DNA of 63,123 bases, counting the filler, from Reticulomyxa filosa (taxonomy: Eukaryota > Protista > Foraminifera), in NCBI GenBank assembly GCA_000512085.1. It is 19 parts of 19 records of this genome, joined end to end, with 100 filler letters (N's around TTAATTAATTAA, not from the genome) between each part and the next. Parts side by side here need not be neighbours in the genome. Positions count along the whole stretch, not along the records: positions 36,358 to 39,604 come from ASPP01018712.1; 18 more parts are not named here. One strand, written 5' to 3'. The notes under the pieces were generated by a model, which made no database searches, was not told the DNA's origin, and was given only the letters and a program-made list of their open reading frames with translations. Shown piece after piece: positions 1 through 63,123 of this stretch. The translations under genes and the position numbers were made by a program. Positions within the stretch are counted from its first letter, which is position 1, and each line of letters starts with the position of its first letter.

Positions 1-123
1 AAAAAAAAAAAAAAGACAAGACATAGTACCATGTTTTGAAAACATGTATGTATTGTATATATGTGTATGTTTGTGTATGTTATGTAATGAGCAGTGTTAA
101 TGTAAATTATAGGTATAACAAAC

Positions 124-884
124 TCCAAGCATTTCAGGAGGCGCAGTCCATCGTGTCTCTTTGGTATCGATGTGGTAATAATAGTCTTTGCCAGTGTTGG
201 GATCTTTGGCCTTTCTCCATTTGGAACCCGTCGAACTCGAGCTCGAGGCGAGATTGATTCCGCTTTTTCCGGGATTGTTGTTGTTGTTCTTGTTGTTGTT
301 GTTGTTGTTGCTGCTGTTGCTGTTGCTGTTGAAGTTGGTGCTACTGCTACTGCTGCTACTGTTGTTATTGGCATTATTGCCACGGGCCGGCGGAGCGGCT
401 TTTCCTTTGTTCCCCGGTTTGTTGGCAGCACTCAAACTTGTTGTGGAAGAAGAGGAGTTAAAATTTTGTTGGGATTGGTAAATGCTCGATTGGCTTGGAT
501 AAGCATTTCGGTCGTTTGCCCCTTCGTAAAAATTTGATTCACTTTGTCCGTACAATGTTGACTGTGATCCTTGATTCGGTTGGTATTGAATCTGAGGTTC
601 CAATGGCCTTTTTTTTTTTTTTTTTTTTAATAAAGAGTTTTTTTTAGTCAAAGTTATCCTTTTTCCGAATTATTCAAAGTATACGTTCACCAAAAAAAAA
701 AAAGTTGGTCATTCTTTTACTATCACGGGAGAGGATAAAGAGGGAGGGGAGGGAAAAAATACAGTCGTAATACAAACCCAGCGTATCCTGGTGGTGGCTC
801 CCATTGCGTTTGGCCAGTTGCCATGTTGGCATAGTATGTCCGGCCGGAATTAGGGTCCTGTACTGCGACCCAATTGTTGCTCAT
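124..884 (-). CDS. Protein with two WW domains (probably 3' partial); exons 884-778 and 607-~124
   Basis: Exon 1 MSNNWVAVQDPNSGRTYYANMATGQTQWEPP (WW). Intron 777-608 (GTTTGT...A20-G) keeps frame. Exon 2 ends KWRKAKDPNTGKDYYYHIDTKETRWTAPP (WW) after an N/S-rich linker. Confidence 0.85.
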
Positions 885-1559
885 TTCTCTCCTTTTTTTT
901 GTCAGACAAAAATGCTTTTAAGATTACTCGTTTTTTTCTTCTTTTCGTGGCCATGTTTGAGTTTAAAAAAAAATGAAAAGAGGAGTTAACTGTTGAATTC
1001 AAATGCACCAATTAAACACAAAATTTTTAATTATTATCTGTACTTCACAATTAAAACAGCTTTTAATTGATCTTTACTTCAAAATTAAAACGAGAGCCTT
1101 TTACCCGACACAAGCCAGGCACTTTTTAAATTTTGTTTTTATGATCCGAGGTTGTAAAAAAGATAATGGAAATTTTTAACATTTAACTTTAGAACAAGCG
1201 AAAGCGTTATTTTATTTTTTCCAATCCAAAAAGAGCTGAAATTTTTTATTTCACAAATGTTTATTTGTCAAGTAAGTTTATTCACGATTTTGCACTCTTC
1301 TTATCGTTTTTTTAAATTGTTTTGCCAATAGATTAAAAATTTGCGCAGATCACAAAATAAAAAACAAAGGACATAAAAAGATGTTGACCTTTAATAAACA
1401 ACCCCGACTCCTACAAAAACGTGGCTTATACAGAAATAAGAGGACATATCAAGAATTGATGTTTGTCTTTGAACAATTTCACCGTCAAACCATTGATTAC
1501 GCAATGATTTGTTTTAAAAAAGCATTGTTTTTTTTTTTTAATGTCAAAAAAAAAAAAAA

Positions 1560-1659
1560 NNNNNNNNNNNNNNNNNNNNNNNNNNNNNNNNNNNNNNNNN
1601 NNNTTAATTAATTAANNNNNNNNNNNNNNNNNNNNNNNNNNNNNNNNNNNNNNNNNNNN
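1560..1659. other. Artificial contig linker (N-run, TTAATTAATTAA, N-run). The same linker recurs near 4482, 6380, 10338, 22246, 28275, 30419, 31519, 36258, 39605, 40894, 43492, 47554, 50070, 51616, 53557, 57424 and 61956.
   Basis: Identical 12-mer giving stops in all six frames, embedded in N-runs 18 times; genes are truncated at these points. Confidence 0.98.
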
Positions 1660-2464
1660 CAGTGAAGTTTTGTTTTTTGTGTTTTTTTTGTTGTTGCTTT
1701 TTCCTTTTTATTCCAAGTCGTTTTGATTCAGCTCTTGGAGGGTTTTCTTTAGAAGTGTGATTTCGAATCATACATGTGTGCCGAAATGAATGTTGCGTTG
1801 TGCACTCTCAATATATGTTTATCTCCTTTTTTTCCTTCCAATAAATGAGAACAAACACAAAATCGACAATTGTTGGGGAATTCTCAATCAATCTTTTTTG
1901 TGTAGACTATTTAACAACACTTTCATTGATGATTTTTCTTTTAGTTTATGTTTTTAAGTTTGTGCGTTTCTGACCATTTGAACGAAACTTCAATTCAACC
2001 TTGATTTTTTTTCTCTCTTTTTTCTTTGTTCTTTCTTCAGAATACCATGAATCGACGCAAGAAGAAAAAAAATATTTGAATGCTTTTGTACCATTTTCTA
2101 TATTAAAAAGATTTTGAAAAACTTAAATTAAAACATACTTTTTTTACAACAGTCATCAAATAAATTATGTATGAAACGTTGAAATAAGGTACACGATAAA
2201 AAATACTCCATACATTCAACGAAAAAATAACAAAATAAACTGCAATGGTTATTCGAAGACCGTTATGAAACAAGACTACAGTGATGGTGACTCACACCTA
2301 GAAAAAAAACTGAAGTTTTTGTTTGTCTGAGTATCAATTATACTTTAATTACAAGCAACACCAAAAGACACACTTCCAAAACAAAAGAAATAAAGTATCA
2401 AGATTAAAACGGAGATTTTTTAAAATGAATATTTTTCAGAGGGGGAAACAGTGATGTGGTTGAT

Positions 2465-3387
2465 TTAAACATGCTTTGCACAAACTGCAATAGCGACAAT
2501 GATTCCTAGAGAGGTGGAAAAAGTGGAAATCAAAAGTGATCGAGACAATTTTTCAGAAGATTCGGGAATCAATTCAGAGCAGACGATATAAGTCATGGCG
2601 CCACTGGCAAGACAAAAACCAAAAGGAAGCAAGTGTTCAAAAGTTTCCATAAACAAAAAGCTTGGAATAGCCATCAATGGTTGAGGAAGATTGCAAATGA
2701 CACTGAATAAGGAGGCAGTCCAAACATTCATTCCACGAGACATCAGTAACAACGAGGTCGCAATGCCTTCGGGGATGTTATGAATGGCCAAAGATATAAC
2801 CACCAACAAGCCAATACTTTCATGTTCACTTTGTGCCGACACACCTACTGATATCTATATGGCAACATACAGGTACATACATGTACACATTAGTTTATAT
2901 GCCGTCCATTGCCAATCTGTCTTTGCAGTGGCTCCCACTTAACTCCTTCCCCCAAAGAATGCAGAGACATGGACAAAATTATCAGTAAAGCCTTAGACGC
3001 GTTGGCACCTTTCAATCCTACAAAATGAAAGTCTTGTGTGTCCGTAATAAAATAGCCAATCACATGTATAAGCATTGCTCCTAGCAATGTGTAAATCATT
3101 GCATACATTATATTGCAGTGTTCTAATCCTTCCATGAATAATACTACACTACATCCGGTCATTAAGCCCGCCGCAAATATTATACAAAATCCCATTACAT
3201 GCGGCGGGAGCTCGCCAACAAAGTATAGTGGAACGCCTCCTAATCCACTTGTCGATGCCGCTATTACTGCCTTCAAAATTAATGACTGCAATGGAGAAAG
3301 CATACCCACACCACCTCTCCATGTGGCTTCGTCCAGTTTCTCAATTGTTGGAGTGTGTAATCCAATTATATCGTGAAATGTTGACAT
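2465..3387 (-). CDS. ZIP-family (ZupT/GufA-like) metal transporter; exons 3387-2944 and 2854-2465
   Basis: Motifs FAAGLM, SLHSLGEG|ISVG, AIHNIPEGIA, ASGAMTYIVCSELIPE; multiple TM helices; GTTAAG...ATAG intron 2943-2855. Confidence 0.92.
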
Positions 3388-3843
3388 GTCTGTTATTTCA
3401 AATACAAGTAGTAATTAATTATTCAACAAACTAGAAATAGTTTCACCAAGAGGAAGATTATCAACTGTCAAAAGGTGCCTTAAAACATTTTTTTTTAAAA
3501 CAACTGCAAGACCTAATTTGTTTTGTTTTTCGAACAGAAATATAAAGTAAACTTTTCATATTTTGTCAATGCTTCATTTGAAATTGCAATTTTTTAATGG
3601 ATGTATTTTTTTTTAGATCGATAGTGAATTCATGCAAAAATGCACAGATCAAAAATCTGTCAAACAGATAACATTTTTTGTCTGGTTTTTCCTTGCCGGA
3701 AATAATCTGGTGTAAAAAAAAAGTATAAAAAAGGGGGTGACGAAGGGAGGACACGTCTAAAAAAAAAAAGGCAAAAAAAAAAAGTTAAGTTCTTTGGTTG
3801 TTCTTGTGTGGTGAATATTGGAAACTATTAGACATAATAGCTG

Positions 3844-4481
3844 TTGTTGGTTGTTGATAAAAGAAGAATGACTTTGTTTGAAGTATGTACATTAATTTGG
3901 TGGTTGTTGTACACGTTGGAAAGAATACCAATGGTAATAAGTAAAAGTAATTGTACAAATGGGAATGAAACAAGAGCAACAAAAGAGATGAAAGAATATT
4001 TAGAAGGAGCAACAATGATAATAATGGATAGTAATTGGACAAGTCGTTGTGATATATGTATAGAAGATGAGAAATATTTTGAATGTGAAGAAATAATAGG
4101 AGAAATAAAAGAAATAACAAAAATAAGAATAGAAGGAACAATATCAAAAAGATTAAGAGGATATTTATCATGGGAAAAAATAAAAAATAATAAAAAATTA
4201 AAAGAAATAAAAATAAAAAATAATATATTAGAAAATGGAATATCAAATAAAATAAATGAAACATTATTAAATAAAAATTGGATATATTTAGATTTATCAA
4301 ATAATGGATTTAAAGAACAATTAAATATAGAATATTTACCAAAATCATTACAATATCTTAATTTATCAAATAATGAATATTCATTATATAATATATCATT
4401 ATTATTTAATAATATATATTTTCCAAATTTAACAATAATAGATTTACAATCAAATAATATTTATTATGATAATAAAACATT
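3844..4481 (+). CDS. Leucine-rich-repeat protein, likely secreted or receptor type (3' partial)
   Basis: Hydrophobic N-terminus, then LRR consensus units (YLDLSNNGF, LQYLNLSNNEY, LTIIDLQSNNI); truncated at the linker. Confidence 0.75.
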
Positions 4482-4581
4482 NNNNNNNNNNNNNNNNNNN
4501 NNNNNNNNNNNNNNNNNNNNNNNNNTTAATTAATTAANNNNNNNNNNNNNNNNNNNNNNNNNNNNNNNNNNNNNNNNNNNN

Positions 4582-6263
4582 TGATTGAGGTTGTTGTTGT
4601 AGTGGTTGCAATTGTGTTTGAGACTGAGACTGAGAAGGCTGTTGCAAGATTGGAATTGCAGGGATGGCAGGGATGCGTTGACTTTGCAGTTGCATTTGCA
4701 TTTGCACTTGCACTTGCTGCAACAAACCGAGCTGTCGATTCAACACGAGTAATTCTTGTTCCTTTTGCTGCTCCTTTTGAAGGGCGCGCTCCAATTGCAA
4801 CTGCATCTGTCGCAATCGCTCACAAGACTCGTCATATTTCTTTGAAATGTCAGTGCATTTGAACAAATCCATTTCCAGCTTTTCACACTTTTTTTGAAAT
4901 CATTACTTTCGCTTTTGAGCTGGTTGCACTTTTTGTTCCATTTACCCTCCTCTTTGCGCATATTGGCTTCCAGAGTCGACTGAGTCTTTTCCAACTGTTG
5001 TAATCTCTGCGTCAACGTCACGATATCAGCATCTTTCTGTTGTAGCAATTGAGATGATTGATCTAGCTTTTGTTGGAGCACAGAGCATTGTTGCGTGTGG
5101 TCTTTACACAATTGATCCATTGCGGTTATATGTTGCTTCGCCGCATGCAGTTTGTGTTGGGCGTCGCGATACTTGGCCAAAGCCTTTTGCTTGACTTTGG
5201 AGAACTTATTCTTCCACATAACGTGCTCCTTTTCGACCCATTGCTGTTGCAAAGCCTTGATTTGCTGTGTGGACGGACGACCCGTTTCCAACTCCAAACA
5301 AGCCGGACATTTATATTTGTCGTCCTGCATCGAACTCAGTTCGGCGTCGTTCATGCCCACGCACACCAAATGATACCATTCCTCGCAGTAGTCGCAGCAT
5401 ATCATTGACTTGTTCGCGTCATACGGCTTTCGACATAAGCAGTACACTTTTGATGGGTCTTCCTCTCCTTGAAACACTGGGGCTGTCACGCCGTGTCTAT
5501 TCATTGTCGAGTCCATTCCTTCCATCCCTTCTCCTTCCTCTATTCCTGTGCCATGTGTGACTGGTCCCTCTTCTTCCTCCTCTTCCTCTTCTTCTTCGTT
5601 GTCCTTCTTCTCCTCGCTCTTTCCGAATAGCGATTTCATTTTCCCTATTATCGCATCGATGCTCATCTTATCATTCACTTTCTCACTTTCTATCATCATC
5701 ATACCCCCTTCTCTCTCCTTTTCATTCTCTTTTGTTTTGTCAATGTCAATGTCCTTATCTTTCTCATTTTCAGTTCCGTTGTCCTTATCTTTGCTTTTAT
5801 TTTTGTTTTTGCTATCTCCGTTTTCATATAACCCTCGATTGTTTTCTTCTTTATTGTTTTCATTGTCATTTATATCTTCTTCTATATTTTCTTCTTCTAT
5901 ATTTTCTTCTTCTATATTTTCTTCTTCTGCATCTTCTTCCTCGTCTTCTTCTTCTTCTTCGTCTTCGTCATCGTCATCGTCGTCATCTTCATTGCTATTG
6001 GACGAGTCTGCGTCAGTGTCGGCATGCTTTGCCCATTCGCGGCTGCACTCCAACAGTCTGTCCTTTTCTTTTTGCAGCTGCGGAGTCGTCATCGCCTGAC
6101 ACTGCATAATGTACTCTTCAGCAGTCCATTCGCTATCGTAGTCCAATTGCACTTTCTTGTCCTTGCTTTTGTTTTTGTTTTTGCTTTTGCCTTTACTTTT
6201 GCTTTTGCGTTTGTTGTCTTTGCTTTTGTGTTTGTCTTTTTTCCTACTGTTTTTCGGTCTCAT
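4582..6263 (-). CDS. PHD-finger protein with acidic N-terminal part and coiled-coil/Q-rich C-terminal part (partial; frameshift at ~4890 in an A-run)
   Basis: KVYCLCRKPYDANKSMICCDYCEEWYHLVCVGM...YKCPAC is a C4HC3 PHD finger. One extra A joins it to the ORF MDLFKCTD.... Confidence 0.85.
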
Positions 6264-6329
6264 TTTGTCATCTTTTCTTTTTTTTTCTTTTTGTGTTTTG
6301 TCGTTAATTGGCTATCATTGTTCTCATTA

Positions 6330-6379
<50 letters not shown>

Positions 6380-6627
6380 NNNNNNNNNNNNNNNNNNNNN
6401 NNNNNNNNNNNNNNNNNNNNNNNTTAATTAATTAANNNNNNNNNNNNNNNNNNNNNNNNNNNNNNNNNNNNNNNNNNNNGGGTTTTTAAAAACCCGGAAT
6501 TCAAACCCTTTCGGTTCCAACTATATGTATATATTTATTTACTTTATTTGCTTATTTATTTATTTACTTAAATTATTGATTGAATCGAAGAAACAACTTA
6601 AATATCTCAACACACATACACACAAAG

Positions 6628-9419
6628 GGATTTCCCTCCGAACAATCGAAAAATCGAAAGTTGAGTGTGAAAGAGAGAGTAGAGAATTGGATAAATGCGG
6701 TGACGTGTACCACCTGGCTGGCGACAGAGATAATTCCCGATTTTCTGTGGCTGGGAGACAACTACGATGCACTAAACTACGAAGAGATGAAAAAGCGAGG
6801 CATCACGTACATACTGAACTGCAGCGCGGAGGACGCACTGAACAACTTGCAGGAATACTACGTGGCCAAGTGGTTGGAAGAGTTCAAGTCGCGAGAAATA
6901 GCCCGTCAGGACTACTGTCGTGACGTGATGGCCAAATATTTGGCGAGCACGAAGGAGGGGAAAGACCAGCAAACGTTGAAAGAACGAGCCATGCAGGCGT
7001 TTGAAAGCACATACATGACATCGTATCACCAACTGCTGGACAATTATAAAAAGAAGATTGAGACATTGGAAGAGTTTCGAGACGGAGAAAAAAACCGAAT
7101 CACTGCGATCATTTTGAAGCAATTGAAGGGACTTCGTTTCGACGAGTCCAACCCTCCAGCGCATTTGGAGGACATTGAAAAAAGTGTGGAGCTGTTGCAA
7201 TCGGTGGTGGAAAAGGAGAGTTATATCTACAACACACAAGAAGAAGCAGAATTTTCGAGACAAGAAGAAGACTCGGGCGAAAAGAAATTGGGAGAAGAAA
7301 CTCCGGATAACTACAAAGAGTTGAAAGAAGACGATGATGACGACGACGACGACGACGACAATGACACGCTCAGTGATGATGAGGACGAGGATGAGGATGA
7401 AGCTGATGCTGCAGGCAAAACAGGAGGAGGAGGAGCAGGAGGAGGAGCAGGAGGAGATATGAATAACTATTTAATGGAAGAGGAAATGTTCACCTTATAT
7501 GATGACGACATGGCCTTTGGCCAACGAAACAATAGCTATCGCCAACAAGAACTTGAAAAAGAAAAGCAACGCAAAAAAAAAGAAAAGGAAAAAAAAAACA
7601 GGAAAGAGAAAAAAGAAGACAGGAGAAAGAACGCAAGCGACAAGAGGAAGAGAAGAAAAGGGCTGAACCAATGTCTCGAGCGAGTTTCTTGCATATCGAC
7701 TTGGCCGCCAAAGAAACGGAAATTCGCAATGAATATATGAGTCAACACAGTGGCTATTTCAACTATTTAAACCGCTTTTGTGTGTCTTCATTGATTGGAG
7801 GAGGGGGTGCTGGAGGACAACAATTGGCCTCGTTGCAGCCAACCGATTTTTTGAGCAGTCCTGCCAATAGTGTCAAAAAGTACACTCCCAAATCAATGAA
7901 GGCGATTCGTCAAACCCATGCGTATAAAGCGTTGGACAAGGAAACATTGATGAAAGAGTTCCAACTGGCCATTGCCTTGTTGTTTGATCATATGCTACAA
8001 AAGAACAAAAAAGAATATTTGGAAAATATTGCTCGCGAAATTGCGCTGGAAAAAATTCAAAAGAAACACTTGAACAAACACTATCACAAACGCAAGAAAA
8101 TGATATTGATGAAAATGGGACGATTTTTGGAAGACGAAAATATTGGCAACAAAGATGGGGTGCCCAAAGAGATTAATGAAATGACATTGACCGATCTGTT
8201 TCGAAACATTAAAAACATTGAAGAATTTTTCCCTTACAAAATCAAAAACATTTATGCACGCAATTGGAAATCATACGATATCATTGGACTGCACAGCGAA
8301 GAGGTGATATCCTTCATTCAGGAGTGCAAAGCCAATAAATGCAAGATCTTGGTGTTTGATTGCAAGCCGTGCAAAGACAAGAAACCAAACGAATGGGAAG
8401 ATGTCATGAACGAAATGGAGTATGACATTGAGGATGAGGATGACAAGGGCTATGAATATACGGAGATCTTTGATCAAGACGACAACAATAGCGATGATGA
8501 AGTGGCCGGCGAAGATGGCAAACACAGTGATGTGGCCGACAGTGATAGCGAAAAGAGTGTGGAGTTGGATAAGACCAGCGATGATGGATTGGAAGTGAAC
8601 AAAGTCGGAGGCGATGAGCTGTTGCTCACACGAAGAAAAAGTGTCGAAGATGAGAAAAAAAAAAGAGAAGACACCAACTTTGAAGCCGTTCAAAAGTTTT
8701 CTCAAATGTGGAATCAAAGTGAAGTCGTTTTCAATCCCATTGGCATTGACAGCAAAAAAAGTGAACGCGACAATGACTCCGAAATCGGTATGCGATTGGA
8801 TCAAGACATGGACGTCATTCGAAAAGTACTCTTAAAAAATACTTTGAGTTGGAAAGAAATTAGTGAGCTGTACGATCTATATGATGATCTCTTGATCACA
8901 TTCTCGCAATGCCAGAAAACTGGCTCTGTCAGTGAAGAAACCATTCGCTGGATTACCAAAAAAATTCAAATGGTCGGTGGGCTTATTACCAAACATATGG
9001 GTAGAAAGTATTTGGAGAAAAAGGCCTTGCACACACTTTGGAAACAAAAGTTTTATTCCAGTCCAAATGGTCGCATCATTTCGGATGAAAGTGCTTTGGA
9101 TCGCGTTTTGAAACATTGCTTTGATCGAAGTGCAACTTTGGTGTTGTGCTACATGCTCTACGAAAAAAGAATTGAAGAGATTATGCAAAACAAAGAAACG
9201 ACCACCAGAAATGGAGTCAAAAACAAAAAGGCTAGAAAAAATCCCAAAGAAGTCTTGTTGGAATGTTACAAAGATATGTTGAGCAAGAAACCCAATTTGA
9301 TTTTGAATAAAGGATTTAAGCGGCAATTGGTCCAATATGCACATTTACTCAAATGTAAACAAATCAACGATCAAATTGTCAAGGAATTCAAATTCCAAAT
9401 GGAGCAAATCAAAATTTGA
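6628..9419 (+). CDS. Dual-specificity-phosphatase-like protein with very large insertions, probably a pseudophosphatase (5' partial; frameshift in A-runs ~7570-7620)
   Basis: DSP blocks in order: TEIIPDFLWLGD..ALNYEEMKKRGITYILNCS; DIIGLHSEEVISFIQECKANKCKILVFDC; FDRSATLVLCYML; CYKDMLSKKPNLILNKGFKRQLVQY. Confidence 0.8.
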
Positions 9420-10495
9420 TCTTTTTTTTCTTTTCCTTTTGAAAGTTTCTAGTCTTACGCTTGCCTTTTCTTGTATAAAAAAGATAAACCAGCTTTTTTT
9501 TTGTTTTGTTTTTTAATGGTTAATCTCATTGTTGCATCGGTTACGTGTTTTGATTAAAAAACTTACTACGTATTTTTTTTAAGGACAAAATACCACTCTG
9601 TTTTGCCCTAAGGTAATGAAATAAACAACAACTCGAAAGACTCTATGCAACAATTGCCTCTATCTTTTTAGATCAGTTTTGAATAGCAAAAAAATTGCAA
9701 ACTTATACACGCTAACGAAGTTCAAAAACGCTAGTAGTAAAGGGGGAGAGATTATCAAAACTTGTGATGGCACGTAATAATCAATTTTGTGTTTGGAATA
9801 ATTCCGTGAAAGGCTGCCCATTCCGAGAGAATTGTGCTAAAGCACACACTTCCGGACACTTTGCGACCATTCATAATATTAAGAGCCAATACGAAATAGA
9901 AAATTTTCTCCATTGTAATTTTGTATACTTTCGAACGTGTGAAACTAGATTAACTACAACTTGGTAAAACAAAACATAGTGACATATCCCAATGAATTTT
10001 TCTATGTTCACGGATATTCGGGTCAGGTAAACTGTTGCACAGTTGAATTCAGTTCCTCAACGGTTAGGCATATTCATTTTTCGAGAGAGAAAATGTATGA
10101 TCACATCTTGATATCACATATGAGAATAGGTCCGTGATTTGGCGATACAAAAATTGAAACATGTCAAAGACATCAATATTTCAACAGGCTCTCCAAAAGA
10201 AGTCGATCGTGCTTTCAGTTTGTTTTTTTTTTTTTTTGTTGTGTGGATCTTTTGCTACATTGAGAACTGGTTTGCAAGCAAAACAACAAAAAATGAATGA
10301 ATAGAATTGTCAAACCGTAAACAAGAAGATAATGTTTNNNNNNNNNNNNNNNNNNNNNNNNNNNNNNNNNNNNNNNNNNNNTTAATTAATTAANNNNNNN
10401 NNNNNNNNNNNNNNNNNNNNNNNNNNNNNNNNNNNNNCATGTGCATGCATGTTACAACTAAAAAGGAGATGGGGGGGGACATTTTGCAAAATTAG

Positions 10496-12294
10496 CATCG
10501 AGAGGCTTTGGAATCCATGCTACGAACACGCGCGCCGACAATTGCAATTGATTACAACTGCCCTAAAAAAACATTTGAGAGACTTAGTTAAACATTTGTT
10601 TGTTTTGATGTCATTGCTTGCTTTAAACTATTTGGATTTGTTATCTCCTTTGCCGAACAACAGAGCAAATAAGCGAAGAAGAAGTAAAAAAAGAGTTGGA
10701 GAGAACACAGAAAACGAAAGAGTTAGAAAAATATAGACAGCTGTATCAATCACTAGAAAAATCAATGCAACAATTGATTAATATATCCTGGGTATGTGTT
10801 TGTCCATTTTTTGGTTTTATTTTCCTTTCTCTCTACATTTTCTGTTTGTTTGTGTTTCAAAAGGAGTGGAAGGATGACAATGATGACTATACTCCCTATT
10901 CTGAAGACATAACCAAAAAACTCGAGTCCGCAAACGTTGGAGATATAGTTTTGTCAGCTCTTTTTTCTTTCCATTTTTTTATTAAAAAAAAGCAACGCCA
11001 CACGGAGAGCTTATGTGCTATAGATTTCATTAGAGCATGGACAGCACAAGTATGAACTAAAAAAAACAAGTAAAACCACAGCCATCCAAGAAAACCTAGT
11101 CACCAAAAAGCAAAGAGATGTAATAAGGAAGGAATCTTCCAAAAGTTAAACTATTGTTGTTATTATCATTGTAGTCAATTGGTTTGCAATTTAAACAGCT
11201 TTTTTTTTTTAATGGTATAAATTAGATCAAGAAGAGACAAATTCATATCCAAAGTGGTGGGTGCCGCAGCTGAACAGCAAAAAGGATATATACATAAAGG
11301 CAGACATAAACAAAAACGAAGAAGCCCGCAATGCGGTAGCCGAGTTCCAACGGACAATGAAAAGCCATTCGAGCAAGTATGAAATCGTTGACGTGTTTTT
11401 TGTTCAAAACGAAGAAATGTGGAAGCACCACACTGCACTCGAAAGTTTCGCTTTGATATTCTTTGACATCAGCTTTTACAAAAAAAAAAATCAGGACTTT
11501 TATTGAAAGCGAAGCAAAACAAAGTACTTTTGTAATACAAACAAAGGAAATTGGGTAGCAAGCGGTCGATTGTCGCGAAAAAATGTCAATATTCAAATGC
11601 TTTGGCATGGTATGAATCGTGATACACACAATATATACATATCGTGTTCATTTGTCTCCTTTCTTTCCAATTTCCTTTCTTTTCTGAGCAATTGTCAACA
11701 ATGCGCATTTCGTCTTTCGTCAAATAGGAACAACATCTGACACCGTGGAAAAAATCACTCACAAAGTACTTTATTTTCTATTTCTTCCCTTCCTTTTATT
11801 GATAAGATATGAAATATTTGTTTGTTGGTTCGGTAATGTGGGGGGGGTTCTCAATGCAAAGGGATTTCTTCGGGATTTTAGTGCGATTCATATGTACGGC
11901 AAGGGCGTGTATTTTGCCAAGGAGAGCAACTATCCAGTTTGCAAGGGCTATGCAAGATTTGACAATACTAGCGGATATGCGGAATTACTGTACTGTCGTG
12001 TAATTTGTGGGGAAAGTGTTATCGGGGTTGCTGATTATATAAGACCACCTGACAAAAAACATATCAAGCAAGAGCATGAAACCATGGTCAACGATTTGGT
12101 CAATCCTACCATTTATGTAGCTTGCTATGATCACCAAAGTTTAGTCTATAAAATCTTGCACTTATTTCAACGTATACCCGATTTTTTTTCCGATGTGCAA
12201 TGTACTTCTGCAATCTGTTTGAATAGGCTATCCTTTGATGAAATTAATTGTCAAAAAAGTGGAACACAAAAAGGCAGGCTTTCTTTGGTGGTAG
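10496..12294 (+). CDS. WWE-domain PARP-family mono-ADP-ribosyltransferase (PARP11/12-like), 5' partial. Introns: 10587-10663, 10792-10863, 10948-11023, 11145-11225, 11445-11546, 11610-11727, 11766-11861, 12139-12226.
   Basis: Spliced product gives WWE (SWEWKDDNDDYTPYSEDITKKLE...QENLVTKKQRDVIR) and PARP motifs MLWHGT, GF, MYGKGVYFA, LLYCRVICG, NPTIYV, QSYP. Confidence 0.88.
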
Positions 12295-12555
12295 TCGAAA
12301 AAGAAATGGAGGATTGTTGGACTTCTTTTTAAATTCTATTCGGAAAAGTTGAATTGTCTGTTCATGAAACTGAGGGAAAGAAAAGCAATGTTACTGTTTC
12401 ACAAAATTTTTTCTGCCCATTATTTTTTGAAAAATTGCAACAAAGTCTAATCGGTCCAGGAAACTATCACTAAGATCCAACGACTCTTTTTGTTTTGCTA
12501 AAACTACCAAACAAAGAACATTTCCGAACATAAAATAAGAATAAAAATGAAACAA

Positions 12556-13463
12556 TCACATGAAATGAAACCACAAAAAAAGTAAGATAACAACAATTAA
12601 CAGCATACAAAAAAATAAAATCCAGTCATCTTGAGTTCTTTTCATATATCTTCCTACATATGCGTTTGCAAAGCCGAAACAGTTGTCATCATCAAGTTTT
12701 TTGTGTAGTCTCGTTCGCAGCGTTTTGAAGCCAAACATGCTACTCAAACTTGTCCAAGCCGCCAATGCCGAACTAACAATGCTATTAGAGGATTCATCAA
12801 CTCTTGCACACTGTGTTTTCGAAGCTACCCCTGTCATGGCATTGTTCAATAGTTTCCCTTTGGAATTCTCTATCCTTATGCGTCTTCGATGGTGGTTAAG
12901 TGCAGTGTCAGTTGATCTCTTGACCTTTTGCCACTTGTCGCAGTCCCATTGTTCAATCAACCCACACGTTCGTTTTTTTTTTAAGGATTGTCCAAGTGTA
13001 TTTGATACTATTCCTCTCCCTCCCTTTCCTCCTTCTCTTTTGTTTCATTGACTGCAATAAACAAAAGTCAACAAGTATTTCAACAAACATGTTGCTGCAA
13101 GGACTGCAACTCTGCTTTGTCTTGTGCACCATTGTCAGATGATGAATACGCAACCAGCTGTGGCAAACAATCCATTCCTTGTTTGATCTCATGGTACGCA
13201 TTGTTTATGTCTTTTGAAATTACTTCAAACTGTGCACTTGTCATAGCCCCGTTTAACAGATTCCTTTGCTTTTCGACCCAATCGATTATTTCTTTCACAT
13301 TCGCTTCGCCACTGCTAAATGACAAACTGATGAAATCATCGTGCAATCTTGGTATTCCAGAAATTTGTTGTGGGCTGTTGTCAACAAACGACGTTTTTTT
13401 GGAAGTAAAACGGTTATATACGCCAGGCCGCCTTGAAACAGTTGAATAATCGCTTGGATGCAT
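12556..13463 (-). CDS. Tail-anchored membrane protein, possibly a divergent syntaxin/SNARE; one probable intron ~13085-13008
   Basis: Two successive minus-strand ORFs, helical N-terminal part, single C-terminal TM (WILFFCMLLIVVILLFLWF). The family call is weak. Confidence 0.45.
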
Positions 13464-14962
13464 TGAATTATTTTCACGTTAATATTTTTTCAAATAAAAA
13501 ATGCACGGGTCGCGTTCGCGGCTTTTTACTTAAAAAAGTCCAACAGGAAACACAATGCAGCACGTAGATTTTTTAATTTACTAAAGAGTGTTACTATTGC
13601 TTAATTGATCATCCACTACATTCATAGTTAGCTATTGCTAGTTTTGTAATCTTCAGGATTTTTGCTTTTGAACTGACTTTTAAAATATTATTTCTATTGT
13701 AGTTGTTGTAATTTTGTAAGGTTTCGATATTGACTTACAAAGACATAAAACGATAAAATTATATGATTTTTTTTGTGATTTTTCTTCAAGAATTTCACTT
13801 TTAAAACTACATATAAAACGGATAATGTGCTTTACTTTTAAAAAAATATTCAAAAAGAAAAAAGGAAAGTATATAATCAATATTGAAAAAATTCATTAAT
13901 GGTTTACTGTAATTTGTAATGGAGAGATTTTATAGATCATTTTACGTCTTCGCATGAATGATATTATTATTAAGAATATTCATGTTACAACGCTATTTTT
14001 TATATTTTCGTTTTGTAAATATTCCAAAGACGTTACCAATTGTATGTTTTCCCGATTGCATGCAATATACATTTTCGTATCGAAGCTTGTTATTGTATAT
14101 ACTTGGTTGCACAACAGTATATATTTTTTCAAACTTGATGAAGTCAATTATAACGTTCTTTTCAATTATGTTATCTTTATGTACAATGTTATTAACGTCG
14201 TGCTCACTTGCATTATTTCATTTGTCCTTTTTTCATTTGTATGTAAGTATTGCCATATTGTATGATTTTTTTTAAAAAATTAAAAAAAGATTTTATCATA
14301 ATACTTAGCGTGAAAGTAAAAATCTACAGATATTATATTAGTGTGGAGTTAGATATCATAGTCACAAAACAGAAAATATCAAGATAGAAAGATTATATTC
14401 AGACGACAACTAGCAATATCAAAGTACAATACATGAAAACAGTAATCCAGTATATGCATGTAGATGACAAGCATTTTAATAATTGGTAATCCTATATTGA
14501 GACGAAAAAGATTACTGAATGTGTTTATACTATACAGAAGCAGCAAACAAAAGGCAGAAAGTAACTAACATGATACAAATCGAATAATATGGAAAACAAA
14601 ACGAAACATATTCGTACTCATCGTGCAAGTTGTATTCCTGAATTCCTTTTGTAGACAAATAACTTGTAAAATATTATTCAATTTAAAGAAGCTCATACAA
14701 GAAATTTTATTTTAATATGCTTGATTATGATACTTTTATCTTCTTTAATATAACAACTGCAACTATTGAAAGATTCGCTTGTTTTATGCTTTTTGGGTTT
14801 TGAATTGTGTGCGATTTTCCGTGCTTTATCTCGATGTTTGACTGTGAATGCTTATAAAATATTAACTATTTTAAAGAAAATGTTATGTTGTGCAGTGTTA
14901 TCTGAAAACGTGAGTTGAACGTTTCAAGGAATTTGGTAAGTTTTTTTTTATGCATAAAAAAA

Positions 14963-17900
14963 ATGCTTTCTCGTTTGTTGAATTTGAGCATTGTGCAAAA
15001 AGTATCAAGTGAACTGGAAAACCATGTAGGTATTGGTGACCAAGATTTAGCAGAATTTATAATTGAATTGAAACGCCAGTCTTCTACAGCGGCAGAGTTT
15101 GAAAAAAAGTTACAAGAGAAAGGAGGAGATGAGTTTGATGCCTCTTTCATTCAAAGTTTGTGGCGAATCATTGAAGCAATGACTCCAAGACATCAAAGCA
15201 CAGCCACAGAGAATGAAAGGCCATCAAAAATGGAAGCGATTGCAAAAAAGAACGCTCACACAAAGGCAGATGAAAGCATATCATCTATAAAATCATTCAA
15301 TCATCACGTTACTAATGACGAAGATGAATATCAGCCATCCTATGCAGAGTTGAATGCTTTATTTCTGCACTTTTCCATAATGACACTCGGTCATGTTTTT
15401 GACAAAAGTCCAAGGGCCTTTTTTTTAAAAGTTTACATTCCCCCCTGACTTTCTTAAAAGTAAAGCTAATTTTCCGAGGAGTTCTGAACTCGGGATATTT
15501 TTTAATGATAGCAAAAAAAACAATGTGATTATATATAAGCACATTAGCAAGAATAAACATCTCTGTGAATATGTGAAATGGTACAGAGTAGCAGGACCAC
15601 TGACATCGACGGAAAACACGTCAAAGTTTGCATGTCTGAACATTCCAAACTCGCATCCAATTCGTGCGGAAAAGATATCCACGAAGGAAAAGGAAGCGCA
15701 TGAAAAAGAACTGAATGCACATAGGGATATTTACGAACGCGACAACAACGTCGACAGCAATGTGCAACAACAAGAAAGGAGTCATCCATTGAATGAGGAT
15801 AAATTGTCAGGAGAAAAAGAAAGAGAGAGAGAAAAAGGAAAGCACCGGCGTGGATCGAATTCCAGTCCAAGCAGAAGCCAAAGTCATGAAAGTGGCCATA
15901 GTCGTAGTGGCAGTTATAATCGAAGCTACAGTCGCAGTCGCAATCGAAGTCGAAGTCGAAGTCGTAGTCGTAGTCGTGGACGTGGCCGACACGAAGACAA
16001 ACACACAAAACAGCGAACTCGTGGACATAACACCAGAAACAAGGCCAGTGATACTGACGTCGATCCCGACAGACACATTTCAGGAAAAAATGGGGATAAT
16101 GCAAACTCAAAGTCGGAACGAAGAAGTCGATGGGGAGATAGCAAGGCCACAGTGTCGAGTCCAGAAAAAGGAAGAGAGAAAGAAAAGGAGGACGAGGAAG
16201 TAATAAAGTACAAAATCTACGACGGCATCGTCGATAGTGTCCGAGACTTTGGTGTGTTTGTAACGTTGAAAGGGGTGCGTGGCTCAACAGGGACAAAAGT
16301 GACCGGATTAGTGCACCGCAATTTCGTGACTGCAGACACACCCGTGCCGATTGTAAGCAATTACGTGAAACGAGGAATGCAAGTGAAAGTGAAAGTGATC
16401 ACCAATACCAACGGCAAGATAAGTTTGTCCATGCGATCAGTCGATCAAAGGACTGGTCAAGACATGGCACCTCGACCCAATCAATCGCATTTGTCTTTGT
16501 CCGACGAAACCAAAGATCAACACCATCATTTATCGTCCTCTTCCGTCTCTGCGTCTGCATCGTCACGTGACGGGGTCGTGCTCGACGATGCCAGAGACAA
16601 TCCCTCCAGGCCCATTGCTGGCAGATTCGATCGACAGCGCTCTGACGAAGAGGACGACGAAACGCAGCATCGTAGGCGCGTGTCTTCGCCCGAACGCTGG
16701 GAAATTCGACAATTGCAAAGTGCTGGTGTGTGGGAACCTGAAGACGATCCCAACTATGATGCCGACACAGGGGTGCTCGAAACCAATTTGGAACCCGAAC
16801 AAGAGCTGGATATCGAATTGAATGAACACGAACCTGCGTTTTTGCGGGGACAAACCTCACTGTCTTCCGAAGTGGAACCAGTCAAGGTTGTCAAAAATCC
16901 TGATGGATCTTTGCAACGTGCAGCATTATTGTCCAGCGCTATGGCTAAAGAGCGTCGCGAGATTCGCGATGCCAAAATGAAGCAAGAAACAGATTCTGTC
17001 CCCGTCAATCTGAGCAAGTCGTGGGTCGACCCTATCTCTTTTGAGCATGATCGAGTCTTTGCGCAGCAATTAAGAAATATGGGTCAAGGACCTACCAATA
17101 TACCCGAATGGAAGAGGGCCACCAGTGGACGTAATTTTGCACTTGGTATGTAATTATTTTTTTAAATTTGTCAAACAAAATTAAATCAAATCTTTTTTCT
17201 TACACAAATGAATAGGCATGTCCAGAAATATCCCAATCCAAGAACAACGAAGAAGTTTGCCGATCTACAAATTCAAGAACGAGTTATTGAAGGCAGTGAA
17301 AGAAAACGACATATTAGTGGTGATTGGACAGACGGGGAGTGGCAAGACGACACAAATTACGCAGTATTTGGCCGAGACAGGATACGCGAGCTACGGTGCG
17401 ATCGGCTGCACACAGCCTCGACGAGTGGCGGCGATGAGTGTCGCACAACGCGTTTCGGAAGAGTACGGATGTCGATTGGGCCAAGAAGTGGGCTATTCGA
17501 TTCGATTTGAGGATTGCACGAGTCCAGATACTATTATCAAGTACATGACAGATGGTATGTTATTGCGTGAATGCCTGTTAGACGTCAATTTGAAGCGCTA
17601 TTCAGTGATCATGTTGGACGAGGCGCACGAGCGCGCTATCAACACCGATGTGATGTTTGCTTTGCTGAAGCAATGTGTGATGCGAAGAAACAAGCTCAAA
17701 AGTGACAGTCCTAACAATGAGAATGGCAGTGAAAAAGAAGACAACGCTACAGATGCGGAAAATGATGAACCACAGTGCAAACCATTGAAATTGATTATCA
17801 CATCGGCCACCTTGGATGCCGAAAAGTTTTCCACTTATTTCAATCATTGCCCCATTTTCACCATTCCAGGAAGACTCTATCCTGTTACTATTTTGTACAG

Positions 17901-19404
17901 TCGACAATCGGATCCGGACTACTTGGAGGCCGCCTTGATCACCGTTTTGAATATTCACTTGAGCGAGCCCATGGGGATATTTTGGTATTTTTGACTGGCA
18001 AAGAGGAGATTGACACTGCTTGTGAAATCTTGTTCGAGCGATGTCAACAACTGAAAGGCTCTCCTCCCTTAATTATTCTTCCCGTCTACAGTGCATTGCC
18101 CAGTGAAATGCAAACGCGAATCTTTGAACCTGCACCGGATGGCACTCGCAAATGTGTGGTCGCCACCAATATTGCCGAGGCTTCCTTGACCATTGACGGT
18201 ATTTATTATGTCGTCGATCCTGGATTTGTGAAACAACAGGTTTACAATCCCAAGTTGCGAATGAACTCTTTGGTTATTACGCCGATTTCACAAAACTCGG
18301 CCAATCAAAGAGCTGGTCGAGCCGGTCGAACTGGGCCTGGGAAATGCTTCCGCTTATACACACAAGCTGCTTATAAAAATGAAATGCTAAAAGCCACTGT
18401 TCCTGAAATTCAAAGAACCAACTTGGGAAACGTCGTACTGACATTGAAGGCCTTGGGTATCAATAATTTATTGTCATTCGATTTTATGGATCCTCCCAAT
18501 CCTGCAACCCTGGTCAGTGCCATGCAACAGCTATATAATTTGGGCTCTTTGGATGAGGAAGGCCTTCTCACGAGATTGGGTCGTCGCATGGCAGAGTTTC
18601 CGTTAGAACCCCAATTGAGCAAAATCTTAATTGCCGCTGTTGATCTGCGCTGTGCTGAAGAAGTACTCACTGTCGTTGCTATGCTTCAAGCCGATAATAT
18701 TTGGTTTCGGCCACGCGAAAAGCAAGCTGTTGCTGATCAAAGGAGAGCCAGATTTTTCCAACCCGAAGGTGATCACATCACTTTGTTACATGTATTTGAA
18801 GCCTGGAAAGAAGCAAAATACAGTAATCCTTGGTGCAGAAATAATTACATTCAAGCCAGGGCCATGCGACATGCCTTGGATGTCCGGTATGGACTTTTTC
18901 TTCCATTATTTGCATGCACCTTTCTATTTATGTGTACGTATTTTTTAAAGTTATTTATTTCTTTGTTTATTTCAATGATTCAGAAAACAATTAATTGCAA
19001 TAATGGATCGATATGGATTAGAAGTTGAATCATGCAAAAAAAACTATGTTCGAGTACGCAAAGCCATTGCCAGCGGTTACTTTATGCATTCCGCACGCAA
19101 AGATCCTCAAGAAGGCTACAAAACTTTGGTTGAAGGCCAACCTGCTTACATTCACCCGTCAAGTGCTTTGTTCAATCATCAACCGGATTATTTGATATTT
19201 CATAATTTGGTGTTGACAAGCAAAGAGTATATGCGGGAATGTATGGTCATTGAACCTAAGTGGCTTATTGAGTTAGCTCCGAGATTTTTCAAGAAAGCTG
19301 ATCCAATCCGCTTGTCTCGTAGAAAACGAAGAGAAAAAATTGAACCTCTTTATGATAGATATGCAGAGCCTAATGCGTGGAGATTGTCAAGAAGACGATA
19401 TTAA
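14963..19404 (+). CDS. DHX8: Spliceosomal DEAH-box helicase Prp22/DHX8. Introns 15349-15586, 17146-17215, 18887-18983; 1-nt frameshift at the G-run 17973-17976.
   Basis: N-terminal [23 protein letters not shown] domain, S1 domain ([15 protein letters not shown]), [35 protein letters not shown]-terminal [19 protein letters not shown]. Confidence 0.97.
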
Positions 19405-19739
19405 TTGCAATTTTTTGATATTACTTGCTGTGTCCATTATCTTTTGTTTGTTAGGCTTTATTGTGTGGTTGTTGCTTCAATCAAATTCGGAATATCATAA
19501 CAAAAAGTTTCACTGTCTCCAAAATTTTAAATCAAACGTTGTGTCAACATTTCGAACTGGCAATTTTCTTATCTTATAATTAATTTTTTCTTACTACAAA
19601 AAGATTAGTTGTTTCAGTCATTGCCAAAACAAATGTATATTATAATGGACAAACACAAAATAAAGAATAAGTACTATTTAATTTGGATCATTGAAAAAGA
19701 AGTTATTACAGCAGAATTATTTTAGTAATTGGAAAACAG

Positions 19740-20100
19740 ATTGTAATGAACTTGACATCAATTCGAGCAATCTACAAATCATATTCAACATCAAAGCGAA
19801 TTTGTTATAATCTAAGATTGAAATGCAAAATATTGAAACTTGGAATTTTAGTTGTGATAATGGAAAGTATTTCGTTAAGATTGACAAGTCACATTATAAT
19901 GGTAGATGTTACATTGAAACAATGTTCACTATGTGAAAAAAATCATTTTAACCTTTCATCATCGATACAAGTTGTATTTTGAAGGAAATTTAAGATATAT
20001 TGTAACATATAACAGTATTTAAAAGAATTTTGAAGAATATATTTAAAGATTTGCAACTATTTTCGCCGCAGCATTTATGTCGAAAGTAGCAACAAATACC
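19740..20100 (+). mobile_element. Possible highly decayed non-LTR retrotransposon 3' fragment
   Basis: Remnant reading ...CKILK...RLTSH...QCSLCEK resembles the Cys-containing C-terminus of LINE ORF2; heavily disrupted. Confidence 0.3.
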
Positions 20101-21189
20101 AAAGAAAGGAAAATTATGAAAATTAATCTTTTTTTACTAGTAAAATTTTTTATACGTTAAAATTTCATATATCAGATATTGCAATATTGCGCAAGCTTAA
20201 ATATAAAAAAACAACACGCTTGCTAATATATGACTCAAACTTTGTCGGTTGACATTGAGATTTAAAAGAAATGCATTAGCACCAAGTGTTAAATATCAAA
20301 ATGTAAATTTGTCGCATAATCGAAAAAAGGCAATCCAAAGTTGGAAAAAAGAAGAAAGACAGCTTATATGCCGGAAATCAGGACAAGAATCAAAGAAAAG
20401 GCCAAAGTCCTTGACAATTGATCAAATAAAAAAAAATTAAAATTCACTGGTTCATCAGTTGACTTATATTTCAAAAGAAAGAAGAGAATAATAATTGTAT
20501 CGATAATCGCTGAAACATCAATATTTCGAAGTCCAAAGATTAGATATCTGGAGATGTTGAAAGAGTTTTCTCAAGCAGCTAGCCAATATAAATCCCGACC
20601 AGAAAATTTTTCAAACTAATTTTTTTTATGGATTTTCTTGATAGTCTGTTCTTTCTTTAAGTAAGCAATTGGTGGAGAAGTAATCTTATAATAAATTCAA
20701 ACGAGTTGTTGAGATGATTGGCTATAGTAATGATATCTTAACATATAGAACGAGTACTATGTTAAGGTAAAAGGATATTTTAATAAATGCTTTTTTTTAT
20801 GATAGGTTGCAGTGGAGATGTGTAAAGAGTCAGACTACTATATAGCTTCGGCATTAACTCGCAATGCAATATATACTTGCATAAACTAGATTTTTCCAGT
20901 TAAAAGAGCATATTGTTCTAAGAAATAGAACAGTATTCAAAAAAGAAACACAAAAAACAAGAAAGACACAAAATCTTACACGACCAAAAGGCCCATGCAA
21001 AAATAGACTATAATCTTTGGATATCATATAAATATCATGCAATCCAATTTTGACTGTAATTAACCAGCAAATGATCTTGCGTTCACTAAATGTAAATGAA
21101 TGTAATACAGTCTTCTCAAAGACTGATATTCCAAGACAACAATGACACAATATTTTCTGTCTAACTTGATTGCAGTCTATTTACAATGA

Positions 21190-21560
21190 AAAAAAATATA
21201 TATCACCTTCATCATTAATATTAACTTTTCTTAAAAAGTTGTATTTTGAAAGAGATTGAGGTTGGAAGTGTCAAGATAATTAGACATCTCTTAAATTTTG
21301 AAGGAGATTTTGAAGTCAAGTAAAGTATTTCAAACGTCGTATAGTCCAAGAAAGTTCGGGACCAATAAAGAAACAAAGAAAATTATAACTAAAAAATTTT
21401 TAACTAGTAAACAATTTTTTTTATAGTGATATAAAGATTTTTCTATAGTAGTTGGATTTTGTGAGATTGTACTGGAGTGTGACTTTAAACTATTTTGTTA
21501 CCCTTTGGCAACGTTTTTTGTTTCAGTTCATTTTTTGGGGGGTTTCGTCGTCGGTTCAGA
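21190..21560 (+). repeat. Dispersed repeat (probable LINE 5' region), related to 51795-51910 and 62985-63123
   Basis: Shared blocks: ATATTAACTTTT.TTAAAAAGTTGTATTTTGAA.GAGAT (21217, 51809); GGGGGT.TCGTC..GGTTCAG (21537, 51888); TTTTTATAGTGAT...TATAGTAGTTG.ATTTTGTGA.ATTGT (21418, 63044). Confidence 0.75.
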
Positions 21561-21599
21561 ATCTAGTGTGTACTTCGAGAGGTGGAAGTGCTTTAAAAC

Positions 21600-22245
21600 T
21601 TACAGCGTATCTTGTGTACGAATACGCCAACGATCGTCATCACTACAATCAAGTCCAAAGAACTTAAATCAGCAACATCGGTGATTAAGTTCATTGGATT
21701 AAGAAACAAGAATGCGTTGTCCAGAAGAGTATTATCGCATACATTTTCTGAAAATTTTCGGACATTATTTGTTCATTTTGCAGTTGATGTTAATGAGATC
21801 ATTTAATGAAGATAATGCTCCAGAGATCTATTGGATTAAAGGTCATTCTGGTATTCCTGGAAATGATAAAGTGGATCTTGTTGCAAATAATGATCGCAAG
21901 AAAGCTAAGCGATTGCAACCAGATTTGATTCAACAGCATAAATCAGCGGCATTCCTGAATAATCATGGATTGAATCACTCCTTTACAGTGCTCTTTTAAC
22001 TAGAAAGACTTGAGTTTATGTAGGTAAAAAAAAATATTTACAATGTCTGTTCATTGCTGTGTAAAGAATGGAATCTATGAATATTCAGGAATGCCCCTGA
22101 TCTATATTGTTGAATTGCTAAGCTTTTTGCGAGCATTATTTGCAATGATATTTAATCCGATATGATTAAAAACTATCAATACAATCCAATTTAAATTCAC
22201 TATAAAAACAAAAGAAAGACACACAAAATCTTACAATAACCAAAA
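21600..22245 (+). mobile_element. Degenerate non-LTR retrotransposon RNase H / 3' end fragment
   Basis: IYWIKGHSGIPGNDKVDLVA is the RNase H C-terminal motif. The tail AAGAAAGACAC..AAAATCTTACA..ACCAAA also occurs at ~20958-20989. Confidence 0.8.
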
Positions 22246-22492
22246 NNNNNNNNNNNNNNNNNNNNNNNNNNNNNNNNNNNNNNNNNNNNTTAATTAATTA
22301 ANNNNNNNNNNNNNNNNNNNNNNNNNNNNNNNNNNNNNNNNNNNNTTTTTTAATGATCAATGGCGATTGGGGGATAATATATATACATATATATATATAT
22401 ACATACACTCCATTGAACAATTAACAAATAAAATGCAAATGCACATGCAAGTATGAATATGCAAACAAATGAAATGAAATGCACTGCAACAG

Positions 22493-25400
22493 ACCTATAT
22501 CCAAACGTTCAAATTTGTACACATGGATTACGTGTGGACGCGACTGTCGCAGACGTTGACGATCACAGTAACACTGGACGCGATCATCCAAGATAACACA
22601 GATATGAAAAGCGCGTGGGAGCAGTACAAAAAAATGATTGGCTATGTCCGTGGCATTCCTGAAAAGTTTTTTTTTTTAAAATCTTTATTCACATCATTGC
22701 ATATATGAATATATATGCAATGATGTGAATATAAATGATCCAACACTTATAGAATGGGCATAAGCGGCAACGACGACAAATTAAACGACTTCCAACACCA
22801 AATGATGGAATTGGAAAACAGTATTTTGAAAGGTACGATCTACGAACGATGCATCCAACAGAAATTTGGAGTGATAAGCAAAGTGCCGTACCACTTGGCC
22901 AAAACCTACGAGGCGTTTCAAAAGCAGAGCCAAACGGACAAAGAAGAGGCGCTAAAGCAGGAAAAAAAACTTGCACAAGAAATGGAAAAGGTCACCGTCA
23001 ACCGTGCCTTGTACGAAGAAGTGCTGCATCACTTGCGATACACGAAAACGAGAATCCGAAACGAGTTGGAAAAACAAAAGGAGTTCCATCATCGCGACGC
23101 TATTGTCGATATGTTTGCTTTGTACGGTTTGGTCAATTTTGTCTTCAAACACGTTTCGCATCAAGATAAAGTGTTTTACAAAGAATGTTTGGAGTATTCA
23201 AAAAAAGTTGGGTTCATATTTGTTGTTATTTAATTATATATATATATATATATATATGTATACATATATGTATATGAATATATTATTGATATCGTGAATA
23301 TACATCTAACTTTATAATAGGGTACCCTTAGTTCATTTGACAGGACGTGCTACGTGGTATCTGTCCGACTTTGTACAAAAGTTTATCCCTTACATTGGAA
23401 AAGAGAAAGAACTAGATCCGCAACCTTCCAAGATCATTGAATTCCGCAGAGGCTTTTTGCAAGCATTTGATGATCAATTCAATGAGTTTTGTCTTTTTTT
23501 TTTCCCCACTCACATATACAAATATGTTTATGCATATGTATGTATGTATTTATGTATGAATCATAGCTATGTTCAACATTTGTATATTAAAATGTGCGAA
23601 TGGATGATTCAATGGGATACTGATACTTCAGTTTTGTTTTATTATTATTGTTATTATTATTATTATTATTATTTAACTCAAAACAATACATACATAAATA
23701 TGCAATATATAAATGTAAATATATATATATATATACATTTATGTAACAAAAAATAGAGCGAAAAAGATATAATGGTAACATTGCGGAAAGAAACGCACTT
23801 GTTGATCGACGGCCTGGTATTGGCATCGCAAATCCAAAACACACTGACCACGCAGCTGTTTTTGCATTTGAACTTGGAAGTGAACTTCCGACAGGGGAAC
23901 TTACGCAGCTTGAGTGTGTGCGGAGAGTTGTTGAAATCCATCGAAGGAGCGTTTCATCGCAAAGCAAAGCGATTGTCTGCGAATGTTTCGTACATGTTGA
24001 CCGTCATTGCATTTTCCTTACAAAAGACATTCGACACGTATAAAAAAAAAATTGCACAAGTGCAAAGGCCTTCCACTGTTGAAGTTTGGATTTTTTTATT
24101 TTTTTTTATTTTTTTTAAAAAAAAAAAAAAAAAAAGATTTATTGTATATGCAATATATACATATACTATACATATACATTATATATATAATATATATATA
24201 TGTATATGTATGTATATGTATATATTGCATATACAATAAATCAATAATGTAGATGGATTGTCTCGCAGCCTTAGGATTATGTTCGAAGCTGCTAAACACG
24301 GCGCCAACGTTGTCGCGATTAGTGGTGCTGAACATTTCGTCGTGCATTTGCGCGATGAGTAATATAATGCGTGACGACGTGGACAAGGTGAAGTACACAT
24401 TATGGAAGTTAGACACGGTTGCGAATTGGCAGCATTATTTGCGGAAAGTGACAGATTGCAGTGTGTTCTATTGGGCGCTGAGTTTCATTCCCAACGTGTT
24501 GCGGGACATCTTTGACACGCCAGACAACGCCTATCGCTTGCCGGCCGTGTTCGGCTATTTGAACGACTCGGTTCCCATGCTGAAGCAAAATGCGCACGAG
24601 GAGGATCCGGAACATGTGTTCCAGGTATATTCCGAAGATGTGCTTGGCTACTTGGACAAAGAGATCATCAACGAGCTTTGCAATGCGATCGAAAATGACT
24701 TGCGATTGCAAGTGATGAACATGATCAACGAGAGACATGCATTTGCGTCCAAAAGTGGAGGTCGGACCAGCACGGCGGCGAACATGAATGACTTTTTGCG
24801 AATCCAAAGGAGCGGCAGTGTCATCGACACCACGGCCTCCATTGCTCCTTCGTCCAACAACACGCCTCGTGGCAATACGTCGTCGTCGTCGTCGTCGTCG
24901 TCGTCGGCGTCGAACTTGCCCAATGCCAACAGCGCCAACAAAGGTGGCATCACTGGGGTCGTCGGTACAGAGTACTATCAGTCGAGAAAAGACTATGGCA
25001 AATTCATTTTGTTAAAGCCGTTCCGCGTTTTGAATGAGCTCGTCGATATCAAAAAAAGAGTCGAGCATTATCTCAATAAGACATTTTACAACATGGCTAC
25101 TGTTGTTACGTATAAAAAAAAAAAAGCATTGGAATATATCATATACATATATATATATAAATATATATATATGTATATGATATATTCCAATGGTTTTTTC
25201 ATTTGTTTGTTTGTTTAGGCATTACACCAATGGGAAGTGTATGCGGAAATGAAAAGTCTAGCCAAGAAAAAATACGGACTGGACTTGGTGGAAACCCATT
25301 TGCCCACACAATCGCACTTCAGCGAGGGCCTGGACGTGCTGGAGGTGATGCGGAACATTCACTTGTTTGTATCGCGTTACAACTACAATTTGAACATGCA

Positions 25401-26854
25401 AATCTTTGTGGAACGTGCATTCGACCAGTTGCATCTCAATGCCTTTGACGTTGCCCACGTCGCCAACTCCATTCGAACCCATGGCCCTGGTATCGTGTCC
25501 ACCGCCGTCAACTTTGCCTACCAGTTTTGCGCGTCCAAGTTCGTCCTGTTCCACGAGTTTCTGTACGATGACCACATCAAGTCCCAACTCATTCGCGACG
25601 TTCGTCTGTTTCGAGACAAGAAGCAAGAGTGGAACAATCGCTATCCTTTTGTGCAGGCCAAACAATTTGTTGCTATGATTCGAACCTTTGGTGAAGATGG
25701 CAAAGGACAAACCTTCTTGGACCACTTTCGAGCACTAATTACACAAATCGGTAATGCCTTGGGCTATGTCCGCATGATCCGCTCTGGATTGTTGTATTAC
25801 ACTAGCTCTTCCATGGAATACGTACCCGATGTTGATGATGTCCCCGCTTTTGCTGATCATGTCAAAGAAGCTAGTTTATCCTCAGAAACAGCCCAAGCTT
25901 CGGAGTTTGCTTACTTATCTTTCTTTTTCCAAACCCAAAAAAAAAAAACAGCATTGGATTGCTATTAAAACAAAACTTTTTTTTTTTTTGGAACCCCTCC
26001 CCCCCTCTTCCAAAAAAAAAAAAGGAACTTGGATAATATTTTAAAAACAATGTCGAATTCGTTCGCAGAAGGTGCTGATTATCTGCAAATGCTAGTCATC
26101 GCGTTTGAAAAATTGCTTGCGACTGCAGATCAAACACATCTGCGTAATTTTGTTGCAATCAGTTATATTGCCTTTTTTTCCCCCCCCCCCTCTCCCTTCT
26201 TCTCCTCTACACTTCCTTCCAATCTTTTTATTCATGCAAATTCATGTGTGTGGTTTTTGACTGATTGATATACACAACCATGCACAACTTATTTTTTAAA
26301 AAAAAAAACATTGTAGTGCCGCCTTTGACGTATAATTTTGTGGAATCTCAAATTGGAAAGAAAGATCGCTTGGGTCGAAAGCCTGGAAAAGATGAGGCAG
26401 GATTCACAGACGACGGGTTCGCCTTGGGATGTGCTTTCATTTTGAGAGTGCTAAATTTGTACGACGAGTTCGATGCTTTGCATTGGTGGGATGAGGTCAT
26501 GGAACAAATGGCTAAACAAGATCAACAACAACAACCTTCTGGAAAAGCAGAAAAAAGTCGGCAAGAAAACGACGGAATAGGAACTTGGGAAGGCGATTTG
26601 TCCTTTAAACGAAACAAATTACAGAAAACGGAATGGAAATTGTTATTTTACTCGTTTCAAGCCGCTCGAATTTTCTTTCGCAATGTTTTGTCACCATCTT
26701 GTTTATTGTCCTTTTTTTTTTTTCCTTCTTCTCTGGGGGCACCCGAAACAATTCAGTCATAATGTGTTTTTTATTTTAATGTTTACAAAAATAACTAAAG
26801 GCTGACGTGAAAAAAGCAGAACAACCCGAAAGTGATAAAAAAAGTGATCAGTAA
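22493..26854 (+). CDS. WASHC4: WASH complex subunit 4 (SWIP/KIAA1033), 5' partial. Introns: 22666-22752, 23207/23212-23320, 23486-23566, 23631-23756, 24084-24252, 25105-25218, 25905-26024, 26162-26316, 26685-26800.
   Basis: Conserved blocks [108 protein letters not shown]. Confidence 0.95.
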
Positions 26855-27216
26855 TGTTGGTTGAGAAGGAGAGGAGCTACCATGAATGCAGCTCCTTCGT
26901 CAAAAAATAAAACAATTACTGTGAAAAGTGTCAAAAGGCACCTTTGCTTGTGTGTTCATTTTTTTTCTGGGAAGTAATTAATTATTCTGAGTTCAAGTAA
27001 TTTCGTTTGTTGCAAAAAAAACCTTGTGTCTCAATATCTCTCAAAAAATGTATTAATTTTGCAATTGGAAGTATACATTTTTGAAGGTTAGAATCTCGAT
27101 CAAATAAAAAATATTTTTTGCGATGAAGGGTACGTAGTAAACAACCCTTTTGGCAAGTTTAAAAAAATGTGATACAACTGTACACTGAAACATGCAGAAA
27201 GGATAAAGGAAAAAGA

Positions 27217-28218
27217 TCATGAAGTCTCGGTATATTCCAAATTCAAGGATAAAGAGCCAGAGCGCGTGCTTTCCAAGGGATAATCTTTTTCCATGATACA
27301 TCCCCCAGGTGCTTTCAAAATATTGACAACAGGAAGAGTGAGTTCTCCCATTTTGGTTGCATTTCCAAAGGCGTTGTAATCAAAGACCTTGATAGATATC
27401 TTTTCGTGAACTGGATCTTTTACAGAGAACAAAAATGACTCATTCCACGAAGGATTCAATGACTTGGTAACATGTTTGGTTTTGAAAGTCTTTTTCCCAA
27501 TTTCTACGACTACATAAGGGTCACTAGTCCCCGACTTGTCCATTGCTGGCAGATCTTTTCCATTGTTTACCGTCAGCTTCACTTCTCCATTTGCAAGCTT
27601 CCAAAGTTTTGCCAAGTTTTCCACTTGTTTTTCATCTTGTTGGTCAATGGTCCCCAATTGGTTAATGACCTTTTTTTTTCTTTGTATATTTAAAAAAAGC
27701 TAAAAAAAAAAAAGGGAAGAAAAAACTTGTTCTATCGGCTGCGTAGCACAACGTAAGGAGGCCATAGTCAGAGTAATGTCGTCGACGTTGGGAATTAAAT
27801 CTTTTTTAGACTTGTACTCCTGTGCAACTGCATCAGCTTTGGTACGTTTTGTTTCGGTTGGCATGTTTGCATCACCAATAATCTTGCGAATGGATTCTCG
27901 ATGTGCTGACAAAGACTTCTGAATTTTAAAGTCGCGTACTGCTTGTTCTTTTAACTCCTTCTCTTTATCTTTTCGAATTGTTTCCAATTCTCCTAATAAC
28001 ACATTCCGACGATTGGTGACCAACTTGATCAATTCATCGAATGCGTCGTTAATTTGTTGTCTGGTTTTGTCAACATTTGAGTTTAACTCCGTCGTTCGTC
28101 GGTTTCTCAAGTCTGATTCTATCAAGCCATTTACTTCGTCCAAACGCAAGTATATCTCCAATATCGTTGCGCTTAGCTCAGGTCCGAAAGCTTTCAATTC
28201 TGCAGCCAAGCGGCTCAT
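27217..28218 (-). CDS. Coiled-coil + C2-domain protein; intron 27726-27670
   Basis: C2 motifs GKDLPAMDKSGTSDPYVVV, KTKHVTKSLNPSWNESF, KVFDYN; the intron joins PIEQ|VINQLG in frame. Confidence 0.9.
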
Positions 28219-28374
28219 TTTTCCAAAATTAACAAAGTGCTGGAACACTTTTTTTTTTTTTGAGTGTTTATCCANNNNNNNNNNNNNNNNNNNNNNNNNN
28301 NNNNNNNNNNNNNNNNNNTTAATTAATTAANNNNNNNNNNNNNNNNNNNNNNNNNNNNNNNNNNNNNNNNNNNN

Positions 28375-29116
28375 AAGAGTACGGTCGATTCAGACAAAAT
28401 TGCCTTTGTTTCGTTTTTTTTTTTTGGATACAAATACGTAACAATAAATATGGAGTGAGCAATGTAAAAAATGCAAAAATGCAAAAATACAAATAATATA
28501 AAAAAAAAAAAAGCAAAAAGCAAGTGCAAATCGTACTAGCAAAATGCTGATGCCAGAGGAATTGAACGGAGATGAACTTTACGCTGGCACAATGTCCGTG
28601 TTTGTCGAGAAAACGGAACGAACGACACCGGGCTTGGTGATGGGAACATCGCTGACCGAGTCGCGTGGAATGAGGGATATCCCCGTAAAGTACATGGCGA
28701 ACAATGTACCAACGCAAACGTTTGCCATATCGGAGGCCATCGACGGCAAGGGCATGACGCAGTCCGTGGTATTACCACAAGACAACATGGACGATCATCC
28801 GACTGTTCGCTTCGATACTCGTGAAATGCAACTCACCGATCCACAGTTTCCCATTTCTCATTCTCTTCCTTCTTCTTCCGTTGTTGCTGCTGCTGCTGCT
28901 GCTGGTGGTACTACTACTATTGCTCCTTCAAATCGCATCACACCACCAAATGCACTACCGACATTACCCAATGATACCTCTTTGGTTCCTATGTACAACT
29001 TTGGACAACCCAATGTACCAAACCAGTTCATTGACATTCGTGCCGTGGAAAAACAGGGAACGCAACAGCAAATGGGTAATGTGTAGAGATTTTTTTTTTT
29101 TTTTTAAATTTGTACG

Positions 29117-29152
<36 letters not shown>

Positions 29153-30304
29153 AATTAAATTTTTTTTTAACATGCACGCACATGCATACTTTGCAATGTA
29201 TATATGTATGTATGTATGTAATGTAATGTATACATAGCGCTAATGTATCCAAATAGTTATTTCATGTCTGCAAACAATGGCTATGGCGGACCTTCAGGAT
29301 ACTACAATCTTTCGCCACTGGACTACGCAAAGACAGTGCGAATGGCCAATGCATTAGTGGACCCCCACTTGCAAGACGCAACCGGACCGAAGCGCAAGAT
29401 TCCATCGGACCTGCACGAGTTGAAGGAGACAGTGGAGATAACATCGAACGAGTTGTTGTTTGATGTGGAGATCGGACGAGGCGCGTATGGGACAGTGTAT
29501 AAAGCACGTTGGTGTGGACATGAAGTGGCTTGCAAAAAATTTGCAAAGGAGGACATTGACTCTGTCAAAGCCATGCAATTTTTGAAAGAGTTGCAAACAT
29601 CGACCGAGGCATTCATCCATCCCAATATTATTCGGTATTACGGCTTTTGTCAAACTCCATTCTGTCTGGTAATGGAATACATGGAAGGAGGTAGTGTTCA
29701 AGAGTATCTGCGTCATGACAAGCCTCAATCGATTCAAATCTCTCCACTTCAAAGGATCATGATCGCCAGACAAGCCGCTCTTGGTATCAATCATTTGCAC
29801 AAACATAACATTGTCCATCGCGACATTGCCGCTCGCAACTTGCTCATGGACGACCCCAAATCCAACAAAGACTTTCGCGTGGTCGTCAGCGACTTTTGCA
29901 TGAGTCGCATCTTGCATGAGGAGCCCTATAGCGCTACGTATACTACTGTCGGACCTCTCAAATGGATGGCCCCCGAAGCTTTGAATGAACAAAAGTTCAC
30001 CACCAAGTCCGACGTTTATTCCTTTGGCATCACCTTGTGGGAACTCCTCACCGGACAAGAGCCCTATGCCGATGTCGATCCCGTCAATACTGCTGTCGAA
30101 GTACTGGTCTCCAAAAAACGACCCAAGCTGTATGGAACCATTCACTCCAAACTACAGAAGCTTATGAAACACTGCTGGGATGAAGACCCTGCTGCTCGGC
30201 CCGATTTCCCCGAAATCATTCAGATTTTGGACAACTTCATTGAAAAAGCTGCAAAACAACAAAAGAAAAGACGCAATTCAAGTGAAAGTGATAACGATGA
30301 TTAA
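28375..30304 (+). CDS. Tyrosine-kinase-like / TKL protein kinase (5' partial); introns 28408-28539 and 29076-29237
   Basis: IGRGAYGTVY, VACK, HRDIAARN, DFC in place of DFG, GPLKWMAPE, KSDVYSFG, CW..DPAARPDF. Confidence 0.93.
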
Positions 30305-30699
30305 CACTACCATTTTATCCTTTGCTAAATTTTAACGTGCAAATATACTACATATTGCATTTACATAATACACACTATTCATAATGATAATAATAATAAT
30401 AATAATTGTTATTATTATNNNNNNNNNNNNNNNNNNNNNNNNNNNNNNNNNNNNNNNNNNNNTTAATTAATTAANNNNNNNNNNNNNNNNNNNNNNNNNN
30501 NNNNNNNNNNNNNNNNNNAATTTGTGTAATTTTTGCTTCTAATTTTCATTTAATTGTCCTTTTGACAATGTAAAAAAAAAGTAATTGCTTTGGATTGATA
30601 TAATATGATAAATAGATAGAATATTATTTGGTTATTGGATAGATTATTGTCATATCGAATTGGAATAGTTGTATTAAATAAAATTCATTCAGATAGATT

Positions 30700-30970
30700 T
30701 AATTCAATGCTGGAGTTAATTAAGTATATGCTTTATCACAAATATTGTCAATTGTACATTAATTATTTACACAGTCATATGTCAACACATTCAATATGGA
30801 ATGTTTGTTGATGACGTGTCAATTTGTACATCGATATTTACAGATTATATATATGAAATGAATTATCATTACAACAAATTCTGTATAAAGTACATACTTG
30901 ATTGAATAAATTGAAGATGTTACTTGCAACTTATAAGACATAGTGATTTACATTCATACATCAAAATAAG
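30700..30970 (+). mobile_element. Decayed reverse-transcriptase remnant (non-LTR)
   Basis: GMFVDDVSI-like catalytic motif at ~30797-30825 within otherwise disrupted sequence. Confidence 0.45.
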
Positions 30971-31618
30971 AATTAATATCTTAACATGTTGTGAAAATAA
31001 TTTTGGCTGATTGTATGATTGAATCTTATGAGTCTTTGTTGAAGTTTCAGAGTATAATTCTTTAAACAAATCAAAGAAAATCAAAATAAAAAAAAATTAT
31101 TATTTAATCTTTTGTTTTACTTTTAGTTATGTTGTATCTTTGGTAGATTTAATGACCTTGTATAAAATAATATAATTGATTACTTTTGTAAATGTATTCA
31201 TTGTTAGTGAGTTGCTTGTTTACAATGTTTGTCCAACCTTTTTTTATTTTGGAATATCAATACTACAACTTCTTATCTAAAAAAATCTTGGATAGGTGAC
31301 ACAATCATAGTTTCATATTGTGAAAATTTTGCATTAACAACAAAATTTGAATGTATTTTCAGTTATTGAATTTCTTTTCTTGATTAAATATCAAATTCAT
31401 AAATTCATCCAGTTTTATCAATTAACATGACCGAAACCAATATCTGATTATTATCTAAATTTTTTTGTTTTTTTCAATTGATTAATATTTATTTCGTCAT
31501 CTATTTCTTCAAACTATANNNNNNNNNNNNNNNNNNNNNNNNNNNNNNNNNNNNNNNNNNNNTTAATTAATTAANNNNNNNNNNNNNNNNNNNNNNNNNN
31601 NNNNNNNNNNNNNNNNNN

Positions 31619-31950
31619 GAGCTGAAGGGACGATGGCGATGAGCTGAAGGACGATGAGCCGCATGGACAACGAGCAGCAAGAGCGAGCCGCGTGGATCAC
31701 GACGAGCAGCAAGAGCGAGCAGCAAGAACGAGCAGCAAGAGCGAGCCGCATGGACGATGAGCCAAAGAAACGATGAGCCAAAGAGACGATGAGCCAAAGA
31801 GACGATGAGCCAAAGAGACGATGAGCCAAAAAAACGATGAGCCAAAAAGAGACGATGAGCCAAAAACGATGAGCCAAAAAAAACGATGAGCCAAAGAAAC
31901 GATGAGCCGCATGGACAACGAGCAGCAAGAGCGATCCACACAAATGAGCC
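31619..31950. repeat. Minisatellite of ACGATGAGCC(A)n units bracketed by a 36-bp direct repeat
   Basis: About 10 consecutive 15-18-bp units (e.g. AGACGATGAGCCAAAG). ACGATGAGCCGCATGGACAACGAGCAGCAAGAGCGA is identical at 31651-31686 and 31899-31934. Confidence 0.9.
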
Positions 31951-33257
31951 AACAAAAATATCCACCACAAACGAGCAATAAGAAAATCAAATCAAATATT
32001 AGCATGGAGCAAATCTATAAAAAACAAATTAACAATTCATTTTTATTTCAATGCATTTTTTTTTTTTTTTAATACCGTCGGATTATTTTTTGATCCAAAA
32101 AAAAACATCGTTGGTCGAACACAAATAAATAGCACGATTCCATAACTATTCATTTATTTTATATCAGATTTTTGTAATAAAAACAGTACTCCTTCTTTTT
32201 TTTTAACACAAATACACACACTCTCTTTTTTCAACACAAATACACACACACTTTCTTTTTTTACCTTACACAAAGTTGTTAATATTTGGACAAATACAAG
32301 AGGAGGAAAAAGTTAATAATTAGAGAGAACAGCGAAACAGACTTTGCAATTAAAAAAAAAATTCAATCCTAAAAAGTTTCCTTTTTTTTTTGTCACCAAA
32401 ACTTTTTTGTATCATTCAAAAAAAAATCAAAATATCTTTATAATTAAGAGACCAAAGAAGAATATACTACTACTTGATTAGAGAAAGAGATTTCCTTTTT
32501 TTTTTCACATTCTAATTTTTCCAAATCATGTAATTCATATTTTCGAAAATAAGTGCAATCTTGTTTTGATTTTGTTTTAGGATTCAAGTAAACGTTTCAG
32601 AACGCACACATCAAGTTTTTGTTTTGCAAAATATATTACTACAATAGTTCATAAATAAATGAATATTCTAATTTGATGTTGAATAATTCGTATACAAGTT
32701 GTAGGGCAAGACCCTAAGTATAAAGGGAAGTTCCTGCGTAATTCAGGAAACTCCTTTTTTACAGCAACTTACTTACTTACTTACCTTCTCTTCCAACCTC
32801 TCTTATTCTCTTGTTGTTGCTTATATTCTTCTTTTATTTAAACTAATTTGTTTTTGAAAGATTGCTCAAAGAGCAACTATTCGTATTACACTTAACATTT
32901 CAGTCCAGACAAGCTGGTCAACTTCCTACAAAGTATTGATTTGTTTTAACATGAAACTTTCAAGGGGATAATTTCTCTATTTTTTCGTATACCCTAAACA
33001 ATGATTAAAAAATTTCTCAAAAGTACTTGGACATCGAATGTTAAAGTGCATCTTTGCACTTTGCGAAATAGAAAATGTCTTATCAAAAAAGCGGGTGTTA
33101 ATGAAAGAATGAAAATACACTGAAATAAATAAATATTTAAAATAAAGTTTTGATGAATGAAAAAGTTTCTTTAAATTTTTGCTTCTGATTGTGAAAGAGA
33201 TTTGTTTTGTCAAAAAAAAAAAAAAAGGGAAAACTTTGTGTTTTGAAGTGAAAAAAG

Positions 33258-34338
33258 ATGGAGAAAGAAGTCGAGTTTATTATAGCAAATTGGCTTCGCG
33301 AAATAGACATGAATTGGGGCTGGATTAAAGAATTTAATCAAATGATATTGAAATATGTTATGTTAACATTTCAAATCCACGCGTTTTTTTTTTTGAATTA
33401 TCACAAATTTCTGCAAAAAAAAAAAAACACTGTTGTTTGAACCAAACGAAAAAGGCCAAGTTTTTTCGAGAGTTAAAAGTGTTCCAAGGGCATTTAAGTG
33501 CAGTGACATGTGCTCAATTTTCACCCGATGGTGACATGATTTGTTCGTGTTCCAATGATAAAACAATTCGAATATGGGATATGCAATCAGAAGAAGAAAT
33601 TAAGCAATTCAAAGGACATTCAGATTGTGTGACGAAAGTGCAATACTCACCAGATGGACTAACTATTGTATCCAGTTCATATGATACAACCATTCGATTA
33701 TGGGATGTGCAATCGGGAAGAGAATTGAGAAGCCTAACAGGACATACGGATATTGTCACAGGAGCAGAATTTTCGCCAGATGGCCACGCCATTGTATCAT
33801 GTTCATATGACACTACAATTTTGATATGGAATACCAGTTCAGGACGACAAATACAAAGGATTGAAGGACATTTGGACAAAGTTACAGCAGCGCGATATTC
33901 ACCTGATGGACAAATGATTGCTTCTTCATCATGTGACAAAACATTCGATTATGGGAAATAGTAACAGGAAAACAATTACAAACGCTGGAAGGACATTCGA
34001 ATTGGGTCACCAATATCCACTTTTCAAAAGATGGCCGGAGTATTGTATCTTGTTCTTTTGACGAGACAATTCGAATATGGAATGTACAGTCACGCAAAGA
34101 GATAAAAAGGTTAACAGGATACTTGTTCTTTGTAACGTCGGTACAATTTTCACCTAATAGTCATCTCATTGTATCTTGCTCCTGGGGCAATACAATTCAA
34201 ATATGGGACTTGTCCTCTGGACAGGTGCTCCAAACTCTTACCAATCACTCCGGAGATACAAAAGGAACACAATTTTCATTAGATGGCAAATACTTTTTAT
34301 CTTGGTCTTATGATAAAACTATTCGATTGTGGGGGTGA
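33258..34338 (+). CDS. WD40-repeat protein (~7 repeats) with short lineage-specific N-terminal motif; intron 33357-33454; frameshift at ~33943
   Basis: Repeats of GH...V..AQFSPDG..IVS.S.D.TIRLWD; one extra A restores DKTIRLWE. Confidence 0.9.
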
Positions 34339-35137
34339 CAACAGTACAAACAAATACAATTCAATTGATCTTGGAATTTTGTAAAAAGGATATCGCAATT
34401 TGTATGACTTCCATCTCGTATTCACAGCAAAAAAAACTAGAAAACACTTATCTTTTGCGATTGGACAAAAACAACACAATCAAAAGAAGATAAATGAACA
34501 ACAAATAATTTAAAACTTAGTTATTTCTGTTTGATCATTTTAAACTGGAAAAAAAAATACATTTTTATATTGCTATCAATAATCAGATTGTTTTATCCCT
34601 GGACATGACAAATATTATTTGTATCACATGAAAAATATACAATTAATATCATTCAACCGAATATTATTAGTCATTGTTTTCGAAGTGTTGATTATCATAA
34701 AATATTGACCAACAAATTAAAGAAAATCAAAACAAAAAAAATTTAAACATATATCATCATCAAAAAATATGAAGTTATTACATTGTCTTATTTTGTAGCA
34801 AAGAAGCTAAATTTTGTTTGCTATTTTTGCTTGTTCCTTGGTATATTCCAGTTATCTTCATGTTTACTTTATCTTCGTTTTAATTGCCAAGTATTTTACA
34901 GATATCTGGCATTTCTCAATATGATATTCTCCACTAGCATAAAAAAAATTTTTATATTATTGTAAAAAAAAATTTGCTAGTAAAAAAATTTTTGTTTAGT
35001 ATGTTTTCTTTTAAATCTCTTTGCTAACTTTTTTTGTGCACTTTGTTTAAAAAAAAGGATGACAAAAGTTCAAATTTTACTTTTAATTCGTTTAAGATTG
35101 CCATGAATAAAAGCGATAATCAATGGATATTTCTACT

Positions 35138-36257
35138 AATGAAAATATAGCGTCACAGTTGGTGAACCTTCTCATATATTTCAAAAAAATAAACGTAATT
35201 TTTGTGGAAAAGTCAGAAAAAGAATTAAAAATAATAATTCAAAATTGGGTTCGCACTTTGAATGTGAAATTAGGATGAATCAATGATTTTGACAAAATTG
35301 TAGCCAAATATGTTAATGAATTCTTTTTTTTTCATTTGAGAGTGTTTGTTAATATATTGCGACCAACATCAAAATACGCAGGCAAAGTACTTTAAATTTT
35401 TGAAGATATTTCAAAGATTTGAATATGTAGTGAAAACATTAAGATTTTCACCAGACGGCAAAAAGATTGCTTCAGCATTAAGCGATAAAATAATTTCGAC
35501 TATGAAATTTTGCGTCGGATGAGCAACTGCAAATTTTCAGAGGACATTCCTCATTGGATTTGTGTTACAGAATTTTCACCAGATGGACAAACCATTGTTT
35601 CATATTCGTGGGATGCTACAATTCGATTGTGGGACATAAAATCAGGATTAGAATTGATGAAATTGAAAGGGTATACAGAAATAGGTATCAGAAGTTAAAT
35701 TTTCTCCAAATGACAAACGTGTTGTTTCGAATTCATTAGATCACACGATACGATTATGGGATGTAAACACTGGAAAAGATGTTCAAAGGACGAAATGTCA
35801 TTCCAATGGTGTATTTGCTGTGCAATTTTCATCAAATGGTTAAATGATTATAGCATCTTTTTGTGATAGCAGAATTTCTTTGTGGGATGTAAGTACGTGT
35901 GAAAAATTGAAAGAATTAAAAGGATATTCTAATCCTGTACGATGTGCAAGATTTTTACCAGAAGGTCAATTTATTGTATCTTGCTCAAATGATAAAACAG
36001 TTCGACTATTGGATGTTGAATCAAGAAAGGAAGTGAAAAGGTTGGAAGGATATCCGAGTACTGTGAAAGAAGTGAAATATTTTCCAGATTCTAAGTCAAT
36101 TCGATTATATGATAAGATCAGGAGATGAAATTCAAACGTTGGATGGACATTTTCAATGGATTGCGGGAGTAGATGTTTCACCCGACGGTAATACAGTTGT
36201 ATCATATTCTTATGACAAAAAATTTTAGTGGAAATGAAAAGCTTATGTTTAAAAAAA
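35138..36257 (+). pseudogene. WD40-repeat pseudogene, paralogue of the 33258 gene
   Basis: Same N-terminal motif with an in-frame TGA (KLG*INDFDKIVAKY), same intron position, several stops and frameshifts in the repeats. Confidence 0.85.
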
Positions 36258-36679
36258 NNNNNNNNNNNNNNNNNNNNNNNNNNNNNNNNNNNNNNNNNNN
36301 NTTAATTAATTAANNNNNNNNNNNNNNNNNNNNNNNNNNNNNNNNNNNNNNNNNNNNAGAGAGAGAGAGAAAAAAGGGATTATTGCAAAACAAAATTTTT
36401 TTTTTTTTTTTTAAGTATCGACTACGGGGATACACATAGATAAGCCAACTTATACAGTGAGATTATGTGTGTGTGTGTGTGTATATATATGTATGTGGTG
36501 CACATAGATGGGGACCCGTATATTTATTTTTTTCCTGTGTTGCTTCTTTCTTGACACTCGTATTGAGTTTCCGTAGTGCACTGATAACCAATTCAATCCA
36601 AGGGGTTCGCGCATCGTGGTTTAATTTTTTGTATGCCTTATTAATTGGGACGAGTTTAGGTCTTTTGATTACACTAATG

Positions 36680-36780
36680 CCAATTGCATTGCATGACGAA
36701 TATGATTGCACTTTTCTTGGCTGTTGTCAAGCCAATCATGCCCGAAAAAAGAAGGTCCGCTCCAAGATTGGCCAAAGTTT

Positions 36781-36811
<31 letters not shown>

Positions 36812-36815
36812 ATTA

Positions 36816-36847
<32 letters not shown>

Positions 36848-37310
36848 GGTAATATCGTCGATATTAAAAAGCAACGTACGATTGAACCAACGATCAGCAG
36901 AAACTCCGTTGATATGCCAAAACAGTGTTACAAAATATGGATTCGACAAAGTGTTGAAAAGCTATTTGCCACAACATACCAAAGTAACAGATATTGCTGC
37001 CACATTATTGAGTGAAGAGCAAGAGCAAAAGCAATTGCTTCGATTTCAACAGCAACAGCAACAGCAACAGCAACAACAACGTCAGTCATATGAGTACGAA
37101 CACGAGCAGGAACATGCATCCGTGCATGTACATGAACATGAAGAAGAGATGGAAGAAGACAAAGAAGAAGAAGAGTGCAAATATCATTATAACCTTGTTA
37201 CCCAAAAAAGTGATTTTCCTATTGACTCCATACCTTTGAGATTGCCTAGTAAACTAACCCGAAATTGCAATCCAACATGTTTGCTGCTTTTCAAAAAGCA
37301 TTTGCAGTTT
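36680..37310 (+). CDS. Exons of an uncharacterised Q/E-rich protein; probable intron 36777-36848
   Basis: Removing GTTTTG...A25-G joins ...RRSAPRLAK|VISSILKSNVRLNQRSAE... in frame. Confidence 0.45.
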
Positions 37311-37914
37311 TGAATTTTTTTTTTTTTATGCTTGTTTCGTTCCTCCATACATACTCTCTTCTTTCATCCATCTTCCCCCCCTCCCCCCCCCTTTTTTTTT
37401 TTGACTCCAGTTTTAGTTGCTTTAAAGAAGCTCATGTGCACACTTCTCCATAAAAAAAAAAGAAAATCTATGCCTTGTGTGCGTATTTTTCTTTTAATTA
37501 CTACATGGTATACGTAACACTGTTGGTGAAAAGGGAGGAAAAGGGCTGTCTTTTTTTTTCCCTTGGTGTTTGACGTTGTCTACATTCCATCCACCAAACT
37601 CACTGGAAAATATGCCCGATGAAATAATCAATGACAATAAAAAAAAAAAAAAGGACTTGCATGCCACGCTGTTGACACAGTATCGCCAGAAATATGGATC
37701 AATACAACATATGAATACTGACCAGGTACTTTTTTTTTTTTTTTAGTAAATTTTTTTTTTTTTTTTTGGGAAAATGTGCTGTTTCTCAATGAACATAACG
37801 TGCCCCCTTCCATGATACAATCTACTTAGATAAAGCGGTTTTTTAAAAAAAAATGAAAGGTAGTGTATGTATGTGTGTGTGTGTGTGTGTGTGTGTGAAA
37901 AGGAATCAAAGGAG

Positions 37915-38583
37915 ATGATGCCAAGCTTAAAGCAGAACAGTAACAAAAACGCCATCAGTGCGGGTACAAATACGAACATAAGTACGAATACAAATGCAAA
38001 TACGAATACAAACACGAATACGAATACAAGCACCGTCACAACCACGGCCACGACTGTGACGAATGGCAATGCGAATGCAATGATACACGTAAGTCCAAAC
38101 CTGAGCGCCGACGGAAATGTAAATCAGAACGGGGGCGTGACAGCGGAGGGCATGATCAAAAGCAAAAGCGAGGAATTGGCAGGCGTGCAGTCATTGGGGA
38201 ATTGGGGGAAATTGGGACACTCGAACCATGCCACGCGCGCAACGAAGGGAGACATGGATATCCATTTCAATCTGCCGTCTTCGCAGTCGTCGTTGTCACA
38301 GTTGAATTACTTGATGGAGCAAATTGCAAGGAACTTGCATTTGTACAATGAAGAGCAATTACTTGTATTGTGGGAAAAAACCCAACAATTTCAAAGGCTA
38401 ATTCAAATGGAAATTGCACAGCGCTCTCGTCCTCAATCTCAATCTCAATTTCAATCTCAATTTCAATCCCAAAATAATACCACTAACACATCCATTCCAC
38501 TTCAAATACCTGTCGCTTCTACCTTTTTTGATTCCACCGCTCTCAAATACAACCACATTCAACTACGCTCACTCTTTGCTGGG

Positions 38584-38648
<65 letters not shown>

Positions 38649-39552
38649 TGCAAATTATGCTTATCTGTCGAATGAACCTGAACATTTGTTCAGTCGGAAT
38701 AGTTATGCACCAACAACCAGCAACGGCAATGCCAACGGAAATGGCAATATAAACCACAATGGCAATGCCAGTACCAATAGTCTTAGCAACAGTAGCACAA
38801 AGATATATCGCAAAAACATAGGTAGTGACAACAGCACGGGCTCATCCATGTTTACATCTATGTATGTTTCACCTTATTTGAAAGACACAAATGTGTGCAA
38901 TGGAAACGGGTTTCAAAACGTTGCTCATTTTGCTGGAATGTTTCCCAATACCAATGACATTCAATTACTTCGAATGCAAGCAAATACAACGACGCCAACA
39001 AACACGAATACCAATTCAAACACAAACACAAATACGAATACAAATACAGGTATAAACACGAATACGTATACAAACATCAATATGCACTTGCATTCTGATA
39101 CAGCCCAACACCCAAATCCAAATTCCAATCCGGTGTCGGTATCAATTCCAATGTCGTATTCGAATTCGACAGCAAGTCCAAACTTCTTGCAAGAGAAGAC
39201 GACAGTGTGTCCTTGGATGCCATTCGAGCCATTGATGAAATCCACAGAAGCTGTTAACGTCTTGAATCATACGATTCACGGTGCGATGGATCATCACAAT
39301 TTCAAATCGCACTCGGCCAACTGTCACAAGCGGAACATGTCTTTTGATCACTACGACGAAGATGCCAATTTCCTTGCCATGGCAAGAAAGCGAATACGTC
39401 TCAATCCTAACAACGCCAACAACCACGGCGTTCATCACACGCCCGATCCCATTGCGCATTCTCATCTCTATGACAATTTTGACACCGACATGTTCTGGCT
39501 GCAGTTAGAAAAGATACCCAATCATCCTGACAGTGATCTGTTGTTCTGCTGA
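37915..39552 (+). CDS. Asn/Thr-rich low-complexity protein (last exon; possibly continues the upstream gene)
   Basis: Open frame >540 codons with NT repeats, poly-N, a short helical segment and a basic KRIR motif; no recognisable domain. Confidence 0.7.
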
Positions 39553-39571
39553 ATTATCTGCAAAAAAAAAA

Positions 39572-39604
<33 letters not shown>

Positions 39605-39704
39605 NNNNNNNNNNNNNNNNNNNNNNNNNNNNNNNNNNNNNNNNNNNNTTAATTAATTAANNNNNNNNNNNNNNNNNNNNNNNNNNNNNNNNNNNNNNNN
39701 NNNN

Positions 39705-40890
39705 AACATACTGCCAACGGATAGTCCAACATTTCCCCAACTGTGCTCCAACAAGCCTCCGACACAACCACCAACAGACAGTCCGACTTAATATTCAATG
39801 ATCCACCAACTGGCGCTCCAACGTTTTGCCAAAGTTTTTCCTCTCCAACCTTTCTCCGACAGGTACTCCAACAAGCGCTCCAACATTTTACTACTACGAC
39901 CTACATTCGTCGAACTTATTTGCCAACAAATACTCCAACGGACGCAACCTTCTATCCAACATATTCAACGAACGCCCCAACATTAGTCCCACATACTCGC
40001 CAACCTATTCATCAACGGAATCACCGACCGATTCACACAAGCAGTTGCCAACTTATTCTCCAATGGATGAGCTGACATTATGTCCAGCCTATTATCAACG
40101 GGTTCCCGACATTTAGTCCCACGTACTCGCCAACGAAGTCGCCAACTAACGCGCCAACATAGTCACCAACGTATCCAACTTTTCAACAACAAATGTGCCA
40201 ACGAAGTCGCCAAACAATCGCTAACGGACAGCACAACTTATTCCCAACGGCTCCAACATTCAATCCAAACTATTCTCCACCAACTGGTGCTCCAACACAA
40301 TCACCAATTTACTCGCCAACATATTTGCCAACGGGCACTCCAACGTATTCGCCAGCATACTCGCAGTCGTTAGTAAATTTGTAACGAGGGCATTTGACAT
40401 ATTGAAGCACTCGCGCACGCAAAAGAAAAAAGACATGTTCTATTCATCGCAAGTGTTGCTTTCATGTTATTAGGTAACGTTTTGAGCGTGATGACCAATA
40501 ACCAACGAAGAAGACAGGCCAAGAGCTGTATGCATCGTCGTTTATTGCTCAATTTATCGACAAGAGCTTAGATATATTGAAACCCGACTATCTAAAGAAC
40601 AATGATGGACGAATGTGGATCATTAAATGAGAGATCTTCAAGTCTTTTTGCTGGTTCACCACAAAGGCAAATGAGTACCTCATTCAAAAGTTCCGTCGCG
40701 AGGTGGCCAACGCGAGAAGACAGCAGTGTCTTGAATAGAAGAAAGCACGCAAGTTGGCTTTGATTACGGCCAAAGACACACGAAAACAAAAGCGCAATTA
40801 CGAAGCGAGATGAATTGATCGAACAGCTGCTGCGCATCACAAAGTCGGTGATCCATTTGCGGTTCGTTTGGAAATATTTGGTACGTTATC
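39705..40890 (+). pseudogene. Decayed PT/SPT-repeat (mucin-like) membrane-protein gene
   Basis: PTYSPT/PTGAPT repeats split across frames, then a hydrophobic segment (~40435-40500) and a stop-interrupted tail. Confidence 0.6.
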
Positions 40891-41073
40891 GACNNNNNNN
40901 NNNNNNNNNNNNNNNNNNNNNNNNNNNNNNNNNNNNNTTAATTAATTAANNNNNNNNNNNNNNNNNNNNNNNNNNNNNNNNNNNNNNNNNNNNAAACAAC
41001 TTTTGTTTCTCTGTTCACTTGTTTCTCTCTAGTAAAAAAAAAATGATAAGTTATTGCTTGCTTTTCAATACAG

Positions 41074-42037
41074 ATGCCTCCTATCGCGATTTGAATGACT
41101 TCTTGACAGAAAAGTCAGGAAATTGGATAACTCCATATTATGACGACGATGAAACTGGGTTTCCGCCGCCTTTACACTGCTTACCATATTGTCAAACGGT
41201 GCCTTTTAGCTTGACGTCATTTCAACCTACAGAATGGAATGTCGCCTTTCGCTTAGATGATTACATCTTAAATGACAATTTGGAGCAGTTTCCCCCTCTT
41301 CCCCTTTATTGTATATGTATATGCACATATACATATTTATATAAGACGCAACACATGTGCACTGTTTATTTCGAACCATCCTAGATCGGGTTGGTATAAG
41401 GAAGGATGGACTTATGGCCAAGAAGCGTGGTTAGATGATAAAATCGGAGGACAAGGATCTATTGATCATAAGTTATACAATTGCTTTGTGCTATATTTTC
41501 AAGGAAGGGTTTATAAAAAAAAAAAAATGGCTTCAATCAAAATAAAACAGAGCACACTTGTTGTGATATGGTTGGATATACAGATTTGTGTTTCGTCCAA
41601 ACAATGATAATTATGATACGTTGTCAATGGAATATCGTAATTTGAATGCTCGAGAAAAGGGCGAACAATCACTTCCACAATATTTTAAATCACAAGGCTT
41701 CGCATTGGAAATTGGAATTAAAGTTCCGTGGAATGGAAATCACTCCTTGGTGCTATATTCTGGTTTGGATGCTCATCGTTTTGGACCTAACAACTCGTAC
41801 AGTGCGTTCTTGGAACCATTGGCATTACAAAATAAGAAAGGTGACAAACGTGAAAAAGAAAAGCCTTGGTTTGATAAAGATACCGACATTACCAGCCGTT
41901 GCGTTCACAAGCCCAAAGCTGCAATTGGTTGTCATATTCGTAGCATTCCTCCAGGAAAATACAAACTTTTAATTGTGCTGAATAATATCACCGACAGTGC
42001 ATGGACCGAAGGTATTGGGTTTGTTGCAGCTTATTGA
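41074..42037 (+). CDS. Uncharacterised protein, 3' part; introns 41288-41384 and 41472-41583
   Basis: Three exons join in frame through GT-AG introns (NDNLEQ|SGWYKEGW...DHK|FVFRPNN); no family recognised. Confidence 0.7.
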
Positions 42038-42730
42038 TCCAACTTAACAATCTCATCCAAAAAGAAACAAAATCAAGCTTGTGTTAGTTTATTTGTTTGT
42101 CATTTTCTTTTTTCCTTTATCACTTATCATCCATCTCTTATGTTGTTCGATCAGCTGCTCAATTTAAACTAAGTTTTGACACTGGAAGCATTTTTGCTGA
42201 AAATAATTTTCATTTACAACAAAAACAACTAAAAAAGATTCACATAACAAGAAAAAAATAGCTGAATAAAAAATTAGTGGATAACACTCTGTTTCACCAA
42301 TTTTTTTGTAATACATCTTCCAAAATTTCACAAATTTCGAGAAGAACACAAAATCGAAATATCTCCAACAAACAATATGTTACCAACCAAAAAAAGGAAA
42401 ACAAACAACAATAAAAATGATGGTCAAAACAAGCAATTTAGTTACATGCGGCACTGTTTTGGAGTACAGAAAAACGTAATAAAGTAGCCAAGCGTTTGGC
42501 TTTTTTGAAGTTTTACTAAAAGAAAAAATTAAAAAAACAAAAGATTAAAAAAAAGAATAAGAAAACGCAAGCTACAAACAAAAACAAAAAAAGACAAGCA
42601 TTTAAAAATAGTTATGTCCGAATGCCGAAGGGACTTATGAATACATGCGTCCCCACCTCTAAAAGTTGAAACTGAAATGAGCAGAATAAATGTTAAAACA
42701 GTGATATTTTCATCGTTGAGATATTTAATT

Positions 42731-43408
42731 TAATTTGCCCCAACGTTGACAAATGCTTCATCTTCATACGCCCCTCCGTCATCATCACTGTCATTTCTGG
42801 TTAAATTATAGAAATCTTCGGCCTTGATGTCTTGCTTTACGAAGTGTTCTCCATTTGATTCCCTCCCACTTCTTTTTTTTTTTTTTTTAAGAAATATATT
42901 TACTGCCATTTAGATCAAAACAAACAAACAAAAAAAGTGTCTAATTTTTTCATTTTTAAATTACCTGTATGTTGTCTAGACCTTTTTCCGAGTATTCCGT
43001 ATGCGAAGTATTTCCAGCAGTATTAATAAGTGAATGAATAAAAGTATTCGTTTGTACTGATGCTTCTAATGCATTACGAGGTGTATTACGCGCACTCATA
43101 GACATGGTTTTTTTTCTCATTTCTGCGTCACGTCTTTCTTTATGATTGGAAACCATATTAGTATTGGTTCTTCGGGCTTGTTGTGTTGTTCTTTTTGTTC
43201 TTGGTGGGGGAATAGCGTGGTCGAGTGCAGCAGGAGCACTCAACTCTCGGGCGTTTTCCGTATTCTTGCCGTCATCTTCATCACTGTACTGCCCCGTCCA
43301 ATTCCGGTCTAGCTCGGATATATCCGGAAATTGATTCGAATGAAATGCATTGAGTCTTACCTCGGCGTTTGGCTTGTGAGAATAAAGACCTAATGATTGA
43401 GTAGACAC
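42731..43408 (-). CDS. Uncharacterised protein, C-terminal exons
   Basis: 150-aa ORF followed by an A-run acceptor (~42872) and an acidic last exon; exact phase unresolved. Confidence 0.4.
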
Positions 43409-43591
43409 GGGGGTTGTTGCTTTGTTCTATGGTATTGTGTTGTAATTTGTATGTCGAATGTCTATATGTGTATGCGTGCTTTATTTTTTTTNNNNNNNNN
43501 NNNNNNNNNNNNNNNNNNNNNNNNNNNNNNNNNNNTTAATTAATTAANNNNNNNNNNNNNNNNNNNNNNNNNNNNNNNNNNNNNNNNNNNN

Positions 43592-43624
<33 letters not shown>

Positions 43625-43644
43625 AAACAAATAATCAAAAACAG

Positions 43645-45388
43645 CTATTGGAATGAATACCTGTTAACTTGTCAAGATATGCATGTGCGATGTCATGTAG
43701 TGGGATTGACTATATCTGCAATGCAGGCAGTGTTGACAGTGGAACGACCATTGTATTACGTGCACAAAGATCTTAAGATTGAAGACCCAGATGTGACAGC
43801 AAAAGAAGTGCGCACCAGTGCAAGTGCAAGTGCAAATGCAATGCAAATGCAAATGCAAATGCAAATGTAAATGCAAATGTAAATGTAAGTGCGAATACAA
43901 ATGCAAATGCAAATACAAGTCATGGCGTTGCAGATGTGAACAAACAAGACTTGATTCAACTTTCTTATCCGGCTGCATTTTCGGAACAAAAAATGGACAA
44001 TGGTGGACATCGAGTGCAAACAACCAGTGACGATGTGTTGATAAATTTGAATATGGACCACGACAGTGACTTGGATGAGATGCTTGATGCTACTGCATCT
44101 CTCCCGTCATTTGATCGCTCCAACGTAGAAATGCAAGATTCGGAGGCATTTAAAAAAATTCCAAACCAAAACTTGGTTTACTTTCAAACTCGTTCCATTG
44201 TTGTCACTATTTTGGACCAAACGTGCAAGCTGTTGCTGCAGGCAACACACTATTGGAAACAATTTGACCAATACTGGCTTTTTTTCAAAAATTTTGCAGA
44301 GCTTGGTTGTCCAGAAAGACAACTGTTGCTAGAAAGACATTGGGTCACTGAATGCATTCGGTTTCAACAAGGCAAAAAAAAGCCAGATTTATTGTCTCAA
44401 TTAGTTCGTTGACTATATTCTTTGTTTTGAGTTGTTGATTTGTATTTGACAACAACAACAACAACAAAACAATAGATAACGGATGACAAAATGTACTCAC
44501 CTATCGAAATGACAAGCGACACTGGAGAACCAAACTATGCAGATATGTTGGAAATGATAGCAATATTGGTTTGCTCCTCTGCTCCGCCGAAACTTAAGAA
44601 AGAATTGGAAATGCTTTTGAGACAACGCATGTCGGCACCCGACAACTCAACACAAAAAATGCCAGTGACAACAGACTTGTTTCAACAGCATTATTCGTAC
44701 ATTTACAATCGCTTTGGGTATCAATGGTTTATTCCAAATCTACCGGAGACAACCATGGTTCATTCCAATGCGTTGTTGACTCTGCCAACCTCGGAATCTA
44801 AAACATTATCCAATCCTACGATTTGGAATCGATTGTTACGTAAAAATCCTCATGCTGTGTCTCGTATTATTTGTCATTTATCTTGGATGAATAAAGAGTA
44901 CAGTAAAAAATGTGTTAGCATGTTTATCAAATATTTTGAAACTGTTGAGTAACATATATATATTCTTACATAATACATAACTTATGCTTTGTTTTTGATC
45001 TGCTTTGGACAACTCTAATGCTTTGAATTGGTCTTTCTGGCTTTTTATACAGTCGGACGAATTACATTATCCATCATGTTTTATTATCATCCGTGACTTT
45101 TTGAAACTTAAGGATTACAAAGAAATAGCTTTTGAAGAACAGATGGAAGACAGCGAACAGCTGGAAATGTCAAGCTATGATATTCGCGTGTTTAGCTCGA
45201 TACGTGTGGATCGATTCTTTACTCAACTCATTCCACTTGTCAATAACTGGATTCTCAAAAACCACTCCCATGGGGCTGCACAATCATGTTGTCAATTCAT
45301 TGACGAACTTATCAAGAAAATCCGTTATGTGCTGTGTATTTTAGAAATAAATCAAACACACCTCCAGTGGAGTTGTACCGAAAATTGA
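43645..45388 (+). CDS. C-terminal region of a USP9/USP24-like (fat facets) deubiquitinase (5' partial); frameshift ~43840; introns 44404-44475 and 44944-45052
   Basis: HYWKQFDQYWLFFKNFAELGCPERQLLL and RIICHLSWMNKEYSKKCV resemble conserved USP9/24 C-terminal blocks; similarity judged from memory. Confidence 0.6.
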
Positions 45389-46092
45389 TATCAAATAAAT
45401 CTTTTTGGCTTACAACCAAAACTTCTTTTCCTTGACATATTATTCAATGTCAACGTACACCTGTATTCTCGTTTCTGTTTGATTTTTTTTGTTTTTTTTT
45501 GCGTTTACTGCCAAAAAGGTTGGGTTTTTTTGGCTTTTTAGTTTTTGGCGTGTTGTTTGGTTGTGTTTGCACACATACATTGTCTTCGTAAATTGCCTTG
45601 ACTTCACACACTGGCTAACACCATTGTACGTAAATGATGTTATGATCAGCACAAATAAACTAAATTGACACTTTCTTTTGAACTTGAAATTGAAAGATTT
45701 AAAAACTTTCTGGGTTGTTTGTTAAATTTTTTTGTAATTGGTCAAAGTTTCATAGTGCACGTTTTCACTTAATAAGCTAGACAAAATTCAGAGTGAATTT
45801 TTCACAAGTTAAAATTAGTGATAAAAGAATGAGAATATAGACATCTACGTCTTCTGAATGAAGGTTGCTGACCTGTCAAGTTTTGTGCTCTAGATATCAG
45901 TGGTTTAAAATCGTAACAAACCGTAAGTTTTCATTTTTTACAGTAATGGCGACAAAGAGTTGTCACATGCGAAAAATATCGGAGTAATAAAAAAAGCAAA
46001 TATAAATTAAAGGTTATGGAACATAGTTGAAAGGATAAAAAAACAGGGTTCAAATGTTTCCTTCCATGAAACTTCAATTAATATTGCGTCAC

Positions 46093-47511
46093 TCAATCCA
46101 AGTCCAATTTTCCAAATCTTTCCACAGCAGCCTTTTCTAGCGATTCTCTGTGGTCAGGATGTGCTAGGTTAATTAATAATTTAGCTCTTTCGCGTAAGCT
46201 CTTACCATACAATTTGGCAAAGCCGTACTCAGTTACGACATATTGTACGTGAGCCCTTGTTGTAACTACTCCAGAACCTTGTTTCAAAGTCGGAACGATC
46301 TTGCTCTGTCCTTTTCCAGTGGTTGATGAAAAAGCCATGATCGCTTTTCCTTCTTTTGACAAACTTGCGCCACGCATAAAGTCCATTTGACCCCCAACTC
46401 CAGAATACATACGAGTTCCAATGGAATCTGCACAAACTTGGCCAGTGATATCAACCTGTTGACAAATCAAACAACCCTTTTTCTCATTTAGAAATAGAAC
46501 GAAAAGAAACAAAATCAACAAAAAAAAGTTGGATGTTTGCAAAGGTCCCCCCTCTCCCGCCTTTTCGTCAAAGACAATAATGTCAATGCGATTTTTTTAA
46601 CTTCGATACAAGAATTGATAGCATGCACGCGATCATTGGAACGAATGACACCAACGTCGTTGACATAACTACAATCAAAGAACAAGACCGAAGGGTTATC
46701 ATTAATGAAATCATATAGTTTTTTGGATCCCATGCAAAATGAAGAAACCGTTTTTCCACGGTGTTGATATTTGTAGGAATTGGAAATGACACCAGAATTG
46801 ACCAAATGCAGCATTCCGTCACTACACATTTCCGTGTGTATACCAATATCTTTGTGGTGAGTCAAATTTTTCAAAACACTATCTGGGATTCCACCAATGC
46901 CCATTTGCAGACATGCGCGTCCGGAATTAAGTTTTCAGCAATTATTTGACCGATTTTATCCGCTGCTTCGTCCACCTCGCCGCCTGCTTTAATCTCTGGC
47001 AACGATGTATCATGATGCACCACATTTTGAAAATGCGATATATGGATTTGTCCATCACCGTGTGTTCTAGGTACATTCTTGTTCACCAATCCGACCACAT
47101 ACTTTGCTGCCAATATTGCAGCCCTATTTTTTTTGTTTTGTTTATGTTTATGTTTTTTTTTTTTATTTTGTTTTTAATTTTCCTGCCATTGTACCCCCTT
47201 TTTTTTTTTAAAAAAAAAAATTTTCCGTACTTGCCAAAGGTGCATTGTTTTTTTTTGTGTTAAAAAAAAAAAAAAAGAATAGACCTTGTGCAGTCGACAC
47301 TAGTTCCCAATGAACAAAAGCCATGTTTATCCGGTGGTGAGACCTGTAACAACGCGACATCCAATTTGTAGTCTGGGTCTTGGAACAGTCTCGGAATTTC
47401 ACTCAAAAAAATTGGGGTAAAATCTGCCAATCCACTGTTCACAGCATTGCGAAGATTCCCTCCAATGAACAGTGAGTTGTCACGAAAATGCGCACTGTAT
47501 TCTGGGGAAAT
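46093..47511 (-). CDS. Acetyl-CoA hydrolase / 4-hydroxybutyrate CoA-transferase family (ASCT-like), 5' partial; introns 47284-47124 and 46601-46456; frameshift ~46918
   Basis: ADFTPIFLSEIP, QVSPPDKHGFCSLGTSVD, LQMGIGGIPD, GIHTEM, INSCIEVDITGQVCADSIG..MYSGVGGQMDF, YVVTEYG. Confidence 0.95.
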
Positions 47512-47719
47512 CTTTTTTTTTTTTTTTTTGAAATATGAAAATTTTTTTTTTTTNNNNNNNNNNNNNNNNNNNNNNNNNNNNNNNNNNNNNNNNNNNNTTA
47601 ATTAATTAANNNNNNNNNNNNNNNNNNNNNNNNNNNNNNNNNNNNNNNNNNNNGTTTTAAAAAGTAGTTGAAGTTTGATGCTGTCACACACACACACACA
47701 CACACACACACCAAAAAGA

Positions 47720-49534
47720 GGGATGCATCGAACAATGAGTTGCAAGAAGAATTTGGAGCCACTACAACGATCATGCCTGAGGGAAACTGGAAAAGCACGC
47801 TCCATGATAACGTGCAAGCCGAGTTATTGAATGTTTTGTTGATCAAAAGAGGAGTATGTATTTGTTGCTGCGTTCATGTTTTCTCTTTCTTTCTTTCTTT
47901 CTTTCTTGTTTGCATTGGGTTATCGTTTGGTGGATTGGACCAACATAGCATTGATCTCACGGAGTCGGCCGATGATTTCCCTAGCAAACAATGGGACATG
48001 AACGACCTACCACAAGTGAAGATCGTAGGAGAGGAGATTCTCTCTTTATACGAAAACGAGAATTCGAATAATGACTTGTTGGAACCCATCCCTCATCCAC
48101 AAGAGCATCTTGCCGCCTCCGAATCGCTTTTTCCGGAAGATTTCAAGTTGCCACAAGGAAACTCGCCAACTAAACCATCTGCAGCACAAGAATACAAGCC
48201 TATCCATAACATATATTTTGATCCACCGGAATGGTATTCAACACGATTTCATGCCACCGATCTCACCTATTCATTTTCGCCACAATCTGAATGTATGCTT
48301 CATTACAATCAAATACTAACTCTTCTTTCTACACAAGGACAACTGTGTATCTATTTATGTTCTTGTACAAAAGCCGAAGACAAAGAGAATGGAAACAAGG
48401 AAAATGAAAAGCAAAAGCAAAAGGAAAAGGAAAAGGAAACCAAAAAAGAAAAGGAAAATGAAAGTGAAAATGGAAATTACCAAAAGGAACTCCAAAAAGA
48501 GAGTGGCAATAATAGTAATGATAATAAAGATAACAACAAAGATGGTGACAATGGTAATGATAAAGATAATGATAATATGAATGTGAGTGAGAATGAGAAT
48601 GAGAATGAGAATAAGAATAAGAATGATAATGAGAATAAGAATAAGAATGATAATGAAAATGATAACACAATTAAAAATAATAATAATAATAATGATAATA
48701 ATGATAATGATGATGATGATGATAATGAGAAAGAAATAGGAATAGAAGAAAGAGAAAAAATGAAAAACTTGAACATACCAACATCAACGGACATGATCAA
48801 CAGCAATTAATGGATGTCGCAGAATTAGAAGCAAATGAAGAAAAAGAACTCATAGCCAATACCAACTTTGAAACACCAAAACGTCGACCTCTGCCATTAA
48901 ATGACGAAACTATAGTCCAAACTGTCATTAAACAAACTATCGCAAAACAACAACAGCGTGCAGAAGAATGTGCCAAATTAAAAGAGCAACTGTTGGCTGA
49001 GTCATCTCAAAATAATATGTGTGTATCCTCTCTCACATCTGTTTTTGATAAAAAGTTAAAACAAAAACGAGCCTTGGAACAGTCAAGGGACGAATTTTTA
49101 TCAGTTTATAAAGACAAACAAGTGGATCAGCTCAGTCTTGTAGACAAAGTGAAACTGCTGCGTTCGGTAAGTAAAATTCTTTTTTTAGTTTCAGTCGAAA
49201 AAGTTTCATCCTTTTATCTTTATTCACTTCACAGACGGACCGTAAACGATCTTTTTCTGAGTTACAAAGATCAGATGAAGACCAAGAAAATTTCAACTCG
49301 AGAATTAAACGCTATTTGTTGAACAATTCTCTATCTTTGACACCGTCGCCAAACAACGAGCAAATACATGAAGTTGAAAATAACGTTATGCAAGATACTA
49401 TAAAGAAATTTGACCGGAACGCTTCTCTCAATGAATTTCTTAAATCTAGTGTTCAGGATTTGCAAAAGGAACTAGTTCTTTACAGATTATCTATGGTGAT
49501 GGGAAAAAACGATAAAGAACAAGTTCATTCCTGA
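47720..49534 (+). CDS. Uncharacterised protein exons with an N/D/E/K low-complexity tract
   Basis: Consecutive long ORFs 47668-48810, 48810-49322 and 49316-49534, probably joined by introns or frameshifts; no domain recognised. Confidence 0.5.
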
Positions 49535-50325
49535 CCTCTACCAATGATTAATATTATTCACAATGTGACTTTATGTTTCTAAAAAAAGGAGAAAAAATCT
49601 AATCAGTACAATAAACAACAAAATGATTTTCTTGATTCAGAAAATCTATTTCTGTCTTTGTTTAATTTGGTTTTATTGAAATTTGGCTAAGCTTAATGGT
49701 AATATCAATCCGTGCCTTTCCACATAATTATTTGCATTTATTTAAAAATGTTAAAAGATAATAAACTTTACATCATTTTCTAAACATCTGGGCAATTTTC
49801 AATTTTTCCATTCCTTTCACCGTGGAATTAACTTGCTTTTTTCAAGCACTTATGTGCCAGTTCATCGTGTTTGAACTCTTCTAACTTAAATTTTTTTAAA
49901 AAAATGACATTATGGAAAGACTCAGTTTATATGAGACATCTGCTTTTTTTCTTTCAGCATTTTTTGTTGCTGCTAAAGATCAACTTATTTTTGCTATGCT
50001 TCTCTTGCTATTCCAAAGGAATAAAAGAATATGATTTTTCTCAAAGATTACGAATGATACAAGTATAATNNNNNNNNNNNNNNNNNNNNNNNNNNNNNNN
50101 NNNNNNNNNNNNNTTAATTAATTAANNNNNNNNNNNNNNNNNNNNNNNNNNNNNNNNNNNNNNNNNNNNCTCACATGAAAACAAAAACGAGTGAATGGTT
50201 GAGTGAAGAAGAAATAGGTTGAAAATGGGAGCAGAAGAGGAGAAGAAAAATGAACTGAATAAAACAGTAAAAACACAGAAAACAAACAAAACAAAAAGAC
50301 AGTACAATTTACTTTTGCTTTTTGT

Positions 50326-51100
50326 CTAAGCAAAACGTTTCCATCTGATCAACAAAGCATTCCAGACTCGTTCTTGTTCTTCCTTTTCCATGTTTTTCAG
50401 TTCTGCGTAAGAATTCACTAAAATTGGATTAAGTTGAGGATTAGCATAAACATCTAACAGTTGTTCTCTCATTTCTTCTGATTGTCGCAAAATAAATGTC
50501 AGCAATGATTCGTAGGTTTCAGCTATAAGTTTGATGTTGGATAGCAAAACACAGACGTGCAAAATAAATCATAAACACTTAAAAAAAAGAGTCTAGAGTT
50601 TTGGAATCGAAGGTAAAAAAAAAAAATTAAATTATGATAATACCAGCAGTTACTCCAGTTGTATTTCTTTTCAACGTGGTAGAGCGACTTGGTTTGTGGT
50701 TCTTGCTATTAAAACTTGGTGACTCTGTTCTCATTCCATCCATTATCACAAAGATTGGATGCAAAGATAGCAATTGATGGCACGTTTCAAAAAGAGAGAG
50801 AAAAAGTAAAAAATATAGCAACAACTACATATAACAAAAAAAGCATTTCATCTCACCTTCGGCTTTATCATTATTGCTTGGTGACGTTACGGAAGCGTCT
50901 TCATTGGAATAGCTTTCTGGCGGTGGAATTTTAACGTGTGTATCCGACGACGATTTTTCCGATACTTGCGCAACTGGACTAGTACTTGCGTTCACTGTAG
51001 TTTCTTCCGTTACACCAGGTAGATGATCATTTGCTTGTGGACTTGGCCCACCTGATAATTGTTTTCAATCATGCAAGTATTACATTTCACACATATGGCA
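50326..51100 (-). CDS. Uncharacterised protein, 3' exons
   Basis: Last exon ...ETYESLLTFILRQSEEMREQLL...RWKRFA* plus S/T/P-rich upstream exon-like segments. Confidence 0.4.
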
Positions 51101-51715
51101 AATACCGAAAGGAGATGCAAAAAAAAAAAAAAAAGATAAAGGGGGGGGGGGGGAAAGAGGGGTACGAGATGAAACGTCTATAAATAAAATAAAAATAAAC
51201 AGCTAGCTGGATGGGTCAGTCTTTCGTTCCTATGGTTTGACCATCAACAACAAATACAAAGAAATATTTGCCCAGAAATGCATACAAAGAAGTGTGAACA
51301 AGAAATGCGAGACAGACAACAACAGCAACAATCAACAATAAAACACTTACTTGCACAAATCGCATGGAATCATGTCTTTTGTGATCTTTTTCGTTCATTT
51401 TTCGTCGAATTTTGATCGGTGGCACAAACAAAGCCCGTTTTCCTTCCGTCTATTTTTCACAACCGATGTTTATTTATTTAATGTGCAGAAACGGCTTTCT
51501 TTTAGTTTTTTATTGAATCCTATAGCTTTTTAATGGGTGAGGAGGGTTAATGTATTTTTTTTTTTTTTCCTTGCTCCTTAAACTTTTTTTTTTATGAGAT
51601 TGTTTTTTTTTGAGGNNNNNNNNNNNNNNNNNNNNNNNNNNNNNNNNNNNNNNNNNNNNTTAATTAATTAANNNNNNNNNNNNNNNNNNNNNNNNNNNNN
51701 NNNNNNNNNNNNNNN

Positions 51716-53556
51716 TCCATTATTTTTTTAGTTTTGTGACATGATGAATCTTCTCTGACCTGCCAGATCCAGCTTTTCTTTTTACGGTTCCATTACACCC
51801 CTTCATCGATATTAACTTTTGTTAAAAAAGTTGTATTTTGAAGGAGATAACGTTAAAGTAATTTATCTGTTGCAGTTTATTTGGGTAGGGGGTATCGTCG
51901 GTTCAGTAATAACTCTCCATCCAACTTTGAGGCACGCGCTTTTAAAAGGAAGAATCTTTTAGAGAATACGTGCAAACAAGAAAGTCGTTTGGCAAGGCTT
52001 GCCGGCCAAATAAAGGTATAGACAGCACCATCATTTTTTAGTGCAGACGTAATCGAGAGCTGCTATACTTAGAAACACAGGCTCATAAAAGAGTTTTTAA
52101 GACGATATATTGTCAGAAACATCAAATAAAAAGATGAGACACTCTGAATTGAATGTTATTCAATCTCAAAATAATGAATCAAAAGAACAACAAGAACGCA
52201 AAGAAGCAAAAAAAGGAGAAGAAATAAACGAAAAGAATATATGGAAGCAAAAAATATATATATATAGCACATTCATCATCATTTTCAACTTGCTGAAAAG
52301 TTGTTTTTGGGAGGGAATTGAAGTTAGACAAGCCAAGATACTCAAGCATCTATCAAGTTTTGAAGTTAATTTTGAAAATGGGTATTTGAGATTCTGAAAG
52401 ATATTTACTTAGGAATTTTCCTGAAGAAAGTTATTTTATTGGAAATTTTTTTGATAAATTAATTTGAATATTTATTTGAAACCCTTGAAGAGGGTCATTG
52501 GAAAATTGAAAGGACATTGAAAATTTGTTATTTGGGAAGAATTTTTGATTGGATTTTAATTGAATTTTGATATTTTTTCATTGGAATAATCATTTGAATA
52601 TTAATTGGAATTTTGTTATTTTTATTAAGTAATTTGAATATTTATAAGGCCATTTGGAGATCAAGGCACGATCAGTCTGGACGCAAAAAAAGCGATACAA
52701 AGTTTTTTTTTAGGAATAGTGACGTCCCCTTGCAAAATTTTTTGATCGAATATCAAGATTTTTGATAACAATGACATCACTTCCAAAAGAATCAAGAAGA
52801 AGTATGCAAACAACTGCGAAAGAAAATAATAGTTTAAAGGCTTATGGAAGAACAAAGCAGAGTGGTAAATCGACTGGCGATTCATTATTATCATTGCATA
52901 ATCAAATTAATGATAACATGCAGTCGCACAATCAAAGCGCAAGAACAGTCAATCGTTTGATTAATAATGATGAAATAATGATTGACAATGCAAACAAAAG
53001 AAGACCATCTGTCGAAATCAAACCGATTGATCGAAGGAATTTGAAAAGATCAAAGCCAGATGATGACAATATCGAAAACGAAAGGATACAATCAAACAAG
53101 AAACAAAAGACTCAAATTTTACAAAAAGAATTAATATCCGAAAAAAAGGAAGAATCAATTCCAGTGAAAGAAATTTTGAAGTTGGAGTACCTCGGATATT
53201 TAACTTTCCTATGTTCTTATAAAGGAATCCGACCAAGTTTATCTGTTTATATCTGTTATATACAACAATTATCAGACCATCACCGGAATATGCCTGTGCA
53301 TTCTGGAATGAAAGATTGGAAAGGATTCAAAGAGTCGCAATGTGCAGAATCCTTGGTGTTATGAAATCGACAGCGTATGACAACATGAAGAAGTGAAATT
53401 GTATCACAAGTGCATTCGATGGAACAGTAAATTTCCAGATCACAATCTGGCAATTGCGTATCAATTATGGCAAAATAATCCAGTTGGAGCGAATTCCGCG
53501 CTGTATTTCCTTCTCTTGGAATTGTGAGCTACTGTGTTCTTCAGGGAACTTGGAGG
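51716..53556 (+). mobile_element. Internally deleted non-LTR retrotransposon: 5' repeat region, ORF1-like ORF (52762-~53185) joined to an RT C-terminal fragment
   Basis: LGYLTFLCSYKGIRPSLSVY and the following ...CAFW-like text match the RT fragment at 62056-62415; the 5' part shares the dispersed repeat at 21190. Confidence 0.7.
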
Positions 53557-53726
53557 NNNNNNNNNNNNNNNNNNNNNNNNNNNNNNNNNNNNNNNNNNNN
53601 TTAATTAATTAANNNNNNNNNNNNNNNNNNNNNNNNNNNNNNNNNNNNNNNNNNNNTATATATATATATATAGACTTGCATTCACGTTTTTTTTTTTTTT
53701 TTTTTTACATTTTCAATTGAGTAAAC

Positions 53727-55369
53727 ATGTCGTTTGAATACTTTGATGTGGAACAGGAATTCAATTCTTTTCAGATTATATGGAAAGATAAATTTATGCA
53801 AACGTTCAGAGAACCATTAAATCCTTATTCCATGACCATGCGACAAGGGCTTGAAAATTTGGAGGACAAGTTACTACGAAAAGAACAAGTCTTTTTTGGT
53901 GTTGACGAAACTGCACAGTTTGAATGTATGTTTAATGATTGTCGTCCTCCCCTTTCATCCGATATGGATACAAATATATTGCTGCATGACATGTACAAAC
54001 ATCTCCCGAGTTATCCTCAAGTAGAAGTGCTTTGGAATCTCTTTTACAACACGATAGTGCAATACAAACACACGATTAATCCAGAAATAGAAAAAAGAGA
54101 GATTCAGAAGAATAGCAAGCTGACTAATATGAAATCAATATCTAATGAAAGAGCTGAATTCAATCCCTTATTGTTTGAATGTGATGTTCACAAAATCAAA
54201 ATAATCGAAGATCTGTTTTTTTCGAAATATTTCACAAATAAAAATAAAATGAAAGCATTGCTGCATGAAATAATAAAGAATGGGTATTTGTGTGATTTGA
54301 TATATGAACAAGAAATAACGAGCAAGAAAGCAAGGACAAAGATGCATGAAAAAATAAAAAAAGAGTCAAATTTAATAAGAATAATCCGGAAGAATTAATA
54401 CTAAACGAGAAAGTATTGATAATACTGGACGCAGTGAGACAAATATATCATTCAGATATTCACAAACAAATGGGCTATCCGCTTGATTTGGAACATATTT
54501 GTGCAATATGGTTATATTGTGGAAAATCATGTAATGTTGAATTCAGTAAAGATCAAATCAACTTCAAACATTCGAAATGGATTTGGCTGGATTGGTGTTT
54601 ACATAATGCTGTTCGAACATTATGTTTTCATGAAAGAAGAGAAGAGGCTGAAATGGAATTGTATTGTGGTTTAAAAGATGTGAGATTAGACAATGCAAAA
54701 AAAGAAATCAAAGGAGGAAATTTTATAAGTCATGTAAGTACATCAGCTGATATACACGTTGCAAGGATATATAGAAGTGATCAAGGATGTATTTTACATT
54801 TTCATCCTTCTATGAGAAGGGCTATCAATATATATAGCTGTGATGTATCTTGGATATCACCATTCGGCTCTGAGTATGAAATTTTATTTGCAAGATCTTT
54901 TGTCTTTGGTAGCGAAGCAGATCATATACAAAGAAAGGCATGGAATGCGGAAATAGAAGAGGAAAATGAACATACACAAACAATTTTATTAACATCAGCC
55001 GAATATAATCATTTTATTGAACGATCTATTCATGTTAGTGCAATATTGGATTATACTGTTGATCTAAATGTTATTTATGTTATTTTAAATTATGGACGGA
55101 TAGATGATAATGGAACCACTAATGTATTATTTGAATTTCAGGAGTGGAAACATCAAAAAGATAACTTAATTAAATATGAAGAAAAAAGAAAGCAATTTAT
55201 GGAAAGTCGTTGTTGTAATCATCATTTAAATTTGTTTTGTATTTTTCTTTCTGAAACAAACCTTTTTGGAATGAAAAAAACTGATATTCAACTTGCAATC
55301 ATGTTTACTGTTACTTTCGGATTGCCATTTGTTGAAAAAGATAAAAAAACTTGGCTTAAAAAAAGATAA
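53727..55369 (+). CDS. Protein with an R-S-E-type (arginine ART / toxin-like) ADP-ribosyltransferase-like domain; frameshift ~54350-54375
   Basis: ELYCGL...FISHVSTS.D..VA..Y...GCIL...DVSWISPF..EYEILF matches the ART R / STS / ExE spacing. One base joins the two ORFs (NFNKNNPEELILNEKVL). Confidence 0.72.
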
Positions 55370-55809
55370 TGCTTTTACAAGTTATCACTTGAGAATATTT
55401 TTGGAAATTTGAAACAATTTATTTACAAGAAATTGTCCAAAAAATTCTTTTAACCTCCTAATGCGTGAATGATATTTCTTTGTTTAAACTAAAATTTGTA
55501 TCGTAAGGGAAACACATCGCTATTTTTTTTAAAAAAGGCAATATATATCAAAAAACAAAAATCATGTGACAACAATCAAAAATCTCAATTCTTTTTTTTG
55601 TTTTTAACAATTTTAAATTCTTTATGATTAAATTGTGTGCTTCCTTTTAAAAAAAACTTAACGTCTTGCTTGTATGTTATCTTAGAAAGGAATATTGTAT
55701 GTATATTTGATGCTTTTTAAACAAGCAGTAATGGAGAAAATAGTATCAAATTGATGAAATCAAATGAAATTCATGATATATTAAATTTAGTGACAGATTT
55801 GCGAAATAT

Positions 55810-56166
55810 TTGATTACAGTATTGAAACCATTGGACGTAAAAGATAGAGAAAAATTCATAGAAAAAATTCAATTTGATTACAGTAATGATATTGATGCTT
55901 TTAAGAAAGAATTTGATTTGGAAGATTCATCATTTTGTGTGGTAATGAAGATAAAGATTTTTTTGAAGGCAATTCAAAACATCATAGATTTCACAACATT
56001 AAATTATATGTTCCAAAAGACGCTTATGAATGGAATAGAGAGAAAAATAGCAAAACGTTTTAAATCCCATTTAGCTATTGGAATTTTAAAGCAGCAGCTA
56101 TTTAATACAAACGAAAAAGAAATAGCTAGCAATGTATCATTGAAAATAGCAGAATTTGTTTATTGA
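55810..56166 (+). CDS. Uncharacterised ORF or gene fragment
   Basis: 118-codon protein-like ORF in AT-rich DNA; no motif. Confidence 0.25.
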   Translation: MITVLKPLDVKDREKFIEKIQFDYSNDIDAFKKEFDLEDSSFCVVMKIKIFLKAIQNIIDFTTLNYMFQKTLMNGIERKIAKRFKSHLAIGILKQQLFNTNEKEIASNVSLKIAEFVY

Positions 56167-56944
56167 CAACTTTGTACTTTTACCACGATACGCAAAAGAG
56201 AAAGAAAAAGAAATGACTACAAAAGAAAAAGTAAAAGTAAAAGAAGCTGTAGTAAAATGCAAAAGAAAGCTAACACATAAAATGGCACTTTATATAGATA
56301 ATCGATTTTCTTCATGAATAAACAACGTCCAGACATCATTTTTTTTGTCTTAAAAAAATATCTACATATAGTGTAGTTTTTAAATATTATTTTAGTTTTT
56401 ATTAAATCTTTACTAATTGTTTAAAAAATTTTAATATTTTATTTATTTTTGAAACTTTTTGAGAAAAAGTTGACAATCGTAAATGTATCGTAACCATGAA
56501 ATTTGCCAACTTTTTTTAGATGTCGATTGTATTTTGCGCTAATTTTTTTAAATGGCAAGATTTCGCAATATATGTGTTTAATATGTTCATATTTTGCAAC
56601 GCATGCATCAAGACATATATCTATATTTTGTCATATTGACATGCATAAAGCAATTTCTGTCCACATTCTAAAAAGTAACTACACTTTTCATAAAATCCAA
56701 ACATTTACAAAATGTAAGTCTCTTTTTTTCTTAGATGCCCACATTCGCACATAAATCACGCAATAAATAAGTTAGCATAGTCAATGTCTTGTCGAACAAC
56801 GTCTTCTTGGTTCCATTTATGTATCAACTTTTTCAAAGATTAGGGATTTTTATTTGATTAAACGAACTTTTTTGTGTATTTAAAATTGGTTCGAATTGGG
56901 AAACAATAAAACCGTTCGGATATAGAATGTTGCACCGGGAAAAC

Positions 56945-57390
56945 TTCAATTTTCAGAGAACACACCTGTCAAGTCTTAGCTGCAAGATTTTCACCAGATG
57001 GACATACTGTTATTTCATACTCAAAAGATGGAACAATTCGACTATGTGACGCAATACATGAACTAAAGTAAAGAAATTTGCAAGAGATGCCAAGGTATTG
57101 GACGTTGACCTTTTTCTTGATGGAAAGAATATTGTAACTGTTTTTAAAAACAAAACAACACGATTGCGAGATTTACAGTCAGGAACATAAATGAAACAAT
57201 TATCAGTACATTTAAAAGATTTATTGTGTACATAGTTTTCATCAGATTGTAAAAGATTGTATCACATTTGATAAAAGTATTAATTTGTGGAATGTAGAAT
57301 CTGGTGAAAGATTGAAACAGCTCAAGGATATTCTTGTCTTACAAGGCGCAAAATTTTCTCCAGATTGTAAATTTATTGTATTGTAGGGCA
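56945..57390 (+). pseudogene. WD40-repeat pseudogene fragment
   Basis: RFSPDGHTVISYSKDGTIRL and further broken WD repeats with stops and frameshifts. Confidence 0.8.
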
Positions 57391-57650
57391 AGCCCTTATT
57401 ACACATGGCTGAACGCTTATGGANNNNNNNNNNNNNNNNNNNNNNNNNNNNNNNNNNNNNNNNNNNNTTAATTAATTAANNNNNNNNNNNNNNNNNNNNN
57501 NNNNNNNNNNNNNNNNNNNNNNNGGGGGGGGGGGGAGGGAAAAAAAAAATACTTTTTTTTATTAAATTTTTTTTTTTTCGAAAATTCGATGACGTATACA
57601 ATTTTTCACTCTTTGCAAAAAAAAAAATAAAAATAAAAAAAAATAAATAC

Positions 57651-58537
57651 CGACGATCCAAGAGAACAGTTTTTGGAATAGGAACATTTTGTTCGGCCAA
57701 CAAGACGTAAGAAAGGAATTTGTTGCTTGCATAATTGACGGAAATGGGAGAGTTGACAACAGGCACGCCTAAGCTCTCCAAGTAGCGATAAAGTGCATAC
57801 TCTTGAAACTTGGAAGTGCTTCCAGTCCGAGCAATGACGAATCTCGGCAATTCCAAAATGTCTTTTTCCCATAGCCCGACTTGGGCGGTCTCTTTTGCAC
57901 CAGCGAAGGACGATGGGAGTTTAGATAAAGACGATTGCTGAATGTATTGTCTTCGCAATTGTTGTACATTGTGCGCATGTTTGCTTTGCTTCAGCATCGT
58001 CTTCTTCAGCCTTTCTTCACGGCTCATGTACTGGAAATTGTTACGCAAAAATATATCCAGGTCATGTACACTCAAGACGCGCACTGTAAACCCTTTCTTC
58101 TCTAATGACGTCTTCAATGATTTCAATGTGTGTCCGAGCACCAACTTTCCGGAATTTTTGCTGACATTTGTCATTATCCATACCTCGTTCTTTGAACTAT
58201 TTTCAATTGATACTGCTGCTTGTGGCGAAAGTGATAAATGAGGTGATACTGTCTCTGATCCATTTATTTCTTCTTTGGCTTCTATCTTCACTTCACTGCC
58301 TGGGTTTTGCACTTTTATACTTCCTTGTTGCTGTTGTTGCTGTTGTTGCTGCTGCTGTTGTCGCTGTTGTTGCTTCGCCAATGGCTGCTTCTTCTCATTT
58401 CGTTTTCCGTCTGCCACCGGACTTAAGGCCGCATTTGACCGTAATAACACTGTTGATGACCCTATTAAAGCTGTTGCAAATGAAGCTGTTGAAAAAAAGC
58501 GAGAAAAACGTCTAAAAGTTGGCCTGAAAGTGCGCAT
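57651..58537 (-). CDS. RimK-family ATP-grasp ligase, first exon, with mitochondrial-like presequence (3' partial)
   Basis: PRFVIARTGS...LYRYLESLGVPVVNS..SVNYASNKF..YVLLAEQNVPIPKT is the RimK/LysX pre-ATP-grasp region; R/F/S-rich N-terminus; donor GTATTT at 57650. Confidence 0.85.
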
Positions 58538-59619
58538 GGTGTTATTATTATATGTAGTTTTTTTTTTATGAAGAAAAAAAACCCACTTTCTCAGTTGTTC
58601 AAAAATCTTCTGTTTAAAAGAAAACTAGTTTAAAAAGGTCTGCCAAATTCAAATATGGTTAAGGAAAATTTATCAAATAAACAAATATAAGAAAGAACAG
58701 CGAAAAAATTCTCACAAAATGAAGCTAGATAACTTAATGTATTTAAAAAAGGCAAATATTAAATAAAAAATCATTGTAGCAAATTTGTAACTTTGAAATA
58801 ATAAAACAACTATATTGCTTTGAGTTCGTTATAATCAATAAATACATTCAAAGTCCAATAACACTTTTATTTGTTTTATGAATATATACAACATCAACGC
58901 AAAATCTTTTAGCATAACGTCACTTTGTACGTTGTTGTGATAGATCTTGCAAACAAATTGTAAATATACAATATTCAGTACATTGTCAAATGACATCTTA
59001 AAATATTTGGATTGAATTAGAAAAAAACACAAGTACGCGAAAAGGCGTGTAAAAAAAAATAACAATCACAAATACAATAGCATTAACAAAATAACTAAAA
59101 AAAAAACTAGATAACTATGATATTTTACCAGTAAAAAATCTCAAACATAATTTTGTAGTGTAATGCCCTACTAATTACAGTAGAAGCTTCATATGAACGA
59201 GGGAACCCTTTTTTTCCTCAACAGCGTTCAATGTCTTTCTTCTTTCACTTTTCTGTTTTCTTATTTCTTGTCAGTGAGTTATTTATCTTGATTATTAACT
59301 ACTTTTGTTTGCCTTTTGAGACTTTCAGTAAATACTTTCTTATTACACTTGGTGCTACCTCAATCTTCCAACAATTTCAAATACAATATGACCATATTTA
59401 CAGAACAAACAAAAAACTACGCATAATCGCACAAAATAAAATAAAATATTATGAATTTCTATTTGTAAAAATTAATGAAAGTCTCTACTGTTATTTGTTA
59501 TTTACTTTTTGTAGAGTATGCTGTATTTAAGTGTGATAATTTGACAATTCTTGATTGATTTTAAATTTTGTATGCTAACACAATTATGACAATCTGACAG
59601 AATTGTAATAAAATTTCAA

Positions 59620-59840
59620 CTTTTATTGTATTTGTCTCAATTCAATAGTAGAAAGTTGGTAATAACATCGACTTTGTCATAAGCAGTTGATTCATTACAA
59701 CAATAATTTGGCACATTCAAATATTATCTTATTAGTGTTTGCTGCACCATTCCAAAATGTAGGTGCATGTTCTATATTCGGACGAATAATGTTTTGTATA
59801 TTTATGTCAAATATCCAAGTTTCATATACACTTTGACATA
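59620..59840 (-). mobile_element. Decayed LINE RT C-terminal remnant
   Basis: Reads ...YKT..IRP.IEHAPTFWNGAA..., parallel to the YVCAFWNRA of the 62 kb fragment. Confidence 0.5.
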
Positions 59841-61004
59841 CACGTAATTAATATATTGTAAATCAATGAACAATTCAAGAACTTCACATGATTACATTTA
59901 TTCAGGTTTGATTGCTGCAATGTCAATTACATCATCGAGAATTTCATCTTATCTGATATATGAATGTTATGCAAAGCGTTTTATCATTTCTCCAAACACT
60001 ATCGCATGTTAGAGACAGTGCAGCAGTTGTTAAATGTATTATACTATATGAAAGTATTGATAACATCAATGCAGAACTTGTTATTGAATGTAATTATTTC
60101 AAAGTAATTTATTGATCTTTGAAATAACAATATGTTATAAATATTTATTACAATTATGTATAATAAGCTAAACAAAAAAGAAAATTTGAAATTGTACATT
60201 ATTTTAGTGCAAGTAACAATTATCAATCAAACAAGTAAAAATAGACAAAAGTCATATTTTAATGTTAAAAACAAGACGGTTTTACAAGAAATCAAACCAA
60301 AAGAAAAGATTCCAAGAAAAACAAGTAATCAAAAAAATCAAAAAGCAATACTAAATCAAAATTAAAACAAAATGTACAAACATCGCTATCATTTGAATGA
60401 AAAATCCAGAAAAAATTTCAAAGACCAAAAGAAAATAAACATTGAAAGATATAGTTCTCTTTCTTTGGGAAAAGAAATTGAATAACTTAATTTATTATTA
60501 TATACAATTCAAATATATTAAATCAGCTACATAAACTTGATTTTTTCAAAAGACAAAGTAAGCAAAAACAACAAATACTACAACATTATAAATTTTTGTT
60601 ATTATTCATTTATGTGAATTAATATTTTTGTTCTTTTTTTTTCATGTGCACTATGTCATTTTGGGTAATGTGGCTAACTCATTTTGCAAGCTTATCGCTG
60701 GTCTGCGCATTGTATCTTTTTAAAAAATTAACTAATTTCTTTTTCAAGCAATTGCAGCCGTATATACTGAATTGGGTTGATATGCAAGCAGTTTGATCTG
60801 ATTTTTGAGAGTGCATTTAAAAAATTAATTAAACGCCTTGTCTACTTATGCCTTTATTAATTTCTCACTTGATTTTTTTGTAAACACGATTTGATTATTA
60901 GTTCAAATTTTTTTTAACGGACGTCCTGCACTAGTTTTTTCCCTGTTTCTTAAAGTAGTTGAAAATAACTTACTAGTTTTATTTTTTGCTTTAAAAAAAA
61001 GTAA

Positions 61005-61866
61005 ATGAAATCATTATTTCGAAGTGTTGTGGCAAGACAATTTCGTTTGCACAAAACAACGTTCGGTTCTTGTCCAGTGGGACTCCAAAACCCCCACAAA
61101 AATCTAATGAGAACGAGGTACAAGCACAACTCCGCAGTGAACTGTTTGATATGGCCAATAAACAACAACTACTCGTTACCTTAAGCGCCAGTCTCCACCA
61201 AAACGTGTTACCTCAATTGACACCTTTCCCCACTCAAATAACTGCCGAGGCGGTTGCCAAAAAAGCAGGTATTGCCTCTATCAAATTTTTTTTACTGTTC
61301 CTTTCATCCGCTCAAAAAAAAAAAAAAAATTTAAAAAAACGAAGGATGTCAAACGGATCCAGTTTACCGAATTTTGCGATATTTGTCGGATCATGGCTAT
61401 TGCTACCAACATAAAAATGGTTCGTTTAGCCACACCGAGAAATCACAGCTTTTGTCGGAAACGAAAGTAAAGTACTCCCCGCTGGTGTTAGGCGGAGACG
61501 TATACACTCGAATTAAGTGTAACAGCAACGTGTGTGAAGTATTGAAGAGATCAACAGAAGAAAAAAGTGTGAATACGTATACAGTTGAGTTCAACGCGTC
61601 AGTGTTTGAGATAATGAAAGACCCCAAGAAATATGGGCTAGGAGAATATCAAAAAGAATACTTTGGAAACTATTTTGCATCATTCAACAGCGAAGAGTTG
61701 CTCAAGGCTATCTCAACAAGTTATGACTTTGGAAAACTCAAAAGCTTAGCTGATGTAGGCGGAAGCATGGGGTATATGTTAGCAAGCATTTTAAAAAATC
61801 ATCCGAGTATTAAAAAAGGCTACTTATTTGATCTGCCACACGTCATTGAAAGTGCCAAGAAACAAA
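61005..61866 (+). CDS. O-methyltransferase family 2 (SAM-dependent) with mitochondrial-like presequence (3' partial); frameshift ~61053; intron 61269-61344
   Basis: Dimerisation wHTH (ITAEAVAKKAGCQTDPVYRILRYL), YDF...SLADVGGSMG, GYLFDLPHVI. Confidence 0.88.
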
Positions 61867-61910
61867 GTTTTCTTTTATTTATACGTACTTTGCAAAATAC
61901 CAATAACACA

Positions 61911-61941
<31 letters not shown>

Positions 61942-62055
61942 CCCCCCCCCCCCCCNNNNNNNNNNNNNNNNNNNNNNNNNNNNNNNNNNNNNNNNNNNNT
62001 TAATTAATTAANNNNNNNNNNNNNNNNNNNNNNNNNNNNNNNNNNNNNNNNNNNN

Positions 62056-62560
62056 TGAAATGCTATTCACAGTATCATAAGCAGTACTATTCACTTCGAG
62101 TATGCTGCACATCGCTATTTGCTTTATTTTTTCGAATCGACGCTTGTGACATTCTACGGCTCTATTCCAGAATGCACAAACATATCCCATTGTTAATGGA
62201 ATGATTGTACGCTGCCAATCTGGGACGGATCCCTTATAGTAGCACAAGAATGACAGATACCCAAGTTTCCTGGCTGCTTTTCCGTATACGTAGTTGATAT
62301 GTTGTCGATATGTAAGTTTGGACTCAATGATTAGTCCTAAGTATTTGATATTGTCATCATCTTTTACTTTAGAGTGACCCTGAATCACTTGGGTTATATC
62401 GTTGATGTATAGCAAGAATAAAAGGGATGAGAGTGATGATCACTGTGGGACTCCAGTCTCGAAAACCTCTGAGTTGAGCTGACTCCGTTCAAGACTACTT
62501 GACTTACTCTTTCTTCAGGAAACTATCGAGCCAACAATATAACTTTCCATTGATGTTAAA
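62056..62560 (-). mobile_element. Degenerate non-LTR retrotransposon reverse-transcriptase fragment
   Basis: TGVPQ*SSLSSLLFLLYINDI, IKYLGLIIESKLTYRQHINYVYGKAARKLGYL; the YADD region is deleted and there is an internal stop. Confidence 0.88.
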
Positions 62561-63123
62561 TTATCTTTTTTTTTTAGCAAGAGATCTTATCCAAGTTAAA
62601 ATGAGTACCTCGTCCCAAAAGGAACACAGTACTCTAATGAAAACAAACAAAAAAGGAAAAGATCAACAAAACATATAGCTTTTGCATATACTGTGATCAC
62701 GACTGGTACAACATTGGCTCTTTTTCACATTTTAGGAAAATAACCAATCTTGAAATTCCAATCGAATAATAGCACGAGAGAATCAATGACATGATACCTC
62801 CATTCTTCAACTTCTGATTATGGTTGTTTGGTCCTTGCGCTTTGTTCATTGAGAAAAAAAAAAGAATTATAAATCTATATTATCACCATTAACGATCGTC
62901 GTGAAAAATCGTCAAGATTATCTCGAGATCACTTCAAGTAAACTTAGAACAAGTAGATATATCGATATATCTCAAAATCGTCGAAAAAGTCAAGTCGTTT
63001 CAAGCCAAAGTCTGAATTTTTTTTTTTTACTAGTAAAATTAATTTTTATAGTGATTAAAATTTTTTTTATAGTAGTTGCATTTTGTGATATTGTTAGTAT
63101 TGTGTGGTTTTTAACTTTTTTCA

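Follow-up and report, generated by a model that had tools for sequence, protein, structure and literature searches.

The window is a 63,123-nt stretch of DNA from the giant freshwater amoeba Reticulomyxa filosa, a foraminifer, and the analysis covered its positions 1..1559. The first intron of a gene in this part ends in a run of 20 adenosines followed by G, the last A and the G forming the acceptor AG. This intron (608..777, minus strand) belongs to a known kind, the tract-free 3' splice sites of AT-rich protists, of which it is an extreme example, and offers a transcript-backed acceptor with no pyrimidine for 20 nt before the AG. The 3' end of this U2-type intron is probably defined by a branch point and by the choice of the first AG downstream of it, the A-run being an AG-free spacer grown by replication slippage and an adjacent pyrimidine tract being needed barely or not at all. 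Intron 1 would then show how few elements a 3' splice site requires if branch point and first-AG selection suffice. The A-run looks like a tolerated spacer of slippage origin in a lineage that does without the tract, and is not a proven new signal.

Gene structure and the acceptor at 608

The source contig, ASPP01028198.1 (1559 bp), has homopolymer runs at both ends and belongs to a fragmented assembly (GCA_000512085.1; 50,809 scaffolds, N50 of 3.6 kb, and mean intron length of 87 bp; PMC13746701). The gene lies on the minus strand, as do all features below unless stated otherwise, and comprises two exons with one WW domain each (Pfam). Exon 1 (778..884) starts with the ATG at 884 and carries the first WW domain (E=1.9e-13). 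Contigs of relatives cover 783-900, and the orthologues begin with M-S-x-W at the same place. Exon 2 (124..607) encodes a Q/S/N-rich linker and the second WW domain (E=7.7e-07), and relatives' contigs cover 124-268 and 371-597. The 5' part of intron 2 (1..123), with the donor GTTTGT at 123, is truncated at a T14 run, where the contig stops. At this donor, loose ends of relatives' contigs from runs X1 and X2 depart from the match at 124 and run on in open frame; the NCBI gene range also stops at 124, and in contig L004 the corresponding place carries an intron too.

Among proteins, exon 2 matched best its own NCBI model, ETO05384.1, named 'RGS domain-containing protein, partial [Reticulomyxa filosa]', and no other match came from word searches that used exon 2 or the second WW domain as query. 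The RGS domain of that name had no Pfam support. Most of the proteins returned by a large protein search were generic multi-WW proteins; three were homologues from foraminifers, namely Bolivina, Nonionella, and MMETSP0190, the last of which is Rosalina (PMC6783311). Scans of viral and prokaryote contigs gave no match. A full-length orthologue of 818 residues was located on contig L010 of the metagenome collection (54-2510), with WW, WW, MyTH4, and FERM domains. The exons in the window encode the start of a foraminiferal protein with the order WW-WW-acidic-MyTH4-FERM. The foraminiferal WW module was also fused to varied partners in L004, L005, L006, L008, and P0103: Cys-rich zinc-finger-like stretches (L004, L005) and a Rac-like GTPase (L006), both read by eye, and the start of a VIT domain (P0103, weak Pfam match). 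The many different partners suggest frequent domain shuffling of the module.

Spliced evidence was obtained from contigs of close relatives, which are about 91-94% identical to the window in the exons and are not the sequenced strain; the RNA nature of their runs is an automatic guess, and both junction-spanning runs come from one study. The public run search returned no RNA run of the window strain, the best runs sharing at most 8% of words. Runs of two organisms (X1-X3) carry transcripts of close Reticulomyxa relatives, 89-94% identical and representing several alleles or strains, and these samples possibly contain unrecognized freshwater foraminifers.

The relatives' contigs match both exons and skip intron 1. 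Window positions 783 and 597 correspond to letters 120 and 136 in record 4 of X1, and to letters 115 and 131 in record 9 of X3, which leaves 15 letters between them in either record. The junction lies in a repeat-masked stretch, so its letters were counted, not read. Among all in-frame GT/GC-AG pairs, 15 letters are expected only from 777/608, which joins both WW exons in frame. Its two in-frame competitors were rejected: 777/659, used in the NCBI model, predicts 66 letters between the exon anchors, and the donor at 773 with the acceptor at 592 (CCTCAG) predicts 3. Aligned with the NCBI protein, the full-length orthologue has a gap of exactly 17 residues, which are those added by acceptor 659. 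The foraminiferal orthologues align ungapped over the 777/608 junction, and the marine metagenome contig L003 has an intron of the same position and phase (phase 2). The A20-G end that a sequence-only reading had assigned to this 170-nt GT-AG intron was thus borne out by the sequence, the 15-letter spacing, and the orthologue gap. That reading had also considered that transcripts might use a different AG with an ordinary tract, and the relatives' transcripts fit 608 only.

The NCBI model appears to be wrong in two places: its start at 824 cuts into the first WW domain, and 51 nt of the intron (608-658) are rendered as 17 residues, six of them lysines. Its acceptor is an upstream AG (A5-G, 659..660) left unused in the relatives' transcripts. 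It is very unlikely that R. filosa splices to 659 as annotated, with the A-run coding for poly-Lys. The site is open and in frame, the model is public, and the spliced evidence is from relatives and not from the same strain; however, the 51 nt are missing from the relatives' transcripts and the 17 residues from the orthologues, the segment has about 87% A+T as opposed to 40-50% GC in the exons, and the frame hangs on the length of a homopolymer that is difficult to sequence. ETO05384.1 is probably wrong at the intron 1 acceptor, where it takes the upstream AG and reads the A-run as poly-Lys. Poly-Lys or poly-Phe runs seem to be frequent in R. filosa protein models, and elsewhere too they may be artefacts of this sort. 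Gene finders can overlook A-run acceptors and render the intronic A-runs as poly-Lys, the error made at intron 1, and R. filosa protein models and the splice matrices derived from them therefore need RNA-based re-annotation.

Anatomy of intron 1

The donor of intron 1 (772..777) is GTTTGT, a hexamer identical to that of the intron 2 donor. Both window donors thus have T at +3, and GT at positions +5/+6 looks steadier than +3; other foraminiferal donors were GTATGT, GTGTGT, GTTAA., GTACAA, and GTAACA. Close to the donor lies a U/C tract of 33 nt (727..759, 32 pyrimidines), and the TAG that comes after it at 722-720 is not used. A T12 run is located at 692..703, and the A12-G that it forms on the antisense strand (692..704) is a chance look-alike of an acceptor. 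In a motif scan, the sole CTRA motif within the intron was the branch-point-like TGACTAA (644..650), with the putative branch A at 644 (-37). A pyrimidine patch of 9 nt, CTCTTTATT (629..637), separates the A20 run from a preceding A8 run. The A20 run closes on the acceptor (608..628; A at 628..609, G at 608), its last A (609) being the A of the acceptor AG. This is the first AG downstream of TGACTAA, with none between.

Positions -22..-3 contain 5% pyrimidine, with A at -3; a polypyrimidine tract directly before the AG, that is, the metazoan type of tract with YAG, is absent in intron 1. With GT/AG ends, excision from the relatives' transcripts, and a donor that is not GTATCCT, the intron is of the major (U2-type) class. 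Minor spliceosome parts were not found in Rhizaria (PMC11347168).

The A20 run is far above the first-order Markov expectation (0.002 per piece). The contig is rich in long A/T runs, with 8 runs of at least 8 in 1559 nt (5.1 per kb); the density at the other loci is 0-2.0 per kb. The exact length of the A-run in the assembly may be an estimate. A retro-inserted poly(A) tail was rejected: the sole adjacent AATAAA is on the opposite strand, and no target duplication was seen by eye.

In the explanation preferred here, a tract-free U2-type intron with a passive A-run, U1 and a U/C-binding helper (TIA-1/Nam8-like) would commit the 5' end via the pyrimidine tract near the donor, and SF1/U2 would locate the branch motif at -37. 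U2AF65 would perhaps contact the 9-nt patch behind the motif, as the position of the patch makes weak ordinary U2AF65 binding possible. The first downstream AG would then be chosen and read by U2AF35, while the A-run would act as a passive, unstructured, AG-free spacer, grown by slippage like other non-coding A/T runs of the genome. The AG at 659, which is upstream of the CTRA motif, and the pyrimidine tract with the TAG at 720 are skipped. Weak or short tracts offset by branch signals occur in fungi and protists (PMC3033335), and in human introns an AG-free zone can separate the AG from the branch point and tract (PMC1431707). The literature search found no published U2AF data for Reticulomyxa and no discussion of the splice signals of this lineage.

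In fish introns, repeat pairing stands in for U2AF65. A similar hairpin in intron 1, formed by the U12 run and the A20 run and substituting for U2AF65, is extremely unlikely. The minimum-energy fold does pair both runs, but the frequency of this fold is 0.0001, the stem is missing from the centroid, and intron 1 folds worse than its shuffles (z=+2.06). No excess structure was found in the other foraminiferal introns either (z from -0.6 to +1.0). A structure-bridged intron, with paired repeats replacing U2AF2, was rejected on the z value and the centroid.

A-rich acceptors in the genome and in other foraminifers

The sequence-only reading had left room for A-run acceptors being rare genome-wide. 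Purine-rich, A-dominated acceptors proved common, 31,807 of the 60,647 in R. filosa (52.4%) as counted from the annotation and not from spliced reads (Nguyen and Xie 2019, PMC6339879, Table S3), under the criterion of five or more purines at -10..-3. A-rich acceptors are therefore not rare in this species, at least as annotated, and since the annotation errs by avoiding A20-G, long A-run acceptors are possibly under-counted. The only protist row above R. filosa in that source is Ichthyophthirius (54.3%); Entamoeba invadens (44.7%), Dictyostelium discoideum (34.2%), and Tetrahymena (32.9%) are also high. Shares are low in other rhizarians (Bigelowiella 11.6%, Plasmodiophora 10.6%), average 14% over the protists, and stay below 3% in mammals (PMC6339879). 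The paper covers G tracts in animals and plants, and its text makes no mention of R. filosa.

The A-tract might instead be a positive 3' splice-site signal, read by a U2AF65 with altered RRM specificity, by a paralogue of U2AF65, or by a poly(A)-binding protein recruited to this role. In the purine-rich subset, which makes up more than half of the annotated acceptors, the A share is 0.35 at -50, already 0.44 at -11, and 0.53-0.73 at -10..-4, while T falls (PMC6339879). G near the AG is 0.11-0.15 compared with a background of 0.16; this drop exceeds the prediction of independent sampling and counts against a purely passive A-run. Within intron 1, a conventional-looking pyrimidine tract with TAG is skipped, and changed U2AF specificity has precedents in the Fritillaria U2AF paralogues and Drosophila LS2 (mentioned in PMC6339879). 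Set against these points, the skipped TAG lies out of frame and lacks a preceding branch-like motif, the same-position intron of L003 has no A-run, one foraminiferal acceptor is U-rich, and random non-coding AGs show a similar profile. We regard such a signal as unlikely.

The control consisted of arbitrary AGs in the non-coding DNA of the contig, on both strands and with the true acceptor excluded (73 AGs in less than 1 kb). By the same criterion, 45 of them were purine-rich (62%, 95% CI 50-73%). In this small one-contig control, the share did not differ from the annotated 52.4% (p=0.13), and there was no excess at annotated acceptors. A rises toward arbitrary AGs likewise, because AGs often close A-runs. 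An annotated share close to the background indicates no selection for pyrimidines, and selection for A is not demonstrated. The absence of the 3' pyrimidine tract is general, by the annotated R. filosa share as well as by the nine acceptors of other probable foraminifers described below. Of the earlier claim that poly(A) replaces the polypyrimidine tract, the part that no tract adjoins the AG holds; the part that would make poly(A) a recognized element is not supported, given the background share and the lack of conservation of the runs. It is improbable that in Reticulomyxa, or perhaps in freshwater foraminifers as a whole, a base-inverted U2AF65 or a co-opted poly(A)-binding protein reads adenosines in place of pyrimidines at the 3' splice site. 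If an altered U2AF65 did read the A-tract, a core spliceosomal specificity would have been reversed in nature, a rare event.

Other foraminiferal introns were compared in a set of eight complete introns and one further acceptor from homologous contigs, with the borders set by protein continuity. The organisms behind these contigs were inferred from homology as probable foraminifers, and L011 is among unclassified Globobulimina-associated contigs. The nine acceptors, from distant marine relatives, had 45-70% pyrimidine at -22..-3 (average about 50%) and A-runs of 1-4 nt into the AG. The A20 run was kept neither in the same-position intron of L003, where the 3' end is an A/C mix, nor in the eight other foraminiferal acceptors. 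A clear CTRA motif at branch distance was missing from most of the other foraminiferal introns, a point against the preferred explanation. U/C-rich tracts were observed in the 5' half of introns in the window (727-759), L003 (628-706), L004 (1127-1202), and L006 (901-969).

These introns bear on the reading that foraminifers in general have a mild preference for A at the intron 3' end, with U avoided, A or A/C favored, and pyrimidines in the 5' half. Slippage would then have lengthened the runs in R. filosa, and the preference would be a polarity cue and not a specific tract. Over 9-10 introns, the 5' part was 64% pyrimidine and the 3' part 47% A, and polarity was strong in intron 1 of the window, L003, L004 intron B, and L006 intron B. 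However, the difference in A share between the 3' and 5' ends of the nine complete introns (0.47 vs 0.27) was not significant (p=0.07; range 0.07-0.10 at n=9), and polarity was absent or reversed in three introns. The reading is rather unlikely.

Comparison with known introns

Introns with a pyrimidine tract near the donor were reportedly described in fungi by Kupfer et al. in 2004, and intron 1 resembles fungal introns in this respect. The divergent U2AF paralogues of Fritillaria borealis (bioRxiv 10.1101/2025.08.15.670264) are a precedent for a lineage-specific shift in the 3'-site preference of U2AF. There, 95% of introns break GT-AG and the factors were assayed, whereas intron 1 of R. filosa has canonical ends.

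The introns with a distant branch point and an AG exclusion zone (Gooding et al. 2006, PMC1431707) share with intron 1 an AG-free stretch after a branch motif and pyrimidines, and the use of the first AG. In intron 1, by comparison, no alternative splicing was seen, the distance is only 37 nt, and the patch is only 9 nt. R. filosa, with A-dominated sites, is among the species in the purine-rich counts of Nguyen and Xie 2019 (PMC6339879, Tables S1 and S3). Fungi and protists have U2-type introns whose polypyrimidine tracts are short or weak (Iwata and Gotoh 2011, PMC3033335). Like these, intron 1 is a short GT-AG intron with a branch-like motif and no strong adjacent tract; it differs from them in that its spacer is pure A20 and that A occupies -3 in place of the usual C/T.

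What the first reader, a model, noticed from the sequence alone, without database searches (positions are those of the whole stretch)
36777..36848. A 72-nt intron that is almost purely a poly(U)/poly(A) hairpin
Seen: GTTTTGA-T28-ATTA-T7-A25-G; removing it joins two protein-like frames. Folding would give a ~25-bp U:A stem that brings GT and AG together, with no free pyrimidine tract or clear branch consensus. Established: complementary simple repeats at intron ends in teleost fish (AC/GT) can replace U2AF2 dependence. Inference: a homopolymer version of structure-defined splicing, and the best candidate for an undescribed system here.
Basis: partly seen in the sequence, partly recalled or inferred. 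Interest (0 to 1): 0.85.

Follow-up and report, generated by a model that had tools for sequence, protein, structure and literature searches.

The report
Homopolymer-filled intron end in a foraminifer
The T-run/A-run stretch is real and forms the 3' end of an intron in a Reticulomyxa filosa gene that GenBank wrongly translates as protein. Such runs are common in this genome, and nothing yet shows that the hairpin they could form drives splicing.

Summary
The piece is Reticulomyxa filosa contig ASPP01018712.1.

GenBank model RFI_21466 reads the tract as poly-Phe/poly-Lys and removes 36849-36900 as an intron. Comparison with two paralogs and one intron-free homolog shows the opposite:
- 36849 onward is conserved coding sequence. 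All 6 differences in 36849-36899 are synonymous, and 24 of 29 differences fall at codon position 3.
- AG at 36847-48 is the only usable acceptor. It sits at an intron position and phase shared by both paralogs.

The tract is therefore intronic, and the acceptor is well supported. The donor is not settled. It could be 36777 (72 nt), 36755 (94 nt, the only option with a usable branch-like TTGAT), or an exon beyond the contig start. No RNA data could be obtained.

Homopolymers are everywhere here: 87 A/T runs of 7 or more in 23.7 kb. Among 13 homology-supported introns, 5 have a T-run near the donor and 6 have an A-run next to the acceptor G. Only 3 have both, which is what independence predicts. 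The paralogous introns at this position lack the A-run.

Best reading: an ordinary GT-AG intron whose U-tract and A-tract expanded by slippage, with the hairpin (-18 kcal/mol) as a by-product. Structure-assisted splicing is not excluded.

The parts
36777..36848 (+). A25G|GTA)
   Evidence: Sequence and fold. The first 7 nt are identical to the donor of the next intron at 37307. It would link a 28-codon ATG-ORF (36693-36776) in phase 0 to the conserved exon. It has no usable branch motif. There is no RNA evidence.
36755..36848 (+). Alternative 94-nt intron (AAG|GTCCGC ... A25G|GTA)
   Evidence: This is the only GT that links the 98-codon open frame A (the frame GenBank uses, ATG at 36677) to the conserved frame at 36849. 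It places TTGAT (YTRAY) 29 nt from the donor and 65 nt from the AG, with no other AG in between. GTC donors also occur in other R. filosa introns (L004 PSD, L001 I0).
36784..36822 (+). U-tract (T28 ATTA T7): polypyrimidine tract and 5' arm of the predicted hairpin
   Evidence: The paralog L001 has T15 at the equivalent place.
36823..36847 (+). A25 tract directly before the acceptor G: 3' arm of the predicted hairpin
   Evidence: An A-run of 8 or more next to the acceptor G is seen in 6 of 13 homology-supported R. filosa introns.
36847..36848 (+). Acceptor AG
   Evidence: It is the only AG between the in-frame stop TAA (36822-24) and the conserved Val codon at 36849. The same AG|GTAATATCG junction occurs in paralog L001, and DNA homology starts at 36843. 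The intron position and phase are the same in L001 (5459-5572) and L004 (10313-10533). The intron-free homolog P0003 reads ..KAA|VIAAILKSNV continuously across it.
36849..37209 (+). Conserved coding exon (frame of 36849), VISSILKSNVRLNQRSAETPLICQNS...
   Evidence: Compared with paralog L001, 24 of 29 differences fall at codon position 3, with 22 synonymous and 5 non-synonymous codon changes. All 6 differences in 36849-36899 are synonymous. The motif is invariant in P0002, P0003 and P0004. The 3' end of this exon is uncertain (see the unexplained frame change).
36849..36900 (+). GenBank's 52-nt 'intron' of RFI_21466, which is really coding
   Evidence: P0001 skips these 17 codons and instead translates the T/A tract as F9IIFLK8. 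The skipped codons are conserved in three homologs.
37307..37653 (+). Next intron (347 nt): GCA|GTTTTGAA-T13 ... A14-G|GAC
   Evidence: The flanking exons match continuous P0003 (AYQRAFSE|LH against AFQKAFA|DLH). All paralog differences in the flanks are synonymous, or 6 synonymous to 2 non-synonymous in exon 3. U13 pairs with A14 in the MFE and centroid folds.
37654..37725 (+). 72-nt exon DLHATLLTQYRQKYGSIQHMNTDQ
   Evidence: 92% DNA identity to L001, 6 synonymous to 2 non-synonymous changes, and a tblastn match to P0003.
37726..37902 (+). Third intron: CAG|GTAC-T15-AGTAAA-T17 ... (GT)n GAAAAG|GAA (acceptor less certain)
   Evidence: The donor CAG|GTAC+T-run is shared with L001. The acceptor is in frame with the long ORF and aligns with AAG|GAA in L001.

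Best explanation
The T/A tract is the 3' portion of an ordinary U2-type GT-AG intron in a Reticulomyxa filosa gene. The gene belongs to a lineage-restricted family of unknown function.

Shown:
- Splicing must use AG at 36847-48 and join an upstream exon in phase 0 to the conserved exon that starts at 36849.

Inferred:
- The donor is GT at 36755 (94 nt, with TTGAT as branch site) or GT at 36777 (72 nt). Less likely, it lies in an exon beyond the contig start.
- The U-tract serves as the polypyrimidine tract.
- The A-tract is an overgrown version of the A-run that often lies directly before the acceptor G in this genome.
- Both tracts grew by replication slippage in a genome prone to homopolymer expansion.
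- The U:A hairpin they can form is a tolerated by-product. It is an A-U-only helix, easily opened by helicases and by proteins that bind U or A tracts.

The public annotation is wrong at this locus. It translates the tract and removes conserved codons as an intron.
For: - Organism and annotation.
- Coding frame from 36849: 24 of 29 differences at codon position 3, and all 6 in 36849-36899 synonymous.
- Invariant V..(I/L)L.SNV.L..SAETPLIC.NS motif in P0002, P0003 and P0004.
- A single possible AG lies after the in-frame stop.
- Same intron position and phase in L001 and L004, and continuous in the cDNA-like L003.
- The paralogous introns lack the A-run. L001 has T15+GAAACAG and L004 has neither run.
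- Homopolymers are ubiquitous: 14 runs of 8 or more in this 3.2-kb contig and 87 runs of 7 or more in 23.7 kb.
- A-run+G acceptors occur without a donor T-run in unrelated genes: the C2-domain intron (T12A9G), the PSD intron (A11G) and a Ras-domain intron (A13CAAG). Their exon edges were placed with Pfam domain coordinates.
- Donor T-runs and acceptor A-runs co-occur as independence predicts (3 of 13; p=0.41).
- Mean R. filosa intron length is 87 nt, so 72-94 nt is typical (PMC13746701).
- R. filosa is used as a reference organism with a non-reduced spliceosome (PMC10245619).
Against: - There is no transcript evidence at all.
- The upstream exon is not homologous to the family's upstream exon, so the donor is not fixed.
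- Abutting TnAm tracts have correlated arm lengths (rho 0.83-0.94, n=7) and outnumber AnTm tracts 7 to 3. Slippage of two independent runs does not predict either result.
- The next intron in the same gene also has end-pairing runs, and both arms are shorter in the paralog (T13/A14 against T10/A8).
- An A-run in place of a pyrimidine tract directly before the AG is not the canonical 3' splice-site layout. 'Ordinary' may therefore understate how this organism recognises acceptors.
Confidence: 0.6

Rival explanations
1. Structure-assisted splicing. The U-tract and A-tract pair in the pre-mRNA. [quoted passage not shown] Either way it would help splice-site pairing, as a homopolymer analogue of the zebrafish (AC)m-(GT)n introns.
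For: - A 26-bp helix is predicted, leaving GU and AG at its base.
- Intron 2 of the same gene pairs U13 with A14 across 347 nt in the MFE and centroid folds.
- Both arms are shorter together in the paralog (T10/A8).
- TnAm arm lengths correlate, and TnAm outnumbers AnTm 7 to 3.
- In four of seven TnAm tracts the next base is the G that completes an AG.
- A published precedent exists for repeat-bridged introns that do without U2AF2 (PMC4691745).
Against: - Paralogous introns at the same position are presumably spliced without any A-run.
- Three A-run acceptors have no donor T-run, and two donor T-runs have no acceptor A-run. Co-occurrence is at the chance level.
- The short versions (T12A9, T5GA11) cannot form a stable helix. 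The C2 intron fold has z = +0.4.
- A-U-only stems slide and are weak per base pair.
- Pairing would bury the polypyrimidine tract.
- There are no structure-probing or RNA data.
Confidence: 0.2
2. There is no short intron here. This copy is a 5'-truncated segmental duplicate, or its true upstream exon lies more than 490 nt away beyond the contig start. On this reading GTTTTGA and GTCCGC are chance GTs. The T/A tract is then just the end of a long intron, or a duplication-breakpoint or flank element of the poly-T/poly-A kind that marks gene borders in Dictyostelium.
For: - DNA homology to the paralog begins only at 36843.
- The 490 nt upstream hold nothing like the family's upstream exon.
- The contig starts in a microsatellite.
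- The upstream ORFs have near-zero or weak codon-usage scores.
- Poly-T/poly-A tracts demarcate Dictyostelium genes (PMC3371697).
- An A14T29 tract follows the stop codon at 39562-39604.
Against: - The exon at 36849 has no in-frame ATG for about 100 codons yet evolves under purifying selection from its first codon. It must therefore be spliced to something upstream, so the tract is intronic in any case.
- Intron interiors are unalignable between the copies elsewhere too, for example in intron 2. Loss of homology at 36843 therefore does not prove a breakpoint.
- A 98-codon open frame just upstream is unlikely by chance (my rough estimate is about 0.3% per frame).
Confidence: 0.15
3. GenBank's reading. 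The tract is translated as F9-II-F-L-K8 within RFI_21466, and the intron is 36849-36900.
For: The frame is open through the tract, and a GT..AG pair exists at 36849-36900.
Against: The 17 codons that this model removes are conserved in three homologs and differ from the paralog only synonymously. No homolog has a poly-Phe/poly-Lys insert.
Confidence: 0.02

Closest known systems
(AC)m-(GT)n repeat-bridged introns of zebrafish and other teleosts (Lin et al. 2016, PMC4691745)
   Same: - Complementary simple repeats lie near the 5' and 3' ends of an intron in a fixed order.
- They are predicted to form a helix that brings the splice sites together.
- The repeats arise by slippage and are poorly conserved between orthologous introns.
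   Different: - Here the repeats are homopolymers, giving A-U pairs only.
- The U arm doubles as the polypyrimidine tract.
- In my 13-intron sample the two arms do not co-occur above chance, whereas co-occurrence across introns is the defining statistic in fish.
- There is no functional test here.
Repeat-filled introns of Physarum polycephalum (Schaap et al. 2015, PMC4758236)
   Same: The genome is littered with mononucleotide or pyrimidine-rich repeats. [quoted passage not shown]
   Different: - The supergroup is different (Amoebozoa, not Rhizaria).
- The text I read reports no A-run placed directly before the acceptor and no T-then-A order.
Secondary structures that shorten the branch point-to-3' splice site distance, or the 5' splice site-to-branch point distance, in budding-yeast introns. 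[quoted passage not shown] 1995; Charpentier and Rosbash 1996). The branch point-to-3' splice site cases I recall from memory and did not check here.
   Same: In the 94-nt model the helix would sit between the TTGAT branch site and the AG. It would reduce an effective distance of 65 nt to about 10 nt.
   Different: The yeast stems are mixed-sequence and intron-specific. Here there is no experimental support, and the paralogous introns lack the stem.
Poly-T/poly-A tracts that demarcate Dictyostelium genes and nucleosome-free regions (Chang et al. 2012, PMC3371697)
   Same: Long dA:dT homopolymers in an AT-rich amoeboid protist lie precisely at the borders of transcribed or coding units. The A14T29 tract after the stop codon at 39562-39604 fits this kind.
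   Different: The Dictyostelium tracts mark gene ends, not exon-intron borders. The tract studied here precedes an internal coding exon.

Membership tests
U2-type GT-AG spliceosomal intron | AG acceptor whose use restores a conserved reading frame | tested here: met
   AG at 36847-48 is the only AG between the in-frame stop (36822-24) and the conserved codon at 36849. The junction position and phase match paralogs L001 and L004 and the continuous P0003.
U2-type GT-AG spliceosomal intron | GT donor in phase with an upstream coding exon | tested here: inconclusive
   There are two in-phase candidates, 36755 (frame A, 98 open codons) and 36777 (frame B, 33 open codons). The upstream sequence is not homologous to the family exon, and codon usage does not separate the two.
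U2-type GT-AG spliceosomal intron | Branch-point motif at a workable distance, followed by a pyrimidine tract | tested here: inconclusive
   TTGAT at 36779-83 is usable only if the donor is 36755 (29 nt from the donor, 65 nt from the AG, no AG in between). It is 7 nt from the donor in the 72-nt model. The U-tract is present. YTRAY was found in only 6 of the other 12 introns.
U2-type GT-AG spliceosomal intron | Absent from mature mRNA | not testable with these tools
   No RNA run was listed. No other assembly carries the locus. No transcript-derived protein was found.
Repeat-bridged introns, (AC)m-(GT)n type | Complementary repeats at opposite intron ends that fold into a stable bridging helix | tested here: met
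   A 26-bp U:A stem at -18.2 kcal/mol. The ends of intron 2 pair in the centroid fold. This is prediction only.
Repeat-bridged introns, (AC)m-(GT)n type | The two repeats co-occur within introns above the level expected under independence | tested here: not met
   Among 13 homology-supported introns, 5 have a donor T-run, 6 have an acceptor A-run and 3 have both. Fisher one-sided p=0.41. The sample is small and includes paralogs, so power is low.
Repeat-bridged introns, (AC)m-(GT)n type | Splicing depends on the pairing and is independent of U2AF2 | not testable with these tools
   This needs minigene or in vitro assays. Indirect evidence against it: paralogous introns at the same site lack the A arm.
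Euglenid non-conventional introns (recalled from memory) | Non-GT-AG borders with base-paired intron ends | tested here: not met
   The borders here are canonical GT and AG.
Dictyostelium-type gene-border poly-T/poly-A tracts | The tract lies at the transcription start or end of a gene | tested here: not met
   The tract precedes an internal exon that has no ATG for about 100 codons and is under purifying selection from its first codon.

The most novel reading that the evidence does not exclude
Reticulomyxa filosa, and perhaps foraminifera generally, may define many introns with a U-run just after the donor and an A-run directly before the acceptor G. On this reading the two runs pair to bridge the splice sites, or to bring the branch site next to the AG. 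That would be a homopolymer counterpart of the zebrafish AC/GT introns. It would come with an acceptor layout (U-tract, then A-tract, then G) that departs from the usual branch point-pyrimidine tract-YAG order.
Probability: 0.15. Interest if true: 0.8.

Novelty: new member of a known kind. Interest (0 to 1): 0.4.

Why it matters
Practically, it shows that public R. filosa gene models can translate homopolymer introns as poly-Phe/poly-Lys, remove conserved codons as introns, and split one gene into two. Proteome-based work on this reference rhizarian inherits these errors.

Biologically, the small sample points to an unusual intron-end grammar. Donors mostly begin GTTT and are often followed by a T-run. 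About half of the acceptors are an A-run plus G, sometimes preceded by a U-tract of matched length. If this holds genome-wide it would bear on how 3' splice sites are recognised without a pyrimidine tract next to the AG. It would also bear on whether RNA pairing helps define introns outside vertebrates. The genome assembly and transcriptome reads of this species should allow a direct test.

Tried and rejected
- RNA evidence: the look-up of sequencing runs listed no run, so read laying could not be used. No other assembly holds the locus.
- Protein searches with the long downstream ORF failed. One search was swamped by low-complexity words, and (region-restricted) found nothing.
- Two metagenome scans for relatives found nothing.
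- I first thought the upstream frame A resembled the family's N-terminal domain. BLASTP and tblastn show no similarity, and I withdrew that claim.
- Rebuilding GenBank exon chains by exhaustive GT..AG enumeration gave too many solutions to be useful.
- A codon-usage score could not decide between the two donor candidates.
- Rfam: nothing reached a gathering score. The hits on the tract are low-complexity noise.
- The ORF after the T15A17 tract in L001 gave no Pfam hit and only weak LRR-like Atlas leads, so that putative acceptor stays unverified.
- The Glockner et al. 2014 genome paper is not in the held library.
Exons were searched and aligned separately by reference.

Full report
**Observation.** Folded as RNA, the 72 nt give a 26-bp U:A stem with a 9-nt loop at -18.2 kcal/mol. 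Ten nucleotides are free at the 5' end and one at the 3' end. The shuffle z-score is uninformative because dinucleotide shuffles keep the runs.

**Where it comes from.** The exon downstream of the tract matches two GenBank proteins of the foraminifer Reticulomyxa filosa. The piece is identical to contig ASPP01018712.1, which is 3247 bp. Published summaries of that assembly give 101.9 Mb, N50 3.6 kb, 35% GC, about 30% repeats and a mean intron length of 87 nt (PMC13746701 and PMC10245619). An intron of 72-94 nt is therefore ordinary in size.

**What the public annotation does, and why it is wrong.** GenBank protein RFI_21466 (P0001) reads straight through the tract as ..SFDFFFFFFFFFIIFLKKKKKKKK. 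It then removes 36849-36900 as a 52-nt intron. Three comparisons contradict this.
- *Paralog RFI_31419.* This paralog lies on contig ASPP01027619.1 (L001). It aligns from 36843 onward. In 36849-37064, 24 of 29 differences fall at codon position 3 of the frame starting at 36849, with 22 synonymous and 5 non-synonymous codon changes. All six differences inside GenBank's 'intron' are synonymous.
- *Encoded motif.* The peptide V-I-S-S-I-L-K-S-N-V-R-L-N-Q-R-S-A-E-T-P-L-I-C-Q-N-S is nearly invariant in a third R. filosa paralog (P0004, locus L004). It is also nearly invariant in P0003, a 319-aa protein from a JGI contig with one uninterrupted ORF that looks like cDNA.
- *No insert in homologs.* None of the homologs has a poly-Phe/poly-Lys insert.

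**The acceptor.** In the conserved frame a TAA stop sits at 36822-24, and the only AG before the conserved Val codon is 36847-48. L001 has the same AG|GTAATATCG junction, preceded by T15 GAAACAG. Its intron runs from GCA|GTTTAC at 5459 to 5572. L004 has an intron at the same place and phase (GCA|GTTTAA .. TTGAACAG|GTG, 10313-10533). P0003 reads ..KAA|VIAA.. continuously across that point. The exon has no in-frame ATG for about 100 codons yet is under purifying selection from its first codon. It must therefore be spliced to something upstream. I regard the acceptor, and hence the intronic status of the T/A tract, as shown by comparative evidence, though not by RNA.

**The donor is not settled.** Enumerating every GT upstream leaves two sensible options.
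- *36777 (AAA|GTTTTGA, 72 nt).* It links a 28-codon ATG-ORF (from 36693) to the exon. Its first seven bases are identical to the donor of the next intron at 37307.
- *36755 (AAG|GTCCGC, 94 nt).* It links the 98-codon open frame that GenBank uses (ATG at 36677). It puts TTGAT, a YTRAY branch-like motif, 29 nt from the donor and 65 nt from the AG with no AG in between. This geometry resembles that of two introns in the phosphatidylserine decarboxylase gene. In the 72-nt model the same motif is only 7 nt from the donor and cannot serve.

A codon-usage score trained on about 2100 R. filosa codons is weakly positive for the long frame A and about zero for both short ORFs, so it does not decide. I withdrew an early impression that frame A resembles the family's N-terminal domain, because BLASTP and tblastn find nothing. 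The family's upstream exon is absent from the 490 nt before 36849, so it may lie beyond the contig start. My split is roughly 40% for 36755, 30% for 36777 and 30% for elsewhere.

**How unusual is the tract in this genome?** It is extreme in length but not in kind. The three R. filosa loci I could fetch total 23.7 kb and hold 87 A or T runs of 7 or more. The 3.2-kb contig alone has 14 runs of 8 or more. I assembled 13 introns whose edges are supported by the paralog and P0003 comparisons, or by Pfam domain coordinates for C2, PH, Ras and PS_Dcarbxylase. They show these patterns.
- *Donors.* Most begin GTTT. GTAC, GTC, GTG and GTTA also occur.
- *Composition.* The first 30 nt are T-rich in 10 of the 12 introns tabulated.
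- *Donor T-runs.* Five introns have a T-run of 8 or more near the donor.
- *Acceptor A-runs.* Six have an A-run of 8 or more directly before the acceptor G: A25, A14, A8, A9, A11, and A13 followed by CAAG.
- *Examples from unrelated genes.* The C2-domain intron ends T12 A9 G. The decarboxylase intron ends TTTTTG A11 G. The Ras intron has an A13 near its end and no T-run.

**Does the pairing matter?** Points in favour:
- The next intron of this gene (37307-37653) starts GTTTTGAA-T13 and ends A14-G, and these ends pair in both the MFE and centroid structures.
- Its paralog has both arms shorter (T10 and A8).
- Abutting TnAm tracts outnumber AnTm tracts 7 to 3.
- In four of the seven TnAm tracts the next base is the G that completes an AG.
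- Their arm lengths correlate (rho 0.83-0.94, permutation p 0.017-0.002, n=7).

Points against:
- The paralogous introns at the very position of the finding have no A-run.
- Three A-run acceptors lack a donor T-run, and two donor T-runs lack an acceptor A-run.
- The two features co-occur in 3 of 13 introns where independence predicts 2.3 (Fisher p=0.41).
- The shorter TnAm versions cannot form a stable helix. The C2 intron fold has z = +0.4.

Co-occurrence across introns is the statistic that defined the zebrafish AC/GT class (PMC4691745). My sample is small and partly made of paralogs, so this is weak evidence against the structural model rather than a refutation.

**Most likely mechanism.**
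- *Shown:* the tract is removed by use of AG at 36847-48.
- *Inferred:* it belongs to a conventional GT-AG intron. The U-tract acts as the pyrimidine tract. The A-tract is a slippage-expanded version of the acceptor-proximal A-run that is common in this genome. The hairpin is incidental.

I give this 0.6. Structure-assisted splicing gets 0.2, and in the 94-nt model it would act by shortening the branch-to-AG distance. A long intron or duplication-boundary reading gets 0.15. GenBank's coding reading gets 0.02.

The closest published parallels are the zebrafish repeat-bridged introns and the repeat-filled introns of Physarum (PMC4758236). For A/T tracts at gene borders, the closest is Dictyostelium (PMC3371697).

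**Limits.**
- The genome paper itself was not available.
- Homopolymer lengths in a draft assembly are approximate.

Noticed in passing
window 36677-37313 and 37867-39552; L001 4192-5288 and 5341-5998: GenBank's two genes on this contig are probably one gene. The same holds for two adjacent genes on the paralogous contig. The intron-free homolog P0003 spans the N-terminal domain, the SAETPLIC exon and the DLHATLL exon. That last exon's CAG|GTAC donor leads in frame into the long downstream ORF.
   Followed up: partly
window 37210-37268 (compare L001 about 5880-5925): The coding register must change between the SAETPLIC exon and ..NPKLQSNMFAAFQKAFA. In L001 a 44-nt intron (G|GTGATA .. AATAAAG|TC) would do it. 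In the window the same donor exists, but the aligned acceptor lacks the G, and TAG TAA stops lie in register just upstream. This could be a one-base assembly error, an odd acceptor, or damage to this copy.
   Followed up: partly
L004 5324-5430 (-), 2937-3018 (-), about 7411-7496 (-): Introns in unrelated conserved genes (C2 domain, phosphatidylserine decarboxylase, Ras domain) end in T12A9G, TTTTTG-A11-G and A13CAAG. An A-run placed directly before the acceptor G looks like a recurrent R. filosa acceptor layout.
   Followed up: partly
all three R. filosa loci (L001, L002, L004): Donors are mostly GTTT(A/T/G), not the GTAAGT or GTATGT types common elsewhere. Seven of 13 introns start GTTT.
   Followed up: no
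L001 73-104: A T15A17 tract is followed by G|G and an 88-codon open frame on the + strand, while GenBank calls a gene on the opposite strand. This may be another TnAmG acceptor, but the ORF has no recognisable family.
   Followed up: partly
window 39562-39604: An A14 T29 tract in the opposite order begins 10 nt after the stop codon of the long ORF and runs to the contig end. It may be a gene-end tract of the Dictyostelium kind, and it is a likely cause of the assembly break.
   Followed up: no
L001 5274-5377 versus L004 10001-10312: L001 has a 104-nt intron (CAG|GTCAAC .. GTAAAG|TAT) between ..QSTQ and YCSEV... The L004 paralog is continuous at this point, so intron presence differs between paralogs.
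   Followed up: no
L004 10729-10836: P0004 (GenBank) translates a 108-nt in-frame stretch (GAA|GTTTGG .. TCTAAG|GAT). It sits exactly at the intron-2 position of the other copies and is absent from P0003, so it is probably another intron read as protein.
   Followed up: no
L003 2-181: The JGI contig carrying P0003 has an inverted duplicate of its first 180 nt. This looks like an assembly chimera typical of transcriptome contigs.
   Followed up: no
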